Shown piece by piece: positions 1 to 64,000 of a stretch of 64,000 nt of DNA. The DNA is taken from contig CADACQ010000009.1 of assembly GCA_902786465.1 (NCBI GenBank), positions 3,339-67,338 on the forward strand, written 5' to 3'. Each line of letters opens with the position of its first letter. Positions within the stretch are counted from its first letter, which is position 1. The notes under the pieces are model-generated. The model was not told where the DNA came from. It searched no databases and worked only from the letters and a program-made list of their open reading frames with translations. A program made the translations under genes and the position numbers. This stretch comes from an uncultured Eubacteriales bacterium. Lineage in GTDB: Bacteria > Bacillota > Clostridia > Christensenellales > CAG-138.

Positions 1-59
1 GGCCGCCCCGCCCCGTATTGCTCGTAATTCAGCCGTATGCCGTTCACGAAAGCGTCCAT
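1..59 (-). CDS. N-terminal fragment of an alpha/beta-hydrolase-like protein, running off the window edge
   Basis: Minus-strand ATG at 59..57 reads MDAFVNGIRLNYEQYGAGR, a typical alpha/beta-hydrolase N-terminus. Only 19 codons are visible. Confidence 0.3.
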   Translation of the reverse strand, partial: MDAFVNGIRLNYEQYGAGR

Positions 60-72
60 AAGCTATTCCCGT

Positions 73-95
73 AAAAAAGCCGCCGAAAGGCGGCT
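73..95 (-). terminator. Rho-independent terminator after the S41 peptidase gene
   Basis: Minus strand reads AGCCGCC-TTTC-GGCGGCT followed by TTTTTT, just downstream of the stop at 108. Confidence 0.75.
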
Positions 96-107
96 GGATG
101 GTGAAGA

Positions 108-1337
108 TCAGCGATCCAGGCCCTTGAGGTATTCCACCGCCGCCTGCAGCTGGGTGTCGCTCTCATAGGGGATGGAGGGGATGTTGTAGTAGGTCAATCC
201 TTCCGGCAGCTCCACGATGTGGTCCGGCGTGATGCCCGTGCCCTGAATGCACACGTCGGCGGGCGTATAGTAGGCGTCGGTGGTGAACTTGATGGTGCCG
301 TCCCGGCCGAAATTGATATTGAAGAAGGTCTGGACGATGCCCTTGCCGAAGGTGACGGTGCCGAAGAGCTCCGCCGCGTCGTTGTCCTTCAGGGCGCCGG
401 AAAGGAGCTCGCTGGCTGAGGCGGAATAGCCGTTGACCAGCATGGCGATGGGCATGTCGAGGCCGTCGGAATGGGTGCGATAGACCTGCTCCTTGTTGAC
501 GCGGCTCCTGACCGTGGTGATGACCTTGTTCTTGGGCAGGAAGATGTCCGCGATATCGCATACGTCGGATAACGATCCACCAAGATCGTCCCGCACGTCC
601 AGCACCAGGGCGTTCATGCCCTGTTCCTTCAGATCGGCCAGGGCGTCCTTCACCTCCCGGACCACCTGGCCGTGGAAGCCGGAGATATAGATGTAGCCGA
701 TGGAATCGTCCAGCATCTTATAGGTGACGTAGGGGGAATAGACCTGGCGCATGGTGACGGTGAAGGTCAGCTCCTGGCCATCCCGCAGCACCACCACGGT
801 GTTCACGTCCCCTTCCTCGTGGATGATGAACCCCAAAAACTCGCTGAGATCCTTCCCCTCGGCGGGCTCGCCGTTGGCTCGGATAAGCTGGTCGCCCACC
901 AGGATGCCCGCTTCCTTGGCCGGTGTATCGTCGTAGACGTCGGTGATGATGAAGGTGCTGTTCCCCTGATCGGACACCAGCACGCCCATGCCGATGAAGG
1001 TGCCGGAGTTGCTGTTCAACAGCTCCTCGTATTCAGCCTTGGTATAGTACTCGGCGTAGTCGTCCCCCATATAGGCGGAGAGGCCCTTGAGAGCGCCGGT
1101 GACCATGCTCTCCTGGGTCTTTTCGTCGAAGAAATAGTAGTTCTTCTTCACCAGCTCGATGGCCTCGGAGACCGGCTCCAGCTCGGAGAACCGGTTCACG
1201 TAGTAGAGGGACGTGAAGAGTATGCTAAAAGCAGCCGCCAGCACGGCGCACAGCACACAAAGCCATACGCTGACCCGGCGGCTCCTTCTCTTCGTTTTCA
1301 CGGGAACGGATTCAAAGGTCAAACGGGTTTCTTCCAT
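108..1337 (-). CDS. S41 family C-terminal processing peptidase with PDZ domain and N-terminal membrane anchor
   Basis: 409-aa ORF with motifs LVLDVRDDLGGSL, NGYSASASELLSGALKD and TFGKGIVQ typical of CtpA/CtpB-type peptidases. Confidence 0.9.
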   Translation of the reverse strand: MEETRLTFESVPVKTKRRSRRVSVWLCVLCAVLAAAFSILFTSLYYVNRFSELEPVSEAIELVKKNYYFFDEKTQESMVTGALKGLSAYMGDDYAEYYTKAEYEELLNSNSGTFIGMGVLVSDQGNSTFIITDVYDDTPAKEAGILVGDQLIRANGEPAEGKDLSEFLGFIIHEEGDVNTVVVLRDGQELTFTVTMRQVYSPYVTYKMLDDSIGYIYISGFHGQVVREVKDALADLKEQGMNALVLDVRDDLGGSLSDVCDIADIFLPKNKVITTVRSRVNKEQVYRTHSDGLDMPIAMLVNGYSASASELLSGALKDNDAAELFGTVTFGKGIVQTFFNINFGRDGTIKFTTDAYYTPADVCIQGTGITPDHIVELPEGLTYYNIPSIPYESDTQLQAAVEYLKGLDR

Positions 1338-1349
1338 GGATGAAAAAGG

Positions 1350-1763
1350 TCACTCCAATATATAGGGACGCATGAACGCCGGCAGGATCTCCTCGCCCTT
1401 GCTGACGGAAAGGACGATATGGAGGGCATGCTGTTCCGCCAGCTTGTCGAGCTGTCGGAAGAATCCTTCGAGCTCGCCAAGATCTGCCTTGATCACGTTC
1501 TCGAACCGATCCACAAATACGTACTCCAAATCGAAATCCGACGCGCACAGGCCGCACAGAAAGCCCAGGAACATGTCGGGATCGTTCAGAGCGTAGTCCG
1601 TCACGTTGATGAAGCGGATGCTGTACCCCAAATCGTACATGTAGCTGTTGTCGTCGTCGATGAACACCATGCTGCCCTTCGCTTTGTCGGAAACGTCGTT
1701 GGCCAAAGAGATGATCCTCTTGGTCTTGCCGGTCCCCTTTTCTCCACAGATGATCTCGATCAA
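1350..1763 (-). CDS. Small P-loop NTPase, function unknown
   Basis: Walker A GEKGTGKT and Walker B-like MVFIDDD. The ORF is open to 1844 (TTG). An in-frame TTG at 1763 lies 8 nt after a strong AAGGAGG and puts the P-loop at the N-terminus. Confidence 0.6.
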   Translation of the reverse strand: MIEIICGEKGTGKTKRIISLANDVSDKAKGSMVFIDDDNSYMYDLGYSIRFINVTDYALNDPDMFLGFLCGLCASDFDLEYVFVDRFENVIKADLGELEGFFRQLDKLAEQHALHIVLSVSKGEEILPAFMRPYILE

Positions 1764-1850
1764 TTCATACGCCTCCTTCGGTTGATACTTGTATTGTACG
1801 CTGAATAGACGCCTTTTGCAAGCGGGGAATGCTTTTCTCCCCAAAAAGGT

Positions 1851-3410
1851 TCAGTCCTTCGTTTCCTTCTGCTCGTGATAGCTCTGCTCCGTGTTCACCG
1901 ACCAGAGGGCGGTCTTGTCGCCGCCGCCCCCTTCCAGGATCTCCACGGCGGCAAAGGCAGTAGCCATGGAATGGTCCATGTTGTTGTATCGATGCTGCCC
2001 GTTGCGACCGATGCAGTAGAGATTTTCGAAGCCGTCCAGGAAGTGGACGATGCTGTCCATCCGGGCATAGCCGTCGAAGTAGGCGGGATAGGCCTTCTTC
2101 ACCCGCTCTACGTGGGCGTCCAAGACGTCCCCTGCCCGGGCGATGCCGATCCTTTCGATCTCCCCCTTGGCAAGGTCGATCATCTCCGAATCCGTCTTCG
2201 TCCAGAGCTCGTCGCCCTCGTCGCAGAAGTATTCGAGGCCCAGCCACACGGTGTTCTCCGGGTCCTCCACCATGTAGGGGGACCAGTTGTTGAAAATCTG
2301 GACCCGGCCCAGCCGCACACCCTTATCCTGGACGTAAATCCAGCAGTCCGGGACCCGGTTTTTGACGGTCCGGCGCTGGGTGTCGTTGTGGATCAGCAGG
2401 TCCTTCACAAGGAGCCCCACGGTGACGAAGTCCCGATAGGGCAGGGTGTCCGCCGCGGCGCGCACGTCCTTGGGCACCTCCGTGCCGACGATGCCGTCGA
2501 CCAGCTCCCGCACGGGCATGGAGGAGAACACGGCGTCCGCCGTCAATCGCTTCTCCTCCCCCGCCTCCCGGCAGCGAACGGCCGTGATCCGGCCATCCGC
2601 CGTTTCGAGGGCTTCAACGGGGCAGTTCATCCGAATCTCGCCGCCCAGGCTCCGGACCTCCTCCGCCGCCAGCTCCCACAGCTGACCGGGGCCCAGCTTG
2701 GGGTAGACGTACCGCTCGATGAGGGAGGTCTCCACCTCCCCCTTGGTCCCTAGGAGCTTGCGGAAGATGTCCTTCAAAATGGCACGGATGGACAAACCCT
2801 TCACCCGCTGGGCTCCCCAGTCCGCGGATATCCTGGACGGGTGGCGGCCCCACACCTTCTCGGTGTAGCTCTCGAAGAACATGCTGTACAGCACCCGACC
2901 GAAGCGGTTGATGTAGAAGTTCTCCAACGAGGTCTCCGGGAGCTTGCGGACGCAGGAATAGAGGTAGCTGAACCCGGCCTTGAGGGTGGTGAAGAAGCCC
3001 ATGCTGCGGATGGTGGACCACTTCATGGAGATAGGATAGTCGAAGAAATGGCGTTGGAAATAGATGCGGCTCACCCGGTCTCGGATCAGCATGACCCGAT
3101 CTGTTTCCTCCGGGTCCGGGCCAACCGGGGCATAGTCCTTCTCCGCGTTAAGGAGCTTGTCGTCCCAGGCGGGCGCGCCCTGAAGCGGCATCAACTCCGC
3201 CCACCAGCGGTTCACCCGCTCGTCCTTGCTGAAGAAACGGTGGCCGCCGATGTCCATGCGGTTGCCGTGATAGCGGACGGTCTGGGAGATGCCGCCGATC
3301 CGGTCGGTGGCCTCCAAAACAGTGACGGTATATCCTTTTTTCAGCAGCTCTATGGCGGCGGTGAGGCCGGCGGGACCGGCGCCGATGATGACGATATGCT
3401 TTGCTTCCAT
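1851..3410 (-). CDS. NAD(P)/FAD-dependent oxidoreductase (amine-oxidase / UDP-galactopyranose-mutase-like fold)
   Basis: 519-aa ORF with N-terminal Rossmann motif [15 protein letters not shown]. Confidence 0.8.
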
Positions 3411-3416
3411 ATCCGT

Positions 3417-3445
3417 ATCATACCCGCAAAAAAACGGACCGTCAA
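3417..3445 (-). promoter_or_regulatory. Sigma-A-type promoter abutting the oxidoreductase ATG (possible leaderless mRNA)
   Basis: Minus strand TTGACG (3445..3440), 17-nt spacer, TATGAT (3422..3417). Only 6 nt separate the -10 from the ATG at 3410, and there is no Shine-Dalgarno sequence. Confidence 0.5.
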
Positions 3446-3458
3446 GCCGCGTTCCGTT
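3428..3458 (-). terminator. Weak terminator-like hairpin plus T-run after the TIM-barrel gene
   Basis: Minus strand AACGGA ... TCCGTT followed by TTTTTTT. The loop is large, so the call is tentative. Confidence 0.35.
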
Positions 3459-3488
3459 TCTTTACCGTTCGTTTGCTTTCTTGTCGAA

Positions 3489-4454
3489 TTATGCCTGCCC
3501 CAGAGCTAAAAGCTGCTTTTTCAACATGGCTTCCTGCTCCGCCCGGGACCGGGAGATGAACTCGAAGGTGAGGTATTCCGGGTCGATCCACTCGATGAGC
3601 GCCTGCACCCCCGGGCAGGCAAAGGGCTGATGCTGATCGCATTGGAAGGCGTGGGTATAGACCTGCTCCGTGCGCTTTTGGGGGTCACGGGACAGTACCG
3701 GCGGATGGGCGGCCGTTTCGGACATGTACGCCCCGGTCAGGGACTGATTCAGATGGATGCCCCGGATGGTCTTGCGAACGGCCTCCCCCTGCTCTTCAAT
3801 CCGGCGGCGAAGGTAGGCGAGGGCCTCCTCCTGGGTGCGCAAAGAGAGGTCCGTGTGCATGAGATGGCCCGTGTCCAGCATGATGCCCTTGTTCCGGTAA
3901 CGGACCCGGTCAAGGAGCAGCCCGGTCACCTCCGGCTCCGTCAGGGTCAGGCCCGGATGCCACAGGTTTTCCATCAGCAGGGCCATGTCCCCGTCCTGCT
4001 CGGGAAAGAGGGTATTCAAAAGGTCGGCAGATGCTTCCGCAACCTCCCGGCTGGTGTGGCGGTAGCGCAGGGTGAAGAGCTCCTCATCGGCGCAGTCGGA
4101 CACGTGGAAGACCACGTACCGGGCCCCCTCGGTCTTCGCCTTTTCTATGTCCTGGCGGTAGGCGTCCACGAGAGCGTCCGGCGTCTCCCAGCCGTAGAGG
4201 GCGCGGACGGCCTCCCTGCCGCCCAGATGGCGCTCACAGGTGGCCAAATCGCCGGTATAGAAATCGTACCAGTAGGGAAAGAAGATCAGGTGGACGCCCA
4301 GGATCTTCTCCGGGGGCACCACGCCGCGGGCGTCCTCGCCGCAGTGCATGAGCTCAAGACCGTCAAATCCGGTGAGGGCTGAAAGGAGATCCGCCCTATC
4401 CCGATAGCGGTCCAGATCGTCGCTGTAAGTGGTGAGATTGAAAGTACGCTTCAT
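3489..4454 (-). CDS. Xylose-isomerase-like TIM-barrel protein (sugar phosphate isomerase/epimerase family), last gene of the B12 operon
   Basis: The ORF is open to 4478. The ATG at 4454 overlaps the cobC stop (ATGA). Family-like motifs: VVFHVSD, LLMENLWHPG, MLDTGHLMH. Confidence 0.65.
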   Translation of the reverse strand: MKRTFNLTTYSDDLDRYRDRADLLSALTGFDGLELMHCGEDARGVVPPEKILGVHLIFFPYWYDFYTGDLATCERHLGGREAVRALYGWETPDALVDAYRQDIEKAKTEGARYVVFHVSDCADEELFTLRYRHTSREVAEASADLLNTLFPEQDGDMALLMENLWHPGLTLTEPEVTGLLLDRVRYRNKGIMLDTGHLMHTDLSLRTQEEALAYLRRRIEEQGEAVRKTIRGIHLNQSLTGAYMSETAAHPPVLSRDPQKRTEQVYTHAFQCDQHQPFACPGVQALIEWIDPEYLTFEFISRSRAEQEAMLKKQLLALGQA

Positions 4455-5050
4455 GAGCCGACTTTTTCCAAATGACACACGTCTGTCAGCACCAGTCCCT
4501 CCGGTCCCATTTGGACGTTGCAGCGGTAGCCTTGGCAGTTATTCAGCCGCCAGTCGAAATAGTCTGCTTTCGGGACTGCAAAACGGCTCATGACGGACAT
4601 GATCGTTCCGCCGTGCGCTACGATATAGAGGCGCTCCCGCCCATCCTTTTGGGCTTTCTCCACCTCTCGTCTAAAGGCCGCACACACCCTGTGCTGAAAG
4701 ACCATCCGGGCCTCCCCGTGAGGGCAGGGCCCCATGCACCGGGTCTGCTCCACCCAGTAACGAAAGTCCGCATCGTCATACATCTCCCGGGCGGATCGGT
4801 TTTCAAACGTCCCGAAATCCATCTCGCGCAACCCTGGACAAACGTGCTGGGCTGCATTGGGGAACAGAATGGCTGCCGTCATCTGCGTGCGTCGAAGGGG
4901 CGTTACGATCACTTCCTGCACGGAGGGATCGCTGCCCGCAGCCTTGGCCGTCTCGATGCCCAACGCGCAAAGGGGTTCGTCCGTTATGCCCAAATACTTG
5001 CCCGCGGCGTTCCCCGCCGTCTGACCGTGGCGAAAGAGATAGACCTGCAT
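4451..5050 (-). CDS. cobC: Histidine-phosphatase family protein, alpha-ribazole phosphatase
   Basis: N-terminal RHGQTAGN catalytic motif. Sits in the cobT/U/S operon. Confidence 0.8.
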   Translation of the reverse strand: MQVYLFRHGQTAGNAAGKYLGITDEPLCALGIETAKAAGSDPSVQEVIVTPLRRTQMTAAILFPNAAQHVCPGLREMDFGTFENRSAREMYDDADFRYWVEQTRCMGPCPHGEARMVFQHRVCAAFRREVEKAQKDGRERLYIVAHGGTIMSVMSRFAVPKADYFDWRLNNCQGYRCNVQMGPEGLVLTDVCHLEKVGS

Positions 5051-5051
5051 A

Positions 5052-5399
5052 TTACGCTCCTTTGATGATCGTGGGAATACCGGCCACCATGCGAACCACC
5101 TTCTCCGCGTGGGCGGCCAACTGGATGCAGATGCGGCCGGTGGCTTCCCGGGCCTGCCGCTGCTCGTACCGGATGGGGATCACGCCGGAGCCCACCTCAC
5201 AGCAAGCCACGACTTCCTTTTGCAGCAAGGCGGGCAGCAGGGTCTGGGCCCCTTTGGGGTCGGCGGCCACCAGCTTTTCCAGGCCGTAGAGGGCCTTTTT
5301 GTCGTCCAGCACGCCGTCGGCGATATCCTGAGGCCCGTAGCCCAGGGACAGTAGATAGGTGCGCTTGCCCGAGGCAGCGCCGCCAAGGATCAATATCAT
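5052..5399 (-). CDS. Short CobU-like P-loop protein (truncated paralog of adenosylcobinamide kinase/guanylyltransferase)
   Basis: 115 aa. N-terminus MILILGGAASGKR and C-terminus VVRMVAGIPTIIKG parallel the two ends of the neighbouring cobU. The middle of the family is missing. Confidence 0.6.
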   Translation of the reverse strand: MILILGGAASGKRTYLLSLGYGPQDIADGVLDDKKALYGLEKLVAADPKGAQTLLPALLQKEVVACCEVGSGVIPIRYEQRQAREATGRICIQLAAHAEKVVRMVAGIPTIIKGA

Positions 5400-6166
5400 A
5401 GCGCCAGTATCCTTTCCATCAGCACCATCAGTCCCAGCATGACCAGCTCCGCCGTCTGGAGCTGGAACCCGGCGATATCCCCGGACATGCCTTCAAATTG
5501 TTTCATCGCCATGCGCCGGACCAGCAGGAGCGTAGCTACCGCCCCCAGGGCCATGACGCTGCCCACCAAAGGCCAGACGGCCACCATGGCGGCGGCGGAC
5601 AGGACCACCCAGCCTACGGCCATAACGGTCACCCGCTTGTCCGCGGCCTGATGAAAGACGTTCAGCGTCCCCTCTCCCGGCCGCACGGGCAGCAGGGTGC
5701 CGGACACGGCGGAGAGGCTCCGGCTCATGACGTGAATAAGCCCCAGCAGAGCCAGCGTCCGACCGGACCAGGGCAACTCCACGCACAGGCCGAACCAAAG
5801 GAGCAGATAGGCGGCCAAGCCGATGATGGCGAAGGCGCCGGCATGGGGATCCTTCAGGATGGCCCGCTTCTTCTCCGGGGCGGCGTGGCTCTTGAGGGCG
5901 TCCACCGTGTCCATGAAGCCGTCCAGGTGGATGCCGCCGGTGAGGAGCAGGGGGATCAACGTCATGCCCACCCCGTGAAGGACCGGGCCGAAGGAAAGCC
6001 AGCTCCTGAGCAGGAACCACAGCCATTCCGCCCCGCCGATGACCAGGCCCACCAGGGGCAGGGCCGCCAGCATATACCGTATCTTCTCCTTCTCCCAGGG
6101 CACCTGGGGCGCGGGCAGGGCGGAGAACATGGAGAAGGCGGCGAAGATGGAATAGATGAAGTTCAT
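5396..6166 (-). CDS. cobS: Adenosylcobinamide-GDP ribazoletransferase (cobalamin synthase)
   Basis: 256-aa polytopic membrane protein starting MNFIYSIFAAFSMFSALP, with the GGIHLDGFMDTVDA motif. The ATG at 6166 overlaps the native cobU stop. Confidence 0.9.
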   Translation of the reverse strand: MNFIYSIFAAFSMFSALPAPQVPWEKEKIRYMLAALPLVGLVIGGAEWLWFLLRSWLSFGPVLHGVGMTLIPLLLTGGIHLDGFMDTVDALKSHAAPEKKRAILKDPHAGAFAIIGLAAYLLLWFGLCVELPWSGRTLALLGLIHVMSRSLSAVSGTLLPVRPGEGTLNVFHQAADKRVTVMAVGWVVLSAAAMVAVWPLVGSVMALGAVATLLLVRRMAMKQFEGMSGDIAGFQLQTAELVMLGLMVLMERILAL

Positions 6167-6700
6167 ACCGTCTCTCCTTTCAAACAGATGGGGATGCCCG
6201 CCACCAGCTCGTAGACCCGATCCGCCATGGCGGCCACCCGCGGCCACCCGGGCGTTGATCTTGCCAAGAGCATGGATATATCGCCGGGTTTCCTCAGAGT
6301 ATTTCTCGTTATCGCTGCCCACGTCGTTGGTAATGACGATAAGGGTGTCCGCCTGTTTTTTTAAATTTTTCACCCCCGCCACCACCTTCTCCACCGGATC
6401 CACGGGCTCTTCCGGATGTATATACATCTCGTTGGCGGTGAGATTGCATAAACATTCCAGCAGAGCCGTGCCGCCGGGTCGGGGCAGCTCCAAGGTGTCC
6501 ACGGCCGTATATCGCTCGATGGTCTCGAAGCCCTTGCCCACCCGAAGGTCCCGATGGCGGGCGATCTTGCGCAGACATTCGTCGTCGTAGGGCTGCATGG
6601 CGGCGATATAGTACAGGGGTTTTGGCCCCAGTACCGCTAGTTTTTCCCCGTATGAGCTTTTGCCGCAGGCGGAGCCGCCGGTGAGCAGAATCAGCATCAT
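6163..6700 (-). pseudogene. cobU: cobU (adenosylcobinamide kinase / cobinamide-phosphate guanylyltransferase) frameshifted by a 10-bp tandem duplication
   Basis: MMLILLTGGSACGKSSYGE P-loop start at 6700 overlaps the cobT stop. After ...GKINARVAA the frame shifts. The alternate frame gives the canonical end MADRVYELVAGIPICLKGETV with its stop at 6165..6163. As assembled it reads through into cobS (ORF 5396..6799). Confidence 0.8.
6231..6250. repeat. Perfect 10-bp tandem duplication (cggccacccg x2) inside cobU
   Basis: Read directly: 6231..6240 equals 6241..6250. Confidence 0.95.
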
Positions 6701-7761
6701 TTCCCTCCCTGGGGCGTGTAGGCGTCGATACCCACCGCGTCGAAGGTGGTGTTTCCGTTGTATACGGCCAGCGCCATATCGAGGAGCGGCAGCAAACACA
6801 CGCCGCCCGTACCCTCGCCGAGACGCATATTTGCAAAAATTATTGGATATTTATTCAGCACCATCAGCACCCGCTTGGCCGCCGGTTCGTCGGAACAGTG
6901 GCTGGGCAGCATGGCCACGTCCGCCCCGGGGCAGAGCCGCTGGGCCATCAGGGCCGCCACGGCGCTGATGAACCCGTCGATGACCACCGGCACCCCGTAA
7001 ATGGCGCCGCCGATGAACAGCCCGGCCATGCCGGCGATATCCAGCCCGCCCAACTTGCTCAGCACGTCCAAGGGATCCTTGGGGTCCGGCCGATGGACGG
7101 TGATGGCCCGTTCGATGGCCCAAATCTTCCGATGGAGCCCCGCGTCGCTTAGGCCAGCGCCCCGGCCCGTGACCGTCTCCGCCGGCAGGTTCAGCAGGGC
7201 CGCCACCAGGGCGCTTGAGGTGGTGGTGTTGCCGATGCCCATCTCCCCGGAGACCAGGAGCCCGTACCCCTGGGCCTTCAAATCCTTGACCAGGTCCACG
7301 CCCGCCGAGATGGCCTCCATGGCCTGCTCCCGGGTCATGGCGGGGCGGCGGGCCATATCCTCCGTGCCGTCCATGACGTGGCGATCCAGGACCCCCTCCA
7401 CCCGACGGACCATCCCAAGGTCCACCGGGATCACGTCCGCATGGACCGTCCTGGCCATCCTGCAGACGGAGGAATTCATCTTCACCATCTCCGCCGCCAT
7501 GCGGGCGGTGACCTCCTGGCCGGTCTGGGTCACACCCTCCCGGACCACGCCGTTGTCGGCGCAACAGACCACTACGGCTCGCTTGGAGATATCCACGACA
7601 GGGTCCCCGGTCAGGGCGGCGATGTCCATGACCAGCTTCTCCAGGGCTCCCAAGCTCCCCAGGGGCTTGGCGATGCTGTCCCACTGGCGCTGGGCCGCCT
7701 CCCGGGCCGCCGCATCGGGCTTGCGCAGGCTGTTTTGCCAAGCTTGCAGCCGTTCTTCCAT
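6697..7761 (-). CDS. cobT: Nicotinate-nucleotide--dimethylbenzimidazole phosphoribosyltransferase
   Basis: Family-typical sequence (SGEMGIGNTT, GLDIAGMAG). The ATG at 7761 is preceded by GGAAGGAGG. The ORF is open to 7779. Confidence 0.9.
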   Translation of the reverse strand: MEERLQAWQNSLRKPDAAAREAAQRQWDSIAKPLGSLGALEKLVMDIAALTGDPVVDISKRAVVVCCADNGVVREGVTQTGQEVTARMAAEMVKMNSSVCRMARTVHADVIPVDLGMVRRVEGVLDRHVMDGTEDMARRPAMTREQAMEAISAGVDLVKDLKAQGYGLLVSGEMGIGNTTTSSALVAALLNLPAETVTGRGAGLSDAGLHRKIWAIERAITVHRPDPKDPLDVLSKLGGLDIAGMAGLFIGGAIYGVPVVIDGFISAVAALMAQRLCPGADVAMLPSHCSDEPAAKRVLMVLNKYPIIFANMRLGEGTGGVCLLPLLDMALAVYNGNTTFDAVGIDAYTPQGGK

Positions 7762-7763
7762 CG

Positions 7764-8522
7764 TCACGCCTCCTTCCACTGGTCCAGCATCTTGTTCATC
7801 CAGGCCCGCACGTCCATGCGGTAGACCTGGTTCAGCACATCGTCGGAAAAGACCTGGTCCATGGGCCCGTCGGCCACCACCAGCCCCCTGTCCAGGAGCA
7901 GGGCCCTGGTGCCGTAGGCCCGGGCCAACGACAGGTCGTGGACCACAGAGATCACGGCTCGCCCCGGCTGCTTCAGCCAGTTCTGTATGAGTTCGAACAC
8001 CTGCTTCTGGTACACCAGGTCCAGGTGGTTGGTGGGTTCGTCCAGCAGCAGGAGCTTTGGGTCCTGGCAGAAGGTCTGGGCCAGGAACGTCCGCTGCAGC
8101 TCGCCGCCGGACAGGGTCAGCACGTTTTGACGGCGCTGCTCATAAAGGCCCGTCTGTTCGAGGGCCGCCCGCACCGCGTCCTCCTCCCCGCTGTGGCGGG
8201 AGAAGATGGTGGGCGCGTAGGCGTACCGGCCCAGGCGGACCACCTCCTCCACGGTGAAGGAGTAGCCCACGAAATGGCTCTGCGAAAGGACGCCCACGCC
8301 CCGGGCCAGCTCGTGGGGCTTCATGGTCCGGGTATCCTTCCCCTCGAAGAACACCCGGCCCCGAGTGGGCGCGCCGCCGGTGACAGCGTTGATCAGGGTG
8401 GACTTCCCCGCCCCGTTGGGGCCCACGATCATGAGCCATTCCCCGGGCGCAAGGTCGAAGGATACCCCGTTCAATATGGTCAGGTCCCCGTAGGCGACGG
8501 ACAGGTTTTCTACGCGCAGCAT
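7764..8522 (-). CDS. ABC transporter ATP-binding protein (FecE/BtuD-like)
   Basis: Walker A GPNGAGKST, signature LSGGELQR, Walker B LLLLDEPT. Confidence 0.9.
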   Translation of the reverse strand: MLRVENLSVAYGDLTILNGVSFDLAPGEWLMIVGPNGAGKSTLINAVTGGAPTRGRVFFEGKDTRTMKPHELARGVGVLSQSHFVGYSFTVEEVVRLGRYAYAPTIFSRHSGEEDAVRAALEQTGLYEQRRQNVLTLSGGELQRTFLAQTFCQDPKLLLLDEPTNHLDLVYQKQVFELIQNWLKQPGRAVISVVHDLSLARAYGTRALLLDRGLVVADGPMDQVFSDDVLNQVYRMDVRAWMNKMLDQWKEA

Positions 8523-8526
8523 GGAA

Positions 8527-9561
8527 TCACCGTCCCTTCCGGGAGGACCCGTAGATGTACACGAAGGCCACCGCGCCGATGATGGAGGTGACCACGCCGA
8601 TGGGCAGCTCCTTGGGGTTCAGGAGGATGCGGGCGATCAGGTCCGAGAGCATCAGGAAGATGCCGCCGCCGAACAGGGACGCGGGCAGCAGCCGCTTATG
8701 GTTAGGGCCCACCAGCAGCCGCGCCATGTGAGGCGTCACCAGGCCCACAAAGCCGATGGTGCCGCCGATGGATACGCACACGCCGATGAGGCCGGAGACG
8801 GCGATGAGGATGATGAGCTTCACTCGGCGCACGTTGACGCCCACGTGACGGGCGTTCTCCTCCCCCACCGCGAAGGCGTTGAGCTCCCGGGCGTGGAGCA
8901 GGATCGTGCCGCCGAAAAGGATCAAGGCTACGAGCAGCACCAGGACGTTGGTGTAGCTGGTGCCCTGGAGACTCCCCATGGTCCAAAAGGTGATGCTGCG
9001 AAGATGCTCCCCGGAAAAGGTGATGACGATGCTCATGACGCTGGAAGCGAACATGGAGAAGATGACGCCGATGAGGATGATGGTGTTGGTGGACAGGGAG
9101 AAATCCAGCTTGTAGGCCAGACCCAAGATGATGAGCAGAGAACAAAAAGCGAACACCATGGCCATGGCCATGGTGCCCGCAAAGGGCAGACCGGGTATGG
9201 TGACGCCGAAGGCGATAGCGATGACCGCCCCCAGGGACGCCCCGGAGGACACGCCCAGGGTGGACCCGTCCGCCAGGGGATTCTTCAAAAGCCCCTGCAT
9301 GGCCCCGCCGCACAGGGATAGGCTCCCTCCCACCAGCATGACGGCCAGCACCCGGGGGAGCCGGGATGTGAGCAGGATGGCAGGCGCCGTGCCCGCTGAT
9401 TGAGGCAGGCCTCGCACGGCCCTCCAGATCACCGAGACGGTGGTCCTAAAGGGGATGCTGACGCTGCCGACACAGACCGAGAGGAGCAGCGTGAGCACCG
9501 CTGCCGCAGTAAAGAGCAGATATTCCCACCCGCGAAAGTGTTCGCTGTTCCTCCCGTTCAT
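8527..9561 (-). CDS. FecCD-family ABC permease (BtuC-like)
   Basis: 344-aa polytopic membrane protein with typical FecCD sequence. Confidence 0.9.
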   Translation of the reverse strand: MNGRNSEHFRGWEYLLFTAAAVLTLLLSVCVGSVSIPFRTTVSVIWRAVRGLPQSAGTAPAILLTSRLPRVLAVMLVGGSLSLCGGAMQGLLKNPLADGSTLGVSSGASLGAVIAIAFGVTIPGLPFAGTMAMAMVFAFCSLLIILGLAYKLDFSLSTNTIILIGVIFSMFASSVMSIVITFSGEHLRSITFWTMGSLQGTSYTNVLVLLVALILFGGTILLHARELNAFAVGEENARHVGVNVRRVKLIILIAVSGLIGVCVSIGGTIGFVGLVTPHMARLLVGPNHKRLLPASLFGGGIFLMLSDLIARILLNPKELPIGVVTSIIGAVAFVYIYGSSRKGR

Positions 9562-9570
9562 ACTTAGAAA

Positions 9571-10530
9571 TCAGGCGGCGGGCACCAGCTCCAAGGCCGC
9601 TTCATTCTCCGCCACGAAGTCGTAGAGCATCTGCGCGCCTTCCGCCAGCCGCGGTGCAGGCCGGGACAGCTCGTTGTTGGGCAGATCCAGGATGCTCTGG
9701 TTCTTCACAGCCGTCACGTTCTCCCAGCCGGGGCGAGCCATGATCTCCTCCTCGGGGGTGGGACCCTCGCCGAAGTACATGGTGATGGTCATGATGTAGT
9801 CCGGATTCCGCTCGATGACCTGCTCCTCGGAGACGGAGGCCCAGCCTTCCACGTCGCCGAAGCAGTTCTTGAGGCCCATCATCTCCGCCACCTCGTTCAT
9901 GAAGGTGCCGGTGCCCGCGGTCCAGAGACCCCACTGCAGGGGGCTGACCTCGAAGTAGATGGTCTTGGTGCCGTCCAGAGCGTTGGCTTTGATATCTTCG
10001 AAGATGGAATTCATATCAGAGATGATCTGGTTGGCCTCCTCCTGCTTGCCCATGACATCGCCGATCAGGCGGATGGCGGTGAAGGTGCCTTCGATATCCT
10101 GGGCGTCGCTGACCACAACGCGGACGCCGGCCTTCTCCAGCTGGTCCACCTGCTCCTGGGTCTGGGCCATCATGCTGAGGAACACCACTTCGGGCTCCAG
10201 GGCGATGATCTGCTCCACGTTGGTCTCCGCACCGGAAGTGAGAGACGGCAGGCTCATGACCTCAGGCGGATAGTCGCAGTATTCGCCGCGACCTACCAGG
10301 GCTTCCTCGCCGCCGATGGCGTAGATGATCTCACAGTCGGAGGCGGTGAGGGCAACGGCCTTCTCCACGGGCTTCTCGAATTTGACCTCCCGGCCCGCCA
10401 TATCGGTGACGGTGAAGGAGCCGTCCGCTTCTGCCGGTTTCTCAGCAGGCGCTTCCACGTCCTTCTTGCAGCCGAAAGCGAACAACAGCAATGCGGCGAT
10501 CAGGATCGCCAGGATCTTTTTGAGTTTCAT
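9571..10530 (-). CDS. ABC substrate-binding lipoprotein (BtuF-like)
   Basis: The ATG at 10530 gives the lipoprotein signal MKLKKILAILIAALLLFAFGC. The longer ORF to 10641 would run into the riboswitch. Confidence 0.85.
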   Translation of the reverse strand: MKLKKILAILIAALLLFAFGCKKDVEAPAEKPAEADGSFTVTDMAGREVKFEKPVEKAVALTASDCEIIYAIGGEEALVGRGEYCDYPPEVMSLPSLTSGAETNVEQIIALEPEVVFLSMMAQTQEQVDQLEKAGVRVVVSDAQDIEGTFTAIRLIGDVMGKQEEANQIISDMNSIFEDIKANALDGTKTIYFEVSPLQWGLWTAGTGTFMNEVAEMMGLKNCFGDVEGWASVSEEQVIERNPDYIMTITMYFGEGPTPEEEIMARPGWENVTAVKNQSILDLPNNELSRPAPRLAEGAQMLYDFVAENEAALELVPAA

Positions 10531-10576
10531 ACGTATTTCTTCCCCTTTCTGACATTCGATGAATACAGCGGAAACT

Positions 10577-10602
10577 GAAAAAGCTCCCCAGAATTGAGGA
10601 GC
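10577..10602 (-). terminator. Riboswitch expression-platform terminator
   Basis: Minus strand GCTCCTC-AATTCT-GGGGAGC followed by TTTTT, between the aptamer and the first gene. Confidence 0.65.
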
Positions 10603-10654
10603 GACAATACTTCGGGCACGATGGCCCGACGGTTCACTCAATCCCAGAAGTGTA

Positions 10655-10815
10655 CATGTTCAAACAGGTCTCCCGGCTTGGGTTCCTCCTACTCGAGCCC
10701 CTTCCCGCCCCCTGAGGAACAGTGGGTATGCGCTCTTTCGTCCCCCTTACGGTTACTGGGATAGCTCAGGCTTTCCACCCGATTCCCTCAGCCCCCAAAG
10801 GCCGCTGCTTTCACA
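10655..10815 (-). promoter_or_regulatory. Cobalamin (B12) riboswitch aptamer
   Basis: Minus strand contains GGGAATCGGGTGGAAAGCC, ACCCACTGT and the B12 box AAGCCGGGAGACCTG (plus-strand 10661..10681). It lies upstream of the BtuFCD-like/cob operon. Confidence 0.85.
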
Positions 10816-10843
10816 GATAAGAACACGCTATTCATCTTGAGTC

Positions 10844-10872
10844 ATTATATCCCTGCCCCCTGGTTTCGTCAA
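10844..10872 (-). promoter_or_regulatory. Sigma-A promoter of the riboswitch/B12 operon
   Basis: Minus strand TTGACG (10872..10867), 17 nt, TATAAT (10849..10844). Confidence 0.7.
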
Positions 10873-10981
10873 GGTCTCGCCCCTTTCTGGCGCCGACAAT
10901 GCTCGCCTGACCGTTTGTAAAAAAACGATTTCCGTCACTGCTCAAACGTTATGGCCAAACGATAAGATATGCTATGATACC

Positions 10982-11010
10982 TTGCTTTTGGCGGCTGAAT
11001 AGGATATGAT
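10982..11010 (+). promoter_or_regulatory. Candidate promoter of lepA
   Basis: TTGCTT, 17 nt, TATGAT, about 30 nt upstream of the lepA ATG. Confidence 0.5.
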
Positions 11011-11040
11011 ACATTTTAGCTTTTCAGGGAGTAGACCGTA

Positions 11041-12836
<1,796 letters not shown>

Positions 12837-12840
<4 letters not shown>

Positions 12841-13903
12841 CCGGCGTCTACGTCCACATCCCCTATTGCGTGCGGAAGTGCGCCTATTGCGACTTCTGCT
12901 CCGTGCCCCGCGATATGACCGCGGCGGAATATCCCGACGCCCTGTGCAGGGAGATCGAGCTAAGCCGAGATCGGCTGCCCTACGAGGGGCCGGTCCCTTC
13001 CGTTTTCTTTGGGGGCGGCACCCCCACGGTCCTGCCGGCGGACGACCTGGTCCGCATCCTGGATACGATACGCAAAACCTACGAGGTCCGCACCGACGGG
13101 GAGATCACCGTGGAGTGCAACCCCGGCACGGCGTCCTACGCCGACTTCTTGAAGCTCCGCGCCGCGGGCGTGAACCGGCTGTCCCTGGGGCTCCAGTCCG
13201 CCGGGACGCGGGCTTCCAGAATATCAACGTGGATCTGATGCACGGCCTTCCCGGCCAGACCCAGGGGGACTATTTGGATACCCTCCAAAGGGTCTCAGAC
13301 CTGGGGCCCGAGCATATCTCCGCCTATGCCCTGATCCTGGAGGAGGGCACGCCTTTATATAAACAGGTACGGGCGGGAGAGATTGCCCTGCCCGATGACG
13401 ACGCGGTGGCGGACATGGAGGACGCGGGCATGGCTTTTCTCAAACAACAGGGCTACCGGCGCTACGAGGTCAGCAACTTCGCTCGGCCTGGCTTCGAGTG
13501 CCGCCACAACCTGATCTACTGGGACGACGCCCCTTATCTGGGCTTCGGCGTGGCGGCCCATTCCTCCGCCCCAGGACAGGGGGAGTGGCTCCGTTGGTCC
13601 AATACGGAGAGTATTTCGGAGTATCTGCGCAAGCTCCGCCGGGGCAGGCTCCCCACCGCCGAAACCTTGCACATCGACCGAAAGGAAGAAATGTTCGAGG
13701 TGGTCATGCTGGGCCTTCGGAAGGTAAAGGGCATCCCCCGCCAGGCCTTCCTGGACCGCTTCGGCCTCCCTTTGGAAAAGGCTTTCCCGGACGCCTGGCT
13801 CAACGTCCAGTCAAACGGCTGGTGGGCGGACGACCCCGTCCGCTACGCCCTCACCGACCAGGGCATGGACCATCTCAACACCGCCCTATGCTACTTTAGA
13901 TGA
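12837..13903 (+). pseudogene. hemW: Radical-SAM heme chaperone HemW (HemN-like) with an internal deletion and frameshift
   Basis: The ATG at 12837 overlaps the lepA stop. It carries CxxxCxxC (CVRKCAYCDFC). Frame 1 ends at 13238 just after NRLSLGLQS. The family sequence resumes in another frame at about 13202 (RDAGFQNINVDLMHGLPGQT) and runs to 13903. Confidence 0.8.
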
Positions 13904-13991
13904 AGCCTGTGGATATACATCTTTCGCCCCGCGGGGCGTTTTTTGTTGTTTTGAATTCACCTTCATTTCACATTGTGAGCCGGTCATTTGC

Positions 13992-14020
13992 TTGACATTG
14001 GGTAATAATGGTGGTACATT
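13992..14020 (+). promoter_or_regulatory. Sigma-A promoter of the hrcA-grpE-dnaK-dnaJ operon
   Basis: TTGACA (13992..13997), 17 nt, TACATT (14015..14020). Confidence 0.75.
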
Positions 14021-14031
14021 CTGTACAGTGA

Positions 14032-14058
14032 TTAGCACTCATGGGAATGGAGTGCTAA
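14032..14058 (+). promoter_or_regulatory. CIRCE operator (HrcA binding site)
   Basis: Perfect TTAGCACTC-N9-GAGTGCTAA inverted repeat between the promoter and the hrcA start. Confidence 0.95.
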
Positions 14059-14075
14059 AGAAAGGAGGAAACGGT

Positions 14076-15110
14076 ATGGACCTGAATCCCAGAAAGCTGC
14101 GTATCCTGCGGGCCATCGTGGACGAGTACATCCTCTCCGGCGCCCCCGTAGGCAGCAAGGTCCTGAGCCAGAACCCCTCCTTTAAGCTCTCCTCAGCCAC
14201 TATCCGCAACGAGATGGCGGATCTGGAGGACCTTGGGTATCTGGAGCAGCCGCACACCTCCGCCGGTCGCGTACCCTCCGACAAGGCGTACCGCCTCTAC
14301 GTCAACAACATGATGCAGCGGTCCAATCTGACGGAGGACGAGGTGAAGGTCATGTCGGCCTATTGCCAGAACAAGGTGAAGGGCCTGGACGCCGTCATGC
14401 GGGAGACCGCCAGCGTCCTGTCCAGGATCACCCACTACACCGCCCTGGTCATGATGCCCGAAAGCACCACCAACCGGCTGCGGCATCTGCAGCTGGTGCC
14501 CCTCGCCGAGGGCTACGCCCTGGTGGTGGTGGTCACGGACGCAGGCGTCGCCCGGGACTCCGTCATCCGGGTGCCTGTCGAGATGGGGGCCGACGAGCTC
14601 GGTCGCCTGTCCCGCCTGATCTCCCAGCGGTACTACAACTGCCGCATGATCGAGGTAGGGGACAGGATGATGAAGGAGCTGGGCGGCGAGCTGCAGGCCC
14701 GGGGCACCTTCCTGACGGACCTGGTGGACACCATGGAAACGGCGCCCGGGGCCAACGCCCATCGGATCGCCCTCTCCGGCACCAACAACATGCTGGATTT
14801 CCCCGCCTATTCCGACATCGACCGGGCCCGGCAGCTGCTGGCGGCGGTGGAGAAGAAGGATTCCATGTACCAGATGCTGAAGAACGCCGGTCCCTTCGAG
14901 ATCAGCTTCCGCATCGGGAGCGAGCTCGGGCAGGACATCTTCAGCGACTGCAGTTTGGTCACCGCCACCTATCGCATCGGCTCCATGCCGGTGGGGACCA
15001 TGGGCGTCATCGGGCCCACCCGGATGCCCTACGGCAAGGTGGTCTCCGTGCTGGACTACATGAGTAAGAGCTTAGGCAGTATCTTAACGAACTTATTGGA
15101 GGAAGACTGA
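14076..15110 (+). CDS. hrcA: Heat-inducible transcription repressor HrcA
   Basis: The ATG at 14076 follows AAAGGAGGA and reads MDLNPRKLRILRAIVDEYI. The upstream part of the ORF covers the promoter and CIRCE. Confidence 0.93.
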   Translation: MDLNPRKLRILRAIVDEYILSGAPVGSKVLSQNPSFKLSSATIRNEMADLEDLGYLEQPHTSAGRVPSDKAYRLYVNNMMQRSNLTEDEVKVMSAYCQNKVKGLDAVMRETASVLSRITHYTALVMMPESTTNRLRHLQLVPLAEGYALVVVVTDAGVARDSVIRVPVEMGADELGRLSRLISQRYYNCRMIEVGDRMMKELGGELQARGTFLTDLVDTMETAPGANAHRIALSGTNNMLDFPAYSDIDRARQLLAAVEKKDSMYQMLKNAGPFEISFRIGSELGQDIFSDCSLVTATYRIGSMPVGTMGVIGPTRMPYGKVVSVLDYMSKSLGSILTNLLEED

Positions 15111-15649
15111 TGTCGAGGAACAAGAGGAAGGCCGAAGAGAAGGCGAAAGAGATCCCCGTGGAAGCGACGGAGGAACAGCCGGTGGAGAACGAGGAGCTGA
15201 AGAAGCTCCAGGAGGAGCTGGTGAAGAAGCAGCAGGAGCTGGACGAGACCATTCGCCTCCTGCAGCGGAACCAGGCGGATTTTGAAAACTACCGCCGCCG
15301 GAACAACAGCGTCCGGGCCGAGAGCTACGAGAACGGCAAGCGGGACGCGGTGTCGGAGCTGTTGCCCTCTTTGGACGATTTCGATCGGATCATCCTCAAC
15401 GCCGACAAGGCGGACGAGGCATGGGTGGAGGGCGTGAAGCTGGTCTACCGCAAGTTCACCGAGGAGCTCAAGAAGCTGGGCCTCACGGAGATCGAGGCGG
15501 AGGGCAAGTTCGATCCCAACCTCCACAACGCCGTCCTTTCCGAGGCGGCCGAGGGCGTGGAGAGCGAAACGATCCTCGATGTGCTCCAAAAGGGGTACAA
15601 GATGGGCGACAAGATCCTGCGGCACAGCATGGTCAAGGTGTCCGAGTAA
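15110..15649 (+). CDS. grpE: Nucleotide exchange factor GrpE
   Basis: 179 aa with an acidic/lysine-rich N-terminus and a GrpE core (ADFENYRRR, VLQKGYKMGDKILRHSMVKV). Confidence 0.95.
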   Translation: MSRNKRKAEEKAKEIPVEATEEQPVENEELKKLQEELVKKQQELDETIRLLQRNQADFENYRRRNNSVRAESYENGKRDAVSELLPSLDDFDRIILNADKADEAWVEGVKLVYRKFTEELKKLGLTEIEAEGKFDPNLHNAVLSEAAEGVESETILDVLQKGYKMGDKILRHSMVKVSE

Positions 15650-15728
15650 AGGAAAAAACAGCCGCGCCTTTCAAGGGCCAAGCTGAAACAGCATACAATA
15701 TACTTACTATCAGGAGGAAAAGAAAACT

Positions 15729-17567
<1,839 letters not shown>

Positions 17568-17587
17568 CCAAAGATAAGTGAACGGCG

Positions 17588-17609
17588 AAGGGGCGGGCAG
17601 CCGCCCCTT
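17588..17609 (+). terminator. Stem-loop between dnaK and dnaJ (partial terminator or processing site)
   Basis: AAGGGGCGG-GCAG-CCGCCCCTT, a 9-bp stem followed by only a short T-run. Confidence 0.4.
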
Positions 17610-17635
17610 TCGGCCGAGGAAACGAGGTGAGGATC

Positions 17636-18778
17636 GTGGCAGATAAGCGGGATTATTACGAGGTTTTGGGCGTCAGCAAGACGGCAACCGACAGCGAGAT
17701 CAAGAGCGCGTTTCGGAAGGCCGCCAAGTCCTGCCATCCGGACCTGCATCCCAACGACAAGGCCGCCGAGGCCCAGTTCAAGGAGTTGAACGAAGCCTAC
17801 AGCGTCCTGTCCGATCCTGATAAGCGAGCGAAGTACGATCAATACGGCCATGCGGCCTTCGACCCCACCATGGGCGGCGCCAACCCCTTCGAGGGCGCGG
17901 GCTTCGGCGGGTTCGACGACATTCTCAACAGCTTCTTCGGCGGCGGTTTCGGCGGCGGCTTTGGCAGCCGTTCCGCCCAGCGGGACGCGCCCATGGCCGG
18001 GGACGATCTACGGTACAACCTGTCCCTGACCTTCGAGGAGGCGGCCTTCGGTGTGACCAAGGAGCTGCTGATCCCCCGGGAGGAGAGCTGCGAAGCCTGC
18101 GGCGGCACCGGCGCCAAGGCGGGCACCAGCCCCGTGCGGTGCCCCACCTGCAACGGCACGGGCCAGGTCCGCACACAGCAGAACACCATGTTCGGGGCTT
18201 TCACCACCAGCCGGCCCTGCTCGGCCTGCAACGGCACGGGCAAATACATCAAGGAGCCCTGTCCCGAGTGCCGGGGCAAGGGCCGCATCCGCAAGAACAC
18301 CCGCATCCATCTGAAGGTGCCCGCCGGCATCAACGACGGCCAGACCATCAACATGCGGGGCGAGGGCGAAGCTGGCTACAAGGGCGGCCCGAGAGGGAAC
18401 CTGTACGTGACCGTGTCCGTGAAGCCCCATAAGCTCTTCACCCGGGACGGCTGCAACCTGCTGCTGAGTCTGAAGGTGCCCTTCACCACCATGGCCCTGG
18501 GCGGCGAGATCACCGTGCCCACCCTGAAGGAGAAGGTGCGCTACACCATCCCCTCCGGCACCCAGAACGGCACCACCTTCCGGCTGAAGGAGCAGGGCGT
18601 GCCCATCCCCAACGCCAGTTCCCAGGGCAAGGGCGATCTGCTGGTGACGGTAGAATCGGACATCCCCCGGCGGCTTTCCGACGAGCAGCGGGCGCTGTTG
18701 CAGCAGTACGCGGCCCTCAGCGGCGAAGCTACCACCCCCGCCAAGAAGAAGGGCGGCATCCGCAACATCTTCAAATAA
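17636..18778 (+). CDS. dnaJ: Molecular chaperone DnaJ
   Basis: J-domain (DYYEVLGV, HPD), G/F region and four CxxCxGxG zinc motifs. The GTG at 17636 is preceded by GAGGTGA. The ORF is open from 17627. Confidence 0.95.
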   Translation: MADKRDYYEVLGVSKTATDSEIKSAFRKAAKSCHPDLHPNDKAAEAQFKELNEAYSVLSDPDKRAKYDQYGHAAFDPTMGGANPFEGAGFGGFDDILNSFFGGGFGGGFGSRSAQRDAPMAGDDLRYNLSLTFEEAAFGVTKELLIPREESCEACGGTGAKAGTSPVRCPTCNGTGQVRTQQNTMFGAFTTSRPCSACNGTGKYIKEPCPECRGKGRIRKNTRIHLKVPAGINDGQTINMRGEGEAGYKGGPRGNLYVTVSVKPHKLFTRDGCNLLLSLKVPFTTMALGGEITVPTLKEKVRYTIPSGTQNGTTFRLKEQGVPIPNASSQGKGDLLVTVESDIPRRLSDEQRALLQQYAALSGEATTPAKKKGGIRNIFK

Positions 18779-18799
18779 TGACCCAAAAGGAGCGCACCT

Positions 18800-19345
18800 A
18801 TGCCGGTCTACCCCTATGAGGGCGTGACGCCCCAAATCGAACAGGACGTGCTGCTTTGCCCGGGCGCCATGGTGGTGGGCCGGGTGAAGATCGGCGCAGG
18901 CTCTTCAATTTGGTACAACGCGGTGATCCGGGGCGATGTCCACGACGTGGTCATCGGAAAATACACCAGCATCCAGGACGGCGCCCTCATCCATGAGGAC
19001 TCCGGCCGGGGCAGCGGCCTTGCGGACGGGCTCCCCACGGTGGTGGGGGACTGCGTGACCGTGGGCCACGGGGCCATCCTTCACGCCTGTCGGGTGGAGG
19101 ACTATGCCCTCATCGGCATGGGCGCCATCGTCATGGACGGGGCCGTCGTCGGCAAAGGCTCCGTGGTAGGCGCGGGGGCGCTGGTGACCAAGAACACCGT
19201 GATCCCGCCCTTCTCCGTGGTGCTGGGAAGCCCGGCGAAGGTGGTCAAAACCCTGCCCGAGTCGTCCCTCGATCAGCGCAAAGAGCAGGCCACACACTAC
19301 TACGGCCTGGCTCAGGATCACATCCGGATGTTGAGCCAACAATGA
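18800..19345 (+). CDS. Gamma-carbonic-anhydrase-family hexapeptide-repeat protein
   Basis: 181 aa with left-handed beta-helix repeats and YrdA/PaaY-like sequence. Confidence 0.85.
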   Translation: MPVYPYEGVTPQIEQDVLLCPGAMVVGRVKIGAGSSIWYNAVIRGDVHDVVIGKYTSIQDGALIHEDSGRGSGLADGLPTVVGDCVTVGHGAILHACRVEDYALIGMGAIVMDGAVVGKGSVVGAGALVTKNTVIPPFSVVLGSPAKVVKTLPESSLDQRKEQATHYYGLAQDHIRMLSQQ

Positions 19346-19360
19346 TTTTCGATCCAACGC

Positions 19361-19387
19361 AAAAAGCTGCCGTACGGCAGCTTTTTT
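19361..19387. terminator. Bidirectional terminator between convergent genes
   Basis: AAAAA-AGCTGCCGTACGGCAGCT-TTTTTT. The core is an 18-nt perfect palindrome. Confidence 0.85.
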
Positions 19388-19418
19388 GTATTCAACTCAT
19401 ATCGTCCGCAGAACGCGC

Positions 19419-20363
19419 TCAGTCGTCGTAGTCCTCTTCGTCCTCGTCGTCGTCCACATCCACGATCTCGAAGAGCCGATGACGCTTTTTCTTGGGCTTG
19501 GGCGCTTCCTTCACGTCCTCGTCGTCCTCGCTCCAGTTGTCGTCGTCCTCGTATTCGTCCTCGTCGTCGCCCTCCAGCATGCGCTTGAACCAGCCCTTCT
19601 TCCGGGGCTTCTTGGGCTCCTCGTCCTCCTCGTCGTCATAGGCGGGCTTGGCGGCCTTCTTGGGCTCCTTGCGGGCGGGGCGAGCGGGCTCCTCCTCTTC
19701 CTCCTCGTCCTCGGGCTCCACCATGGGACGGGCGGGGGCGCTGGGCGCGGCCGTGACCTCATGCCGCTCCTCCAAAGCTCTCTGCTCGGAGACTTCCTTC
19801 TCCACGTCCTTCTCCTCGAACTCGGGGGCGGCCTGGCCGTTCAGCTCCTCCCGGTTGGCGTTGAGCATCTTGATGTAGTCGTTCAGATACCGCTGCACGT
19901 CGGCCAGCATATCGTCCGCATACTGGCGGGAGCCGTTGGTGACGGCGTTGGCGTTGTCGATGGCTTCCTGCTGGATCTGCTTGGCCCGCTCCACCGCCTC
20001 ACGGTACACGGACTCCTCCGAGACCAGGGCCTCGTACTCCTGGACGGACTGATTGTAGACCTTCTCCGCCGCCTCCTGAGCCTGCTGCATGAGATCCTCG
20101 GCGTCGGCCTTGGCCTTGTTGACGATCTCGTCCGCCTGCTCGTTGGCATCCCCCAGGATGTTGCTCTCCTCGGCGATTATGCCGCTGGCCCGGCGGATAT
20201 CCTCCGGGATCGTGACCTTGAGATCGCCCAGCAGGTCGAACAATTCGCCGACCTCCACGATCTTTCTGTTCCCGCCGCTCAGCTTATACTTGGGGCTGTC
20301 GTTCAGCACCTGCTCGATACGGGAAATGATGCTGTAAATCTTCATCGTCTGTGCGCTGCTCAT
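19419..20363 (-). CDS. Coiled-coil protein with a hyper-acidic C-terminal tail, function unknown
   Basis: 314 aa. The N-terminal approx. 170 aa are A/E/Q-rich helical. The C-terminal third is D/E/K low complexity (EDEEEEEE, DDEDEYEDDD, DVDDDEDEEDYDD). Its start overlaps the coaD stop. Confidence 0.7.
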   Translation of the reverse strand: MSSAQTMKIYSIISRIEQVLNDSPKYKLSGGNRKIVEVGELFDLLGDLKVTIPEDIRRASGIIAEESNILGDANEQADEIVNKAKADAEDLMQQAQEAAEKVYNQSVQEYEALVSEESVYREAVERAKQIQQEAIDNANAVTNGSRQYADDMLADVQRYLNDYIKMLNANREELNGQAAPEFEEKDVEKEVSEQRALEERHEVTAAPSAPARPMVEPEDEEEEEEPARPARKEPKKAAKPAYDDEEDEEPKKPRKKGWFKRMLEGDDEDEYEDDDNWSEDDEDVKEAPKPKKKRHRLFEIVDVDDDEDEEDYDD

Positions 20364-20848
20364 TTTCTTGCCAACCTTTCGCGAATAATATCTTCATTTA
20401 TTGCGGGGACCAGCCCCTTGATGCTGCCGCCCCAGAGGCCAATCTCCTTCACATTGCTGGAGCTCAGGAAGGAGTGGCCAGGGGAGGCCATAAAATACAC
20501 GGTCCGGAGGGAGCTGTCCAGATGGCGGTTCACCGCGTCGATCTGGAACTCGTACTCGAAATCCGACGTGGCCCGCAGGCCTCTTACGATGTGGGTGGCC
20601 CCCACGGACCTGGCGTATTCCACCAGAAGCCCGTCGAAGGTACCGCATCGGACGTTTGGGAGCTTCTCGGTGGCCAGCACGTTTTGGATCATCTCCATGC
20701 GCTCCTGGACCGTGAACGTGGGCCGCTTGTCCACGTTGTGGAGCACGGCCACATACACGAGATCGAACAGCCCGGCCGCGCTGGTGAGCACGTCGAGATG
20801 CCCCACCGTGAACGGATCGAAACTCCCCGGATAGACGCCGACGGTCAT
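20360..20848 (-). CDS. coaD: Pantetheine-phosphate adenylyltransferase
   Basis: MTVGVYPGSFDPFTVGHLDV. The ATG at 20848 overlaps the rsmD stop, with GGAGGG upstream. Confidence 0.95.
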   Translation of the reverse strand: MTVGVYPGSFDPFTVGHLDVLTSAAGLFDLVYVAVLHNVDKRPTFTVQERMEMIQNVLATEKLPNVRCGTFDGLLVEYARSVGATHIVRGLRATSDFEYEFQIDAVNRHLDSSLRTVYFMASPGHSFLSSSNVKEIGLWGGSIKGLVPAINEDIIRERLARK

Positions 20849-21405
20849 TCCTGTTCCCTCCAAGTCAAAGTCGTTACGCCGCAGGCTCCGTACCGCTTCA
20901 CCCGCGACACCTGCCAGGGGCCCTCGCCCAGTTCAGGGGGTTGATCCCAGGCGTGTTCCACGATCACGGTCCCGCCGCGCCTCAAAAGGCTCTCCTGGAA
21001 TATCCGCCTGACGGCGTCCGCCGCGTAGCCGGAGGCGTAGGGCGGGTCCAGGAACACGATGTCCACCTGCTTGCCCTGAGCCGCCAGGGACGAGAGGACG
21101 GCGCCGTAATCGGCGTTCATCACCTGCAATCCCTCGGTGAGCCCCAGCTTCTCGCCGTTTCGACGGATCAAGGCGGCGCATACGGGGGAAGCGTCCACGC
21201 AGATGGCCTCTGCCGCACCTCGGGACAGGGCCTCCAGGCCCATATTTCCGGAGCCGGAGAAGAGATCCAGGATCGTCGCGCCGGGCACCTGAAACTGGAT
21301 GCTGCCGAAGATGGCTTCCTTCACCCGATCCAGCGTGGGCCGGGTGTCTCTGCCCTGGGGGGCGTCGAAGCTCCTTCCCCTGGCAGAACCGGCTATGATC
21401 CGCAA
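20845..21405 (-). CDS. rsmD: 16S rRNA (guanine966-N2)-methyltransferase
   Basis: A TTG at 21405, 5 nt after GGAGGGG, gives the canonical (M)RIIAGSARGR N-terminus. It has the DPPY motif. The ORF is open to 21450. Confidence 0.9.
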   Translation of the reverse strand: MRIIAGSARGRSFDAPQGRDTRPTLDRVKEAIFGSIQFQVPGATILDLFSGSGNMGLEALSRGAAEAICVDASPVCAALIRRNGEKLGLTEGLQVMNADYGAVLSSLAAQGKQVDIVFLDPPYASGYAADAVRRIFQESLLRRGGTVIVEHAWDQPPELGEGPWQVSRVKRYGACGVTTLTWREQE

Positions 21406-21471
21406 GTCAACCCCTCCGATATCTTGATTTCGGGTGCGCCCGAAAACCACAACATATTGTGGATCAGAGGT

Positions 21472-21500
21472 ATTCTAACACCATTCCCTGCTGTTGGCAA
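21472..21500 (-). promoter_or_regulatory. Sigma-A promoter of rsmD-coaD
   Basis: Minus strand TTGCCA (21500..21495), 17 nt, TAGAAT (21477..21472) with an upstream TGT (extended -10), inside an AT-rich island. Confidence 0.65.
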
Positions 21501-21630
21501 GTATTTTTAAATAAATTGTTAACAGTTTTTGTAAAAAATATTAATAGGCCGGTCTTATTCACAGAAATTTCCTCCATACCGGTGGTATCGGGCCATCCAG
21601 ATCGATCCAGACCGCCTCCGTATCATACAT

Positions 21631-21652
21631 AAAAAAGCCCTCTTGCGAGGGC
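21631..21652 (-). terminator. Terminator after the transglutaminase-like gene
   Basis: Minus strand GCCCTC-GCAA-GAGGGC followed by TTTTTT. Confidence 0.8.
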
Positions 21653-21666
21653 ACAACAACAAGCGG

Positions 21667-23742
21667 TCATGGCAGGAGACCGGCCTTCTCTGCCGCCACT
21701 ACCGCATCGTAATCGAAGGGTTCCGTGGCAAGGGGCGGGTAGTTCCTTGTATCGAAATGCCAATACAGCACACAGGAATCGCATTGCTTTTCCGTCCACA
21801 TGAAGCATTCGAACTTATGGTAACGGGTCCAGGTGGGGTCGAACACGTACCAGCCAGTCCCCAGGTTCACGTTGATCCAATAGTGCCTGGTCTTTCGCCT
21901 CTCGGTCTTCACCCTTTCCACGGAAACGTATTCGATATCCGTCTGATCCACCAGCGCCTTCGTGGCCGCCCATATGTTGTAGCAATCTCCTCTCCCGTTT
22001 TGCAGGCCTTCGTATGCCGCCCTCCTCCAGTCGGTGTAATTATGGTTCGTGCCGTTGCCGTACCGGATGGTGTTGCGGACGTACCAGAATATAGCTTTCA
22101 GCTTTTCCGCCTTCACCATATCCGGGGTCGTGATCTCGCTCATGATCCGGGTGGTGAGATCGCGCAGCATCTCGTCCGTAACGGTGGACTGGATCACGGT
22201 GAACCGGCAGGAGGCCGACGTTTGATTCCCATTCAGGTCGGAGGCGCTGTACGTCACCTCGTACGTGCCTTCCCGATGGATGTCCACCTTCGTATCGACC
22301 TCGATCTGGACGGCTCCGTCCACGTCGTCCACAGCATACACTTCGGCAAGATATGCGACGCTCTCGCCGAGATACACGTTCCTGTTCCTCACGCCGTAGA
22401 GGACCGGGGGAAGCCGGTCGCCTGTGAGCGGGATAGTCTCCGTTTTCTCCGTCACGTTCCCGTTGGCGTCGACGGCGCGAACGGCGACCTGCTGCTCCCC
22501 CGCCTTCGTCCAGTCCGGCTCCGTGACATATCCGATCGAAACGTCGAACACATCCTCCGTCTCGAACAGCTCTTCCGGCTGCAACGGGTGGTTCGTATAG
22601 ATGGTGCCCACATCCCGCATCCTTACGCTGGGCGGGGTCGTGTCCGTGATCGTCACGAGAGAGGCTTCCTCCTGTCCATCGATCCAGACCTTTACCAGGT
22701 ACATCCCCAGGGTGGAGGGTTCGAACGCCTCCACCTGAACATCCCCCTCCAGCCCGAAGTCCGCCGCCGTCAGCTGCCCGCGTCTCGCTTCCATGGTCAT
22801 CGGCTGGATGGTGGACGCGGTGAGCGTGGACCGCACGTCCGTGCTGTTCCCACCCTCGTCCGTCATCCGCACGACCACCTCCTGGACCTCATGGAGGCCG
22901 AGGTCAGGCGCCGTCACGTAGGTAAACGTGATATCGGTCTCGTCATGGGCGTCCGTCACGAAGGATTCGGGAAGGATCTCCTGCCCCGGCCCGGTCACCA
23001 GGCTTGTGCCCTGCCCCGTCGGCGCGACGGAATCCACCACCGTCAGATGGGCCACGTCCTCCTGACGGTTCCCTTTTAAGCGAAAGCCGTAGACCACGTC
23101 GTACCGGCCCACGTGGTGCATCATGTCGTCGGAATAGTCGGAAAGGAGCTCTGCGCCCGTTTCGGCAGGGTCGCAGATCAGGTATCCGGCCGCTTCCGGC
23201 AGCTCGGTCCCCGCCTCCACGACCAGCTCGTCGATCACGCCCCTGACGCAGTAGGCGCAGGGTACCGAGATCCTGTTTTGGGACAGGTCCTCCACGATCA
23301 CGTCGACGGTATGGGGACCTATGGTGATGAAATCCGGCTCCTGTTCGTAGTACAGGCGGACGATGTCGTTGTCCGAAAGGGCCGTGACCAGCTGATCCGG
23401 TGTCAACGCGTTTCCCAAGGGGACGATCGGAGCAGGAACGGCCTCGGCACTGGGGGCCGTGGTGTCCTGGACCCGAAGCAACACCGGTATATAGGGATAG
23501 AGCTTCGTCCTGAGCATCAGCACATGGAGCCCTTTCTCCCTGTACCGACCGTCCTGCTCGTCCAGGAGCTCCGCTTCCCGGTCGGTGAACAGCTGCGGGG
23601 AGATGGGGCCATTGTTGTATTCCATTATAGTGTAGGGCTTGACGTGATGATAGGCGCCGAAGACGAGAAGGGCGATAAGGGCTATGACGATGCCAACGAC
23701 TGCGCGTCGCCTGACACGGATCGGATCGGTGCTGCCAGCCAT
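21667..23742 (-). CDS. Membrane-anchored transglutaminase-like (cysteine protease fold) protein with Ig-like repeats
   Basis: 691 aa. It has an N-terminal TM helix, repeated beta-rich modules, and a C-terminal core GRGDCYNIW ... HYWINV ... YVFDPTW (Cys/His/Asp). Confidence 0.8.
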   Translation of the reverse strand: MAGSTDPIRVRRRAVVGIVIALIALLVFGAYHHVKPYTIMEYNNGPISPQLFTDREAELLDEQDGRYREKGLHVLMLRTKLYPYIPVLLRVQDTTAPSAEAVPAPIVPLGNALTPDQLVTALSDNDIVRLYYEQEPDFITIGPHTVDVIVEDLSQNRISVPCAYCVRGVIDELVVEAGTELPEAAGYLICDPAETGAELLSDYSDDMMHHVGRYDVVYGFRLKGNRQEDVAHLTVVDSVAPTGQGTSLVTGPGQEILPESFVTDAHDETDITFTYVTAPDLGLHEVQEVVVRMTDEGGNSTDVRSTLTASTIQPMTMEARRGQLTAADFGLEGDVQVEAFEPSTLGMYLVKVWIDGQEEASLVTITDTTPPSVRMRDVGTIYTNHPLQPEELFETEDVFDVSIGYVTEPDWTKAGEQQVAVRAVDANGNVTEKTETIPLTGDRLPPVLYGVRNRNVYLGESVAYLAEVYAVDDVDGAVQIEVDTKVDIHREGTYEVTYSASDLNGNQTSASCRFTVIQSTVTDEMLRDLTTRIMSEITTPDMVKAEKLKAIFWYVRNTIRYGNGTNHNYTDWRRAAYEGLQNGRGDCYNIWAATKALVDQTDIEYVSVERVKTERRKTRHYWINVNLGTGWYVFDPTWTRYHKFECFMWTEKQCDSCVLYWHFDTRNYPPLATEPFDYDAVVAAEKAGLLP

Positions 23743-23942
23743 AGAATTCTCCTTCGTCTCTTCCCGTCGTGCTCTCGGGCGGGGCCCTGGTAAAACCTGG
23801 GATCGCTCCGTCGCAAAAGCAGTGGTAGCATATCACAAAGCCGACGGCAACGCAAGTGCAGGATCGCCCATGAAGCTTTGCTGTGGCCAGCGGCTGCGGC
23901 GGGAGGGGCCCCTCATGGATTTGCGCTCGTGCGTGGTCGGGC

Positions 23943-24042
23943 GGTACCCCCTCAGGGACTCTTCTCGGCCTCGACGGCCTCGGGCAGGGCGCGCTCTGAA
24001 TGTCCACTGGACATCCATTCACTACGCGCCCTTCGAGTCCCT
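23943..24042 (-). repeat. tRNA-flanking structured element, copy K1 (arms match the tRNA-Lys(CTT) 3' end)
   Basis: Minus strand: AGGGACTC-GAA-GGGCGCG-TAGTGAA-TGGATGTCC-AGT-GGACATTCA-GAG-CGCGCCC ... GAGTCCCT-GAGGGGGTACC. The last 19 nt equal the tRNA-Lys 3' end (24113..24095). The core is homologous to the copies at 54471 and 54621. Confidence 0.85.
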
Positions 24043-24056
24043 ATCGTGATACCTAT

Positions 24057-24093
24057 AAAGGAAAAGAGATGCCGAATGGCATCTCTTTTCCTT
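24057..24093 (-). terminator. Terminator after the tRNA array
   Basis: A 17-bp perfect stem (AAAGGAAAAGAGATGCC / GGCATCTCTTTTCCTTT) directly after tRNA-Lys(CTT). Confidence 0.8.
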
Positions 24094-24170
24094 TGGTACC
24101 CCCTCAGGGACTCGAACCCTGGACACCCTGATTAAGAGTCAGGTGCTCTAGCCAACTGAGCTAAGGAGGC
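24094..24170 (-). tRNA. tRNA-Lys (anticodon CTT), CCA encoded
   Basis: Hand-folded cloverleaf. Anticodon loop CTCTTAA, T-arm CAGGG-TTCGAGT-CCCTG. Confidence 0.9.
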
Positions 24171-24176
24171 ATATAC

Positions 24177-24252
24177 TGGAGCGGGAAACGGGGCTCGAAC
24201 CCGCCACCTCAGCCTTGGCAAGGCTGCGCTCTACCAAATGAGCTATTCCCGC
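24177..24252 (-). tRNA. tRNA-Gly (anticodon GCC), CCA encoded
   Basis: GCGGGAA acceptor, anticodon loop TTGCCAA, 76 nt. Confidence 0.92.
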
Positions 24253-24265
24253 GGGCGCATGGGTT

Positions 24266-24293
24266 ATTATAACAAAATTCTGCCGGTTGTCAA
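24266..24293 (-). promoter_or_regulatory. Internal promoter in the tRNA array, upstream of tRNA-Gly(GCC)
   Basis: Minus strand TTGACA (24293..24288), 16 nt, TATAAT (24271..24266), 13 nt before the tRNA 5' end. Confidence 0.7.
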
Positions 24294-24362
24294 TGGGTTC
24301 GAAAAAATATTTTTCAGGACCCAGGGACCGAGGTCGCTTCTGCAGGCGGGACCGGCAAAAAC

Positions 24363-24436
24363 TGGAGCAGGTAACGGGACTCGAACCCGTGATCTCAGCT
24401 TGGAAGGCTAATGTGTTACCGCTACACTATACCTGC
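24363..24436 (-). tRNA. tRNA-Gly (anticodon TCC), CCA encoded
   Basis: Anticodon loop CTTCCAA, 74 nt cloverleaf. Confidence 0.92.
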
Positions 24437-24437
24437 C

Positions 24438-24522
<85 letters not shown>

Positions 24523-24534
24523 GCTGCAAAAAGC

Positions 24535-24610
24535 TGGTGACCCGTCGGAGATTCGAACTCCGGACCCTTTGATTAAAAGTCAAATGCTCTGCCAGCTGAG
24601 CTAACGGGTC
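24535..24610 (-). tRNA. tRNA-Lys (anticodon TTT), CCA encoded
   Basis: GACCCGT acceptor, anticodon loop CTTTTAA, 76 nt. Confidence 0.92.
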
Positions 24611-24614
24611 AGGT

Positions 24615-24690
24615 TGGCTGGGGTGGCGGGATTTGAACCTGCGCATACAAGAGTCAAAGTCTTGTGCCTTAACCGCTTGGCGACACCCCA
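24615..24690 (-). tRNA. tRNA-Gln (anticodon TTG), CCA encoded
   Basis: TGGGGTG acceptor, anticodon loop CTTTGAC. The T-stem has one A-C mismatch. Confidence 0.85.
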
Positions 24691-24712
24691 CCGTTGTCCA
24701 TCCGAAAAAAAA

Positions 24713-24791
24713 TGGGGTGGGCGACGGGATTCGAACCCACGACCTTCAGAGCCACAATCTGACATTCTAACCAGGCTGAACTACGCCCACC
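24713..24791 (-). tRNA. tRNA-His (anticodon GTG) with extra 5' G(-1), CCA encoded
   Basis: G-GTGGGCG acceptor, anticodon loop TTGTGGC. Confidence 0.88.
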
Positions 24792-24864
24792 ATATATGCT
24801 TTTTTCGGATGAACCCCCACACGCATGCGCTCGCCGGTTTTCCTCCCGGCGAACGCTGCGTCCT

Positions 24865-24941
24865 TGGCGCGTCTGCAGGGATTCGAACCCTGGACCTACG
24901 GCTTAGAAGGCCGTTGCTCTATCCTGCTGAGCTACAGGCGC
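24865..24941 (-). tRNA. tRNA-Arg (anticodon TCT), CCA encoded
   Basis: Anticodon loop CTTCTAA, 77 nt. The acceptor stem has a C4-A69 mismatch. Confidence 0.85.
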
Positions 24942-24962
24942 ATTCAGGAGTTCCAGTCACAT

Positions 24963-24991
24963 ATTTTACCAAGGAATGGAGCTCCTGTCAA
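24963..24991 (-). promoter_or_regulatory. Promoter of the tRNA array
   Basis: Minus strand TTGACA (24991..24986), 17 nt, TAAAAT (24968..24963), about 20 nt upstream of tRNA-Arg. Confidence 0.75.
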
Positions 24992-25015
24992 CACATTTTT
25001 AGAAAAGATGCCGCC

Positions 25016-25522
25016 TTATTTGTTCCTGCCGCAGCAGTTCTTGTACTTTTTGCCGCTGCCGCAGGGACAGGGATCGTTGCGGCCCGCCTGGACGGGGGCT
25101 ACGAAGATCTTGGAGGCGCGGTAGGCCTTGGTGATCTCGCGGCGCTTCTCCTCGGAGAGGACGCCGTTCCACTCCGGCAGGTTGAAGAGCCAGTCGGCCT
25201 TGGCTTCATGCATGTTGAAGAACAGCTTCTCGAAGTCGAAGTTCAACGTGACTTCGCTCTCCTCCGTCAGGGCGTCCAGATCCTTTTCGCCGTCGGCGAA
25301 GGAGGTGTTGGCCCCGTCGAGGTAACCCACGAAGGCCACTGGGTCCATGCCCACCTGTTCGCTGAGGGCCTTCACCGTGCCGGAAAGGGGCTTGTCGTGG
25401 TTCAGAAGGACCTGCTTGTAGACCTCGGTCTCCTGGGAGAAATAGTTGCTCCAATACTGCTGATAGGCGGCGTCGCTCTCGAGGTTCTCCGCCCGTGCCT
25501 TCCATTCGCTGTACAGACTCAT
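25016..25522 (-). CDS. SEC-C metal-binding-motif protein
   Basis: 168 aa ending [20 protein letters not shown]. Confidence 0.8.
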
Positions 25523-25549
25523 GTTTCGTCTCCTTTTTCAAAAATCGGT

Positions 25550-26041
25550 TTATTTTAAAACAAATCTATCCTTTAGGCAAGCGTTTTTCTCCACCGTGGC
25601 GCCCAGATCCTGGTTCCACAGCAGGTAGGCCCCCTCCCCCGTGTCCTCGTAGTACCGCTTGCGGAAGCCTTCCTTCGTAAAATCGAAGCTGTAATAGAGG
25701 CTTTGGGCCACCTGGTTGGTCTCCCGGACCTCCAGCGTCATCCGTTCAGCGCCGTACCCCAGGGCCTTGACCATCATGCCGTAGAGCAGATACCGGCCGA
25801 GATGCTTTCCCCGGCTCTCCGGCGCGATAGCGATGTTGGTGATATGGGCCTCGTCGAAGAGCACCCACATGCCGCCGTAGCCGACGATCCGCCCCTCCTC
25901 CTCCGCCACCAGGTAGCGGGCCACGCTGTTGTGGAGCTCCCCCAGCAGGGAAAGCTTGGACCAGGGGGACCGGAAGCTCTGGACCTCGATCTCGTAGACC
26001 CGGGCGATGTCCCGCTTGGTCATGGGCCGGACCGTCATCAT
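25550..26041 (-). CDS. rimI: Ribosomal-protein-alanine N-acetyltransferase (GNAT)
   Basis: GNAT fold sequence. Located in the tsaE-tsaB-rimI arrangement. Confidence 0.85.
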   Translation of the reverse strand: MMTVRPMTKRDIARVYEIEVQSFRSPWSKLSLLGELHNSVARYLVAEEEGRIVGYGGMWVLFDEAHITNIAIAPESRGKHLGRYLLYGMMVKALGYGAERMTLEVRETNQVAQSLYYSFDFTKEGFRKRYYEDTGEGAYLLWNQDLGATVEKNACLKDRFVLK

Positions 26042-26640
26042 GCCTGTTGCTTCCTTTCCGCCTGAGAGGGCCTTAGGTACAGGGGGCTGGCCGCCCTCTC
26101 CCCCGTCCGCTTCGCGGCCATGCGGGCGATGCTGCCCGCCAGGGGCAAGGCCCCGTCGGCCCCGGGGAAGCCCGTGCCGGTCAGGATCACTTTCTCCGGC
26201 AGACGCTCCAAAAAGGGACCGATCTCCATGGCGCAGGGGGGGATCAGCGCCGCGCCGCTGGAAGCGTAGAGGGCACCGTAGCCGTTGCCGTTCCGGGCGT
26301 CGATGACGGCGGCCACGGGCCTGTCACCGCCCAGGAGCGGATAGGCGAGGGCCGCGAGGGCGTTCACGGACACGATGGGCAGGCCCAAGGCCAGGGCCAT
26401 GGCGTTGCCGTGGCAGACGCCGATGCGGACGCCTGTGAAAGAGCCGGGGCCCACGTCCACCGCCAGGGCGGTGAGGTCGGCCGGGGCGAGCCCCGCTTCC
26501 GCCAGCAGCTGGTCCACCGCGGGCATGACGGTCTCCTCGTGCCTAAGGGGGCTTTCGATCCGCTTCTCGAAGCAGCCGCCGTCCGTCAGCAGGGCCACCG
26601 AGGCCACCCGATCCGTGGTTTCCAGGGCAAGGATGTTCAT
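26038..26640 (-). CDS. tsaB: tRNA t6A37 biosynthesis protein TsaB (YeaZ)
   Basis: MNILALETTDRVASVALL N-terminus. Overlaps its neighbours by 4 nt. Confidence 0.88.
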   Translation of the reverse strand: MNILALETTDRVASVALLTDGGCFEKRIESPLRHEETVMPAVDQLLAEAGLAPADLTALAVDVGPGSFTGVRIGVCHGNAMALALGLPIVSVNALAALAYPLLGGDRPVAAVIDARNGNGYGALYASSGAALIPPCAMEIGPFLERLPEKVILTGTGFPGADGALPLAGSIARMAAKRTGERAASPLYLRPSQAERKQQA

Positions 26641-27080
26641 AGCGCTTTCACCAGTCCTTCATAGCTCGTTCCATGGGGCGTCAGGCGCACGGTCCTATGA
26701 TCGGCGCCGCTGCCCACGATCTCTATATCCAGCCGTTCCCGGGGCAGGGCCAGGGGCACCCGGTCCGCCCACTCCATGAGGATCAGGCCGCCCCGGTCCA
26801 GGTAATCTTCAAAGCCCATGGCGTACAGCTCGTCCTCGTCCGCCAGCCGATAGGCGTCGAAGTGGAAGAGGGGCGGCACGGTGGGGTACTCCTGGACGAT
26901 GGTGAAGGTGGGGCTGCTCAAATGATCGAGGCCCAAAGCCTTGCCGGCGCCCCGGCAGAGGACGGTCTTCCCCGCCCCCAAGTCCCCGTAGAGGGCCACG
27001 AAGCCGCCACCTGGCAGGGCCCAGGCGATACGTTCCCCCAGGGCCTCCATCTCCCATTCGGTTTTCAGCGTCAGCTCCAT
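26637..27080 (-). CDS. tsaE: tRNA t6A37 biosynthesis ATPase TsaE (YjeE)
   Basis: P-loop GDLGAGKT and FHFDAYR motif. Confidence 0.9.
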   Translation of the reverse strand: MELTLKTEWEMEALGERIAWALPGGGFVALYGDLGAGKTVLCRGAGKALGLDHLSSPTFTIVQEYPTVPPLFHFDAYRLADEDELYAMGFEDYLDRGGLILMEWADRVPLALPRERLDIEIVGSGADHRTVRLTPHGTSYEGLVKAL

Positions 27081-28195
27081 CAGAACAGCTTGACCTCCAA
27101 AAGCTCCCGGGCGAAGTCCCCGAACCTATCCTCCGCGATGGCCCGGCGGATGTCCGCCATGAGCCGCACGGAGAAGCGGATGTTGTGCATGGTGATGAGG
27201 GTGCCGGACAGTATCTCCTCCGCCTTGATGAGGTGGCGGATGTAGGCCCGGCTGAAGTTCCGGCAGGCGTAGCAGTCGCACCCCTCCTCGATGGGCGAAA
27301 AGTCCTCGGCGTAGGTCTGGTTCCGGAGCATAATCCGCCCCTTGCGGGTCAAAGCGAGGCCGTTGCGGGCCGCCCGGGTCTGGAGCACGCAGTCGAACAT
27401 GTCCACGCCCCGGAGCACGCCCTCGATGAGGCAGTCGGGGCTGCCCACGCCCATGAGATACCGGGGCTTGTTCTCCGGCATGTAGGGCCGGATGGCGTCC
27501 AGCATCTCGTACATCTTCTCCTTAGGCTCGCCCACGGACAGGCCCCCGATGCCGTAGCCGGGGAAATCCATGGCCGCCAACGTCTTGGCGCTCTCGATCC
27601 TGAGGTCCTCGTAGACGCAGCCCTGGACGATGCCGAACAACGCCTGGTCAGGCCGGGTGTGGACCTCCTTACAGCGCTCCGCCCAGCGGTGGGTCCGGTC
27701 CATGGCCTTCACGGCGTAGCGGTAGTCCGCGGTGCCGGGGGCGCACTCGTCGAAGCACATGGCGATATCCGCCCCCAGGGCCTGCTCCACGGCCATAACA
27801 CTCTCCGGGGTGAACAGGTGCTTGCTGCCGTCGATATGGGACCTAAACAGTACGCCGTCCTCGTGGATATCCTTCTTCTTGGCCAGGGAGAAGACCTGGA
27901 AGCCGCCGCTGTCCGTCAGGATGGGCCGATCCCAGTGCATGAATTTGTGGAGGCCTCCCGCCTGCTCCACCAGCTTGTGGCCGGGACGCAGGTACAGGTG
28001 ATAGGTGTTGGAGAGGATGATGGACGCCCCCGTCTCCTCCACGTCCCGGGGCGTCATGGCCTTCACCGTGGCCTGGGTGCCCACAGGCATGTACACGGGG
28101 GTGTCGATGTCCCCGTGGGGGGTGTGGAGGCGGCCCAGGCGGGCCCCGGTCTGCTTGTCCACATGCAGGACTTCAAACTTGAAATGCTCGTTCAT
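27080..28195 (-). CDS. tgt: Queuine tRNA-ribosyltransferase
   Basis: 371 aa with a TGT-typical sequence including the zinc site [17 protein letters not shown]. Confidence 0.97.
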
Positions 28196-28204
28196 ATCGC
28201 TTTC

Positions 28205-29230
28205 CTATTCAAATAAGCAGGCGTCGCCGAAGCTGAAGAAGCGGTAGCGCTCCTCTACGGCGTGTTCGTAGACCCGGAGGACCTCCTCCCGGCCCGCGAA
28301 GGCGGAGACCAGCATAAGCAAGGTGCTCTCCGGCAGGTGGAAGTTGGTGATGAGGGCGTCCACGGCCTTGTAGCGGTAGCCGGGGGTGATGTAGATACCG
28401 GTGTAGCCGCTGCCGGGATGGACGATGCCGTCCTCGGTAGAGACGCTCTCCAACGTGCGGACGGAGGTGGTGCCCACGCAGACGATGCGGCCGCCGGCGG
28501 CCCGGGCGTCGTTGATGGCCTTGGCGGCCTCCTCGGTGACCCGGTAGAACTCCTCATGCATCTGATGGTCCTCGATGTTCTCCTCGCTGACGGGCCGGAA
28601 GGTGCCCAGGCCCACGTGCAATAGGACGTCCACGATCTTCACGCCCTTTTGGGCGATCTCCTCTAAAAGCTCCGGGGTGAAATGGAGCCCGGCGGTGGGG
28701 GCGGCGGCGCTGCCCCGGGTCACGGCATAGACGGTCTGATACCGCTCCTTGTCCGCCAGGCGCTCCGTGATATAGGGCGGTAGGGGCATCTGCCCGGCCC
28801 GGTCCAGCACCTCCTCGAAGATGCCGGAATACAGGAGCTCCACCCGCTTGCCCCCGTCCATGGGGGCGTCTCCCAGGACCTTCACGGACAGCTCCGGGGT
28901 GACCTCGTAGACCGTGCCCGGCTTGGCCCTCTTGGCGGGCTTGCAGAGGCACTCCCAGGTATCGCCCTCCAACCGGCTCAGGAGCAAAAACTCCATGGTG
29001 CCGCCGGTCTCGGGCCGATGGCCGATCAATCGGGCGGGGATGACCCGGGTGTTGTTCCGCACCAGCACGTCGCCGGGGTGCAGATGTTGGAGCACGTCCG
29101 TGAACACCCCGTCGGTGATGGACCCGTCGCCCCGGTTATAGATGAGGAGCCTCGATTGGCTCCGCACGGGGGCCGGGGTCTGGGCGATCAGCTCCTTGGG
29201 CAGGTCGTAGTAAAAGTCGCTCGTCTTCAA
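28205..29230 (-). CDS. queA: S-adenosylmethionine:tRNA ribosyltransferase-isomerase
   Basis: (M)KTSDFYYDLPKELIAQ N-terminus. TTG start preceded by AGAGGTG. Confidence 0.96.
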   Translation of the reverse strand: MKTSDFYYDLPKELIAQTPAPVRSQSRLLIYNRGDGSITDGVFTDVLQHLHPGDVLVRNNTRVIPARLIGHRPETGGTMEFLLLSRLEGDTWECLCKPAKRAKPGTVYEVTPELSVKVLGDAPMDGGKRVELLYSGIFEEVLDRAGQMPLPPYITERLADKERYQTVYAVTRGSAAAPTAGLHFTPELLEEIAQKGVKIVDVLLHVGLGTFRPVSEENIEDHQMHEEFYRVTEEAAKAINDARAAGGRIVCVGTTSVRTLESVSTEDGIVHPGSGYTGIYITPGYRYKAVDALITNFHLPESTLLMLVSAFAGREEVLRVYEHAVEERYRFFSFGDACLFE

Positions 29231-29259
29231 AACGCACCTCTGAAAACAGATTCTTCCCT

Positions 29260-29288
29260 ATTATACATAGCGGATCCCCTCAGTGCAA
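29260..29288 (-). promoter_or_regulatory. Promoter of the queA-tgt-tsaE-tsaB-rimI operon
   Basis: Minus strand TTGCAC (29288..29283), 17 nt, TATAAT (29265..29260). Confidence 0.7.
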
Positions 29289-29305
29289 CAGAAAAAACGG
29301 CTTCT

Positions 29306-29797
29306 TCACGCCTCCCGTCCCGTTCGGAGGAAGTGGCCCTCCTGAACGGCGGCAAAGGCGGCCACGGCGCAGACCGGGGCGGCCGAATATTTAAGTTCGA
29401 TAAGCGAAAGCGTCAGCGGCAGGAGGAACAGCAACGCCCCTGCCGCTTTGTTCATGGGCGTGTGCAAAGCCACGAAGCGCTTTTGCTTCACGTAGCCGGA
29501 AACAAAGTTGACCGCCTTGACCAGGGCGATGACGCCGATCCACGTATATAGCCACCCAGGGACGTCCAGCACGGGCAGGAGCTTATAGAGGCATACGGCC
29601 ACAAAGAGGAGGTCCGCACCCGTGTCCAGCTTCGCGCCGAAGTCGCTGGCGGTGCCGGTCCTCCGGGCCACTGGACCGTCGATCATATCCGATATCCCGG
29701 CAAGCAGATACAGCCCATAGAAGAGCGAAGAAAACGCCGGGCAGAACAGCAGCCCGACGCTCGCCAGTATTCGGATCCCTGTGATGAGATTCGCCAT
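29306..29797 (-). CDS. CDP-alcohol phosphatidyltransferase family protein
   Basis: Motif DMIDGPVARR-x8-G-x3-D-x3-D. Polytopic membrane protein of 163 aa. Confidence 0.85.
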   Translation of the reverse strand: MANLITGIRILASVGLLFCPAFSSLFYGLYLLAGISDMIDGPVARRTGTASDFGAKLDTGADLLFVAVCLYKLLPVLDVPGWLYTWIGVIALVKAVNFVSGYVKQKRFVALHTPMNKAAGALLFLLPLTLSLIELKYSAAPVCAVAAFAAVQEGHFLRTGREA

Positions 29798-29807
29798 GCG
29801 GGGGGGA

Positions 29808-31481
29808 TCAGCTTTCCCTGGCGCTGCGCAGCAGGTTCCGGGCGTGCTGGATGGCCAGGGGGTCGTTGACGCTGCCCATGATGCGCGCCAGCTCCGCCGG
29901 GCGCTCCTCCTCCGAGAGGGGCTTCACCGCGGACCGGGTGCCCTCCCCCAGGGTCTCCTTGTAGATGTAATACTGCTTGTCCGCCCGGGCCGCAATCTGA
30001 GCGAGGTGGGTCACGCACAGCAGCTGATGGGTCCGGGACAGCTCCTGCATCTTTTTGGCCACGGCGTTGGCGATGAGGCCGGAGATGCCGGTGTCGATCT
30101 CGTCGAAGATCAGGGTGTCGATGGCGTCCGCGTGGGACAGGGCCGCCTTGAAGGACAGCATGACCCGGGAGATCTCGCCGCCGGAGGCCACCCGGACCAG
30201 GGGCTTCTCCGGCTCGCCCTTGTTGGCGGAGAAGCGGAAGGCCACCTCGTCCACGCCGTTTTCGGACAGGGTTTCAGGATCGACCGGTGTAAACCCGGCG
30301 GAGAAGGAGGCGAAGGGCATGCCCATGTCCTTCAGGTTCGCCTCGATGGCGACTTTCAGCCGCCGGGCGGCCTCCTTACGGCGCTGGGACAAAGCTTGTG
30401 CGTCGGCGGTGAAGGCGGCGACAGCGGCCCGCTCCGCCTGCTCCAGCTCCACCATGCGGTCCTCGCCGCCCAAAAGCTCGGTCTGTTCCGCTCGGAGGGC
30501 GTCGGCGTAGGCCAATATCTCCTGGATATCCGCCCCGTATTTGCGCTTCAATTGCTCGATCTGGAAGAGCCGGCTCTCGATCTCGTCCAGGGCGTTGGGA
30601 TCGAAGGACAGGCTGTTTAGTGCGTCCCGTAGGGTGTAGGACACGTCCTCCAGGGTGTAGTAGGCTTCCTCGGTCTGCTGGGCCGCCGCCTGGTACTCCT
30701 CCCCGTACTCGCCGAGCGCGGCCAGGCAGCGCTTCGCCTCCGCGATCTGGCCCAGGGCCCCCTGCTCCTCGTAGAGGGCGTCGTAGGCGGCCTGCAGGTT
30801 CTCCTCAATGGCAGCGAAGTTTTGCAGCTGCTTCTTCTTCAGCTCCAGCTGCTCCTCCTCGCCAGGCTCCAGGGAGGCGCCGTCGATCTCCTTGAGCTCA
30901 TAGGCGATCACGTCCAGGCGCCGTGCTCGTTCCTTCAGGCTGTTTTGAAGCTTCTCCCGGGCGCTGCGGGCCTCCAGGGCTGCCTTCCTTTCCTCCAGCA
31001 TCCGTGTGAGCAAGCCGTCCCCGTCGCTGCTAGCGAAAGCGTCCAGCAGGCCAAGGTGGGTCTTCTCGTTCAGCAGGGACTGGTGGGCGTGCTGGCCGTG
31101 CATATCCACCAGCATGTCCCCCACGGTTTTCAGCTCCGCCGCGCTGACCAGGGTTCCGTTGATCCGGCAGACGCTCTTGCCGCTAGAGTAGAGCTCCCGG
31201 TAGAGGACCACTTCCTCCCCGTCGTACAGCTCCTGATCCAGCAGATATTCCGCGGCAGGCGTGCCCTCCTTCACGGTGAACAGGGCTTCCACCGCCCCCT
31301 TCTGGGCGCCGGTGCGGATGCTCTCCCGATAGGCTCGCTCGCCGAGAGCCAGCCCCACCGCCTCGATGAGGATGGATTTGCCGGCGCCGGTCTCGCCCGT
31401 CAGTGCAGAAAAGCCCTCCTCGAAGTCCAGGGAGAGCTTATCGATCAATGCGATATTGGATATGGTCAAGTGCCTGAGCAC
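29808..31481 (-). CDS. recN: DNA repair protein RecN
   Basis: 557 aa with Walker A GETGAGKSIL, a coiled-coil middle and a C-terminal SGGE signature. Confidence 0.95.
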   Translation of the reverse strand: MLRHLTISNIALIDKLSLDFEEGFSALTGETGAGKSILIEAVGLALGERAYRESIRTGAQKGAVEALFTVKEGTPAAEYLLDQELYDGEEVVLYRELYSSGKSVCRINGTLVSAAELKTVGDMLVDMHGQHAHQSLLNEKTHLGLLDAFASSDGDGLLTRMLEERKAALEARSAREKLQNSLKERARRLDVIAYELKEIDGASLEPGEEEQLELKKKQLQNFAAIEENLQAAYDALYEEQGALGQIAEAKRCLAALGEYGEEYQAAAQQTEEAYYTLEDVSYTLRDALNSLSFDPNALDEIESRLFQIEQLKRKYGADIQEILAYADALRAEQTELLGGEDRMVELEQAERAAVAAFTADAQALSQRRKEAARRLKVAIEANLKDMGMPFASFSAGFTPVDPETLSENGVDEVAFRFSANKGEPEKPLVRVASGGEISRVMLSFKAALSHADAIDTLIFDEIDTGISGLIANAVAKKMQELSRTHQLLCVTHLAQIAARADKQYYIYKETLGEGTRSAVKPLSEEERPAELARIMGSVNDPLAIQHARNLLRSARES

Positions 31482-31494
31482 GGTCTATGCTCCT

Positions 31495-31944
31495 TTACTT
31501 CATCATCTTCTGGAACCGCTTAATGATCTCAGCGGTGTTCTTGCCTTCCCGCACCGCCACGAAGATGGTGTTGTCCCCGGCGATGGACCCGGCGATCTCC
31601 GGCCACTTCAGGGAGTCGATGGCTTCGCCGGCCACGGAGGCGCTGCCCGAGATGGTCTTGATGACGATCAGGTTCCCCGCGTTGGTGATGGACACCACGC
31701 AGTTGGAGAACAGGCGGATGAACCGCTCCTGCAGATCGGACTCGGCCTTCTCCACGGTGGCGTACTTATAGTGGCCCTCGCTGGTCAAGACCTTGATGAG
31801 CCTCAATTCCTTTATGTCCCGGGAAACGGTGGCCTGGGTGACCTGGAATCCCTGTTCGCCCAGGAGCCGAGCCAGCTCCTCCTGGGTCTCCACATCCCGT
31901 GAAGCGATGATCTTGATGATCATGGCATGTCGTTTCGTCTTCAT
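31495..31944 (-). CDS. argR: Arginine repressor
   Basis: 149 aa with a winged-helix N-terminus (QEELARLLGEQGFQVTQATVSRDIKEL) and a C-terminal GTIAGDNT-type motif. Confidence 0.93.
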   Translation of the reverse strand: MKTKRHAMIIKIIASRDVETQEELARLLGEQGFQVTQATVSRDIKELRLIKVLTSEGHYKYATVEKAESDLQERFIRLFSNCVVSITNAGNLIVIKTISGSASVAGEAIDSLKWPEIAGSIAGDNTIFVAVREGKNTAEIIKRFQKMMK

Positions 31945-31969
31945 AGTTTCCGCCTCGTTCGTTAGAAAA

Positions 31970-32752
31970 TTACGTCAGTCGATCCTGGATGCGACTGTAA
32001 AGATCCATCTGTTCAAATCGGATAAAGGATACCTGCTCTTTGGACCCGGTGATCTTCAGGGACTCGCCCTTGGACACTCGGCAGACCCGCTGACCATCTA
32101 TGGCCGCCATGCCCTCGTCGTGCTCCACCAGCTCCACCTGGCTGTCGCTGCGGACCACGATGGGCCGCACGTGCAGCTTATGGGGACAGATGGGCGTGAT
32201 GACCATGGCGTCCAGCCCCTCCGGCACGATGGGTCCCCCGGCCGAAAGGTTGTAGCCCGTGGAACCGGTGGGCGTCGATACCATGACGCCGTCCGCCGAT
32301 ACCGTCCAGGCGCTCCTGCCGTCGATCCTGACGTCGATGTCCGTGACACCGGAGAAGGAGAGCTTGTAGAGCACCGCGTCGTTCAAACACCGGTAGACCC
32401 GCCCCGTGCTGACCTGGCAGTCCAGCATGTTGCGCTGCTCCAACCCATAGTCCCCGGCTTTGAGCCGCGGCAGGGCGACAATGAACCCTTCCTCCGTCAA
32501 CTCCGTCAGAAATCCCACGCGACCGAAGTGGACGCCCAGGATCGGCATATGGGCGCTCAGGGCCACCGGCACCTGGCGGATGATGGACCCGTCTCCACCG
32601 ATGGCGATGATGACGCCGTCCTCTCCCGGTCCAGGAGCACGTTCTTCCAGCTCAACGCATAAAAAACCGTACCCTGCCGCTGCATCCATCAGGCGCTTTC
32701 GGGCGTCGAATGTGGCCGGTTTTTTAGGATTCGCCGCAAAGAATAGGTACAA
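31970..32752 (-). CDS. nadK: NAD kinase
   Basis: GGDGS motif (IAIGGDGSIIR). A TTG at 32752 follows GAGGA. The ORF-track start at 32812 lies inside the promoter -35. Confidence 0.88.
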   Translation of the reverse strand: MYLFFAANPKKPATFDARKRLMDAAAGYGFLCVELEERAPGPGEDGVIIAIGGDGSIIRQVPVALSAHMPILGVHFGRVGFLTELTEEGFIVALPRLKAGDYGLEQRNMLDCQVSTGRVYRCLNDAVLYKLSFSGVTDIDVRIDGRSAWTVSADGVMVSTPTGSTGYNLSAGGPIVPEGLDAMVITPICPHKLHVRPIVVRSDSQVELVEHDEGMAAIDGQRVCRVSKGESLKITGSKEQVSFIRFEQMDLYSRIQDRLT

Positions 32753-32783
32753 AGCTTTATCCTCGGATGAATACTGCAGATGT

Positions 32784-32812
32784 ATTATACAGTATAGTTT
32801 CCGAAATTTCAA
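32784..32812 (-). promoter_or_regulatory. Promoter of nadK-argR-recN
   Basis: Minus strand TTGAAA (32812..32807), 17 nt, TATAAT (32789..32784), in an AT-rich intergenic island. Confidence 0.7.
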
Positions 32813-32831
32813 TACAAATATGAATAATTTT

Positions 32832-33662
32832 TTAACAATTTATGTGAAATTTATGACCGTCTGAGACGATTTGAGCCACTTTTTCCTCGAAATCCATCGG
32901 TTCGGCAGGATCGGCCTCGACTCCGTTCCGCAAAAACAGCAGAAACTCTATATTTCCTTTGGGACCGGTTATGGGGGAGAAGGAAAGGTCCTCCACCCGG
33001 TATCCGGCCTCCTGGGCATACCGGATTATGTTTATACATACATCCCGATGAATAGACTCCTCCCGGACCACGCCGTTCTTGCCCACCTGGCCCCGGCCCG
33101 CCTCGAACTGGGGTTTGATGAGGGCCACCACCTGCCCCGACCGCTTCAGGCACGCCTTTAGGGGCGGCAGGATCAGCTTCAGGGAGATGAAGGATACGTC
33201 GATGGACGCGAAGTCGAAAAGGCCGTCGAACCAGCCGGGCTCCATGAAGCGGGCGTTGCGCCGCTCCATGACCGTGACCCGCGGATCGTTGCGAAGCTGC
33301 CAGGCCAGCTGGCCGTAGCCCACGTCCAGGGCGCAGACGTGGCTGGCCCCGTTCTGGAGCATGCAGTCCGTGAACCCGCCGGTGGATGCGCCCACGTCCA
33401 AACACACCTTGTCCTTCAACGACAGGGGGAACACCTTCAGGGCCTTGTCCAGCTTCAGGCCGCCCCGGCTCACGAAGGGGACGGGGTCCTCGTGGAGGGT
33501 GACGGCGTCCTCGGGGCGCACCTCCTCCCCCGCCTTCTCCGCCTTTCGGCCGTTGACGAAGACCTCCCCGGCCATGATCATGGCCCGGGCTCTCTCCCGG
33601 GAGGGGCTGAGGCCCGCCTCCACCATATGCACGTCCAACCGTTTCTTATTCATTCGATCCAC
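32832..33662 (-). CDS. tlyA: TlyA-family rRNA 2'-O-methyltransferase (S4 domain plus FtsJ-like)
   Basis: 276 aa with KRLDVHMVEAGL, VSRGGLKL and DVGASTGGFTD motifs. Confidence 0.92.
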   Translation of the reverse strand: MDRMNKKRLDVHMVEAGLSPSRERARAMIMAGEVFVNGRKAEKAGEEVRPEDAVTLHEDPVPFVSRGGLKLDKALKVFPLSLKDKVCLDVGASTGGFTDCMLQNGASHVCALDVGYGQLAWQLRNDPRVTVMERRNARFMEPGWFDGLFDFASIDVSFISLKLILPPLKACLKRSGQVVALIKPQFEAGRGQVGKNGVVREESIHRDVCINIIRYAQEAGYRVEDLSFSPITGPKGNIEFLLFLRNGVEADPAEPMDFEEKVAQIVSDGHKFHINC

Positions 33663-35481
33663 TCAGCTCCTGAACGGCCTGTATCATAGCCGCTTCGTCG
33701 ATGCCGCCCAACGTCCGCTGCCGAGCCACGGTGGCCTGGGCCATGGGCCTGTCGGGCAGGCACAGGGGCCGCACTTTTAGCTCCGGACAGTAAGCCGCCA
33801 CATACAGGCACAACGCCGCCACGTTCTCCTCGGCAACGATGAGCTTGCAGCCCTTTTGCCGCAGCTCGTCCAGCAGTTCAAAGTCCAAAGGCTTATAGAA
33901 GCGAGCCTCCACCAAACCGCAGTCCAGCTTCTCCGCCACCTGACGGGCGATCTGGACCAGAGGGCCGGCGGCCAGGATGACCACGTCCGCAGCAGGCCGC
34001 AGGGTAGCCCATTTGCCGTAGACCACGGGGGCCTCTCCCTCGCCCTCGGGCAGGGTGCCCCGGCAGTAGCGGATGGCCGCGGGCTCGCCCCGGGAGATCG
34101 CCAGGGGGATCATGGCCCTGAGCTCGCTCAATGTGGCGGGTTCATAGACGGACAGATTGGGAATGGCGCAGAGCATGGCCGGATCGTAGATGCCCTGATG
34201 GGTCTCTCCGTCCTGGCCCACCAGGCCCGCCCGGTCCACGCCGATGACCACCGGGAGCTTCTGCAGGCAGATATCGTGATAGAGCTGATCCACGGCCCGC
34301 TGCAGGAAGGAGGAATAGATGGCCGCCACAGGTTTCAGGCCCTCCGCCGCCATGCCGGCGGCCATGGTGAGGGCGTGTTCCTCCGCGATGCCCACGTCGA
34401 AAGCCCGATCGGGGAAGGTCTCGAAGAAGGGGCGCAGGCCCGTGCCGTCCCGCATGGCCGCGGTGATGGCCACGATACGCTGATCCTCTCGCGCCATTTC
34501 CAGCAAAGTCCTGCCGAAGGTCTCGGAACAGGAAACGGTCCCGGAGGAAGCCACGGTCCCCGTCTCCCGGGAAAAGGGCGCCACGCCGTGGAATTTCTCG
34601 GGGTTCTGCTCCGAAGGGCTATAGCCCTTGCCCTTTTGGGTGATCACGTGGACCACCACCGGCCGCTCCAGGGCCCGAGCCTCCCCCAAGAGGTCGATCA
34701 TCTGGGGGATGTCGTGGCCGCTGATGGGCCCAAGATAGGTGAACCCCATCTCCTCGAAGAAGGTATTTTGAAGCACGAACCGCTTGATCCGGTTCTTGAA
34801 GCCCTCGATGTTTTTGGACATGCGGCGGCCCACCATACCCCGTTCCAGCACCCGGACCACGAACCGCTTCAAACGGTTGTATCCGCTGCTGGCCCTTAGG
34901 CGGGACAGGCTCCGGCTCATGGCGCCCACGTTCCGGGAGATGGACATCTCGTTGTCGTTGAGCACCACCACCAGGGGCAGCTTGCTGTCGCCCCCGTCGT
35001 CCAGCGCTTCATAGGCGAGGCCGCCGGTCAGGGCGCCGTCGCCGATGACGGCCGCCACGTGGCCGGGTTGATGCAGCAGGTGCTTGGCCCGCGCCATGCC
35101 CAGGGCCGCCGAGATGGAGGTGCTGGCATGGCCGGTGTTGAAGGCGTCGTAGGGGCTCTCCTCCCGCTTGGGGAAGCCGGAAAGGCCCCCTTCCTGGCGC
35201 AGGGTCGTAAAGGCGTCCCGCCGCCCGGTCAAGATCTTATGGGCGTAGGATTGATGGCCCACGTCGAACAGGATCCGGTCGCCCTCGTCGGCGTACACCC
35301 GGTGCAGGGCGATGATCAGATCCACCGCCCCCAGGCTGGCGGCCAGGTGACCGCCGTTTTGGGAGACGCAATCCACCATGTAGCCCCGTATCTCCTCCGC
35401 CAAGGCAGGGAGCTTGTCCTCGGGCAGGGCCTGCAGGTCCTTGGGTCCGTTCAGTTGTCGTAAGATCGGATATTCCTTCAT
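33646..35481 (-). CDS. dxs: 1-deoxy-D-xylulose-5-phosphate synthase
   Basis: The ATG at 35481 (MKEYPILRQLNGPKDL) overlaps the ispA stop. The N-terminal 152 codons of ORF 33646..35937 are out-of-frame overlap with ispA. Confidence 0.96.
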   Translation of the reverse strand: MKEYPILRQLNGPKDLQALPEDKLPALAEEIRGYMVDCVSQNGGHLAASLGAVDLIIALHRVYADEGDRILFDVGHQSYAHKILTGRRDAFTTLRQEGGLSGFPKREESPYDAFNTGHASTSISAALGMARAKHLLHQPGHVAAVIGDGALTGGLAYEALDDGGDSKLPLVVVLNDNEMSISRNVGAMSRSLSRLRASSGYNRLKRFVVRVLERGMVGRRMSKNIEGFKNRIKRFVLQNTFFEEMGFTYLGPISGHDIPQMIDLLGEARALERPVVVHVITQKGKGYSPSEQNPEKFHGVAPFSRETGTVASSGTVSCSETFGRTLLEMAREDQRIVAITAAMRDGTGLRPFFETFPDRAFDVGIAEEHALTMAAGMAAEGLKPVAAIYSSFLQRAVDQLYHDICLQKLPVVIGVDRAGLVGQDGETHQGIYDPAMLCAIPNLSVYEPATLSELRAMIPLAISRGEPAAIRYCRGTLPEGEGEAPVVYGKWATLRPAADVVILAAGPLVQIARQVAEKLDCGLVEARFYKPLDFELLDELRQKGCKLIVAEENVAALCLYVAAYCPELKVRPLCLPDRPMAQATVARQRTLGGIDEAAMIQAVQELSGSNE

Positions 35482-36281
35482 ACTGTCCTGACGGCGATCC
35501 GGTTGGCTAAATCGCAGAGATACGCCGCCGCTTCTCCGCTGTACCCGCTCAACAGTTTGCGGATGTCCGACGCCAAAGCGTCGATCTCCCGCTTCGTCTC
35601 GTCCAACCCGAGGAGTGTCACGTAGGTGAGCTTCCCCTCCGCCCGGTCCTTCTCGATATCCAAAAGATCGTCGGTCATCTGAAACAGGAGCCCCAGCTTG
35701 TCCGCAAAGGCGCGGATATCCTCCGCTTTCGCCCCATCGCAGCCGCCCCGATAGGCCCCGGACAGGCAGGCCGCCCGGAAGAGGGCCCCGGTCTTGAGAT
35801 CGTGGATGCGCTGCAGGGAGGCAAGGTCCCGGGCGCTGACGTTCAGATCCAGACTCTGGCCCGCCGCCATGTCCAACGCCCCCTGGAAGACGGCTTTTTT
35901 GGCCGCCTCCTGACCTGGCACGTCCGATAGGAGGCACATGGCCATGGTGAGGAGCCCGTCCCCGGCCAGGATGGCGTTCCCCTCGCCAAAGGCCTTGTGG
36001 CAGCTGGGCTTGCCCCGACGCATGTCGTCGTCGTCCATGGCGGGCAGATCGTCATGGATCAGGGAATAGGCGTGGATCATTTCGAGGGCCGCCGCGAAGG
36101 GCAGGGCGTCCTCCACGGTGCCGCCCACCAGCTCGCAGCAGGCCAAACACAGGCAGGCCCGGATGCGCTTGCCCCCGGACAGGAGGCTGTAGCGCATGGA
36201 GCGAAGGAACAGGGGCGGCAGATCGAAGGCGGCGCTGTACCGGTCCATGGCTGCCTCGATGATGGGCAGATAGTCCTTCAT
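35478..36281 (-). CDS. ispA: Polyprenyl (farnesyl/geranylgeranyl) diphosphate synthase
   Basis: Two aspartate-rich motifs: LIHDDLPAMDDDDMRRG and FQMTDDLLD. Confidence 0.93.
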   Translation of the reverse strand: MKDYLPIIEAAMDRYSAAFDLPPLFLRSMRYSLLSGGKRIRACLCLACCELVGGTVEDALPFAAALEMIHAYSLIHDDLPAMDDDDMRRGKPSCHKAFGEGNAILAGDGLLTMAMCLLSDVPGQEAAKKAVFQGALDMAAGQSLDLNVSARDLASLQRIHDLKTGALFRAACLSGAYRGGCDGAKAEDIRAFADKLGLLFQMTDDLLDIEKDRAEGKLTYVTLLGLDETKREIDALASDIRKLLSGYSGEAAAYLCDLANRIAVRTV

Positions 36282-36472
36282 GACCCCATCTCCGTGCCCT
36301 TGAGCCGCTTTTCGAAGGCGGCCAGCTCCTGAGCGCAGCTCTCGTAGAGGGCCATGCCCCGCTCGTGCAGGGCGACCATCTCCTCCAGGGGCACGGTGCC
36401 GCTTTCGAGCTTTCCGATCAGCTCCTCCAATTCGGCCATCTTTTCCTCAAAGGTCTTCTCGTTCTTCTTCAT
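36278..36472 (-). CDS. xseB: Exodeoxyribonuclease VII small subunit
   Basis: 64 aa with FEEKMAELEELIGKLESG. Overlaps both xseA and ispA. Confidence 0.92.
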   Translation of the reverse strand: MKKNEKTFEEKMAELEELIGKLESGTVPLEEMVALHERGMALYESCAQELAAFEKRLKGTEMGS

Positions 36473-37680
36473 GTCATATCCTTTCCCGTCACGTGGGCCT
36501 GGACGCGGCCGTCCCGGAACCGAAGGGTGAGCCCCTCGCCCACGGCCGTTTCCTCCGCCCTATGCACGAGGTCGTTCTTGTTATCGTATACCAGGGCGAA
36601 GCCCCGATCCAGAGCCCCCAGGGGGTCCGCCGCCTTGAGCCGGGCCCCGACGGTGGCGAGGACATCCCGCTGCCTCTGCAGCCGGCTCTCGATCCCCTCC
36701 TCCAGGGCGTCCCGGCAATTATCCAGCCGCTGCTGCTCCTGCATCAGGCGCTGTTCCGTCAGCAGGGCGCCCCGTCGCCGGATGAGCAGCTCCAGCCGAT
36801 CCCGCTTGCGCTCCACGCCGTGACGGAGGGCCGAGCAAAGCCTGTCCCGGCTTTGGGCCAGGCCGTCCTTCAGCTTGCCCAGCTCTGGCACCGCCAGCTC
36901 CGCCGCCGCAGAGGGCGTGGGAGCCCGCAGGTCCGCCGCAAAATCCGTCAAGGAAAAATCTATCTCGTGGCCCACGGCGGAGATCACCGGCAGGGTACAG
37001 TCGTGGACCGCCGCCACCACGATCTCCTCGTTGAAGGCCCATAAATCCTCCAAAGAGCCGCCGCCCCGGCCCACGATCAGCACGTCGCAGCGCTGCTCCT
37101 GGTCCGCCTGGCGGATGGCCGCGGCGATCTCCCCCGCCGCCTTCTCCCCCTGGACCGCCACCGGGTACAACCGAATGGGCATGTTGGGGAACCGGCGGGC
37201 GATCACGTTGCGGATGTCCTCGATGGCCGCGCCGGTGCCGGAGGTCACCACCCCCACCGCCCGGGGCAGGAAGGGGATGGACTTTTTCAAACTGTCGTCG
37301 AACCAGCCCCGCCCCTTGAGCTCCTCCCGCAGGGCTAAAAACTTCTGATATAATGCTCCGTCCCCGGTCTTCTCCATGCGCTCGGCATAGACCTGGAAGG
37401 AGCCGTCCCGCCCGAACAGGCCCGCCCGTCCCTCGATGCGGACAGACATGCCGTCCTTGGGGAAGAAGCTGAGCCGCAGGGCGTTGGGCCGGAACATAAC
37501 GCACCGCACGGAGGCCGCGTCGTCCTTCAGGGTGAAATACAGGTGGCCGGAGGTGTGGCGCTTGAAAGCGCTGATCTCCCCCGTCACCGTCAGCTCGCCC
37601 ATGAAGGGGTCCCGGGAAAGCATCAGATCCACGTATTCGTTCAGTTCGGACACGGTAAAGACCGGCTTCAGCTCCGTCAT
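36469..37680 (-). CDS. xseA: Exodeoxyribonuclease VII large subunit
   Basis: 403 aa with an OB-fold N-terminus and an IVGRGGGSLEDLWAFN motif. Confidence 0.95.
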   Translation of the reverse strand: MTELKPVFTVSELNEYVDLMLSRDPFMGELTVTGEISAFKRHTSGHLYFTLKDDAASVRCVMFRPNALRLSFFPKDGMSVRIEGRAGLFGRDGSFQVYAERMEKTGDGALYQKFLALREELKGRGWFDDSLKKSIPFLPRAVGVVTSGTGAAIEDIRNVIARRFPNMPIRLYPVAVQGEKAAGEIAAAIRQADQEQRCDVLIVGRGGGSLEDLWAFNEEIVVAAVHDCTLPVISAVGHEIDFSLTDFAADLRAPTPSAAAELAVPELGKLKDGLAQSRDRLCSALRHGVERKRDRLELLIRRRGALLTEQRLMQEQQRLDNCRDALEEGIESRLQRQRDVLATVGARLKAADPLGALDRGFALVYDNKNDLVHRAEETAVGEGLTLRFRDGRVQAHVTGKDMT

Positions 37681-38621
37681 AGGGCCACCTCCCGATCGTA
37701 CCCCAGGGCTGCCACGCCCACAGCGTTGTCGCTGCTATAGCGGCTCTCGCCGAAGAACAGGGGCAGCTCGCACCGCTGGTGCAGCAGCTCCCTGAGGAGC
37801 TGGCTGGAGGCCACCCCGCCGCACAGGAGCACGGGGCGCTCCCCCCGCTGCCGCGCCGCGTTGGTCAAGAGCTTGGTGAGGGTCCTGGCCAGTAAATCGT
37901 AGATGCCAAAGGCTACCTCTTGTGGCTCTGCGCCTTGACGCAGCGCCCGCTGGGCCGCCGTCTCCGCCCCGGACAGGGAGCAGGTCAACTCTCGCACGGA
38001 GGCGGGGATGCGCAAGTCCCGGTTTGCCGCCTGACGGGCCATGGCTTCCATCTCCTTCCCCGCGGGAAAGCTGCAGCCAAGCAACACGCCCACCCGGTCC
38101 ACCAGCTGGCCCGCGTGCAGATCCTCGGAGCGGCCCATGGGCTCAATGGAGAAGGCGCCGGGCTCCCTGGCCTCCACGGCCAGCAGGTCCGTGGTGCCGC
38201 CGGAAAGATGGACGGCGTAGAAGGGCTTGGCCATCAATGCCTCGTTCTCGATCAGGGCGGCCCGGATATGGCCGCTCTGATGGTCCAGGGGAAGCAGCGG
38301 CACCTGCAGGGACGCCGCCAGGGCCCGGGCCACGCCCATGCCGGTCATAAACACGGGCATGTAGGAATCTTCCCGCGCCACGGGGGACCGGCTGCAGGCC
38401 ACGGCCGCGATATCCTCCGGCGACACGGCGGAAAAAGCTGCCTCCACCAGGGGCGGCAGCTGCCGGGTATGCAAAAAAACGCCCTCGGACTGCCTCAACC
38501 CCCTGTCGCCCTTCTGGACCGGGAGGAGGGTCCTCCCGTCGTACAGGACGCCGGATCGGCCGAAGCAGGCGACCGAGGTCGTGTAGCAGCTGGTATCTAT
38601 GCCCAGCACTGCCCCCTTCAT
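37677..38621 (-). CDS. Divergent Kae1/TsaD (glycoprotease M22, ASKHA) family protein
   Basis: GIDTSCYTTSVA N-terminus, H-x2-GH (DHQSGH), CGGVASS and SSDNAVGVA motifs. 314 aa. Confidence 0.75.
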   Translation of the reverse strand: MKGAVLGIDTSCYTTSVACFGRSGVLYDGRTLLPVQKGDRGLRQSEGVFLHTRQLPPLVEAAFSAVSPEDIAAVACSRSPVAREDSYMPVFMTGMGVARALAASLQVPLLPLDHQSGHIRAALIENEALMAKPFYAVHLSGGTTDLLAVEAREPGAFSIEPMGRSEDLHAGQLVDRVGVLLGCSFPAGKEMEAMARQAANRDLRIPASVRELTCSLSGAETAAQRALRQGAEPQEVAFGIYDLLARTLTKLLTNAARQRGERPVLLCGGVASSQLLRELLHQRCELPLFFGESRYSSDNAVGVAALGYDREVAL

Positions 38622-39031
38622 TCGCTGCGAAGCTCCCGGGCAGCGCTGCCCAAGATGCCGTTGATGAAGCCGGAGGACTTGTCCTCAGCGTACCTCTTGG
38701 CCAGCTCCACCGCCTCGTTGATGGTGGCGCCCACGGGGATCTCGGGCATGCACATGAGCTCGTAGACGGCCATGCGCAGGATGGTCAAATCCACCTTCCC
38801 CAGCCGGTTCAGGGCCCAACCCTGGGCATACTTGCCGATGACGGCGTCCAGCTCCTCCTGACGGTCTGTGACGCCGGCCACCAGGTTCTCCAAAAAGGTC
38901 TTGTCGCTGCCGGAGAGGGTGTCCGCCTGTTCCGACTGCTCCAAAACTTCATCCATGGTCTCGCCGCCGCCCAAAGAGGCAGCGTAGAGCATCTTCATCG
39001 CGATCTCGCGGGCCAAAGAACGAGGATCCAT
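38618..39031 (-). CDS. nusB: Transcription antitermination factor NusB
   Basis: The ATG at 39031 gives MDPRSLAREIAMKMLY. The upstream part of the ORF overlaps the DUF2273 gene in another frame. Confidence 0.92.
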   Translation of the reverse strand: MDPRSLAREIAMKMLYAASLGGGETMDEVLEQSEQADTLSGSDKTFLENLVAGVTDRQEELDAVIGKYAQGWALNRLGKVDLTILRMAVYELMCMPEIPVGATINEAVELAKRYAEDKSSGFINGILGSAARELRSE

Positions 39032-39039
39032 ATCCGCCC

Positions 39040-39261
39040 TCACTTCTTTTGAAAAATGCTGGTGAAGAAGTCCTTCACCGCCGCCCAGCCACCTTTGTCC
39101 AGCAGGGTGCCCACCAGCACGCCCAGGGCGACCAGGGCTGCCAAGAGAAGCGTGCGCCAGAAGCCGATGCAGAGGAAAAGGATCCCCAGCACCAGGGCGG
39201 AGGCCACCATGATGGAGAGCCACTTGTGCTCACTGTAAAACGTTTTGATCCACTCTTTCAT
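39040..39261 (-). CDS. Small integral membrane protein (DUF2273-like)
   Basis: 73 aa with two TM helices, in the conserved Asp23-AmaP-DUF2273 context. Confidence 0.75.
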   Translation of the reverse strand: MKEWIKTFYSEHKWLSIMVASALVLGILFLCIGFWRTLLLAALVALGVLVGTLLDKGGWAAVKDFFTSIFQKK

Positions 39262-39276
39262 AGCCTGTCCTTTACT

Positions 39277-39780
39277 TCACCCGACTGGGAAGCTGTTCCA
39301 CGGGGGGATGCCTACCTTCCCTATGCGGATGCCTGTCATTTCAAAGATGCGGTTCTTCAGCCGTTCCTGCAGCATGGCCGCCAGCGGCGCCACGGCCACG
39401 CCGGGATTGAGCGCCATCTCCAGCTCCAGATCCACGCCGCTGCCGTTGTTCTTCACCGTGCTCTTGCAGGAACGGACGCCGTCGCAGTCCTGTGCGATCT
39501 TTTTGGCCATATCGCTGATCACGTTCAGATTCACATAGGCGCTGCCGTTCTCACCCTCGTGGACCAGGGCCGCCTCCTGGCGCTTGCGGGCCGCACGGCG
39601 CAGATGAAGCCCCACCGCAGCCAGGATGCTGACAAGGGCCAGCACGCCTACCGTCACCCGCACCGCGCTCACCTGGAGCCAGGCAAGGGACGGGAACAGG
39701 ACCAGGACGATGAGCAGCAAGCCCAACAGGACGGCCAGCACAGAGAGTACCCAAAGGAGCAACCGGTCAAACAGCTTCAT
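39277..39780 (-). CDS. amaP: Alkaline shock response membrane anchor protein AmaP
   Basis: 167 aa with two N-terminal TM helices. Follows asp23. Confidence 0.75.
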   Translation of the reverse strand: MKLFDRLLLWVLSVLAVLLGLLLIVLVLFPSLAWLQVSAVRVTVGVLALVSILAAVGLHLRRAARKRQEAALVHEGENGSAYVNLNVISDMAKKIAQDCDGVRSCKSTVKNNGSGVDLELEMALNPGVAVAPLAAMLQERLKNRIFEMTGIRIGKVGIPPWNSFPVG

Positions 39781-39850
39781 AGCTTTCTTCCCTTTCCACC
39801 GGCAAGAGCCCGCCCCGAGGCGGGCTCCGGCCAGGATCGTTATAACTGAA

Positions 39851-40297
39851 TCACTTCACGCGGGGCGCGGGCGCTTCGGGCTCCTCCACCTCGGGTTCGG
39901 GTTCGGGCGCGGGGGCCGGCTCTTCCTTCTTTTCCGGCTCGAAGTAGATGCCGTTCACGTTCACGTTGACTTCCACCACCTTGAGGCCGGTCATGGTCTC
40001 GATGGCGTTCTTGATCTCCTGCTGCACCTTCTGGGCAACTTCCTGAATGCGATAGCCGTACTTGACCACGATGGTGATGTCACAGGCGCACTCCTCGGTG
40101 CCCACCTCGACCTTCACGCCCTTGGTGTAATTCTTCTTGCCCAACTTCTCAGAGAGGCCTTCCATGGTGGTGCCGATCATGGCATGGACGCCCTCCACCT
40201 CGCTGGCTGCCAGGAAGGCGATGGTCGCCACCACGTCCTCGGCAAATACGATCTTTCCGCCCTGGATGTTCTCAATGTTGGTATCGACTTCGTTCAT
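39851..40297 (-). CDS. Asp23/Gls24 family envelope stress protein
   Basis: The ATG at 40297 gives MNEVDTNIENIQGGKIVFAEDVVATIA, with an acidic/proline C-terminal tail. Confidence 0.88.
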   Translation of the reverse strand: MNEVDTNIENIQGGKIVFAEDVVATIAFLAASEVEGVHAMIGTTMEGLSEKLGKKNYTKGVKVEVGTEECACDITIVVKYGYRIQEVAQKVQQEIKNAIETMTGLKVVEVNVNVNGIYFEPEKKEEPAPAPEPEPEVEEPEAPAPRVK

Positions 40298-40374
40298 TGT
40301 GTTGACCTCCTTCTGGTTTTTGGTCACATTGATACGGTAACAGTATACCAACTTCTGCGGAAAAAGGCAACCCG

Positions 40375-40896
40375 TTATTGTGCGGTTGACACCTTGATAT
40401 TTTCCGCCGTTTCGCCCGTCTGCCGCAGGACGATGTCCAGTATCTGGGCCACCTGCTCGTCGGTCAGGGCGTCGGCGTCCACGATCACGTTGACGGACCC
40501 GTTGTGCATGGACACGATGACCTCCTCAAAGCCCTTGGCCCGGATCAGGTTCTCCGTGTTCAGCTCCGACTCCATGCAGTCCACCAGCGTCATCTTCTGC
40601 TTCTGGGCCTCGGACAGGGTGGCTTCGTCCCCGCCCTGGGCCACTATGGCGTCGAGATACGCCAGCTCCTGGGTCCTGACGCTGTCCCGTTCGCTGCGAT
40701 ACATGTCGAAGAAGCTCCCCTGGGCCCCCGGCGCGGACACGCTGACCGCTGCCGTGGCGGCCTTGGCCGCCTTCTCCTCGTTCCGGTTCATGATGACGTT
40801 GGCGGCCACCGCGGCTAGCAGCAGCAGGCACACCGCAAAGAGCGTCATGGTGCGTCGGTTCAGCAGTTTCCTCATGTTTTGGATGGATGGTCTCAT
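40375..40896 (-). CDS. spoIIIAH: Stage III sporulation protein AH
   Basis: N-terminal TM helix, FFDMYRSERDSVR region, last gene of the spoIIIA operon. Confidence 0.85.
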   Translation of the reverse strand: MRPSIQNMRKLLNRRTMTLFAVCLLLLAAVAANVIMNRNEEKAAKAATAAVSVSAPGAQGSFFDMYRSERDSVRTQELAYLDAIVAQGGDEATLSEAQKQKMTLVDCMESELNTENLIRAKGFEEVIVSMHNGSVNVIVDADALTDEQVAQILDIVLRQTGETAENIKVSTAQ

Positions 40897-40954
40897 GTTT
40901 TTTCCTCCTTATCGAATATTGTCAGATCTGGGGATATGGACTTCATGGTCTATC

Positions 40955-41509
40955 CTATGAGGGATAGTTCATTTCAAACACCTCGATGCAGGAAAGGGGC
41001 ACCCCAGTCACCGCCTGCACCGCCCGCTGAAGGCTCAGCCGCACGGCCGGGTCCGCCGCCCCCTCCGCCACCACGATGACGCCCCGGATCTCCGGCTCCC
41101 GTTCCACCAGGATGATGGGGCTTTGTCCGCCCTCAGTGGCGACGGTGGCAGGCTGCTTCATCTCCCGGGACTGCTCCGACCGGGTGGCGGTATTGGCGCC
41201 AGAGGTCTCGGACACGCTCTCGTCCAGGGTGCTGACGGTGGCGGCCACCCGCTCCCCCGCCGTGGCGTAGGTGACGAGGACCCGGACCTTGCCCGCGCCG
41301 CGCACGGTGCTCAGGATGTCCTCCAGCCGCATTTCCAGCGTAGCCTCCGCCGCCGCCGTGGGCCCGTCCCGGGGCGCGGCCTGGAACCAGCCCTCGCCCA
41401 GGCCGTAGAAGAAGCCCGCCAGCAGAAGCAGCGTCCCGTACAGGACCCAGGAGGCGTATTTCCAGCTCCGCAGCCGATCCCAGGCGGCTTTCATCCCCGT
41501 CCCCTTCAT
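40955..41509 (-). CDS. spoIIIAG: Stage III sporulation protein AG
   Basis: 184 aa with an N-terminal TM helix, a C-terminal ring-building-type domain (PEIRGVIVVAEGA) and operon position. Confidence 0.85.
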   Translation of the reverse strand: MKGTGMKAAWDRLRSWKYASWVLYGTLLLLAGFFYGLGEGWFQAAPRDGPTAAAEATLEMRLEDILSTVRGAGKVRVLVTYATAGERVAATVSTLDESVSETSGANTATRSEQSREMKQPATVATEGGQSPIILVEREPEIRGVIVVAEGAADPAVRLSLQRAVQAVTGVPLSCIEVFEMNYPS

Positions 41510-41662
41510 TCATCCTCCCTTCAGCGCCAGCCAAAAGAGGCGCAAAGCTTCCAACAGATAGCAGACGGACACGGCTCGCCGGCCCGCCGCCCCCACGGTC
41601 CCCGAGGGGAACAGCAGCAGCAACAGGCCCGTGACGGCGCCGCACACGCAGAGATCCAGCAT
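41510..41662 (-). CDS. spoIIIAF: Miniature SpoIIIAF (N-terminal membrane segment only)
   Basis: A 50-aa ORF (MLDLCVCGAVTGLLLLLFPSG ... LFWLALKGG) fills the only gap between spoIIIAE and spoIIIAG. GAGGGAAGGG lies upstream. Confidence 0.55.
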   Translation of the reverse strand: MLDLCVCGAVTGLLLLLFPSGTVGAAGRRAVSVCYLLEALRLFWLALKGG

Positions 41663-41670
41663 CCCTTCCC

Positions 41671-42780
41671 TCACGATCCGCCTCCGAAGCAGCCCGCCGC
41701 CCCGCCGATGGACACGCCCAGCATGGCCCCGGCGGCCAGGATCAGCGCCCCGAGGACAGTCAGCATCTCCCCCAGGGCAGCCAGCATGGTGCCCATCTCC
41801 CGCTGATCGAGGGGCAGGAGCAGGGCGGCCGCCCCCCGTAGGCCGAAACCGTGCAGCAGCAGCGCCAGGGCGGGCCCCGCCGCCTGCCAGAGAGCCAGCA
41901 GCATGCCGGTCCGGCCCAGGGCCCCCTTCACCAGGCCCAGGCATGCCGCGGCGGCGCTCAAGGAATCCGACACCATGGACCCCACCAGGGGCAGGCTCCC
42001 CGCCGCCACCCGGCCCGTTCGCAGCAGCAGGGAATCCATCCCCGCCGCGCCGGCGCCCATGAGGGCCGCCAGGAGGGAGTAGCCCAGGGAGATGGCCCGC
42101 ACGCCCCAGCGGGCCACGGCGAACAGCAGCCGGGAGAAGGAGGCGAGCACGCTGTCCCCCGTCAGGTCCGCCGCCCGCAGGACCCCCGCCGACAGGATGA
42201 GGGGCACCAGGCCCCCTTCCATCCAGCGCAGGCAGGTATGGACCAACAGCTCCCCCAAGGTCCCCATGAGGGCTGCCCCCTGGGGACTGCCGAGGAGCAG
42301 CAGCGCTCCGGTCATGAGGGGCACGGTCACGTCCGCCAGGGCCAGGATCCCTCTTAAGCATGCAAGGCCCCGCCGAATTAGGGGCACCAGCCGCAGGAGC
42401 AGCAAAGCCGCCAGCCCTACGGACAGCACCCGGCGGGCGGGCACGCTGGGGGCGTCCAGCAGCGTTTCGAAGAGGGCCGCCAGGACCCCGGTGACCAGGG
42501 CGATCAAAAACAGCGACGCCGCCCCGGGCAGGCCCGCCCGGCCCTTCTCCTGCAGCCAGACGATGAGCCGGGACGGGTCCTCCTCCCCCTCCGCCAAGGA
42601 GCGGACCAGGGCGGAGGGCCGCTGCCACGGCTCCGTCCCCTCCAGGCGGGAGAAGAAATCGTCCCAGGCAGCCAGATCCACCCCGTCGAGCGCGTCCCCC
42701 GTATCCGTAGGGGGCAGGGTGGCCGCAGGGCCGTCCAAAGGGGAAAGCAGCAGCAAGCCGCAGAGCAGGAGCGCCGTCAT
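41671..42780 (-). CDS. spoIIIAE: Stage III sporulation protein AE
   Basis: The ATG at 42780 (MTALLLCGLLLL) overlaps the spoIIIAD stop. Polytopic membrane protein of 369 aa. Confidence 0.88.
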   Translation of the reverse strand: MTALLLCGLLLLSPLDGPAATLPPTDTGDALDGVDLAAWDDFFSRLEGTEPWQRPSALVRSLAEGEEDPSRLIVWLQEKGRAGLPGAASLFLIALVTGVLAALFETLLDAPSVPARRVLSVGLAALLLLRLVPLIRRGLACLRGILALADVTVPLMTGALLLLGSPQGAALMGTLGELLVHTCLRWMEGGLVPLILSAGVLRAADLTGDSVLASFSRLLFAVARWGVRAISLGYSLLAALMGAGAAGMDSLLLRTGRVAAGSLPLVGSMVSDSLSAAAACLGLVKGALGRTGMLLALWQAAGPALALLLHGFGLRGAAALLLPLDQREMGTMLAALGEMLTVLGALILAAGAMLGVSIGGAAGCFGGGS

Positions 42781-43175
42781 GGGCCTATCTCCGCCAGCAC
42801 GGTCTCGGCGGAGCGAAGCACCTCCCGGACGGCGGGCAGCATGGCGCACAGGATCATGACCCGGCCGCACAGCTCCACCTTCAGGGCGATGTTCCCCTGG
42901 CCCCCGTCCCGGCAGATGCGGCTCCCCGCCTCCGTGAGACACGCAAGGCCCAGGATGCGGATCACCCGGCTCAAATACTCGGAGGACAGCTGGCCGAAGC
43001 CGGTCAGCTCCCGCAGGGAGACGCCCAGCTCCTCCGTCTGCCCCAGCAGCATTATGAGCAGCAGCGCGCCTGTGGCGAGGCCCGTCAGCAGGCCATAGCC
43101 CCCGTTATGCCGGGCCAGGGTCACCGCCAGGAGCGTGCCCACGATCCCCACGCCCAGAACGCGCATCAGCTCCAT
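42777..43175 (-). CDS. spoIIIAD: Stage III sporulation protein AD
   Basis: 132-aa membrane protein at the expected operon position. Confidence 0.88.
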   Translation of the reverse strand: MELMRVLGVGIVGTLLAVTLARHNGGYGLLTGLATGALLLIMLLGQTEELGVSLRELTGFGQLSSEYLSRVIRILGLACLTEAGSRICRDGGQGNIALKVELCGRVMILCAMLPAVREVLRSAETVLAEIGP

Positions 43176-43187
43176 TCATTACCTCCT

Positions 43188-43385
43188 TCAATACAGGGAA
43201 AATACCCGCCGGATGGTCTCCATCAGGGAATTGACCGTCTCCAGCACCAGGAGCGTGCCGATGGCCAGGCCCACCACCGCCACCAGAGCCGCCAGCTCCT
43301 CTCGGCCGCTTTGCTTCAACAGGGTCATGATCACGGACACCAGCAGCCCCAGGCCCGCGATCTTGATGAGGATCTCGATCTGCAT
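43188..43385 (-). CDS. spoIIIAC: Stage III sporulation protein AC
   Basis: 65 aa, MQIEILIKIAGLGLLVSVIMTLLKQSGREE. The longer ORF to 43559 overlaps spoIIIAB. Confidence 0.88.
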   Translation of the reverse strand: MQIEILIKIAGLGLLVSVIMTLLKQSGREELAALVAVVGLAIGTLLVLETVNSLMETIRRVFSLY

Positions 43386-43386
43386 A

Positions 43387-43836
43387 TCACAGGACCAGCA
43401 GCAGGGCCGCCGCGCCGGTGAGATACCCCACGGAGCGATAGACCTGCCCCTTGTTCTTGAGCTCGGCAGCGGTTTGCTCCCGGCTTCGCTGGAGCAGGGC
43501 CAGCAGGGCGTCCCGTTCCGCCCGCAACGCTGCCGGGGACCGGGTCTCGGACCTAGCATAGGCGGCGAGAGCGCTTTGTTCCTCCGCCGTCAGCAGGGGC
43601 ATGGACGGTTCCTTGCCTCTTGCCAGCTCCAAAAGTTGCTCCCGTTCCGGCGAGGGTGGGCAGCGCAAGGCGCTTTCCTGAAAGGATAACAGAGCGGTGA
43701 GCTGCCGTTCGCCGATCTCGCGGATGAGCTCAAAGAGCTTTAGCAGCGCCTGCGCCCGGCGCTGCAGACGGCGGCTCCTACTTTCCCCCGCCAAGGCGCA
43801 CAGCAAAAACAGGGCGATCCCCGCTAACAGCTTCAC
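43387..43836 (-). CDS. spoIIIAB: Stage III sporulation protein AB
   Basis: 149 aa with N- and C-terminal TM helices at the expected operon position. Confidence 0.85.
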   Translation of the reverse strand: MKLLAGIALFLLCALAGESRSRRLQRRAQALLKLFELIREIGERQLTALLSFQESALRCPPSPEREQLLELARGKEPSMPLLTAEEQSALAAYARSETRSPAALRAERDALLALLQRSREQTAAELKNKGQVYRSVGYLTGAAALLLVL

Positions 43837-44735
43837 AGCGTCTTTCCCTCCTCGTCTCGTATCTCCTGGACCTGGCCGCAGCCCGTCAAGCGCACGTACC
43901 GCTGGAAGGTCCTGCCCTCAAAGAGCCGCCCCATCCCCTCCCGGCGCAGCAGCTCCTCAAAGGTGCCGCCGTGGGCTGTGCAGAGCACGTCCACGCCCCG
44001 GCTTTTCGCTTCCAGCACCGCCGCCACGTCGGAGGTGAGGTTCAGCTCGTCCGCCGCCAGGACCTGGGGGCCCATGGTGGACAGCAGCCGCAGCAGCCCC
44101 TCCCCCTTGCTGACGCCGGAGAGCACGTCCGTCCGATCCCCCAGATCGAAGGCCCCGCCCCCTTCCCCGGCGATCTCGTACCGCTCGTCCACCACGCCCA
44201 CCCGGTGGGGCGTCGCCCCGGCGAGGCCGTCGGACAGGAGGCGGATCAGGTCCCGGAGCAGGGTGGTCTTGCCACAGCCCGGGGCGGAATAGAGGAGGGT
44301 GGAGCGCAGGCGCCCCTCCTGGAGCAGATCCGGCAGCACCCCTTCCCCGCAGCCCACCACGGGCCGGAGGATGCGGATGCAGAAGCCCGTGACCGCAGCG
44401 GGCGCGCCGGTCTCGGCGGATATCCGCCCGGTGACGCCCACCCGGCCCCCTTGCTGCAGGGTGATGAACCCCTGCCGTATCTCCTTCTCCCAGGCGTACC
44501 GGGCGTGGTTGCAGAAGGCGGACAAGAGCCCCTCCTGCTCCCCCTCCCGCAGCATGGGCCGGCCGTTGGGGGCGTAGAGCAGCCGGCTCCCGGTAGCCGT
44601 CACCACCTCCATGGGCCGGCCCAGGCGCAGCCGTATCTCCGTGGCTCCGGAAAGGTCCAGGGGTGCCAGAGCCTGACGCATGTCCTCCGTCAGCAGGGGC
44701 AACAGCCAGGTTTTCCAATTCGTTCCTTCGTCCAT
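43833..44735 (-). CDS. spoIIIAA: Stage III sporulation protein AA (ATPase)
   Basis: Walker A APGCGKTTLLRDL and the EIRLRLGRPMEVV region. The ORF is open to 44780, but that part overlaps the upstream terminator, so the ATG at 44735 is preferred. Confidence 0.88.
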   Translation of the reverse strand: MDEGTNWKTWLLPLLTEDMRQALAPLDLSGATEIRLRLGRPMEVVTATGSRLLYAPNGRPMLREGEQEGLLSAFCNHARYAWEKEIRQGFITLQQGGRVGVTGRISAETGAPAAVTGFCIRILRPVVGCGEGVLPDLLQEGRLRSTLLYSAPGCGKTTLLRDLIRLLSDGLAGATPHRVGVVDERYEIAGEGGGAFDLGDRTDVLSGVSKGEGLLRLLSTMGPQVLAADELNLTSDVAAVLEAKSRGVDVLCTAHGGTFEELLRREGMGRLFEGRTFQRYVRLTGCGQVQEIRDEEGKTL

Positions 44736-44778
44736 GGTCCACTGTATGTGACGGCTTTGGTGCACATGTGCATGCAAC

Positions 44779-44808
44779 AAAAAAAGCGGCCCGCCGTAGC
44801 GAACCGCT
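44779..44808 (-). terminator. Terminator after the U32 peptidase gene
   Basis: Minus strand AGCGGTTCGC-TAC-GGCGGGCCGCT (with G-U pairs) followed by TTTTTTT. Confidence 0.7.
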
Positions 44809-44823
44809 GAACAATATGTGGAA

Positions 44824-46848
44824 TTATAACAAGGTGCGGAAGGCCAGGCCGGAGGTGCGGTCGAACCAGGGATCTTTCCCCCGGCGGAAGCCCTCGTAGA
44901 CCTGCCGACAGGTCCTGCTGTCCTCCGTGGTGAAGTAAAGGGTCACGAAGTCGAAGGGCGGCAGGGCCTTGTCCCCCAGGTACAGGGGCACGGAGTTGAG
45001 GAGGGTGGTGTACCGCCGTTCGTGGCAGACCATGGGGAATGTGACGCCCTTGCGGTCCACCAGCTGGGGCTTTCCTGTGCAAGTGCCGCAGCCCTTCTCC
45101 CCCCGAGCGGGGCAGGCGCGGAACTGCATGATGGGGAATCGGCCGTAGCCAAGGATCCCCCGAGGCTTCTTTCCGCCCAGCTTCGCGCCCATCTTCACGG
45201 GCAGCTCGAAGGACAGGGTGGCGTCCGCGAGACCCATGGCCTCGTAGGCCTCCAAAGACAGGGTGTTGGTCACGTTCAGGGTGGGGCCGCCGTGGACGAC
45301 GAGCTCGGCCCGCTGGGCCAGGACCAGCTCGCACACGTTTCCCGCCACCGCGTCCGTGAGGCCCTTCTCCTTCAGGGCGAGGAGCCGGTCCAGGGCCGCC
45401 TGTTCCTCCAGGGGCCAGACGAGCTGCGGGAGCTCCACCCACAGGGGCACGGCTTCCTGCAGCAGCTCCGGATGGCGTTCGATCTCCTCCAGGGGCAGGG
45501 CCACCGCTTCCGCCTCCGTTGGGAAGAAGGCCTGCTCCGCCCGCTCAAAGCGCAGGCGCAGGGCTTGTTTTTGGGGTGTATAGGGCCCTATCTCGGGCGT
45601 TGCCATGGGGTGGAGGGCGTAGCCGTTGCCCCGGCTGCGCATCTCCAACAGCTTATCCAGGGCCTCCCGCCGAAGGCCGTTCACCAGGGAGCCGGGCACG
45701 GGCAGGCCCTCGGGCAGCTCCACCCGGCAGTCGCGCACGGTGAAGGGCGTGCCGCCGGTCTTATTCAGGTTCCGCCGGGCGATATCCTCGGTCAGCGGGG
45801 CCATGTCCCCATTCGGTATGGGCACGGCGGCCTGGGCCCGACGGCCAGCGCCGTCCTCCGCCGTGAGCGAAAGGGTATCGTCGGTGGCGGTCAGCTTTAG
45901 GTCCACGGGCACGCCGGGGAACTCCCGACGGTAGAGGTCGGCCAGCTTCCCGAACACGGTCTTGGACGCCGCAGCGTCCTCCGCGGTGCGGACGCCGAAC
46001 ATGCGCACGCTCCGCTTGCCGGTGAGATACCCGTCGGTGAAGCCGCTGCGGGAGAACACCGCTTGCAAGGTGGCCATATCCGGCTCCTTGCCTTCGAGGG
46101 CGGTGCGGACGGCGGTGACGGCGGCAGCCACGTACTCCGGCCGCTTCATGCGGCCCTCGATCTTCACGGAGCAGACCCCCGCCGCTTCCAGGTCCCGGAC
46201 CCGGGTGATGAAGCTCATGTCCTTCAAGGACAGGGCGTAGGGCCGCCCGTTGCAGGATGCGTTGAGCCGGCAGGGCTGGGCGCACAGGCCCCGGTTGCCG
46301 CTCCTTTCCCCCATCATGGCGGAGTAGTAGCACATGCCGGACACGCTCATGCACAGGGCCCCGTGGACGAAGACCTCCAGCTCCGCCCTGGTCTCGCGCC
46401 GAATGGCCCGTATCTCCTCCAAAGTCAGCTCCCGGGCCAGGACCACCCGGGAAAAGCCCATATCCTCCAGGGCCTTCACCCCGGTGGCGTTGTGGACGGA
46501 CATCTGGGTGGAACCCACCAGCGGCAGGTCGGGGCAGATGGTCTTCAGCACCTGCGCCACGGCCAGGTCCTGGACGATGACCCCGTCGGGCCCCGCCTCC
46601 GCCACCTCCCGGGCCGCGGTCAAAAAGGCGGGCAACTCCTCGTCCCGGATGAGGGTGTTGAGGGTCACGTACACCTTCACCCCCCGGCCGTGGCAGTAGT
46701 TCACCGCCTCGGCAAGGCTGTTGTCCTTGAAATTGTCCGCGTTGCGCCGGGCGTTGAAGGCGCCGGTGCCCAAATAGACGGCGTCGGCGCCGCTCCTTAC
46801 GGCGGCGATCAGGCTTTGTTCGTTTCCGGCAGGAGCCAATATCTCCAT
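44824..46848 (-). CDS. U32 family peptidase-like protein (family now linked to RNA hydroxylation, RlhA/TrhP type)
   Basis: The ATG at 46848 gives MEILAPAGNEQSLIAAVRSGADAVYLG, 674 aa. The upstream 346 codons of the 1020-aa ORF are antisense to the gene at 46957..47847. Confidence 0.88.
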   Translation of the reverse strand: MEILAPAGNEQSLIAAVRSGADAVYLGTGAFNARRNADNFKDNSLAEAVNYCHGRGVKVYVTLNTLIRDEELPAFLTAAREVAEAGPDGVIVQDLAVAQVLKTICPDLPLVGSTQMSVHNATGVKALEDMGFSRVVLARELTLEEIRAIRRETRAELEVFVHGALCMSVSGMCYYSAMMGERSGNRGLCAQPCRLNASCNGRPYALSLKDMSFITRVRDLEAAGVCSVKIEGRMKRPEYVAAAVTAVRTALEGKEPDMATLQAVFSRSGFTDGYLTGKRSVRMFGVRTAEDAAASKTVFGKLADLYRREFPGVPVDLKLTATDDTLSLTAEDGAGRRAQAAVPIPNGDMAPLTEDIARRNLNKTGGTPFTVRDCRVELPEGLPVPGSLVNGLRREALDKLLEMRSRGNGYALHPMATPEIGPYTPQKQALRLRFERAEQAFFPTEAEAVALPLEEIERHPELLQEAVPLWVELPQLVWPLEEQAALDRLLALKEKGLTDAVAGNVCELVLAQRAELVVHGGPTLNVTNTLSLEAYEAMGLADATLSFELPVKMGAKLGGKKPRGILGYGRFPIMQFRACPARGEKGCGTCTGKPQLVDRKGVTFPMVCHERRYTTLLNSVPLYLGDKALPPFDFVTLYFTTEDSRTCRQVYEGFRRGKDPWFDRTSGLAFRTLL

Positions 46849-46875
46849 GGCAGGACCTCCCCCTCGTTTGTCTCT

Positions 46876-46904
46876 ATTATAGCGATCCAAATCCCTCCTT
46901 GCAA
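46876..46904 (-). promoter_or_regulatory. Promoter of the U32 gene
   Basis: Minus strand TTGCAA (46904..46899), 17 nt, TATAAT (46881..46876). Confidence 0.65.
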
Positions 46905-46927
46905 TCGCTCTTTTGTGCGGGTATACT
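46899..46927 (+). promoter_or_regulatory. Promoter of the plus-strand acyltransferase-like/lipoprotein cluster
   Basis: TTGCAA (46899..46904), 17 nt, TATACT (46922..46927). The -35 hexamer is the same palindromic TTGCAA used by the divergent promoter. Confidence 0.65.
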
Positions 46928-46956
46928 ATAGAAAACCCTTGGAAAGGCGCAGCGAT

Positions 46957-47847
46957 ATGGAAGTCAAGAAGTTCAGAAAAAAGTGGGGCGATCGGAAGGA
47001 CGGCCGCCGGATCAGGAGTCTCACCGCCATGGCCATGGTCTCCCCCTATATCATGGTGACCCGGAATACCTCCAGCAACTTCTTCCGGGATACGGTGGAG
47101 ATCACGGAGATCGAGAAGTATATCCGTGAGAAGCGGAAGGAAGGGCTGAAGAACTTCGGCATCATGCACGTGATCATCGCCGCCTACGTGCGGGCGGTCT
47201 CCCATCGGCCCGCCGTCAACCGGTTCATCGCCGGGCAAAAGATCTACGCCCGGGACGAGTATATCGAGATGAGCCTGGTGGTCAAGAAGGAGATGTCCGC
47301 GGACTCCCCCGACACCTGCATCAAGCCCATACTGGACGCCCACGATACGGCGGCGGAGATCTACCACAAGATCAACGCCCTCATCGAGCAGAACAAGGCC
47401 ACGGCGGAGCTGAACAACAACTTCGACAACACGGCCAAGCTTTTCTCCTTCATCCCCGGGGTGCTGCTGAAGTTCGCCGTGTGGCTGCTGAAGCTGTTGG
47501 ACTACTTCGATCTGCTGCCCCGGAAGCTGACCATGGCCAGCCCCTTCCACGCCTCCTTCTTCATCACGTCCATGGGCTCCTTGGGCATCCCGCCCATCTA
47601 CCACCACCTGTACGACTTCGGGAACATCCCTGTGTTCCTGGCCTTCGGGTCCAAGTACCGGAAGCACGAGGTGAACGCCGACGGCACCGTGTCCGAACGG
47701 AAGTACGTGGACATCACCGCCGTCACCGACGAGCGCATCTGCGACGGTTTCTACTACGCCTCCGCCTTCAAGCTCATGCGGACCTACCTCAAGAACCCCT
47801 CCGTACTGGACGAGCCCGTGCTGGGGCCCGTGCGGGACGTGGACTAA
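46957..47847 (+). CDS. 2-oxoacid dehydrogenase E2 / chloramphenicol-acetyltransferase-fold acyltransferase-like protein (no lipoyl domain)
   Basis: 296 aa. The C-terminal motif VTDERICDGFYYA aligns with the family DHRxxDG motif. Confidence 0.75.
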   Translation: MEVKKFRKKWGDRKDGRRIRSLTAMAMVSPYIMVTRNTSSNFFRDTVEITEIEKYIREKRKEGLKNFGIMHVIIAAYVRAVSHRPAVNRFIAGQKIYARDEYIEMSLVVKKEMSADSPDTCIKPILDAHDTAAEIYHKINALIEQNKATAELNNNFDNTAKLFSFIPGVLLKFAVWLLKLLDYFDLLPRKLTMASPFHASFFITSMGSLGIPPIYHHLYDFGNIPVFLAFGSKYRKHEVNADGTVSERKYVDITAVTDERICDGFYYASAFKLMRTYLKNPSVLDEPVLGPVRDVD

Positions 47848-47851
47848 AGCG

Positions 47852-48442
47852 ATGGCCGCCGACAAGCGCAAACGGCGCTTCTCCACCTACATCCTGCCCA
47901 TCCTGTTCTGCGGGCTGCTGATCGCCCTAGCCGTCCTGACGGACCGGCACAAAGAACAGCCCGTCAAGGGGGTGCTGCAGGAGGGCGAGCCCCTGACCCT
48001 GACGGAGCAGGCCATAGAGAACTACCTCTACGCCGCCGGGTTCACCCTGCGGGGCGAAACGATCCTGGATAGCAACAACCAGCAGGTCGGCACCCTGACT
48101 CTTTGCCGGAACGACGGCGGCGCCATCGAATCCATGACGCTCTCCTTCCCCCTGTCCACCTACATTCCCACGGAGGACGACGAGGACATGGACGGGCTGA
48201 AGGCGGCCCACGACGAGGACGCCCGACAGGGGCAGGAACTGTTCTTATCCCTCTTCGACGCCATCTCTGCCACGGACAAGCGGGTGGCCAATCGGCGGGA
48301 CAGCGCTTCAGCGAAGTTCCAGACCACCATGGACACCGGCAAAGCATCTGCCCAGGCCGCCAACAGCTGGCGGTTCGACTTTTCCCTTATACCCGAAACC
48401 TTCAAGGGCACGGTCACCGTTTTGTTTACACTTGTAAAATAA
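47852..48442 (+). CDS. Membrane-anchored protein of unknown function
   Basis: 196 aa with a basic N-terminus plus one TM helix (STYILPILFCGLLIALAVL). Starts 5 nt after the preceding stop. Confidence 0.65.
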   Translation: MAADKRKRRFSTYILPILFCGLLIALAVLTDRHKEQPVKGVLQEGEPLTLTEQAIENYLYAAGFTLRGETILDSNNQQVGTLTLCRNDGGAIESMTLSFPLSTYIPTEDDEDMDGLKAAHDEDARQGQELFLSLFDAISATDKRVANRRDSASAKFQTTMDTGKASAQAANSWRFDFSLIPETFKGTVTVLFTLVK

Positions 48443-48538
48443 TCGTATTCCGCAAATAATCCGCAATTTGGTCATAGAGTTGTGACGTTTTGGACGAATC
48501 TGCCTGCTATGCTCGGAGCATGGAGAGGAGGTTCAGCC

Positions 48539-50029
48539 ATGAAACGAGTCACAGCTTTCTTTTTGTTCTGCCTTCTTTTGCTCACGGGCTGCCAGCCCAC
48601 GCCTGCCGTGGAGACGGTGCCGCCCAAGGACTTCGACGCCCTGATCGAAAAGGCGCAAACGAGCCCCGCAACCGTGCAAGTGACGCTGGTGCCGGAAGCT
48701 GAGGAGATCTCTGCCGCCGCAGCGGAGGAGGCATTGGAGCGCTTTCAAATGGAGTTCTATGGGAATTCAGAGGCCTTCCATGTGGTGGTGGACGCCCAGG
48801 TGGTCCGGCCCCAGGGGTCCTTCCCCATCTTGGAAGTGACTCCCGGGGACTTCGACGACGAGAGCGCCCAGCCCTTCTTTGACGTGCTGACGGAGGGATA
48901 CACCCTCTATACGGCGGAGGAGCTGGAGACCAAGGCGTCTCTTGAAAAGGAGATCTTGGAGATGCAGCAGTTCATCGACGACGGGCTCCCCGGCTACGAC
49001 GGCCCGGCCAGCAAGAAGAAGGACGAGATCAAACACTGGAAGGACGAGCTGGAGAAGCTGAAGCAGCGGTATCTCACCGCCCGGGACGAGCCGGGGATCC
49101 CCTCCGCCAAAGTGCAGCTCACCTGGCGGGAGCCTGCCAAGTACGACACCCAGACTGCCGGCGCCTTCCTGGTGCAGAGCGCGGACAGGAAGCAGACCTT
49201 TCGGGTCCGGACCAACGCCACAGGCGCCCACGGAAAGCGCAACTTTGACAGCAAAGAGGCCGTGGTCATGTTCTGCAACGACGCCGCTTTGCCGGAGAAC
49301 GCCATCCGCGCCTTCTATCAGTCCGACGCCATCGAGGACAGGGACGCCGTGCCCGTTGGATCCGGCCTGACGGCCACGCCTCGGGAAGCCCAGGAGCAGG
49401 CGGAGGCCCTGGTGCAGCGGCTGGGGCTCACGGACTTTGCCGTGAAGGACGTGCGGCTGACCCACGCCCCGGAGGAGGCGGACGGACTTATCGGCGTGCC
49501 CTGCTACCTGTACAGCGTGTCCTTCGCACGGATGGTGAACGGCGTCCCCGTGATCCGGCCCACCAACAGATCCAGCTCCGGGGACGAGGCGGAGCCCCGG
49601 CCCTCCTGGGCCTATGAGAAGCTGGCGATATCGCTGCGGAACAAGGATGTATACGGCTTCACCTACGGCGGCCCCCTGGTGCTGGGAAAGACCCTGGTGG
49701 AGGACGCCAACCTCATGTCCTTCGACGCGGTCATGGAGCGATTCGACCAGATGGTGCGGGTGAAGTACGAAGGCATGATGGCCGATCCGGGCTGGGGCGG
49801 CATCCGATCCATGGAGGTGCGGGTGGATCGGATCGAGCTCAGTTTGGAGCGGGTGGCCCAGCCGGACAACATCAACGGCGGGCTGCTGGTGCCCGTGTGG
49901 AGCTTCTACGGATCCATCCTCTGCACCCGGCCGGAGGATTCCTTCGACCACGTCTTTGACCACGCCATGCCCTTCCTCACCCTGAACGCCGTGGACGGGA
50001 ATCTCATCAACCCCATGAAGGGATATTGA
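48539..50029 (+). CDS. Lipoprotein, paralog 1 of 3 (unknown family, PepSY-like C-terminal motif)
   Basis: The ATG at 48539 follows GGAGAGGAGG. Signal plus lipobox MKRVTAFFLFCLLLLTGCQPTP. C-terminus LVPVWSFYG ... LTLNAVDGNLINP. Confidence 0.75.
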   Translation: MKRVTAFFLFCLLLLTGCQPTPAVETVPPKDFDALIEKAQTSPATVQVTLVPEAEEISAAAAEEALERFQMEFYGNSEAFHVVVDAQVVRPQGSFPILEVTPGDFDDESAQPFFDVLTEGYTLYTAEELETKASLEKEILEMQQFIDDGLPGYDGPASKKKDEIKHWKDELEKLKQRYLTARDEPGIPSAKVQLTWREPAKYDTQTAGAFLVQSADRKQTFRVRTNATGAHGKRNFDSKEAVVMFCNDAALPENAIRAFYQSDAIEDRDAVPVGSGLTATPREAQEQAEALVQRLGLTDFAVKDVRLTHAPEEADGLIGVPCYLYSVSFARMVNGVPVIRPTNRSSSGDEAEPRPSWAYEKLAISLRNKDVYGFTYGGPLVLGKTLVEDANLMSFDAVMERFDQMVRVKYEGMMADPGWGGIRSMEVRVDRIELSLERVAQPDNINGGLLVPVWSFYGSILCTRPEDSFDHVFDHAMPFLTLNAVDGNLINPMKGY

Positions 50030-50042
50030 AAGGAGTGCATAT

Positions 50043-51485
50043 ATGAAAAGAATCTGCATGTTTATTCTGGTTGTCCTGTTTTTATGCGTCGGCTGTCAGC
50101 CCACGCCGGAGCAGGAATATGTGATAAACAAGAAGGACAACGATCTGGGGCAGAAGGTGGAGGCAAGGAGCGATCTGAAAGCCCAGACGTTTCCCAGCCG
50201 CTGGGAGCAGGAAGCCACAGAGGTGCGCCAGGGGCTCACCGTCCGGGTGGATGCGGACATTCTGCAGAAGGCGGACGGCCTCTACCCCGTATACCGGACC
50301 CGTGGCGCGGACATCACCATTGACGACGCCGCGGCGTGGGCAGGGAAGCTCCTCCCCGCACCGGTGTCCCGGACCGATCGGGAATGGACCAAGGCACAAT
50401 GGGAAAAGGAGCTGCAGGATTATCTGCAGCGGATCGACGATCTCAAGGCCTGGATCGCCGCCGGCCGCCCCTACGACGGGGTGGACCGGGACGAATATCT
50501 GCCGGACCCAGAGGAGATCGAGGAACAGACGAATCAATATATGGAGCTGATTCAAAAGGCTCCGGATAAGAACAAGACCACCCCTCTCTCCGACTTTCGG
50601 GACATGCCCAAGGGGCAAGGCTACGCCTACGCCCTGTCCGACGGGTCCACCGCCTATATCAGCTGGGACGAGGACTACGTCCAGATCGGCAAGGGTTGCC
50701 GCCGGGACGCCTATATCTATTACAACTATTACTATGAGGACGAGAAGGACATGGACGATTCCCCCTATGCGCCTCTGTGGCAGGACGTGACCATGACCCG
50801 GGGGGCGGCGGAGGCGGTCCTCCAAAGGGAGCTGCAGCGGCTGGGCTTTGAGGATTTCTCCATCTTCGGTGCCTTTCCCGCCAATCTCATGGACGCGGGC
50901 GGCATGGGCGATTCGGATCGGGTGGCCGTGGGCTGGTCCTTCCATCTGAAGCGGAACCCGGGCGGCTACCCCACCGTGGACGTGCCCTATGAGCCCGCCC
51001 AGGAGCTAAACTACGGCGCCACCGATGAGTTCACCGCGAGCCCCCATATGCGGGAGGAGACGCTGGAGCTGATGGTGGACGAGCGAGGCGTGCAATGTTT
51101 CCTGTTCAGCGCCAAAAAGGAGATCGCCGGCATTGAGAACACTAACGTGGAGCTGCTGCCCTTTGAAGAGGCGAAGACCCGGATCCTCAACGCCTTCGCT
51201 ATGTGCTACCCCACCTACGACTGGAACAAGGACAAGGATCTGAGGCTGGAGATCTATCGGGTGCTCATCACCTCCTACACCCTGCGCCTGCCCAACAGCG
51301 AGGACCGCCGTGAGGTGCCCTGCTATGTGGTGTTCTATGACGACAGCATCAACTATTCGGACCCCTCCCAGCCCAACTATGAACAGAACCGGGACCGGGT
51401 GCGGAACGATCCCAATCTGATGCACGACTGCCTGTTCATCAACGCGGTGGACGGGTCTGTCATCCACACGGACTGGGGCTGGTGA
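50043..51485 (+). CDS. Lipoprotein, paralog 2 of 3
   Basis: MKRICMFILVVLFLCVGCQPTP. C-terminus LFINAVDGSVIHTDWGW. AAAGGAG lies upstream. Confidence 0.75.
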   Translation: MKRICMFILVVLFLCVGCQPTPEQEYVINKKDNDLGQKVEARSDLKAQTFPSRWEQEATEVRQGLTVRVDADILQKADGLYPVYRTRGADITIDDAAAWAGKLLPAPVSRTDREWTKAQWEKELQDYLQRIDDLKAWIAAGRPYDGVDRDEYLPDPEEIEEQTNQYMELIQKAPDKNKTTPLSDFRDMPKGQGYAYALSDGSTAYISWDEDYVQIGKGCRRDAYIYYNYYYEDEKDMDDSPYAPLWQDVTMTRGAAEAVLQRELQRLGFEDFSIFGAFPANLMDAGGMGDSDRVAVGWSFHLKRNPGGYPTVDVPYEPAQELNYGATDEFTASPHMREETLELMVDERGVQCFLFSAKKEIAGIENTNVELLPFEEAKTRILNAFAMCYPTYDWNKDKDLRLEIYRVLITSYTLRLPNSEDRREVPCYVVFYDDSINYSDPSQPNYEQNRDRVRNDPNLMHDCLFINAVDGSVIHTDWGW

Positions 51486-52948
51486 AAGGAGTGTATATAT
51501 GCGTATTTATTCTGTCGTTCGTCCTGATATTCACCGGCTGCCTGCCCACGCCTGCGGAGGAAGTGGTGATCCACAAGAACGAAGGGACCCTGGAGCAGCA
51601 GATCAGCGCCACGGCGGCCCCGGCCTATGAGATCACCATCGGCGCGGAGGGGCAAGCGAAGGCGGAGGCCCCGGCGGCTCAGCTTGGGGAAGCCACCGCC
51701 GCGCCGGAGCAAAACACCCTGCGGACCGCCGTGGGGGCCCCGGAAACGGTTCAGGACAGCTTCGATGGCCCGGCGGTAGGAGATCGGCTGTATATAGAGA
51801 TGGATGCGGCGGTGGAGGTGCCCAATGTGGAGAAGGTGCCCGTGCTCCGGGGCCGGGTGGGCTACGAGCCGGAAAAGGCGGCGGAGCGGATTGCCAAGGT
51901 CCTGTTGGGGGACGGGCCCTATCTCCGCCCCGGCCACAGCGAGCGGGCGTATAACCAGCTGATGATGGAATACTATCAGAAGTGGATCGAAGCCCTGGAC
52001 CAAAAGCCCTACGGCCCGGCGGCGGACTACGACCAGTTGCGGGAGAACCTGCAGCAGAACTTTGACGCCAACGCCGAGGGGTTCCGGAACGCCGACACCA
52101 AGTATGATCGGCCCAGCCAGCCCTGGACCGGCAGCTTTTCCGACGCCATCGAGGGCGGCATCAGCATCAGCAACGGGGAGCGAAGCTTCGGCATGGTTGC
52201 CGGCAACACCCACTTTGCTTGCAGTGCGGGCAGCCACCCCTCCCTTTACGGCTGGATGGACTGCCCTCGGAGGCCCCGGAACGAGGAGGAAGAACGATGG
52301 CTGCAGAACGCCGCAGACTTTGCCAACTCTCTGGGCTGCGCCCAGGTGATCCCCCAGTACATCAACGATGCGGACGAGGACACCCGGGTCCGCTGCCAGG
52401 TGGAGACCGGCTTTGACAGCGGCTACAAGCACTTCACCCTGCTGCCCGTCTACGAGGGCATCCCGGTCTACCCCTACACCACCATGTACGGCTCCGACAC
52501 GGGGCGGCAGGCGGCGGGTATCCCCTTCGCTCGGAACCTGGAACAGGAGGAGATCTTCGGCACCCTGTATAACGGCGAGGTGGTCAAGCTCCAATGGAAC
52601 AGCCCCTTCACGGTGCTGAGCGTGGAGAACGAGAACGTGCCGCTGCTCTCCTTCGAGCGGATCATGGAGATCTTCAAGCGGCAGGTGTTCATGAGCGTCT
52701 ATTGCGACCAGGGCCACCCCATCACCTACAAGATCACGGCCATCCAGTTCTCCTATATGCGGGTCCAGATCAAGGACAGCGACGACTATTACCTGCTGCC
52801 CGTGTGGGACTTCACGGGCTATATGATCCACGACTGGCAGATGAGCCCCGGGGATATGGCCGTGTCCCGGGGGTTCTTCCACAGCATGTCCATCCTGACC
52901 ATCAACGCCGTGGACGGCAGCGTCTTGGACCGGTTTTTGGGGCATTGA
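51482..52948 (+). CDS. Lipoprotein, paralog 3 of 3 (start uncertain)
   Basis: (M)KGVYICVFILSFVLIFTGCLPTP. C-terminus LLPVWDFTGY ... LTINAVDGSVLDRF. The only in-frame starts are GTG codons at 51482 and 51491. Confidence 0.7.
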   Translation: MKGVYICVFILSFVLIFTGCLPTPAEEVVIHKNEGTLEQQISATAAPAYEITIGAEGQAKAEAPAAQLGEATAAPEQNTLRTAVGAPETVQDSFDGPAVGDRLYIEMDAAVEVPNVEKVPVLRGRVGYEPEKAAERIAKVLLGDGPYLRPGHSERAYNQLMMEYYQKWIEALDQKPYGPAADYDQLRENLQQNFDANAEGFRNADTKYDRPSQPWTGSFSDAIEGGISISNGERSFGMVAGNTHFACSAGSHPSLYGWMDCPRRPRNEEEERWLQNAADFANSLGCAQVIPQYINDADEDTRVRCQVETGFDSGYKHFTLLPVYEGIPVYPYTTMYGSDTGRQAAGIPFARNLEQEEIFGTLYNGEVVKLQWNSPFTVLSVENENVPLLSFERIMEIFKRQVFMSVYCDQGHPITYKITAIQFSYMRVQIKDSDDYYLLPVWDFTGYMIHDWQMSPGDMAVSRGFFHSMSILTINAVDGSVLDRFLGH

Positions 52949-52965
52949 TTATTTTTGGCAGCCCC

Positions 52966-52994
52966 TTGCAAAATGAATACAGTCATGATATTAT
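52966..52994 (+). promoter_or_regulatory. Candidate promoter of the YitT-family gene
   Basis: TTGCAA, 17 nt, TATTAT. Confidence 0.55.
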
Positions 52995-53028
52995 ACAGGC
53001 TGTCAATTCGTTCAGGGGGCAAGAAACA

Positions 53029-53904
53029 GTGGAAAAGCTGAAAAAATCGGTTTGCATACAGGAATGGGGCAAGGACATTCTGGCGGATGTGCTGGGGGCG
53101 TTGCTGTACGGCGCGGGCGTGTACGTGTTCGCCGTGAACGCCAACTTCGCGCCGGGCGGGATCACGGGCCTCGCGATCCTGGTGAACCACTTCTTCCCCT
53201 TCCTGCCCATCGGCACCCTGACCGTTATCATCAACATCCCGGTCATCCTGTTGTGCTATGCGTACCTGGGAAAGAAGTATTTGGTGAAGTCCATCCTCTC
53301 CATGGGCATCATCGCCTTCGTACTGGACGTGATCTACCCCCACGTGCCCGTCTACACCGGGGACCCGCTGCTGGCGGCCCTGTTCGCGGGCGTGATCTCC
53401 GGCGTGGGCCTGGCGCTCATCTACGCACGAGGCTACTGCACCGGCGGGTCTGACTTCATCATCATGGCCATCCGCAAGAAGTTCCCCCACCTGTCTGTGG
53501 GCTCCATCACGCTGATCATCGACGGCTGCATCATCCTGGCGGGCGGCTTCGTCTTCGGCCGGGTGGACGCGGTGCTGCAGGGCATCGTCATGACCGGGGC
53601 CAGCACGGTGATGATCGACAAGATCCTCTACGGTGCCGGCTCCGGCAAGCGCATCACCGTCATCACCGACAAGGGCCAGGAGGTGGCGGACGCCATCGGG
53701 ACCCAGCTCCACCGGGGCGTGACCATGATGAAGGTGGTGGGCGCCTACTCCGGCCTCGAGCACACCATGCTCCTCTGCGCCTGCTCCAACTCCGAAGGGT
53801 ACCGGGTGAAGAAGCTGGTCTACTCCATCGACCCCAAGGCCCTCATCATGATCTCCCCCAACGACGAGGTCTTCGGCGAGGGGTTCAAGAGTCCCGAGGA
53901 TTGA
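53029..53904 (+). CDS. YitT-family membrane protein (DUF2179 C-terminal domain)
   Basis: The GTG at 53029 is preceded by AGGGGG. Polytopic N-terminus plus a C-terminal soluble domain. The upstream part of ORF 52594.. overlaps paralog 3 out of frame. Confidence 0.85.
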   Translation: MEKLKKSVCIQEWGKDILADVLGALLYGAGVYVFAVNANFAPGGITGLAILVNHFFPFLPIGTLTVIINIPVILLCYAYLGKKYLVKSILSMGIIAFVLDVIYPHVPVYTGDPLLAALFAGVISGVGLALIYARGYCTGGSDFIIMAIRKKFPHLSVGSITLIIDGCIILAGGFVFGRVDAVLQGIVMTGASTVMIDKILYGAGSGKRITVITDKGQEVADAIGTQLHRGVTMMKVVGAYSGLEHTMLLCACSNSEGYRVKKLVYSIDPKALIMISPNDEVFGEGFKSPED

Positions 53905-53963
53905 CCTTGACGGCCCGGCCCCGAGGGGATAAGATGAAAGCAGGACACAAGGAGGACGATCAT

Positions 53964-54281
53964 ATGGCCCACAGCGAAGCCTTTTACAAGAAGCCCGAGG
54001 AGTGCCACTACTCCTTCTTCCAGCACAAGGAGTGCGAGTTCTTCCCCTGCCACAAGACGGATCACCCGGAGGACTTCAACTGCCTGTTCTGCTACTGCCC
54101 CCTGTTCGCCCTGGGGAAAAAGTGCAAGGGCAACTTCCGGTACACGGAGAACGGCGTGAAGGACTGCTCGAACTGCCTCATCCCCCACACCCGCAAGAGC
54201 TATTCCTACATCATCTCCCGGTTCCCGGAGCTCATGGAGGTGGCGAAGGAGCAGGACCGGGCGGAAGATGAAAAGGCCTGA
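53964..54281 (+). CDS. Cysteine-rich small metal-binding domain protein
   Basis: The ATG at 53964 follows AAGGAGGA. 105 aa with clustered Cys/His (ECEFFPCH, FNCLFCYCPLF, CSNC). Confidence 0.75.
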   Translation: MAHSEAFYKKPEECHYSFFQHKECEFFPCHKTDHPEDFNCLFCYCPLFALGKKCKGNFRYTENGVKDCSNCLIPHTRKSYSYIISRFPELMEVAKEQDRAEDEKA

Positions 54282-54290
54282 AAAAAACTC

Positions 54291-54319
54291 TTGCATTCTA
54301 AAATGAAATAGTGTATTAT
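54291..54319 (+). promoter_or_regulatory. Promoter of tRNA-Ser
   Basis: TTGCAT (54291..54296), 17 nt, TATTAT (54314..54319), 16 nt before the tRNA. Confidence 0.7.
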
Positions 54320-54335
54320 ACCCATCGGACCCTGT

Positions 54336-54426
54336 GCAGAGATGGCTGAGCTGGTCTAAGGCGCACGACTGGAAATCGTGTATACTAGGAATAGTATCGA
54401 GGGTTCGAATCCCTCTCTCTGCGCCA
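54336..54426 (+). tRNA. tRNA-Ser (anticodon GGA), long variable arm, CCA encoded
   Basis: GCAGAGA/TCTCTGC acceptor, anticodon loop CTGGAAA, T-arm GAGGG-TTCGAAT-CCCTC, 91 nt. Confidence 0.92.
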
Positions 54427-54462
54427 ACAAAAAGAGCACCCAATTCGGGTGCTCTTTTTGTT
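54427..54462 (+). terminator. Terminator after tRNA-Ser
   Basis: ACAAAAAGAGCACCC-AATT-CGGGTGCTCTTTTTGTT. Confidence 0.85.
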
Positions 54463-54470
54463 ACATCGAA

Positions 54471-54576
54471 TGGAGAGGGATTCGAAGGGCGCAGGAGTGA
54501 ATGGAGCGCCAGTGGCGCTCCAGAGCTGCGCCCCGACCAAGCCCGCAGGCGCGACCGAATCCCTCTCTCTGCGCCA
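54471..54576 (+). repeat. tRNA-flanking structured element, copy S1 (arms match the tRNA-Ser 3' end, ends in GCGCCA)
   Basis: The 5' arm GGAGAGGGATTCG pairs with the 3' arm CGAATCCCTCTCT. Core at 54487..54533: GGGCGCAG-GAGTGAA-TGGAGCGCC-AGT-GGCGCTCCA-GAG-CTGCGCCC. Confidence 0.85.
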
Positions 54577-54612
54577 ACAAAATAGGCACCCTTCATGGGT
54601 GCCTTTTTTGTT
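54577..54612 (+). terminator. Second terminator hairpin (diverged copy of 54427..54462)
   Basis: ACAAAATAGGCACCC-TTCA-TGGGTGCCTTTTTTGTT. Confidence 0.8.
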
Positions 54613-54620
54613 GGCAAAAA

Positions 54621-54730
54621 GCAGAGAGAGGGATTCGAACGGGCAGGTAGTGAATGAGGCTCCAGTGGAGCCTCAGAGCCTGCCCTGACCGAGCGCGTCG
54701 AGCGCGAGAGCGAATCCCTCTCTCTGCGCC
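54621..54730 (+). repeat. tRNA-flanking structured element, copy S2 (17-bp closing helix identical to the tRNA-Ser acceptor and T-stem)
   Basis: GCAGAGAGAGGGATTCG (54621..54637) pairs perfectly with CGAATCCCTCTCTCTGC (54711..54727). Core at 54641..54685: GGGCAGG-TAGTGAA-TGAGGCTCC-AGT-GGAGCCTCA-GAG-CCTGCCC. Confidence 0.85.
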
Positions 54731-54733
54731 CCT

Positions 54734-55534
54734 TTAAACGATCCCCCCTGCGGCTTCGCCGCTTCCCCCCTTTACGCAAAGGGGGCTCTTCTCCGGCAGC
54801 AGCAGGAACGCCACAGCCCACACGACCAGCAAAGCCAGCAGCGCCCAAACCGGCCACATCTCGATCATGACCAGCTGCGTTTCATACCCCATGGCATGCG
54901 CCGCCAGATCCTGCAAAAAATGGAGCACCATGGGCACGAGGATGTTGTGGGAATGCAGATATATCGCCGCCATGGCAAATCCGAATACGCCAGCGAACAA
55001 TTCCGAACCGCTTCCGATGTGTAATGCTGCGAACAATAATCCGCTGAGCAAACCGTAGACCAGCCGCCGCCTTCCTGTCCGTTCCCCATGCTGATAGTAA
55101 CCTTCCAGCAGCAATCCACGAAAAGTTATCTCTTCAAAAAAGCCTGTGGTGATCTGTTGACAGATCAGGTCCGCAAACAGCAGCTGCCACGGGATCGACT
55201 TGAGCTCCCGCCAATAGGACGCTGGAGTCTTGGTAAACACGATGATGATCTCTGCCAGGATATAGATGAGCACCCCGCCGCCCGCCAGCAGGGCAGCGCC
55301 CAGGTTCTTCCCGTGGATGACGTTTCGCCAGTTGCCCTTATCGAAATACTTGATCAGCAGCCACAGGGACAGCGCACCGAAGACCACACGCACCAGGCTG
55401 TCGATCAGCAGTCGAGCCGTCGTGTTTTGAATGAACTGCGTACCCAGGACATCCACGCCCACGAACGCCGCTATGACCAGCACCGCCAGCCAGAATCCAC
55501 CCTGGGGCTTCCATTTCTGCGTCTGATTCCCCAT
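54734..55534 (-). CDS. CPBP family intramembrane glutamic endopeptidase (CAAX protease-like)
   Basis: EEITFRGLL and FAALH motifs. The ATG at 55534 shares one nt with the upstream stop. The ORF is open to 55579. Confidence 0.85.
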   Translation of the reverse strand: MGNQTQKWKPQGGFWLAVLVIAAFVGVDVLGTQFIQNTTARLLIDSLVRVVFGALSLWLLIKYFDKGNWRNVIHGKNLGAALLAGGGVLIYILAEIIIVFTKTPASYWRELKSIPWQLLFADLICQQITTGFFEEITFRGLLLEGYYQHGERTGRRRLVYGLLSGLLFAALHIGSGSELFAGVFGFAMAAIYLHSHNILVPMVLHFLQDLAAHAMGYETQLVMIEMWPVWALLALLVVWAVAFLLLPEKSPLCVKGGSGEAAGGIV

Positions 55535-56652
55535 TATTCCTCTCTCACCCTCTCGGGAAAGTATTGATAAAACGTGCACGGCAGGCCCCCGTTGCTGAGC
55601 TTTCTCCGCTTATCAGCCCTTTTTCCATACACCTTCTCGAAGTTGTCCATGCCGGAGATGATGCCGATGTTCCAGCCGGGGAGGCCGTCGAAGATGCGGC
55701 GCATGTCCCGATAGAGGTCCGCCGCCTCCTTGCTCGTGAGCATCCGCTCCCCGTAGGGCGGGTTGCAGAGCAGGAGTCCCTTCTCATAGTCCGTCCTCAG
55801 CTTCTGGACCGGCCGCACCTCCCAATGGACCTCCACCCCCGCCTTCTCGGCGTGGCGGCGGGCCACGGCCACGGACCGCTCGTCGATGTCGTAGCCGAAG
55901 ATGGGGAGCCTGTCGTGGCGCTCCTCGTCCCGGGCCTGCTCCCGGGCCTTCGGGAAGACGCGGGCGTCCAGGAAGGGCCAGTCCTCCGCGGCGAAGCGCC
56001 GGTTCAGGGAGGGGGCCTTGTTATTGCCGATCATGGCCGCCTCGATGGGCATGGTGCCGCTGCCGCACATGGGGTCCATAAAGGGCGTGTCCGGCCAATA
56101 GCGGCTAAGTAAAATGAGGCCAGCGCCTAACGTCTCGCTCAGCGGCGCAGCCACGTTGTAGGTCCGATACCCCCGGCGAGAGAGGCCCGCCCCACAGCAG
56201 TCCAATGCCACGGTGACCTTGTCCCGCAGGAGCCCCACTTCCACGATGACCTCCGCCCCGTCCTCCGGGACGCGGTCCGTGCGATAGGCGGCCTTCAGGT
56301 TCTCCACGATGGCCTTCTTGGTGATGCTCTGGCAGTCGGACACGGAGAACAGGGTGCTCTTGGCACTCTTGCCGTTCACGTGGATGCGGCTGTGGGGCGT
56401 CAGATAGGGCTTCCAGTCCAGGGCCTTCACGCCCTCGAACAGGGCTTCGAAGGTGGTGGCTTCGAAGGAGCCCACCTCCAACAGCAGCCGTTCCGCCGTG
56501 CGCAGGTACAGGAGGGCCCGGGCCATGTCCTCATAGGAGCCGGTGAAGCTCACGTTGGCGTCCGCGTTCTGCACGTCGGACATGTCCATCTTTTTGAGCT
56601 GGAAGGCGGTGACCGACTCCAACCCCAGCTTGGTGGTGGCGATGAATCTCAT
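55534..56652 (-). CDS. THUMP-domain class I SAM-dependent RNA methyltransferase
   Basis: The ATG at 56652 (MRFIATTKLGLE) overlaps the upstream stop. Motifs DPMCGSGT and NPPYGERM. Confidence 0.88.
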   Translation of the reverse strand: MRFIATTKLGLESVTAFQLKKMDMSDVQNADANVSFTGSYEDMARALLYLRTAERLLLEVGSFEATTFEALFEGVKALDWKPYLTPHSRIHVNGKSAKSTLFSVSDCQSITKKAIVENLKAAYRTDRVPEDGAEVIVEVGLLRDKVTVALDCCGAGLSRRGYRTYNVAAPLSETLGAGLILLSRYWPDTPFMDPMCGSGTMPIEAAMIGNNKAPSLNRRFAAEDWPFLDARVFPKAREQARDEERHDRLPIFGYDIDERSVAVARRHAEKAGVEVHWEVRPVQKLRTDYEKGLLLCNPPYGERMLTSKEAADLYRDMRRIFDGLPGWNIGIISGMDNFEKVYGKRADKRRKLSNGGLPCTFYQYFPERVREE

Positions 56653-58361
56653 TCCCGGCTCCCCTCCTCCAGTGTGGTAAAGATCATCTTCAGGGCGTTG
56701 TTCAGCCGCCGCGCGGTGATGTCGAAGGCCTCGCACAGGGCTTCCTCGCTGATCTGCTGCTCCAGGAAATGGACCGCCATGCACACGAAGGCGGCGGTGA
56801 AGGCGTCCTCCTGGGTGGGCGAGATGCGGCGGTACTTGCCCTTCTGGGCCAGGACGAAGTAATAGAAGGCCCGCTGGGCGAACTCCGCCGTCTTCTCCGG
56901 GCAGTCGATCTCCTCGGCGCAGCGGGCAAGCCGCTGGAATATCTTCATGTAGGGCTTGGGCAGGTCCGCGGGGAGCGTGGCGTGGATGACCTCCCCGAAC
57001 TGCCAGAGGCCGTTGTAGAACATGGCGTGAGGCTCCGCCCCGTCGAAGGTGTGCAGGGCACCGAAGGCGATCTGCTTGTCCTCGTCAGACTGGTCGGCCC
57101 GCAAGAGGAACGCGCGCAGCAGCCGCTCCGCCTCCCTGTCCCCCGCCACCACCAGGATGGTGATGATGCCGTGCTTGTCCGGGGCCAGGGGCGAAACGAG
57201 GGCCCAGCCCACCAGATCCCGAAACTCCCCGTCCTCCGCCCAGCGTTTGGCCAGGTATTCGGGGCCCTTCGCGAAGGTCTCCCCCATCCGCCGCAGCCGT
57301 TCGGCGGCGATCCGATAGGGCACGTCGTACTGGATGGTCCAGCCCTTGCCGCCCCTTTTGGGGTCCGGCTCCGCCTGAACGGCGTCGAGATACCAAGCGG
57401 CCACGGTGTCGTGGGGGTCCATCTCCACGATCCGCCGATACAGGTCCGCGGCCTCCCTGGCCTTGCCCAGCATATACTTCGTATACCCCAGCTCGTGGAG
57501 GGTCAACGGATCGTAGGGGATGATCTTATAGAGGGTCTCCCCGCACTCCTCCGCCCGCACGTAGTCCTCCAGCTCCAGGAGCATCACGTTCAGGTTCCCC
57601 AGCTCCTCGGTGGTGCCGTCCACCGGGATGGGAATGGAGTTCAATATCTCCCGGGCCTCCCGCTTCTTGCCCTCGCCCCGCTTCAGCAGGGCCAGCAGGC
57701 ACTTGGCCCGGACGTAGTGGCTGTCCTCCTTGAGGATGTTGAAGAGCCGCTGCTCGCAAGCCTCGTACTCCTCCAAACAGTATTCCGACAGGGCGATCTC
57801 CATCTGGAGCCACAGGGACTTGGGGTATCGCTCCTCCAGGTCCAGGAGATGCCGCAGCGCCTCCCGGTCCCGGCCGGACACGTGAAGGGTCTTGGCGTAG
57901 TGGATGTGGGCGATCAAATCCAGGTCCTCCCCTTCATCGAGGCCCAGCTGCCAGTTCATCTCCGGGGTATCTTCCATCATATCGAGATAATCCGCGGCGT
58001 CGGCGGCGTAGGCCCCCTCCGGGTCCGCCTTGAGGTAGTACTCGAGGCACATGCGGGCGGGGCCGAACTCCTCCATGGCGATGAAGTTGCTGGCCATGCC
58101 GAAGAGCCCGTCTGGGGGCAGGGCTTCCAGCCGCCCCAGGCCCATGAGCACGGCGATGCTCTCCTCGAACCGCTGCATCCGGTTCATGATCTCCGCGAGG
58201 GCGATGGTGATCTCCGGGTTGTCCGGGTCCTTCTCGTGGGCCAGGCGCAGATGGGACAGGGCGCGGATCAGGTTCCCCGCCTCCGCCTGACGGCGGCCGG
58301 TGCGCAAATAGAACCCCGCCCCCTGGTCGAAGGACAGTATGTTGTCCCGATCCTGCTTCAC
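56649..58361 (-). CDS. Tetratricopeptide (TPR) repeat protein
   Basis: The GTG at 58361 overlaps the hslO stop (GTGA). 570 aa with repeated TPR-like helices in the N-terminal half. Confidence 0.75.
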   Translation of the reverse strand: MKQDRDNILSFDQGAGFYLRTGRRQAEAGNLIRALSHLRLAHEKDPDNPEITIALAEIMNRMQRFEESIAVLMGLGRLEALPPDGLFGMASNFIAMEEFGPARMCLEYYLKADPEGAYAADAADYLDMMEDTPEMNWQLGLDEGEDLDLIAHIHYAKTLHVSGRDREALRHLLDLEERYPKSLWLQMEIALSEYCLEEYEACEQRLFNILKEDSHYVRAKCLLALLKRGEGKKREAREILNSIPIPVDGTTEELGNLNVMLLELEDYVRAEECGETLYKIIPYDPLTLHELGYTKYMLGKAREAADLYRRIVEMDPHDTVAAWYLDAVQAEPDPKRGGKGWTIQYDVPYRIAAERLRRMGETFAKGPEYLAKRWAEDGEFRDLVGWALVSPLAPDKHGIITILVVAGDREAERLLRAFLLRADQSDEDKQIAFGALHTFDGAEPHAMFYNGLWQFGEVIHATLPADLPKPYMKIFQRLARCAEEIDCPEKTAEFAQRAFYYFVLAQKGKYRRISPTQEDAFTAAFVCMAVHFLEQQISEEALCEAFDITARRLNNALKMIFTTLEEGSRE

Positions 58362-59254
58362 GCCTGGGCTCCTTCCCGGAGGATGGCTAAAAGCTCCGCT
58401 TTGGTGAAGGTATACCTGCTGTTGCAGAAGTGACAGCTGAGCTCCGCCTGGCCGTCCTCCTCGATGATCTCGGAAAGCTCCTCCCGGCCAAGGCTCATGA
58501 GGGCCCGCTCCATGCGCTCCCGGCTGCAATCGCACCGGTAGGCGGGATGAAGCTCCTCCGTAAAGGACACGTCCCCCTCCGGGAACAGGGAGAGGACGAT
58601 ATCCCGCAGGTCTTCGCCTTCGGACAGGCGCTCTGTGAGATGGGGGATGGCCTCGGCCTTAGTCATGACGTAGTCCACGTGCTCGGCGGGACAGTCGGGC
58701 AGGGGCTGGATGAGCAGGCCGCCGGCGCCCAGGACCTGGCCTGAGAGGGGCTCCAGCCGGACGCCCAGGTACACCAAACTGGGCTGCTGCTCGGAGGCGG
58801 TGAAATACTCTGCAAAATCCTCCGCCACCTCGCCGGAAACGAGGTGGCACATGCCCACGTAGGGCTCCTTTAAGGACAGATCCCGGACCACGGTGAGCTT
58901 GCCGTTTTGGCCCACGTAGCCGCCCACGTCCAGCTTGCCGTTTCCCTTGGGAGGCAACTCATAGGCTGGGTCCCCGGCGCAGCCCTTCACGAAGGGGCCC
59001 TTGCGGCCCACGCAAACGAGATTGCCCCCGGGGCCGCCTCCGGAAAGGATGGCAGAGACGGAGTCGGTGTCGTTCTTCAGCTGCCCGGCCATCATGGCCA
59101 CCATAAGGAGCTCCCGGCCCAACGCGGCGGTGGCCGTGCGGCTGAGAGCATGGATGCACTGGGCCTCCGTCACCAGTTCTCGACCGGTGATGGCGGCGAA
59201 GCGGATGGTATCGTGTTTCAAGAGTCCCTGCAGGATCGTATCGTTCATGTTCAT
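58358..59254 (-). CDS. hslO: Redox-regulated chaperone Hsp33
   Basis: C-terminal zinc centre CDCSRERM ... CHFCNSRY. Confidence 0.93.
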   Translation of the reverse strand: MNMNDTILQGLLKHDTIRFAAITGRELVTEAQCIHALSRTATAALGRELLMVAMMAGQLKNDTDSVSAILSGGGPGGNLVCVGRKGPFVKGCAGDPAYELPPKGNGKLDVGGYVGQNGKLTVVRDLSLKEPYVGMCHLVSGEVAEDFAEYFTASEQQPSLVYLGVRLEPLSGQVLGAGGLLIQPLPDCPAEHVDYVMTKAEAIPHLTERLSEGEDLRDIVLSLFPEGDVSFTEELHPAYRCDCSRERMERALMSLGREELSEIIEEDGQAELSCHFCNSRYTFTKAELLAILREGAQA

Positions 59255-59988
59255 TCCTTTCGCGCGGTGAATTGAAGCCGTTCCGCCTTATCCGTCGGCG
59301 GGTTCCTGGTGAAGGCTTCGTACACCCGTATGTCATGGAAGCCGCTGCTTACAAGGGCGGCCCTCAGTTCTTCCTCGGTATAGGCCCGCTGGCTGTGGTG
59401 CTCCTCGAAGCGGGCGTAGCTCTGCCCCTGCTTCAGAAAGCCGGTGAGGAGCATGTCCACCCTGCCGAGGCGGGGATGGTAGGCGTTCTCCCAGATGTAG
59501 GCCCAATCCGGGCCAGTGGCGGCGAAGGTGTTGTCGCCCAGGACGGTGGACAGCTTATAGGCGGAGGACACATCGAAGAGGAGCAGACCGCCGGGCTTCA
59601 GGGCCTTCCAGGCGGATTGAAAGAAGTCCTCGACCCCGTCCATAAGATAGTTCACCCCGTCGCAGGCCGCGACCACCGCGTCCACGGGCTTGTGGAGGGC
59701 GATGCGCCGCATGTCCTGGCAGACGAAGGGTAAAAAACGCAGCCCTGCGTCGAGAGCCTTCTGCCGGGCCCCCATGAGCATGTCCTCGGACAGGTCCGCC
59801 CCGGTCATGGCATAGCCCTTGCGGGCCAGGCGCACCGTCAAACTCCCGGTGCCGCAGGCGCATTCGAGGACGCTTTTCGCCCCCGCCTCCCTCAGAAAGC
59901 CGTCGATATAGTTGGCCCAGCCGTCGTAGTCCACGTCCGCCATCATGCGGTCGTAGCCCGCGGCAAAGGCGCTGTACGCTTCGTTCAT
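59251..59988 (-). CDS. Class I SAM-dependent methyltransferase
   Basis: VLECACGTG motif I. 245 aa. Confidence 0.85.
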   Translation of the reverse strand: MNEAYSAFAAGYDRMMADVDYDGWANYIDGFLREAGAKSVLECACGTGSLTVRLARKGYAMTGADLSEDMLMGARQKALDAGLRFLPFVCQDMRRIALHKPVDAVVAACDGVNYLMDGVEDFFQSAWKALKPGGLLLFDVSSAYKLSTVLGDNTFAATGPDWAYIWENAYHPRLGRVDMLLTGFLKQGQSYARFEEHHSQRAYTEEELRAALVSSGFHDIRVYEAFTRNPPTDKAERLQFTARKE

Positions 59989-60920
59989 ATCAACCCATTC
60001 TCCAGGTCCTGAGCATACTCGATCAGCCGGGTGAGCCGATGATTCATGCCCGATTTCTTGATATCCGCCATGTCGGCCAGCTCCTGCAAGCTGGCGTCCG
60101 GGTAGTTGAGCCGAAGCTCCGCCGCCTCCTTCAGGGCCTTGGGCAGCCGCTGGAAGTGGCCGTGGTTCAGGATGGTGTTCACCGCCTGCTGCTGCTTGAC
60201 GGAGGCGGCCACCAGCTTGTCCAGGTTGGCATACTCGCAGTTGGTGGTCCGGTTCACGTAGTTCCTGGTCTCCTTCTCCGCCCGCACGTTTTCAAGATCC
60301 AACGCGGCGATGTTGGAGCCGATGAGGGCCAGAAAGCCGGTGACGCTGTCCCCCTCCTTCAGGTACACCACGTACCGGTTCCGCCGGAGGGCGTATCGGG
60401 CGTTGAGCCCGTACCCGTTCAGCAGGTCGCACAGGCCCCCGGCGAAGCTCTCCGCCCGGCAAAGGATCTCCACGCTGTACTCCCCCTGGGGATCGGAGCA
60501 GCTGCCCGCCCCCAGGAAGCACCCCCGCACGAAGGCGCGCCGAGCCTCGTCCTCCCGGACCAGGTCCTCCGGCAGCCGGGACAGCAGGTGGACGCCCTCC
60601 TCGTCCGAGACCATGACGCCCGTGGCGGACAGCATCTCCCCCGCCTTCGGGCCGCTCATGTTCACCACGTAAAGGGGGGCCTTCCGATGCTCCCGCACCC
60701 GCTCCTCCATCTCCACGTCCAGCTCGTAGAGGGACGTGCCCAGGGCGGCGATATGCCGGCCCACCTCCCGGTTCTCCGTGCGGTAGCTGATGGCCTTGCG
60801 GCGGCCCAGCTTCAAATTCCCGCAAGCAAAGGTGAGACCGGCCAATTCGGCCAGCTTCACGCCTGAATCCCGTACCCGGATGCGGACCACCTCGTCCTTG
60901 ATGTTCGAAGCAAAGCTCAT
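59985..60920 (-). CDS. whiA: DNA-binding protein WhiA
   Basis: 311 aa with degenerate LAGLIDADG-like repeats (FLRGAF-type FVRGCFLGAGS) and a C-terminal HTH. Confidence 0.93.
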   Translation of the reverse strand: MSFASNIKDEVVRIRVRDSGVKLAELAGLTFACGNLKLGRRKAISYRTENREVGRHIAALGTSLYELDVEMEERVREHRKAPLYVVNMSGPKAGEMLSATGVMVSDEEGVHLLSRLPEDLVREDEARRAFVRGCFLGAGSCSDPQGEYSVEILCRAESFAGGLCDLLNGYGLNARYALRRNRYVVYLKEGDSVTGFLALIGSNIAALDLENVRAEKETRNYVNRTTNCEYANLDKLVAASVKQQQAVNTILNHGHFQRLPKALKEAAELRLNYPDASLQELADMADIKKSGMNHRLTRLIEYAQDLENGLI

Positions 60921-60921
60921 C

Positions 60922-61806
60922 TTAGTGCATCATCCTGCTTTCGATGTCCGCCGCCTCCACGGACAGGTCCCTATGGTATACCCGGGCGGGGATGCCCTTC
61001 TCCCGGAGGCGATGGGCCACCGTTTCCGCGGCGTAGACGGACCGATGGCGGCCGCCTGTGCAGCCGAAGCACAGTCGCAGCAGGTTCTTCCCCTGCTGCT
61101 CGTAGCAGGGCAGGGTCTTTTCCACCAGGTCCACGGTCCAGTTCAGCACGTCCTCCATGAGGGGCATGTCCTTCAAAAAGTCGATGACCGGCTGATCGAG
61201 GCCGGAAAGCCTGCGGAGTTCCGGCACATAGTAGGGGTTCTCCGCAAAGCGCATGTCCAGCACCATGTCCGCGTCCACGGGCACACCCCGCTTGTAGCCG
61301 AAGCTGCAGATGACCAGGCTCACGTGGGGGGTGCTGATCTCCGGCAGCATCTTCTTCATCATCTTGGGGAAGTTGCGGGCCGCCACGTCGGAGGTGTCCA
61401 CCACGTAGTCCGCATGGGCCAGCATGTTCCCCAAATATGCCCGCTCCAGGCGCACCCCGGAGGCGGCATCGCCGCCCTCGCCCAGGGGGTGCCGGCGGCG
61501 GGTCTCGTTGTACCGCTCCAAAAGCACCTCGTCCCGGGCGTCCAGGAACAATATCTCATATCGGCAGGACAGGGCCCGCAGCACGTCCAAGGCGTCCTCC
61601 GGCTTGGCGGACAGGAGGCTCTCCCGGCTATCCACCGCCACCGCCGCCCGTTCAATGGGCACGTCCGCCTTGTCGCACATCTCCACGAAGGCCGGCAGCA
61701 TGGGGGACGGCAGGTTGTCCACGCAGTAGTAGCCCATCTCCTCCAGGGCGTTGAGAGCGGTGCTCTTGCCCGCGCCGCTCATGCCTGTGACGATCAAAAG
61801 ATACAT
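60922..61806 (-). CDS. rapZ: RNase adapter protein RapZ (YvcJ)
   Basis: Walker A GMSGAGKSTAL and C-terminal GCTGGRHRSV. Confidence 0.95.
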   Translation of the reverse strand: MYLLIVTGMSGAGKSTALNALEEMGYYCVDNLPSPMLPAFVEMCDKADVPIERAAVAVDSRESLLSAKPEDALDVLRALSCRYEILFLDARDEVLLERYNETRRRHPLGEGGDAASGVRLERAYLGNMLAHADYVVDTSDVAARNFPKMMKKMLPEISTPHVSLVICSFGYKRGVPVDADMVLDMRFAENPYYVPELRRLSGLDQPVIDFLKDMPLMEDVLNWTVDLVEKTLPCYEQQGKNLLRLCFGCTGGRHRSVYAAETVAHRLREKGIPARVYHRDLSVEAADIESRMMH

Positions 61807-62708
61807 AGCAGATCCTCCAGTCGTTTCACCTCGGGTTCCAATGTGACGCCAGTCTCACGATATACCACGTCCTGCACGTGCCGGATCAACGCCTGTATGT
61901 CCCCCGCCGTGGCCCCACCCCGGTTCACGATGAACCCGGCGTGGAGCTCGGAGACCTGGGCCCCGCCCACGGTGCAGCCCTTGAGATGGCAGCCCTCGAT
62001 GAGGGCTCCTGCGAAGTGGCCCTCCGGCCGCTTGAAGGTGCTGCCCGCCGAAGGCAGGGACAGGGGCTGCTTCTCCCGGCGGCGCCGCATGCAGTCAGCC
62101 ATGGTGTCCGCCGCCGTGCCGTCGTCCGGGGCGAGCTGCAGCTCCACCGCGGTCACGACGGTCTTCGGCCAGGTATAGGGGCTTTTGCGATAGCCCATCT
62201 CACCGAGGCGGGCGTCCTCCCAGACGAAGCCGCCCTCCCGGTAGCAGCGGACCCGTTTTAGCACGTTCTTGATCTCTCCGCCGTAGGCCCCGGCGTTCAT
62301 GGCCACGGCCCCGCCCACGGTGCCGGGGATGCCGCACAATCGCTCGAGGCCCATGAGCCCCCGCTGCACGCTCTCCTTGGCGAGAGCGGTCAGGGAGCAA
62401 CCCGCACCCACCGTGACCTTCTCTCCCTCGAAAATGGGGGCAGAGCCGTCGCCGGAGAGCTGTAGGATCAGGCCGGAGAAACCCTCATCGGAGGGCAGCA
62501 CGTTGGTGCCGTTGCCCAGCAAGATGACGGGGATCTGCTCCGCCCGGCACAGGTCCAGGGCGCGGCCCAGCAGCCCCTCCTCCTTGGGCTGCAGCACAAA
62601 GGCGGCGGGGCCGCCCACCCGGAAGCTGACCAGTTCCGACAGGGGCACGTTCTCTTTTGCGCCCAGGTCGATCAGCGCCCGGGCTATATTATCCTTAGGA
62701 TATACCAT
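61794..62708 (-). CDS. murB: UDP-N-acetylenolpyruvoylglucosamine reductase
   Basis: 304 aa with an FAD-binding domain (LGNGTNVL) and a C-terminal GSTFKRP motif. Confidence 0.95.
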   Translation of the reverse strand: MVYPKDNIARALIDLGAKENVPLSELVSFRVGGPAAFVLQPKEEGLLGRALDLCRAEQIPVILLGNGTNVLPSDEGFSGLILQLSGDGSAPIFEGEKVTVGAGCSLTALAKESVQRGLMGLERLCGIPGTVGGAVAMNAGAYGGEIKNVLKRVRCYREGGFVWEDARLGEMGYRKSPYTWPKTVVTAVELQLAPDDGTAADTMADCMRRRREKQPLSLPSAGSTFKRPEGHFAGALIEGCHLKGCTVGGAQVSELHAGFIVNRGGATAGDIQALIRHVQDVVYRETGVTLEPEVKRLEDLLCIF

Positions 62709-62726
62709 GGTATCAGTATAGCAAGT

Positions 62727-63650
62727 TCAGGGCTCAATTACAATGGCAAGCCGCTGAAAAAAGTTGATTTTTGCCCCTTCGTCCCCGGCGAGGGCCGCCG
62801 CAGCCTCCTCCCGAAGCTTCGTCCGGTGGGTGTGGTAGGCGAAGGGGTCCGGGACGATCACCCGTTTATAGGCCCGGTCGAGATCGAGGAGCAGGCTGTT
62901 GCCGTAGGGGCAGGGAGCGTCCGTGCGGACGGAGAAAGCCCCCAGGGACGGAAGGAGCCGCTGGGTGGGCTCTGACAGCAAGAAGGCGTAGAAGGCCAGG
63001 CAGACTCTGGCCTTATCCTCGTCCGTGTTCCGGTCGACGCCCAGATAGCAGACCTGGTCCGTGAAGGCCCCGGCTACGGCGGCGTCCGCCCCCATCTCCC
63101 CCTCCCGCTGGATATCGCCCCAGGCCCTCAGGTCCAGGACCGTGCCCGTCGCCCCGTTAGCGAGGGCCGCCACGGGGTCCGTCTCCCCCACGGTGGTCTT
63201 CACGTACCCGGAAAAGCACCAGGGGGCGGCATAGGGCGTGAGGGCGAGGCCCGGCCGCAGGTCCGTTTCCGGGTCATAGTCCAACTCCTGCAGCAGCTCC
63301 TCGTAGAGGGCCCCGGAGAAGAAGGAGTACATGTCCGCCCGGCGGCCGTAGGCCATGCGCTCCCAGAAATCCGCTTCCCCCATGCCCTCCACCGTGATCC
63401 GCACGCCGAAGTGACGCTTGTTGAAGGCCTCCGCCCGCTCCGTCAGAAAGGCGGTCACGCTGCCCTGGTAGGTCTTGCAGGTGACGATGTGGTAGAGGGT
63501 GAGGGTCCCCACGTAGTCCGGCGGCTGGAGCTGGCGGCTCTTCACATAGAAGCTCTCCCCCGTCCCCGCCCCCACCCGGGGCCCGGCGTACAGGAGGAAC
63601 AGCAGGATCAGCAGGGCGGTCGCGGCCCGAAAAACCAGTCTTTTTCTCAT
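62727..63650 (-). CDS. Secreted or membrane-anchored protein of unknown function
   Basis: 307 aa with an N-terminal signal/anchor (ATALLILLFLLYAGP). I see no recognisable catalytic motif. Confidence 0.6.
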   Translation of the reverse strand: MRKRLVFRAATALLILLFLLYAGPRVGAGTGESFYVKSRQLQPPDYVGTLTLYHIVTCKTYQGSVTAFLTERAEAFNKRHFGVRITVEGMGEADFWERMAYGRRADMYSFFSGALYEELLQELDYDPETDLRPGLALTPYAAPWCFSGYVKTTVGETDPVAALANGATGTVLDLRAWGDIQREGEMGADAAVAGAFTDQVCYLGVDRNTDEDKARVCLAFYAFLLSEPTQRLLPSLGAFSVRTDAPCPYGNSLLLDLDRAYKRVIVPDPFAYHTHRTKLREEAAAALAGDEGAKINFFQRLAIVIEP

Positions 63651-63660
63651 GATTCAGGGT

Positions 63661-63691
63661 ATGCCCGAAAGGTAGACCCAATGCCCGAAAG
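63661..63691. repeat. Two 11-bp direct repeats (ATGCCCGAAAG), 20 bp start-to-start, in the divergent intergenic region before spoIIAA
   Basis: Read directly at 63661..63671 and 63681..63691. Confidence 0.9.
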
Positions 63692-63769
63692 CTCGTCCTT
63701 TTTCGAGGCAGGACGCGGCGGCTCCCCCGCCGTATTTACTCTGGACAGCCTACGAAAAGGAGATCGCCT

Positions 63770-64000
63770 ATGGAAATAAACGCAAGCAAGCGCGGCCCCC
63801 GGCTCCATGTGAAGCTGAGCGGGGAGCTGGATCACCACAGCGCGGAGCAGACGCGGAACATGCTGGACACTCTCTTGAAGGACATTACCGTCCGGGACCT
63901 GACGCTGGACCTCTCGGGCGTCAGCTTCATGGACAGCGCTGGCCTCGGGGTGATCCTGGGCCGCTACCGCATCTTGAGCATGCGGGGCGGGCACCTCACC
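63770..64000 (+). CDS. spoIIAA: Anti-sigma-F factor antagonist SpoIIAA (STAS domain), truncated by the window end
   Basis: The ATG at 63770 follows AAAAGGAG. Manual translation: MEINASKRGPRLHVKLSGELDHHSAEQ ... LDLSGVSFMDSAGLGVILGRYR. Confidence 0.88.
   Translation, partial: MEINASKRGPRLHVKLSGELDHHSAEQTRNMLDTLLKDITVRDLTLDLSGVSFMDSAGLGVILGRYRILSMRGGHLT

Follow-up and report, generated by a model that had tools for sequence, protein, structure and literature searches.

The unit behind the tRNA-Lys(CTT) gene at this locus has a core that folds like an RNA and arms that carry the sequence of the tRNA gene upstream. Is it a functional RNA, a mobile element, or the scar of something that was once inserted there? 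The stretch analyzed here (the window, 64,000 nucleotides) contains one such unit, K1, behind tRNA-Lys(CTT) and two more, S1 and S2, in tandem behind tRNA-Ser(GGA). The window is core chromosome and includes tsaEBD-rimI, the dnaK operon, spoIIIA, and cobalamin genes.

Anatomy of the Units behind tRNA-Lys and tRNA-Ser

The first-pass annotation had described K1 as a terminator, a spacer, and a folded element of constant core with arms specific for tRNA-Lys. Its module layout, coordinates, arms, and core letters were all borne out base for base (Table 1). tRNA-Lys(CTT) closes an operon of two tRNA genes (Gly-GCC, Lys-CTT), for which a promoter scan returned a perfect consensus promoter. The terminator hairpin of the K1 unit begins on the A of the tRNA-Lys CCA. 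The 5' arm together with the adjoining GAA is exactly complementary to the T-loop/T-stem segment TTCGAGTCCCT of tRNA-Lys (3' side of the T-stem). The core that follows reads GGGCGCG / TAGTGAA / TGGATGTCC-AGT-GGACATTCA / GAG / CGCGCCC in DNA letters and GGGCGCG / UAGUGAA / UGGAUGUCC-AGU-GGACAUUCA / GAG / CGCGCCC in RNA letters. Its helix P3 contains the wobble pair G24015-T23999, which is G-C in the orthologous copy L201. The P4 hairpin, CGAGGCC-GTCGA-GGCCGAG, carries tandem G-A pairs at its base. The 3' arm is identical at 19 of 19 positions to the end of tRNA-Lys preceding the final A, and it contributes its first 8-9 nt to P1 as the 3' strand. Directly after this arm lies K0, which, judged from its sequence, is an older, 5'-truncated, and degraded element of subfamily b.

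S1 and S2 have the same layout as K1, with arms matched to tRNA-Ser. The 3' arm of S1 comprises 21 nt and extends through CCA, and P1 of S2 extends to the end of the acceptor strand.

Table 1. Features of the tRNA-Lys(CTT) and tRNA-Ser(GGA) loci, in window positions
Feature	Position	Strand	Description or basis
Promoter of Gly-Lys operon	24293..24266	minus	perfect consensus; promoter scan
tRNA-Lys(CTT)	24170..24094	minus	ARAGORN; Rfam tRNA, 66.3 bits
Terminator T1	24094..24057	minus	perfect 17-bp hairpin, A-tract/T-tract, 4-nt loop; sequence
Spacer, 14 nt	24056..24043	minus	sequence
K1 element	24042..23943	minus	three-way junction; whole unit with T1 ~150 bp
K1 5' arm AGGGACTC	24042..24035 (+ GAA to 24032)	minus	5' strand of P1
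K1 conserved core	24031..23986	minus	P2, internal loop, P3
K1 P2 and internal loop			GGGCGCG/CGCGCCC; asymmetric loop (U)AGUGAA / GA(G), K-turn-like
K1 P3	24017..23997	minus	9-bp hairpin, loop AGU
K1 J2/4 (GCC), P4, J4/1 (AA)	23985..23962	minus	subfamily a
K1 3' arm GAGTCCCTGAGGGGGTACC	23961..23943	minus	19-nt copy of tRNA-Lys positions 57-75 (T-loop to CC)
K0, remnant GCCCGACCACGCACGAGCGCAAATCC with degenerate tRNA-end copy	23942..~23905	minus	comparison with b-type copies L187, L163, L162
tRNA-Ser(GGA), host of S1 and S2	54336..54426	plus	ARAGORN
Unit S1	54427..54576	plus	subfamily b; model R1, 92.9 bits
S1 terminator	54427..54461	plus	
S1 5' arm	54472..54484	plus	
S1 core	54487..54533	plus	
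S1 3' arm	54556..54576	plus	
Unit S2	54577..54730	plus	subfamily a, like K1; model R1, 89.4 bits
S2 terminator	54577..54611	plus	
S2 5' arm	54621..54637	plus	
S2 core	54641..54685	plus	
S2 P4	54690..54708	plus	
S2 3' arm	54711..54730	plus	

Fold, Covariation, and Strand

RNAfold gave a three-way junction for K1, S1, and S2, with z-scores of -5.7 (K1) to -8.5. The core pattern AGTGAATG-N5-CCAGTGG-N5-CAGAG (20 bases) matched three times in the window and not once in 100 shuffles. The covariance model R1, which was based on an alignment (A1) of 36 diverse tRNA-type copies, found only these three units in the window (78-93 bits; K1, 78.5 bits), and the next best match scored 16.5 bits.

Across P1, P2, and P3, 97.9% of the cells of A1 were paired. 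The paired substitutions that had been noticed in the stems proved real: 14 of the 22 pairs showed double-sided, compensatory changes, and RNAalifold backed all three helices. The covariation score was 0.476, compared with 0.122 after shuffling (reached in 0 of 500 shuffles) and at most 0.067 when the partners were slid against each other. P3 alone occurred with 37 different 5-mers among 109 distinct cores, complementarity being kept. The invariant bases sit in loops, namely the internal loop (U/G)AGUGAA opposite GA(G) and the P3 loop CC-AGU-GG. To fit the K-turn pattern (3-nt bulge, tandem G-A/A-G), the invariant AGU-GA-A opposite GA requires an additional A. The variable hairpin P4, at whose base tandem G-A pairs are usual, distinguishes subfamilies a to e.

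On the tRNA-sense strand, G:U pairs outnumbered A:C pairs by 5:4 in P3, 18:5 in P2, and 10:2 in P1 (~33 versus 11 in total). This excess modestly favors a fold of the tRNA-sense strand and would serve an RNA and a single-stranded DNA of the same strand equally. The earlier argument from a same-sense G-U pair thus holds for the strand, but it does not separate RNA from same-strand single-stranded DNA.

Distribution and Matching of the Arms

A search of 185,579 species genomes placed the core pattern on at least 118 contigs. Among the matches listed, all belonged to gut or rumen Clostridia (Oscillospiraceae, Acutalibacteraceae, Christensenellales, and Dysosmobacter), so confinement of the similarity to a single genome, which had been named as a possible objection, does not apply. 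We sorted 129 copies by context, an arm being counted as matching when at least 13 of 16 positions agreed with the adjacent tRNA. The identity of that tRNA could be tabulated for 52 copies behind 24 isoacceptors, and the 3' arm matched in 43 of them: 44 copies followed a co-oriented tRNA by no more than 130 nt (35 matching), and 8 were later units of arrays behind a tRNA, with matching arms. Another 14 copies had T-arm-like arms with no tRNA called upstream; 4 of these adjoin tmRNA, and their arms match the tmRNA 3' end. A contig end lay less than 160 nt upstream of 11 copies. The remaining 52 copies were found in non-tRNA contexts. The view that the core is constant and the flanks track the upstream tRNA was thus supported well past this one genome, with the qualification that 52 of the 129 copies have this core away from tRNAs. 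We concluded from the latter that the core is a module common to several repeat families.

Two main groups made up the non-tRNA copies. The first ("type 2") consists of repeats ~190-330 bp long whose terminal inverted repeats measure 19 bp (GGCTCCCCTTGTGTAAGGGG); several are present per genome, and 27 of 36 lie downstream of a co-oriented ORF. The second is a conserved unit of ~290 nt. Neither group matches any Rfam family. GCGAAGC mini-hairpins are conserved in the non-tRNA relatives.

In IMG/VR, a single match was obtained in 2.9 million viral contigs, and the core pattern had no match in the phage collection or in PLSDB. Searches against Rfam 15 with gathering and E-value thresholds returned only tRNAs, a cobalamin riboswitch, and chance-level matches, and no description of the Clostridial element family was found in the literature searched. 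Scanning metagenomes with the exact 45-nt 3' end of tRNA-Lys yielded 87 loci from many phyla, most of them without any element; 11 distinct loci at tRNA-Lys 3' ends were element-bearing.

Modular Composition of the Units

In the loci compared, the distal tRNA copy is 19-23 nt long, and its first nucleotide corresponds to one of tRNA positions 54-57. It reaches through CCA in 29 of 47 cases and ends 1-12 nt short in the remainder. Unit length is typically 133-173 bp. Except in tandem arrays, the terminator after the tRNA (T1) is unrelated to the one after the distal copy (T2), implying that the unit brings its own terminator. A strong terminator separates tRNA and element in every Clostridial unit, and a promoter scan found no promoter between the two; RNA levels may therefore be low.

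P1 ranges from 7 to 21 bp. At L066 it extends 3 nt past the tRNA homology, showing that the complementarity of the 5' arm is to the 3' arm of the element itself and not strictly to the tRNA. The first-pass reading of the 5' arm as a complement of the tRNA is thus exact for K1 but too narrow for the family. An origin of the 5' arm from the 5' strands of the tRNA acceptor and T-stem (a minihelix) was rejected: the arm exactly complements the 3' arm, loop bases included, and L066 again contradicts such an origin with its complementarity to bases past the tRNA homology. A retroviral-type primer-binding site was also rejected, as the 5' arm skips the terminal CCA and only S2 gets to position 72.

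Each of the interior subfamilies a to e occurs at many tRNAs, and a single tRNA hosts several subfamilies, i.e. interior and tRNA identity assort independently. T1 and the spacer track the locus and not the interior, as evident from K1 compared with L139, L163, and L192. These two properties led us to deduce that units recombine. Local slippage alone can yield identical tandem units, as at L010.

Turnover at Orthologous Sites

Five tRNA-Lys loci share a downstream rsmD promoter flank and are therefore orthologous, and each is differently filled. L201 carries a K1-type unit plus a remnant; L187, a b-type unit followed by a 5'-truncated K1-type and a 5'-truncated b-type unit; L206, two b-type units of which the distal one is degenerate; L172, a variant core plus a truncated b-type unit; and L176, a sole, degenerate copy. 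At this tRNA-Lys(CTT)-rsmD site, a full copy, where present, adjoins the tRNA, and the distal, older copies lack the 5' half. The window repeats the pattern, with K1 next to tRNA-Lys and the b-type tail K0 beyond it. The junctions carry short microhomologies, e.g. GTACC versus GCACC.

For the tRNA-Ser locus, the comparison was anchored on the neighboring CPBP-protease gene. In a 95%-identical relative (L220) the arms were kept and the interior had decayed, and in a 71% relative (L221) an intact core was split by ~70 nt. Orthologues of S2 in relatives were decayed or interrupted. A clean empty orthologue was sought at both the tRNA-Lys and the tRNA-Ser loci, and only differently filled or decayed sites were found. 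Since the contents of orthologous sites differ and the older copies have decayed, the family behaves like an inserting element. This qualifies the earlier statement that a mobile element of fixed sequence would not produce the pattern.

Neighboring Genes

A search for co-occurring protein genes had been proposed. We clustered all ORFs within 3.5 kb of 118 loci all-against-all. No conserved protein partner emerged; the clusters were either housekeeping families or spurious ORFs that overlap the element, and no recombinase, reverse transcriptase, or transposase family was linked to these loci. A parent transposase for the element family was not found either.

Comparison with Known Systems

Repeats at E. 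coli tyrT that bear the tRNA's own 3' end have been known for decades. RtT (RF00391, E. coli tyrT-tyrV) is annotated as processed from the tyrT transcript; the rtT locus has been described as encoding rtT RNA, and the role of RtT is still given as unknown (10.1101/2024.07.17.603846). Like the Clostridial units, RtT lies directly downstream of a tRNA, is co-oriented with it, and occurs in tandem, with 3 copies in K-12, 5 annotated in strain 50579417, and 1-10 matching places per E. coli genome. Unit sizes in the two systems are 130-180 bp (178 bp for the K-12 RtT units). The unit ends in a tRNA copy in both, which for RtT comprises the last 19 nt through CCA. In the Rfam consensus of RtT, a 5' arm GgGaaGGAU pairs with the copy AUCCuuCcC and closes a multi-branched fold, leaving the acceptor tail single-stranded. 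The Clostridial unit has this layout as well: it is located downstream of a tRNA and its 5' arm is paired with a tRNA-end copy of ~19 nt.

In spite of the shared layout, homology was rejected in both directions. RtT was the only Rfam family aligning end to end, and this applied to S1 with a score below threshold (20.6 bits, E = 0.045-0.15; threshold 45); K1 and S2 had no RtT match. R1, run with filters off on the E. coli rtT locus (L119), gave no match up to E = 10. Thus, the relation to RtT is one of architecture and not of family membership. The two systems also differ in range and composition. RtT was restricted to tRNA-Tyr in the E. coli genomes examined, whereas the Clostridial family covers at least 24 isoacceptors plus tmRNA. 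RtT has no intrinsic terminator between tRNA and unit, whereas the Clostridial units each carry one. A small ORF (tpr) is annotated inside the RtT unit in the K-12 record, and the Clostridial core, unlike RtT, is common to other repeat families. The Clostridial family is a second, much larger family with the logic of RtT and unrelated to it. What appeared to be a curiosity of one locus becomes a general, testable phenomenon in abundant gut and rumen Clostridia, and it raises the questions of how a small non-coding unit finds the ends of tRNA genes, how its arms are rewritten, and which ligand its K-turn-like fold has. Annotation pipelines gain a new model, and tRNA 3' flanks in carrier genomes are flagged as dynamic sites.

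Islands and prophages with tyrosine integrases have the same targets as the Clostridial units: they too insert into the 3' portion of tRNA and tmRNA genes, where the identity block spans the T-loop through the 3' end. According to PMC4383910, such islands regenerate the target gene and leave the displaced fragment as a direct repeat at the far end, as in the Clostridial units. In both, accretion is tandem, with the newest copy beside the gene. Unlike islands, the Clostridial insert measures ~130 bp and contains neither an integrase nor any other gene, one conserved fold serves many targets, an inverted target copy (the 5' arm) pairs with the displaced fragment, and the distal copy is often incomplete at CCA. 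MITEs and REP/BIME repeats resemble the Clostridial family in being non-autonomous and hairpin-rich, in occurring in several copies per genome, and in following co-oriented genes or terminators; the type 2 relatives with their 19-bp terminal inverted repeats are MITE-like. In contrast to MITEs, which have fixed ends and short duplications, the tRNA-type units have arms that change with the target and a direct repeat of 19-23 bp.

Two further candidates were rejected. A type III hammerhead would have the right helix order, but its core CUGANGA ... GAAA is absent and there was no Rfam match; the junctions at the hammerhead positions read (N)GACCGA or CGACCAA, and GAGA, with UGCCCGA in K1. TnpB/IscB omega RNA was dismissed because no tnpB or iscB gene lies beside any copy and the would-be guide is paired in P1.

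Nature of the Element

We propose, with moderate confidence, that K1 is a copy of a non-autonomous, structure-defined insertion element of ~150 bp that colonizes tRNA and tmRNA 3' ends in gut Clostridia. The proposal draws on the observed anatomy, covariation, matching of arms to tRNA and tmRNA, turnover at orthologous sites, absence of a linked protein gene, and relatives bearing terminal inverted repeats at other places in these genomes. The integrated unit is laid out like a miniature tRNA-gene island. The tRNA stays intact and gains the new terminator T1, followed by a single-strand fold on the tRNA-sense strand, the 19-23-nt tRNA copy from T-loop to CCA, and usually a different terminator, T2. 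In the three-way junction, P2 and P3 lie on either side of the K-turn-like loop, and P1, in which the 5' arm carried by the element pairs with the tRNA-end copy, closes the fold. In the proposed course of events, new units would enter beside the tRNA and displace older ones outward into truncation and decay, and interiors and tRNA-specific frames would reassort through recombination. Entry may occur by recombination across the identity block from T-loop to CCA, carried out by a recombinase acting in trans, or else by plain homologous recombination after DNA transfer, in which the tRNA gene and the ~20-nt copy would provide the two arms. The fold would act as RNA, transcribed by read-through from the strong tRNA promoter, and would probably be protein-bound; alternatively, it might act as single-stranded DNA. 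Rewriting of the arms for a new tRNA may be eased because T-loops and T-stems of tRNAs differ mostly by transitions, which wobble pairs tolerate.

Some properties sit less well with an insertion element. It does not account for the re-specification of both arms to a new tRNA. The distal copy falls short of CCA in about a third of cases, which is a poor fit to a simple displaced native fragment. The absence of a linked recombinase, reverse transcriptase, or transposase and of a recovered empty site also counts against it, as do the position of the element behind a strong terminator without its own promoter and the possible origin of identical tandem units by slippage. The K-turn-like loop and the tandem G-A pairs would equally suit an RNA of benefit to the host.

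Such a host-beneficial RNA, a stable tRNA trailer of ~100-150 nt similar to RtT and cut from read-through transcripts by the tRNA 3'-end processing machinery, appears doubtful to us. With a 3' end imitating the acceptor end of the tRNA or tmRNA before it, the trailer could serve as a decoy for, or a regulator of, factors recognizing tRNA ends, RelA-type sensing, or processing enzymes. Unequal crossing-over would account for the arrays, and selection would preserve the arms. The architecture shared with RtT, itself annotated as processed from the tyrT transcript, fits a trailer, but the strong terminator in front of every Clostridial element does not. The P1 stem of S2 with its GCC tail exactly mimics an acceptor end, and the 3' arm is identical through CCA in 29 of 47 copies though only partly paired; against a trailer, the length of P1 varies from 7 to 21 bp. 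The intact state is limited to the promoter-proximal copy, which fits a trailer, but the sole copy of a locus can be degenerate (L176), and many related bacteria with an identical tRNA 3' half have no element. The RNA-typical loop and G-A motifs and the sense-strand excess of G:U over A:C agree with a trailer. Unrelated interior subfamilies in tandem at one tRNA argue against it, as does the same core in terminal-inverted-repeat elements away from tRNAs.

A bolder version of the insertion element strikes us as unlikely. The family, and perhaps RtT through convergence, would then be a new type of programmable mobile element: the folded core would stay constant and take on new arms behind whichever tRNA-like 3' end it reached, and insertion would be templated or primed by the tRNA or tmRNA 3' end. 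If true, this would mean either RNA-mediated insertion via the CCA end or a folded single strand with a target-copying stem, both outside the classical integrase and transposase models.

We consider it quite improbable that the units are hairpin transposons moving as single-stranded DNA, or that they integrate as a folded strand like integron attC or CTX-phi. A hairpin transposon would be mobilized in trans by an HUH/Y1 enzyme of the IS200/IS605 or REP/RAYT kind. In folded-strand integration, P1 would re-create a double-stranded segment of the tRNA gene as the recombination site, and the sequence of P1 is indeed that of the tRNA gene duplex from position 54 on. The strand-specific fold with its conserved hairpin and loop, the tolerated G-T mismatches, the GCGAAGC mini-hairpins of the non-tRNA relatives, and the tandem arrays are in line with such mechanisms. 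The lack of a cis-encoded protein would suit mobilization in trans, but no Y1/HUH or integron-type gene was located near any copy. The direct repeats of 19-23 bp contrast with 0-7 bp in those systems, and the K-turn-like loop is an RNA motif. Moreover, K1 (minus) and S1/S2 (plus) occupy opposite replicative strands, the GC skew showing no switch from one locus to the other; orientation therefore follows the tRNA gene. A strict replicative-strand bias, as a lagging-strand rule would demand, was thus not seen at these two loci.

That the tRNA-end repeats are inert scars, i.e. leftover att sites of deleted prophages or islands with residual phage DNA between them, is hardly credible and already contradicted by the covariation and the uniform unit size (typically 133-173 bp): the regenerated target and displaced fragment known from islands (PMC4383910) and the large serine recombinase genes that abut the tRNA-end copy in L003, L038, and L063 would agree with scars, but 24 isoacceptors and tmRNA share one fold of ~90 nt, with compensatory changes, in the interval that the repeats enclose, no integrase is found within units, and viral, phage, and plasmid collections are practically devoid of the core. 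The serine recombinase genes at these three loci indicate that larger elements use such sites.

Core Elements Associated with tRNA and tmRNA Genes

At four loci from other genomes or metagenomes (L025, L058, L065, and L091), tmRNA (ssrA) genes were followed, at a distance of about 70 nt, by elements of the K1 family whose arms matched the tmRNA 3' end. At L091, two different units followed one tmRNA. The same locus, together with L162, L172, and L192, contained variant cores, in which either GAGCGAAGGCC-ACAGUG-CGGCCUUCGCC or a longer plain hairpin took the place of the AGUGAA/GAG loop and the arms, P2, and P4 were retained. At three further loci (L003, L038, and L063), a large serine recombinase ORF terminated precisely at the copy of the tRNA end that lies upstream of the element, and the same tRNA 3' segment seems to have served as the integration site of a larger mobile element. 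Unit number of the tRNA-linked repeat RtT at E. coli tyrT-tyrV was polymorphic (L119 and L223), with three units in K-12 and five in strain 50579417; matching places numbered from 1 to 10 across 4738 genomes.

Core Module in Other Repeats

The same core also resided within MITE-like repeats of about 190-330 bp (L004, L013, L046, L050, L060, L062, L069, L076, and L099, among others), flanked by 19-bp terminal inverted repeats (GGCTCCCCTTGTGTAAGGGG) and adjoined by a conserved GCGAAGC mini-hairpin. Several such repeats occurred per genome, mostly 3' of co-oriented ORFs. The sole match among the viral contigs of IMG/VR was a non-tRNA (type-2) copy, located intergenically at 4160-4290 of L124, a phage-like fragment. 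At four other loci, the core was embedded in a conserved intergenic unit (see table), which matched no Rfam family and may represent a larger structured RNA.

Other Features of the Window

K0 joined K1 at a microhomology (GTACC/GCACC-like). The two predicted promoters read TTGACA-16/17-TATAAT or TAAAAT, both with an upstream TG, and drive the Gly-Lys tRNA pair and the array of six tRNAs. The riboswitch lay 5' of an operon for ABC-type uptake and of cobT/cobS/cobU.

Positions of additional features in the window and at other loci
Feature	Location	Strand	Remarks
K0, b-type element remnant	window 23905-23942	-	older, 5'-truncated; immediately beyond K1 3' arm
Predicted sigma-70 promoter	window 24266-24293	-	near-perfect
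Predicted sigma-70 promoter	window 24963-24991	-	near-perfect
Cobalamin riboswitch	window 10646-10827	-	83.9 bits
Intergenic unit, ~290 nt	from ~50 nt 5' to ~240 nt 3' of core		L006, L014, L080, L112

Follow-up and report, generated by a model that had tools for sequence, protein, structure and literature searches.

Tandem modules behind a clostridial tRNA-Ser gene: most likely members of a family of RtT-like, non-autonomous repeat cassettes

Directly behind the tRNA-Ser(GGA) gene of an uncultured Eubacteriales bacterium (Christensenellales) lie two head-to-tail modules whose ends repeat the 3'-end of the tRNA. What are these modules, which of their parts are selected, and by what process are they gained and lost? 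An earlier note, made from the sequence alone, had read them as a selected fold and offered two explanations: a small RNA presenting a tRNA-Ser acceptor minihelix, or a DNA-level element arisen by serial duplication of the tRNA 3'-end. The question was followed up in the window (the whole 64,000-nucleotide stretch that was analysed) and in related loci. The modules are most likely RtT-like, non-autonomous repeat cassettes.

The tRNA-Ser(GGA) locus and a third copy in the window

The tRNA-Ser gene and all the elements of the two modules described in the earlier note were found in place (Table 1), and the core segments read exactly as it had written them. The direct and inverted copies of the tRNA 3'-end form the 3' and 5' arms of the elements. 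The sequence CGAATCCCTCTCTCTGCGCC occurs in three exact direct copies, at 54406, 54556 and 54711 (0 expected, 100 shuffles), spaced 150 and 155 nt. The inverted copies comprise 14 nt (54473-54486, 100%) and 20 nt (54621-54640, 100% relative to the tRNA, and 100% over 17 nt relative to 54711-54727). The element of module 1 (S1) terminates in G plus CCA and that of module 2 (S2) in G plus CCC. The two terminator hairpins do differ by paired changes (GAGCACCC/GGGTGCTC versus AGGCACCC/GGGTGCCT). The 8-nt spacer described behind them needs correction in module 2, where it is 5 nt long (AAAAA) if the terminator stem is taken at full length.

Table 1. Features of the tRNA-Ser(GGA) and tRNA-Lys(CTT) loci; positions are counted from the first nucleotide of the window.
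Feature	Position	Strand	Basis
tRNA-Ser(GGA)	54336..54426	+	ARAGORN; Rfam tRNA 57.5 bits
Repeated 3'-end of tRNA-Ser, last 21 nt (T-loop C56 to CCA)	54406-54426	+	repeat analysis
Terminator-type hairpin T1; 16-bp stem with A-tract and T-tract, 5-nt loop	54426..54462	+	arms 100% complementary
Inverted arm 1, reverse complement of tRNA positions ~54-67 (T-loop and 3' strand of T-stem)	54472..54486	+	
Core 1: P-a 8 bp, internal loop GAGUGAA/GAG, P-b 9 bp, AGU loop	54487..54533	+	
Small hairpin region P-c of unit 1, GCC-CGCA-GGC	54534..54555	+	fold
Direct copy 1 of the tRNA 3'-end (C56 to CCA), doubling as start of unit 2	54556..54576	+	
Terminator-type hairpin T2, 82% identity to T1 with paired changes	54577..54615	+	repeats, terminator scan
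Inverted arm 2, 20 nt, exact reverse complement of tRNA 54403-54422	54621..54640	+	
Core 2 (S2 type)	54640..54686	+	covariance model R1
P-c hairpin of unit 2, CGAG-GCGC-GUCGA-GCGC-GAG, potential for tandem G-A pairs	54687..54710	+	fold
Direct copy 2 of the tRNA 3'-end; G+CC then C, without CCA	54711..54730	+	
tRNA-Lys(CTT), last gene of a cluster of 8 tRNAs, donor of the arms	24094..24170	-	ARAGORN
Terminator-type hairpin behind tRNA-Lys	24061..24090	-	read from sequence
Inverted arm of the third element, AGGGACTCGAA, reverse complement of tRNA-Lys positions 54-64	24032..24042	-	
Core 3	23986..24032	-	pattern match; R1 60.5 bits
P-c hairpin of the third element, GGCC-GUCGA-GGCC	23961..23985	-	sequence, fold
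Direct copy of the tRNA-Lys 3'-end, AGTCCCTGAGGGGGTACC	23943..23960	-	

The two copies known from the earlier note are joined by a third, which it had overlooked: a core 71 nt behind tRNA-Lys(CTT), with arms derived from tRNA-Lys. The element family is not specific to tRNA-Ser. Covariance model R1 gave core 1 a score of 65.1 bits (E 2e-16) and core 2 a score of 64.7 bits. When the three elements of the window were folded in isolation, the three-way fold described in the earlier note was obtained for each (-59.7, -73.3 and -51.4 kcal/mol; z-scores -4.8, -9.3 and -5.7). There is an equally good register, in which each copy of the tRNA 3'-end pairs across the terminator with the next inverted arm, and this register is the minimum-free-energy fold of the full read-through transcript.

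Neither ARAGORN nor the Rfam tRNA model called the modules as a tRNA cloverleaf; at these loci only the genuine tRNA-Ser and tRNA-Lys were reported. Nor were the modules accepted as tRNA pseudogenes, since their core covaries and bears no relation to tRNA. The open reading frames over the module region were judged to be spurious overlaps, and a protein-coding reading was rejected as well.

The core and its arms

The core is 47 nt long and consists of the P-a stem, an asymmetric internal loop (NAGUGAA/GAG) and the P-b hairpin, which is closed by CC-AGU-GG. Covariation was evaluated in 105 distinct copies among the matches listed, a set gathered by exact pattern, in which 20 core positions are consequently fixed and divergent members (type-B core, long form) are under-sampled. 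In this set 92% of the cells were paired, compared with 72% after shuffling and 32-42% after sliding, and the covariation score was 0.50, compared with 0.14 and 0.07 in the controls. Double-sided changes numbered 332 against 87 expected, with up to five pair types per position. The inner hairpins are the selected part of the element, and they fold on the strand of the tRNA sense. The P-c stems vary between copies.

Among the mismatch types of P-a, G-U (18) outnumbered A-C (5) in the matches listed. This bias, the conserved purine-rich loops and the potential for tandem G-A pairs are typical of RNA. In 61 of 109 cores listed the P-b hairpin is preceded by G-UAG. By inspection only, the loops resemble neither the canonical kink-turn, the sarcin-ricin loop, the hammerhead core or domain V of group II introns, nor the boxes of integron attC sites or the ends of IS200/IS605.

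The arms behaved differently. Among the matches listed, direct arms of at least 10 nt, beginning at tRNA positions 55-57, were present in 50 of 56 copies, and inverted arms measuring 8 nt or more, with their ends at positions 53/54, were likewise present in 50 of 56; from the T-loop onwards both nearly always matched the tRNA or tmRNA upstream. The tRNA-derived arms follow whichever tRNA is upstream, with their boundaries in the T-loop, and the unit junctions GTTCGAAT and ATTCGAAC also come from the tRNA T-loop. Across the family the direct repeat measures 10-24 nt or more, and 25 of the 50 direct copies listed run through CCA. The inverted arm is in most of the listed copies limited to the T-loop and T-stem (positions 54-62/66). 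Pairing of the arms, again among the matches listed, was approximately 100% at positions 54-62 and about 40% at positions 67-73, and the outer "acceptor" stem decays past ~9-13 bp. Where the distal direct copy was mutated, the inverted arm was uncompensated in 23 cases versus 5 and followed the tRNA instead, and G-U pairs were not in excess over A-C in the arms (both among the matches listed). Arm pairing is not maintained by compensatory change. The selected fold claimed in the earlier note is thus upheld for the inner double hairpin and given up for the outer stem.

These properties of the arms bear on the proposal that the element mimics a tRNA acceptor minihelix and offers a substrate or decoy to RNase P, the CCA-adding enzyme, an aminoacyl-tRNA synthetase or toxins directed at the acceptor or the T-loop. 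S2 and a few other copies can indeed form acceptor helices of 17-20 bp ending in the discriminator and CC(A), but in most copies only the T-loop/T-stem part is paired, compensation in the arms is lacking, and half of the direct copies listed have no CCA. Moreover, the arms derive from at least 15 other tRNA types and tmRNA, and the core also carries REP arms free of tRNA sequence (see below). The minihelix, which the earlier note had proposed for tRNA-Ser, is very improbable.

Uncompensated arms would also be compatible with a purely passive origin, in which template switching at hairpins and unequal crossing-over at tRNA terminators generate the units and the core merely hitchhikes. Arrays that behave like ordinary tandem repeats with arbitrary end phase and a core-less palindrome behind tRNA-Leu in locus L069 point in the same direction. 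But chance duplication cannot explain a 47-nt covarying structure with conserved loops, copies of which, spread over dozens of species, follow at least 15 different tRNAs; the covariation result largely refutes this explanation, and we consider it improbable.

Distribution, gain and loss of the units

The exact core motif was matched in at least 118 genome stretches, and all matches listed were from Clostridia; a Dysosmobacter isolate (L012) is one cultured carrier. Of the 129 cores listed, 55 were located 60-83 nt, or whole units further, behind a tRNA or tmRNA gene on the same strand. The hosts were tmRNA or at least 15 kinds of tRNA, including those for Pro, Ser (with five anticodons), Leu, Arg, Gly, Tyr, Lys, Ala, Gln, Trp, Thr, Val, Cys and Glu. 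Among the matches listed, tRNA-flanking cores were always oriented like the tRNA, and cores in other contexts were oriented like the upstream gene in 40 of 58 cases. Almost every unit is preceded by an intrinsic terminator, and every unit has its own terminator 3' of it. The sequences are mostly contigs of metagenome-assembled genomes (MAGs), in which tandem repeats are liable to mis-assembly; the palindromes and tandem repeats of the units can themselves break or collapse such assemblies. The units resemble tRNA fragments, terminators and att sites, and are therefore relevant to annotation of tRNA 3'-flanks.

The other contexts comprise dozens of unrelated ones, with tips of REPs and MITE-like repeats among them. 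In L075 a 78-nt core interrupts the loop of a REP-like hairpin devoid of tRNA sequence, and an intact REP lies 100 nt away. In one MAG, MITE-like elements of ~270 nt at different loci contain identical copies of the core. Hosts of this core thus include a REP-like hairpin, at its tip, as well as MITE-like repeats.

No recurrent ORF, and no recurring transposase, integrase or reverse transcriptase, was found within 3.5 kb of the cores listed. Clusters of ORFs near the cores were dismissed as linked genes, as they represented the element itself read in frame. A search of 2.9 million viral contigs gave one match, and blastn against plasmid and phage collections gave none; these searches lend no support to a phage or plasmid origin.

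Related loci differ in their units. L120, a near-identical metagenomic contig, shares the promoter, the tRNA and a flanking protein (100% identity, with 62% of the query aligned) but lacks exactly module 1, indicating that units come and go between direct repeats. Similarly, L091 equals L065 plus one unit. Eight metagenomic alleles of the tRNA-Ser locus carry one or two units, variant cores, remnants or islands; core-deleted remnants and unit-less alleles occur at this locus, and variants of the terminator homologous to T1 stand behind the same tRNA in L106 and L120-L132. At tRNA-Gln, L084 and L117 form a pair of a filled and an empty site, the payload here being a different one. A duplication ending at the 3'-end of the transcript, the signature of an RNA-templated event, was rejected for L084 because the second copy continues through the inverted arm into the payload. 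Between the direct repeats a cassette is either wholly present or wholly absent, and the tandem arrays that cassettes form have an arbitrary end phase. In outline, the second proposal of the earlier note, a small non-autonomous DNA unit built on serial duplication of the tRNA 3'-end, fits this presence and absence in blocks.

Orthologues of the S2-type core were found behind the same tRNA in L106, L120, L121, L125, L128 and L130. The core plus P-c (~100 nt) was almost invariant in most of seven contigs, P-c being replaced or interrupted in L121 and L128; in the adjoining terminator at least 12 of 40 columns were variable. One pair changed from A-U to G-C in L130, with an A.C intermediate in L121. 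The near-invariant orthologues persist in relatives whose flanking protein is only 80% identical. The invariance and the paired change look like selection on resident copies, which favours a function for the host or in cis, or else recent recombinational spread.

A host function could be that of an RtT-like trailer RNA, produced by read-through from the tRNA promoter, trimmed by tRNA-processing enzymes at the copy of the tRNA 3'-end, and exerting some regulation by binding a protein or RNA through its conserved hairpin, as has been proposed for RtT in connection with the stringent response. A strong intrinsic terminator upstream of almost every unit argues against such an RNA, as does the favoured fold of the read-through transcript, in which the inverted arm pairs with the tRNA itself. 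The promoter/terminator scan detected no promoter for the units. That the core turns up in dozens of unrelated settings, among them REP tips and MITE-like repeats, also weighs against it, as do the core-deleted remnants and unit-less alleles at the same locus. The proposal draws support from the strand-specific, purine-rich conserved loops with their strong covariation, from the constant location of the core on the tRNA strand, from the terminator after each unit, and from the retention of CCA in half of the direct copies listed. The near-invariant S2 orthologues with their single compensatory pair point the same way, and so does the architecture shared with RtT, whose gene rttR was presented as the source of an RNA connected with the processing of tyrT and probably also with the stringent response (bioRxiv 10.1101/2024.07.17.603846). 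On balance we regard a host-beneficial trailer RNA as rather unlikely.

Islands encoding a tyrosine integrase (PF00589) are located directly behind the same tRNA-Ser(GGA) in L126, L129 and L133-L136, and they bring their own terminator next to the tRNA. The modules might accordingly be attL/attR scars or internally deleted derivatives of such islands. The island of L134, which is complete (5.2 kb), has an att repeat of ~57 nt extending from the anticodon loop to CCA and possesses neither an inverted arm nor a core, whereas the units repeat only 21 nt, beginning at C56. Because the att extent differs, the modules were not accepted as scars of the local islands. With one core serving at least 15 tRNAs, and no integrase within 3.5 kb of the units, descent from islands, a possibility already considered in the earlier note, is far-fetched.

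The explanation that we prefer, and to which we give an even chance, is that the modules are small, non-coding, non-autonomous repeat cassettes which, in Clostridia of gut and rumen, occupy the 3'-flanks of genes for tRNA and tmRNA and are the counterpart of RtT. A cassette of ~150 nt consists of a terminator, an inverted copy of the T-loop and T-stem, the 47-nt hairpin, P-c, and a direct copy running from the T-loop to the 3'-end. The core may be a module acting in cis, which enters the tips of DNA hairpins by copying or recombination, and the tRNA-like arms would be by-products of template switching or of recombination centred on the T-loop. Recombination between the repeated tRNA 3'-ends would then lengthen and shorten the arrays. 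RNA would be made only by read-through of the upstream terminator and could be released by tRNA-processing enzymes, as with RtT. No spreading enzyme or intermediate was found in the loci examined, and mobility is for this reason deduced only from distribution and polymorphism. A bolder version, which we hold to be possible though doubtful, is that the core represents a class of gene-less mobile modules entering hairpin tips (the T-arm of tRNA or tmRNA, REPs) via a folded single-stranded DNA or an RNA/cDNA intermediate. Such entry would yield the inverted and direct copies of the tRNA 3'-end, and E. coli RtT would be a relic of the same process. If the core does seek hairpin tips as a mobile module, this would constitute a new mode of DNA mobility.

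Comparison with known systems

Bacterial MITEs such as Correia, RUP, BOX and ERIC are small, non-coding, multi-copy elements that can form hairpins and occur in full and truncated variants. MITEs have terminal inverted repeats of their own and duplicate 2-10 bp of the target. In the element described here, in contrast, the inverted arms derive from the target, and a direct repeat of at least 20 nt is present. Membership among the classical MITEs was rejected, since the arms vary according to the tRNA next to them and the direct repeat measures 10-24 nt or more.

Tyrosine-integrase islands that target tRNA genes share with the element the direct repeat of the tRNA 3'-end flanking the insert and a terminator supplied by the insert, and the tRNA-Ser gene studied here is a proven target of theirs. 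The islands, however, extend over kilobases and carry the integrase gene. Integron attC sites, and likewise the attP of CTX phage in its folded single-stranded form, are, like the element, imperfect strand-specific hairpins with conserved unpaired bases, are recognised by structure, and involve arrays of short units between short repeats. Unlike attC, the element has no R'/R'' boxes (GTTRRRY), and its repeat is the 3'-end of a tRNA, with junctions taken from the T-loop. No recurrent gene was linked to the cores within 3.5 kb, and assignment to the attC sites was rejected.

REPs and REPINs, which are mobilised by RAYT transposases, are short multi-copy extragenic hairpins with covarying stems, as is the element. 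The G(U/G)AG in front of P-b resembles the GTAG head of REPs, and REP-like GTAG elements are present in the same genomes, one of them hosting a core. No RAYT gene was found in the 3.5-kb flanks of the cores. REPs differ from the element in being a single palindrome rather than a three-hairpin module and in having no duplication of a tRNA 3'-end.

In the literature searched no account of repeats in tRNA flanks of Clostridia was found, and rttR was mentioned only in passing. No Rfam family reached threshold in the window, in a 700-nt region searched with relaxed E-values, or in 29 related loci. Many matches of microRNA type were dismissed as a mere reflection of the long palindrome. The only family that aligned end to end with S1 and with the payload of L084 was RtT RNA (RF00391), which corresponds to the 178-bp tyrT repeats of E. 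coli (gene rttR). S1 scored 20.6 bits (region E 0.08-0.2) and the L084 payload 16.5 bits, both below the gathering threshold of 45, and S2 was unreported. The earlier note had recognised no named family; this calls for correction, as RtT is modelled with the same architecture, albeit with a match below threshold.

RtT is the closest known relative of the element. Both form tandem arrays that follow a tRNA gene and share its strand, and in both the unit ends in a copy of the tRNA 3'-end, with a complementary 5' arm closing a multi-hairpin core. In the Rfam consensus of RtT the 5' arm pairs with a copy of the tRNA-Tyr 3'-end terminating in CCACCA, and the genomic units of E. coli contain both inverted and direct copies of tRNA-Tyr. 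Short motifs are also common to the two (GCGAAGCG and CGAGCG..CGAGAG). RtT differs in lacking the P-a/P-b hairpin and the AGUGAA/GAG loop, and its units in E. coli have a ~58-nt spacer and no intrinsic terminator. RtT occurs in 1 to 10 copies per genome, varying between strains, and in this analysis it was seen only behind tRNA-Tyr; the family of Clostridia is found behind at least 15 tRNAs and tmRNA and, unlike RtT, in hairpins unrelated to tRNA. The cassettes are possibly distant relatives of the repeats behind tyrT. To our knowledge the E. coli repeats have stayed unexplained since 1978, with no agreement on function or origin. RtT, an oddity of one E. coli operon, can now be compared with a much larger and more diverse family of the same architecture, carried by bacteria that abound in gut and rumen. 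The comparison makes it tractable to ask which part is selected, by what route units come and go, and what enzyme or process drives this.

The units behind tRNA-Ser and tRNA-Lys and their relatives

Each unit behind tRNA-Ser(GGA) is made up of a terminator-type hairpin (T1 in unit 1, T2 in unit 2) bearing an A-tract and a T-tract, a short spacer, an inverted arm, a 47-nt hairpin (the core), a small hairpin (P-c) and a direct arm identical to the last 20-21 nt of the tRNA. (Inverted and direct arms are the reverse-complement and forward copies of the 3' part of the neighbouring tRNA; S1 and S2 are the arm-core-arm elements.) All sequence details of the two modules listed in the earlier note were correct on re-reading. 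Folded alone, S1 and S2 were predicted to form three-way junctions closed by the two arms (z-scores -4.8 and -9.3). In an alternative, equally good register the tRNA 3'-end copy, the terminator and the next inverted arm form a single long palindrome. This register was preferred in the fold of a 400-nt read-through transcript, in which the T-arm of tRNA-Ser itself would unfold.

A third core was located behind tRNA-Lys(CTT), at a distance of 71 nt; this gene closes an 8-tRNA cluster. A covariance model run over the whole window found exactly three copies (60-65 bits; next match 15 bits). The arms of the third copy, AGGGACTCGAA and AGTCCCTGAGGGGGTACC, correspond to the 3' end of tRNA-Lys instead of tRNA-Ser, in inverted and direct orientation respectively, so the conserved module is the core, and its arms are taken from the adjoining gene. 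The hairpin downstream of the second unit (Table) belongs to the same type as the hairpins at the ends of MITE-like elements in other genomes.

Table. Features of the window and of the genome or metagenome contig stretches (L numbers) compared with it
Feature	Sequence	Position	Strand	Remark
tRNA-Ser(GGA)	window	54336-54426		two units follow
Third core	window	23986-24032	minus	found with a pattern built from invariant loop bases
Hairpin CTTCCCCCCTTTACGCAAAGGGGGCTC	window	54762-54790		just 3' of the last tRNA 3'-end copy; also in L120 and L128
Sigma-70-type promoter	window	24266-24293	minus	perfect (TTGACA, 16 nt, TATAAT, with TG); upstream of tRNA-Gly(GCC), within the 8-tRNA cluster
Cobalamin riboswitch	window	10646-10827	minus	RF00174, 83.9 bits
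345-aa ORF	window	53820-54857	minus	antisense to tRNA-Ser and both modules; an artefact of stop-poor repeats, could be mis-called as a gene
Unit with seemingly foreign arms	L052	~5440-5620		behind tRNA-Trp
Core-less palindrome AGGAATCGAACCGGAGGTTCGATTTCGGGG	L069	~305-380		behind tRNA-Leu(TAA)
Long form of the element	L121	~2560-2700
Unit with other payload	L084	806-1010		at tRNA-Gln(CTG)
Empty site	L117	from 5938 onwards		at tRNA-Gln(CTG), related genome
Gut-1 RNA	L072	2299-2382		RF01706, 64 bits; a core copy follows about 90 nt downstream
Tyrosine-integrase island	L126	5-3094		at tRNA-Ser(GGA)
Tyrosine-integrase island	L129	1404-7205		at tRNA-Ser(GGA)
Tyrosine-integrase islands	L133-L136			at tRNA-Ser(GGA)
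Complete island	L134	9746-15056		at tRNA-Ser(GGA)

Further copies, mostly on MAG contigs, were collected with an exact 20-base core pattern from one genome per species, a procedure that by itself enforces part of the loop conservation and captures too few divergent members. The pattern occurred in at least 118 genome stretches. Among the matches listed, all hosts were gut or rumen Clostridia (Oscillospiraceae, Acutalibacteraceae, Christensenellales, Faecousia, Dysosmobacter), and 55 of 129 cores lay behind a same-strand tRNA (Pro, Ser, Leu, Arg, Gly, Tyr, Lys, Ala, Gln, Trp, Thr, Val, Cys or Glu) or tmRNA gene. The spacing was tight, 60-83 nt, or longer by one or two units. The layout of tRNA-linked copies was always tRNA, terminator, spacer, inverted arm, core, P-c and direct arm, often with a second terminator. 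In 50 of 56 copies the direct arm had 10 or more exactly matching nt, beginning at tRNA positions 55-57; 25 of these arms extended through CCA. Inverted arms with a minimum length of 8 nt, also present in 50 of the 56, end at positions 53/54. On either side, then, the boundary is the T-loop. In the L052 unit both arms resemble 3' ends of tRNAs other than the adjacent one, and ARAGORN calls a pseudo-tRNA on the opposite strand; the foreign arms suggest that this unit moved together with its arms. In L069 inverted and direct T-arm copies stand back to back without a core; this arrangement could be a precursor palindrome or could result from loss of the core from a unit.

Covariation in the core and in the arms

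The core comprises helix P-a, the internal loop AGUGAA/GAG, helix P-b and an AGU loop. Its positions were paired in 92% of the cells, compared with 72% in shuffled and 32-42% in slid controls, and 332 cells were changed on both sides (87 expected). The covariation is strong (score 0.50, against 0.14 and 0.07 in these controls) and supports the earlier proposal that the inner hairpin is a selected fold. P-a, which was unconstrained by the search pattern, nevertheless had several positions with four or five pair types; in one subfamily this helix contained a tandem G-A/A-G. P-c is a hairpin between CGAG-type flanks, its stem sequence varying from copy to copy.

The inverted arm matched the tRNA at positions 54-62 but only to about 40% at 67-73, and among its mismatches G-U was no commoner than A-C. 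At positions where the distal direct copy departs from the tRNA, the inverted arm agreed with the tRNA in 23 cases and with the distal copy in 5 (about 15 and 5 after removal of doubtful alignments). The outer helix is long in S2 and a few other copies. This acceptor/T-arm helix shows neither conservation nor compensation, which takes away the main support for the selected mimic of the tRNA acceptor minihelix envisaged in the earlier note.

The RNA-like loops of the core and the excess of G-U (18) over A-C (5) in P-a argue for a host-useful RNA similar to RtT, the repeats behind tyrT in E. coli. Orthologous S2 copies point the same way: ~100 nt are near-invariant beside a fast-changing terminator, and there is one compensatory pair change. 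We consider this main alternative to a non-autonomous repeat cassette unlikely; the two are not mutually exclusive.

Some cores deviate from the common type. In type B (L091, first unit behind tmRNA; L122 and L127, first unit behind tRNA-Ser) P-a, P-c and the CC-AGT-GG tip are kept, and the AGUGAA/GAG loop is replaced by TGTMAG/CC and a longer A/T-rich stem. A long form, with a conserved ~125-180-nt extension after the core (..CAAGGAG..CGACTATGC..), was seen in L121 and in L006, L014, L112 and L080 (about 240 nt after the core); it had no Rfam match in L006, L053 or L121. The L084 unit has the same layout with another payload: direct copy, terminator, inverted arm, ~135 nt of payload, direct copy and terminator. 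RtT was the only Rfam match of this payload (16.5 bits).

Unit turnover and cores outside tRNA flanks

L120, a metagenomic contig, shares its promoter and tRNA with the window, and its flanking zf-like protein shows 100% identity across the 62% of the query that aligned. Its order is tRNA, T2, inverted arm, S2 core, direct copy, so exactly module 1 is absent, between two copies of the 21-nt repeat. A metagenome scan with the tRNA promoter 34-mer yielded eight further alleles of this one tRNA-Ser(GGA) locus: single units with differing terminator variants and differing cores, the type B core, the long form, core-deleted remnants keeping both arms, a degenerate flank, and integrase islands. At the tmRNA locus L091 has one unit more than L065, and the tRNA-Gln locus is empty in L117 and carries 1.4 units of the different payload in L084. 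The arrays are thus ordinary tandem repeats, the first unit overlapping the tRNA 3' end.

Tyrosine-integrase islands (PF00589) use the same tRNA-Ser(GGA) as attachment site, and some encode a C5 cytosine methyltransferase and a serine recombinase. In the complete 5.2-kb island the att repeat spans ~57 nt, from the anticodon loop to CCA, with neither inverted arm nor core; the units are not scars of these local islands, and the comparison thus did not yield the refuting case named in the earlier note, ordinary attL/attR scars of a large excised island. An autonomous element was rejected, as no ORF family recurred within 3.5 kb of the cores. So was a phage- or plasmid-borne element: a single match turned up among 2.9 million viral contigs, and plasmid and phage records gave no match. 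Membership of a known RNA family was rejected too, since no Rfam family reached threshold in the window or the related loci.

Cores also occurred away from tRNA genes. In L075 a REP-like hairpin (GGGAGGGT CATG ACCCTCCC, then CTAC) is interrupted at its loop by a 78-nt core; 100 nt upstream this REP is found again in uninterrupted form. Another 37 cores, each following a GCGAAGC-type mini-hairpin, lay within ~270-nt MITE-like elements with hairpin-forming terminal repeats of 20-28 nt (e.g. GGCTCCCCTTGTGTAAGGGG...CCTCCCCTTACACAGGGGAGGC). Identical composites at different loci within the same MAG indicate recent spread. Such palindromes were present in one Faecousia MAG (L013, L050, L069) and one Oscillospiraceae MAG (L056, L090, L118). 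Copies in one genome share a common frame, their internal hairpins and central segment varying by paired changes, and this interior looks like a hypervariable cassette. By crude ORF calling, the upstream gene was on the same strand in 40 of 58 non-tRNA contexts. The Gut-1 RNA in L072 is so near a core that it may be another module of the composite repeats.

Proposed origin and comparison with RtT

That the units are a non-autonomous repeat cassette has, in our judgement, an even chance of being correct. In the simplest reading the core would be a cis-acting, strand-specific folded module ending up at hairpin tips, and the tRNA-derived arms a by-product of T-loop-centred copying or recombination. 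At the terminator hairpin a strand would fold back; copying would then run backward through the tRNA 3' end up to the T-loop, and synthesis would jump into a donor core and come back at the T-loop. This scheme of fold-back copying reproduces every junction, including the duplicated terminator in the young arrays of L010, L105, L111, L113 and L084. The same product would result if a small circle made up of direct copy, terminator, inverted arm and core were inserted in the Campbell manner. Later changes of the arrays would come from recombination between the repeats.

RtT (RF00391) is the closest known counterpart: it was the only Rfam model to match S1 over its full length, with 20.6 bits against a threshold of 45. 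Global alignments of the clostridial element with RtT gave z-scores of 2.7-5.9, and because these partly reflect the tRNA-derived arms, homology is only possible. RtT, present in 1 to 10 copies per E. coli genome, has a mode of action still called unknown in a recent preprint (bioRxiv 10.1101/2024.07.17.603846). In its Rfam consensus the 5' arm GgGaaGGAU pairs with AUCCuuCcC, followed by ccaCCACCA; an inverted arm is thus paired with a copy of the tRNA-Tyr 3' end. The sequence of the E. coli K-12 tyrT region confirms this pairing of copies: it contains ~178-nt units with inverted and direct tRNA-Tyr 3'-end copies around a multi-hairpin core, and these have the motifs GCGAAGCG and CGAGCG..CGAGAG in common with the clostridial element. 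The architecture is common to the clostridial units and RtT.
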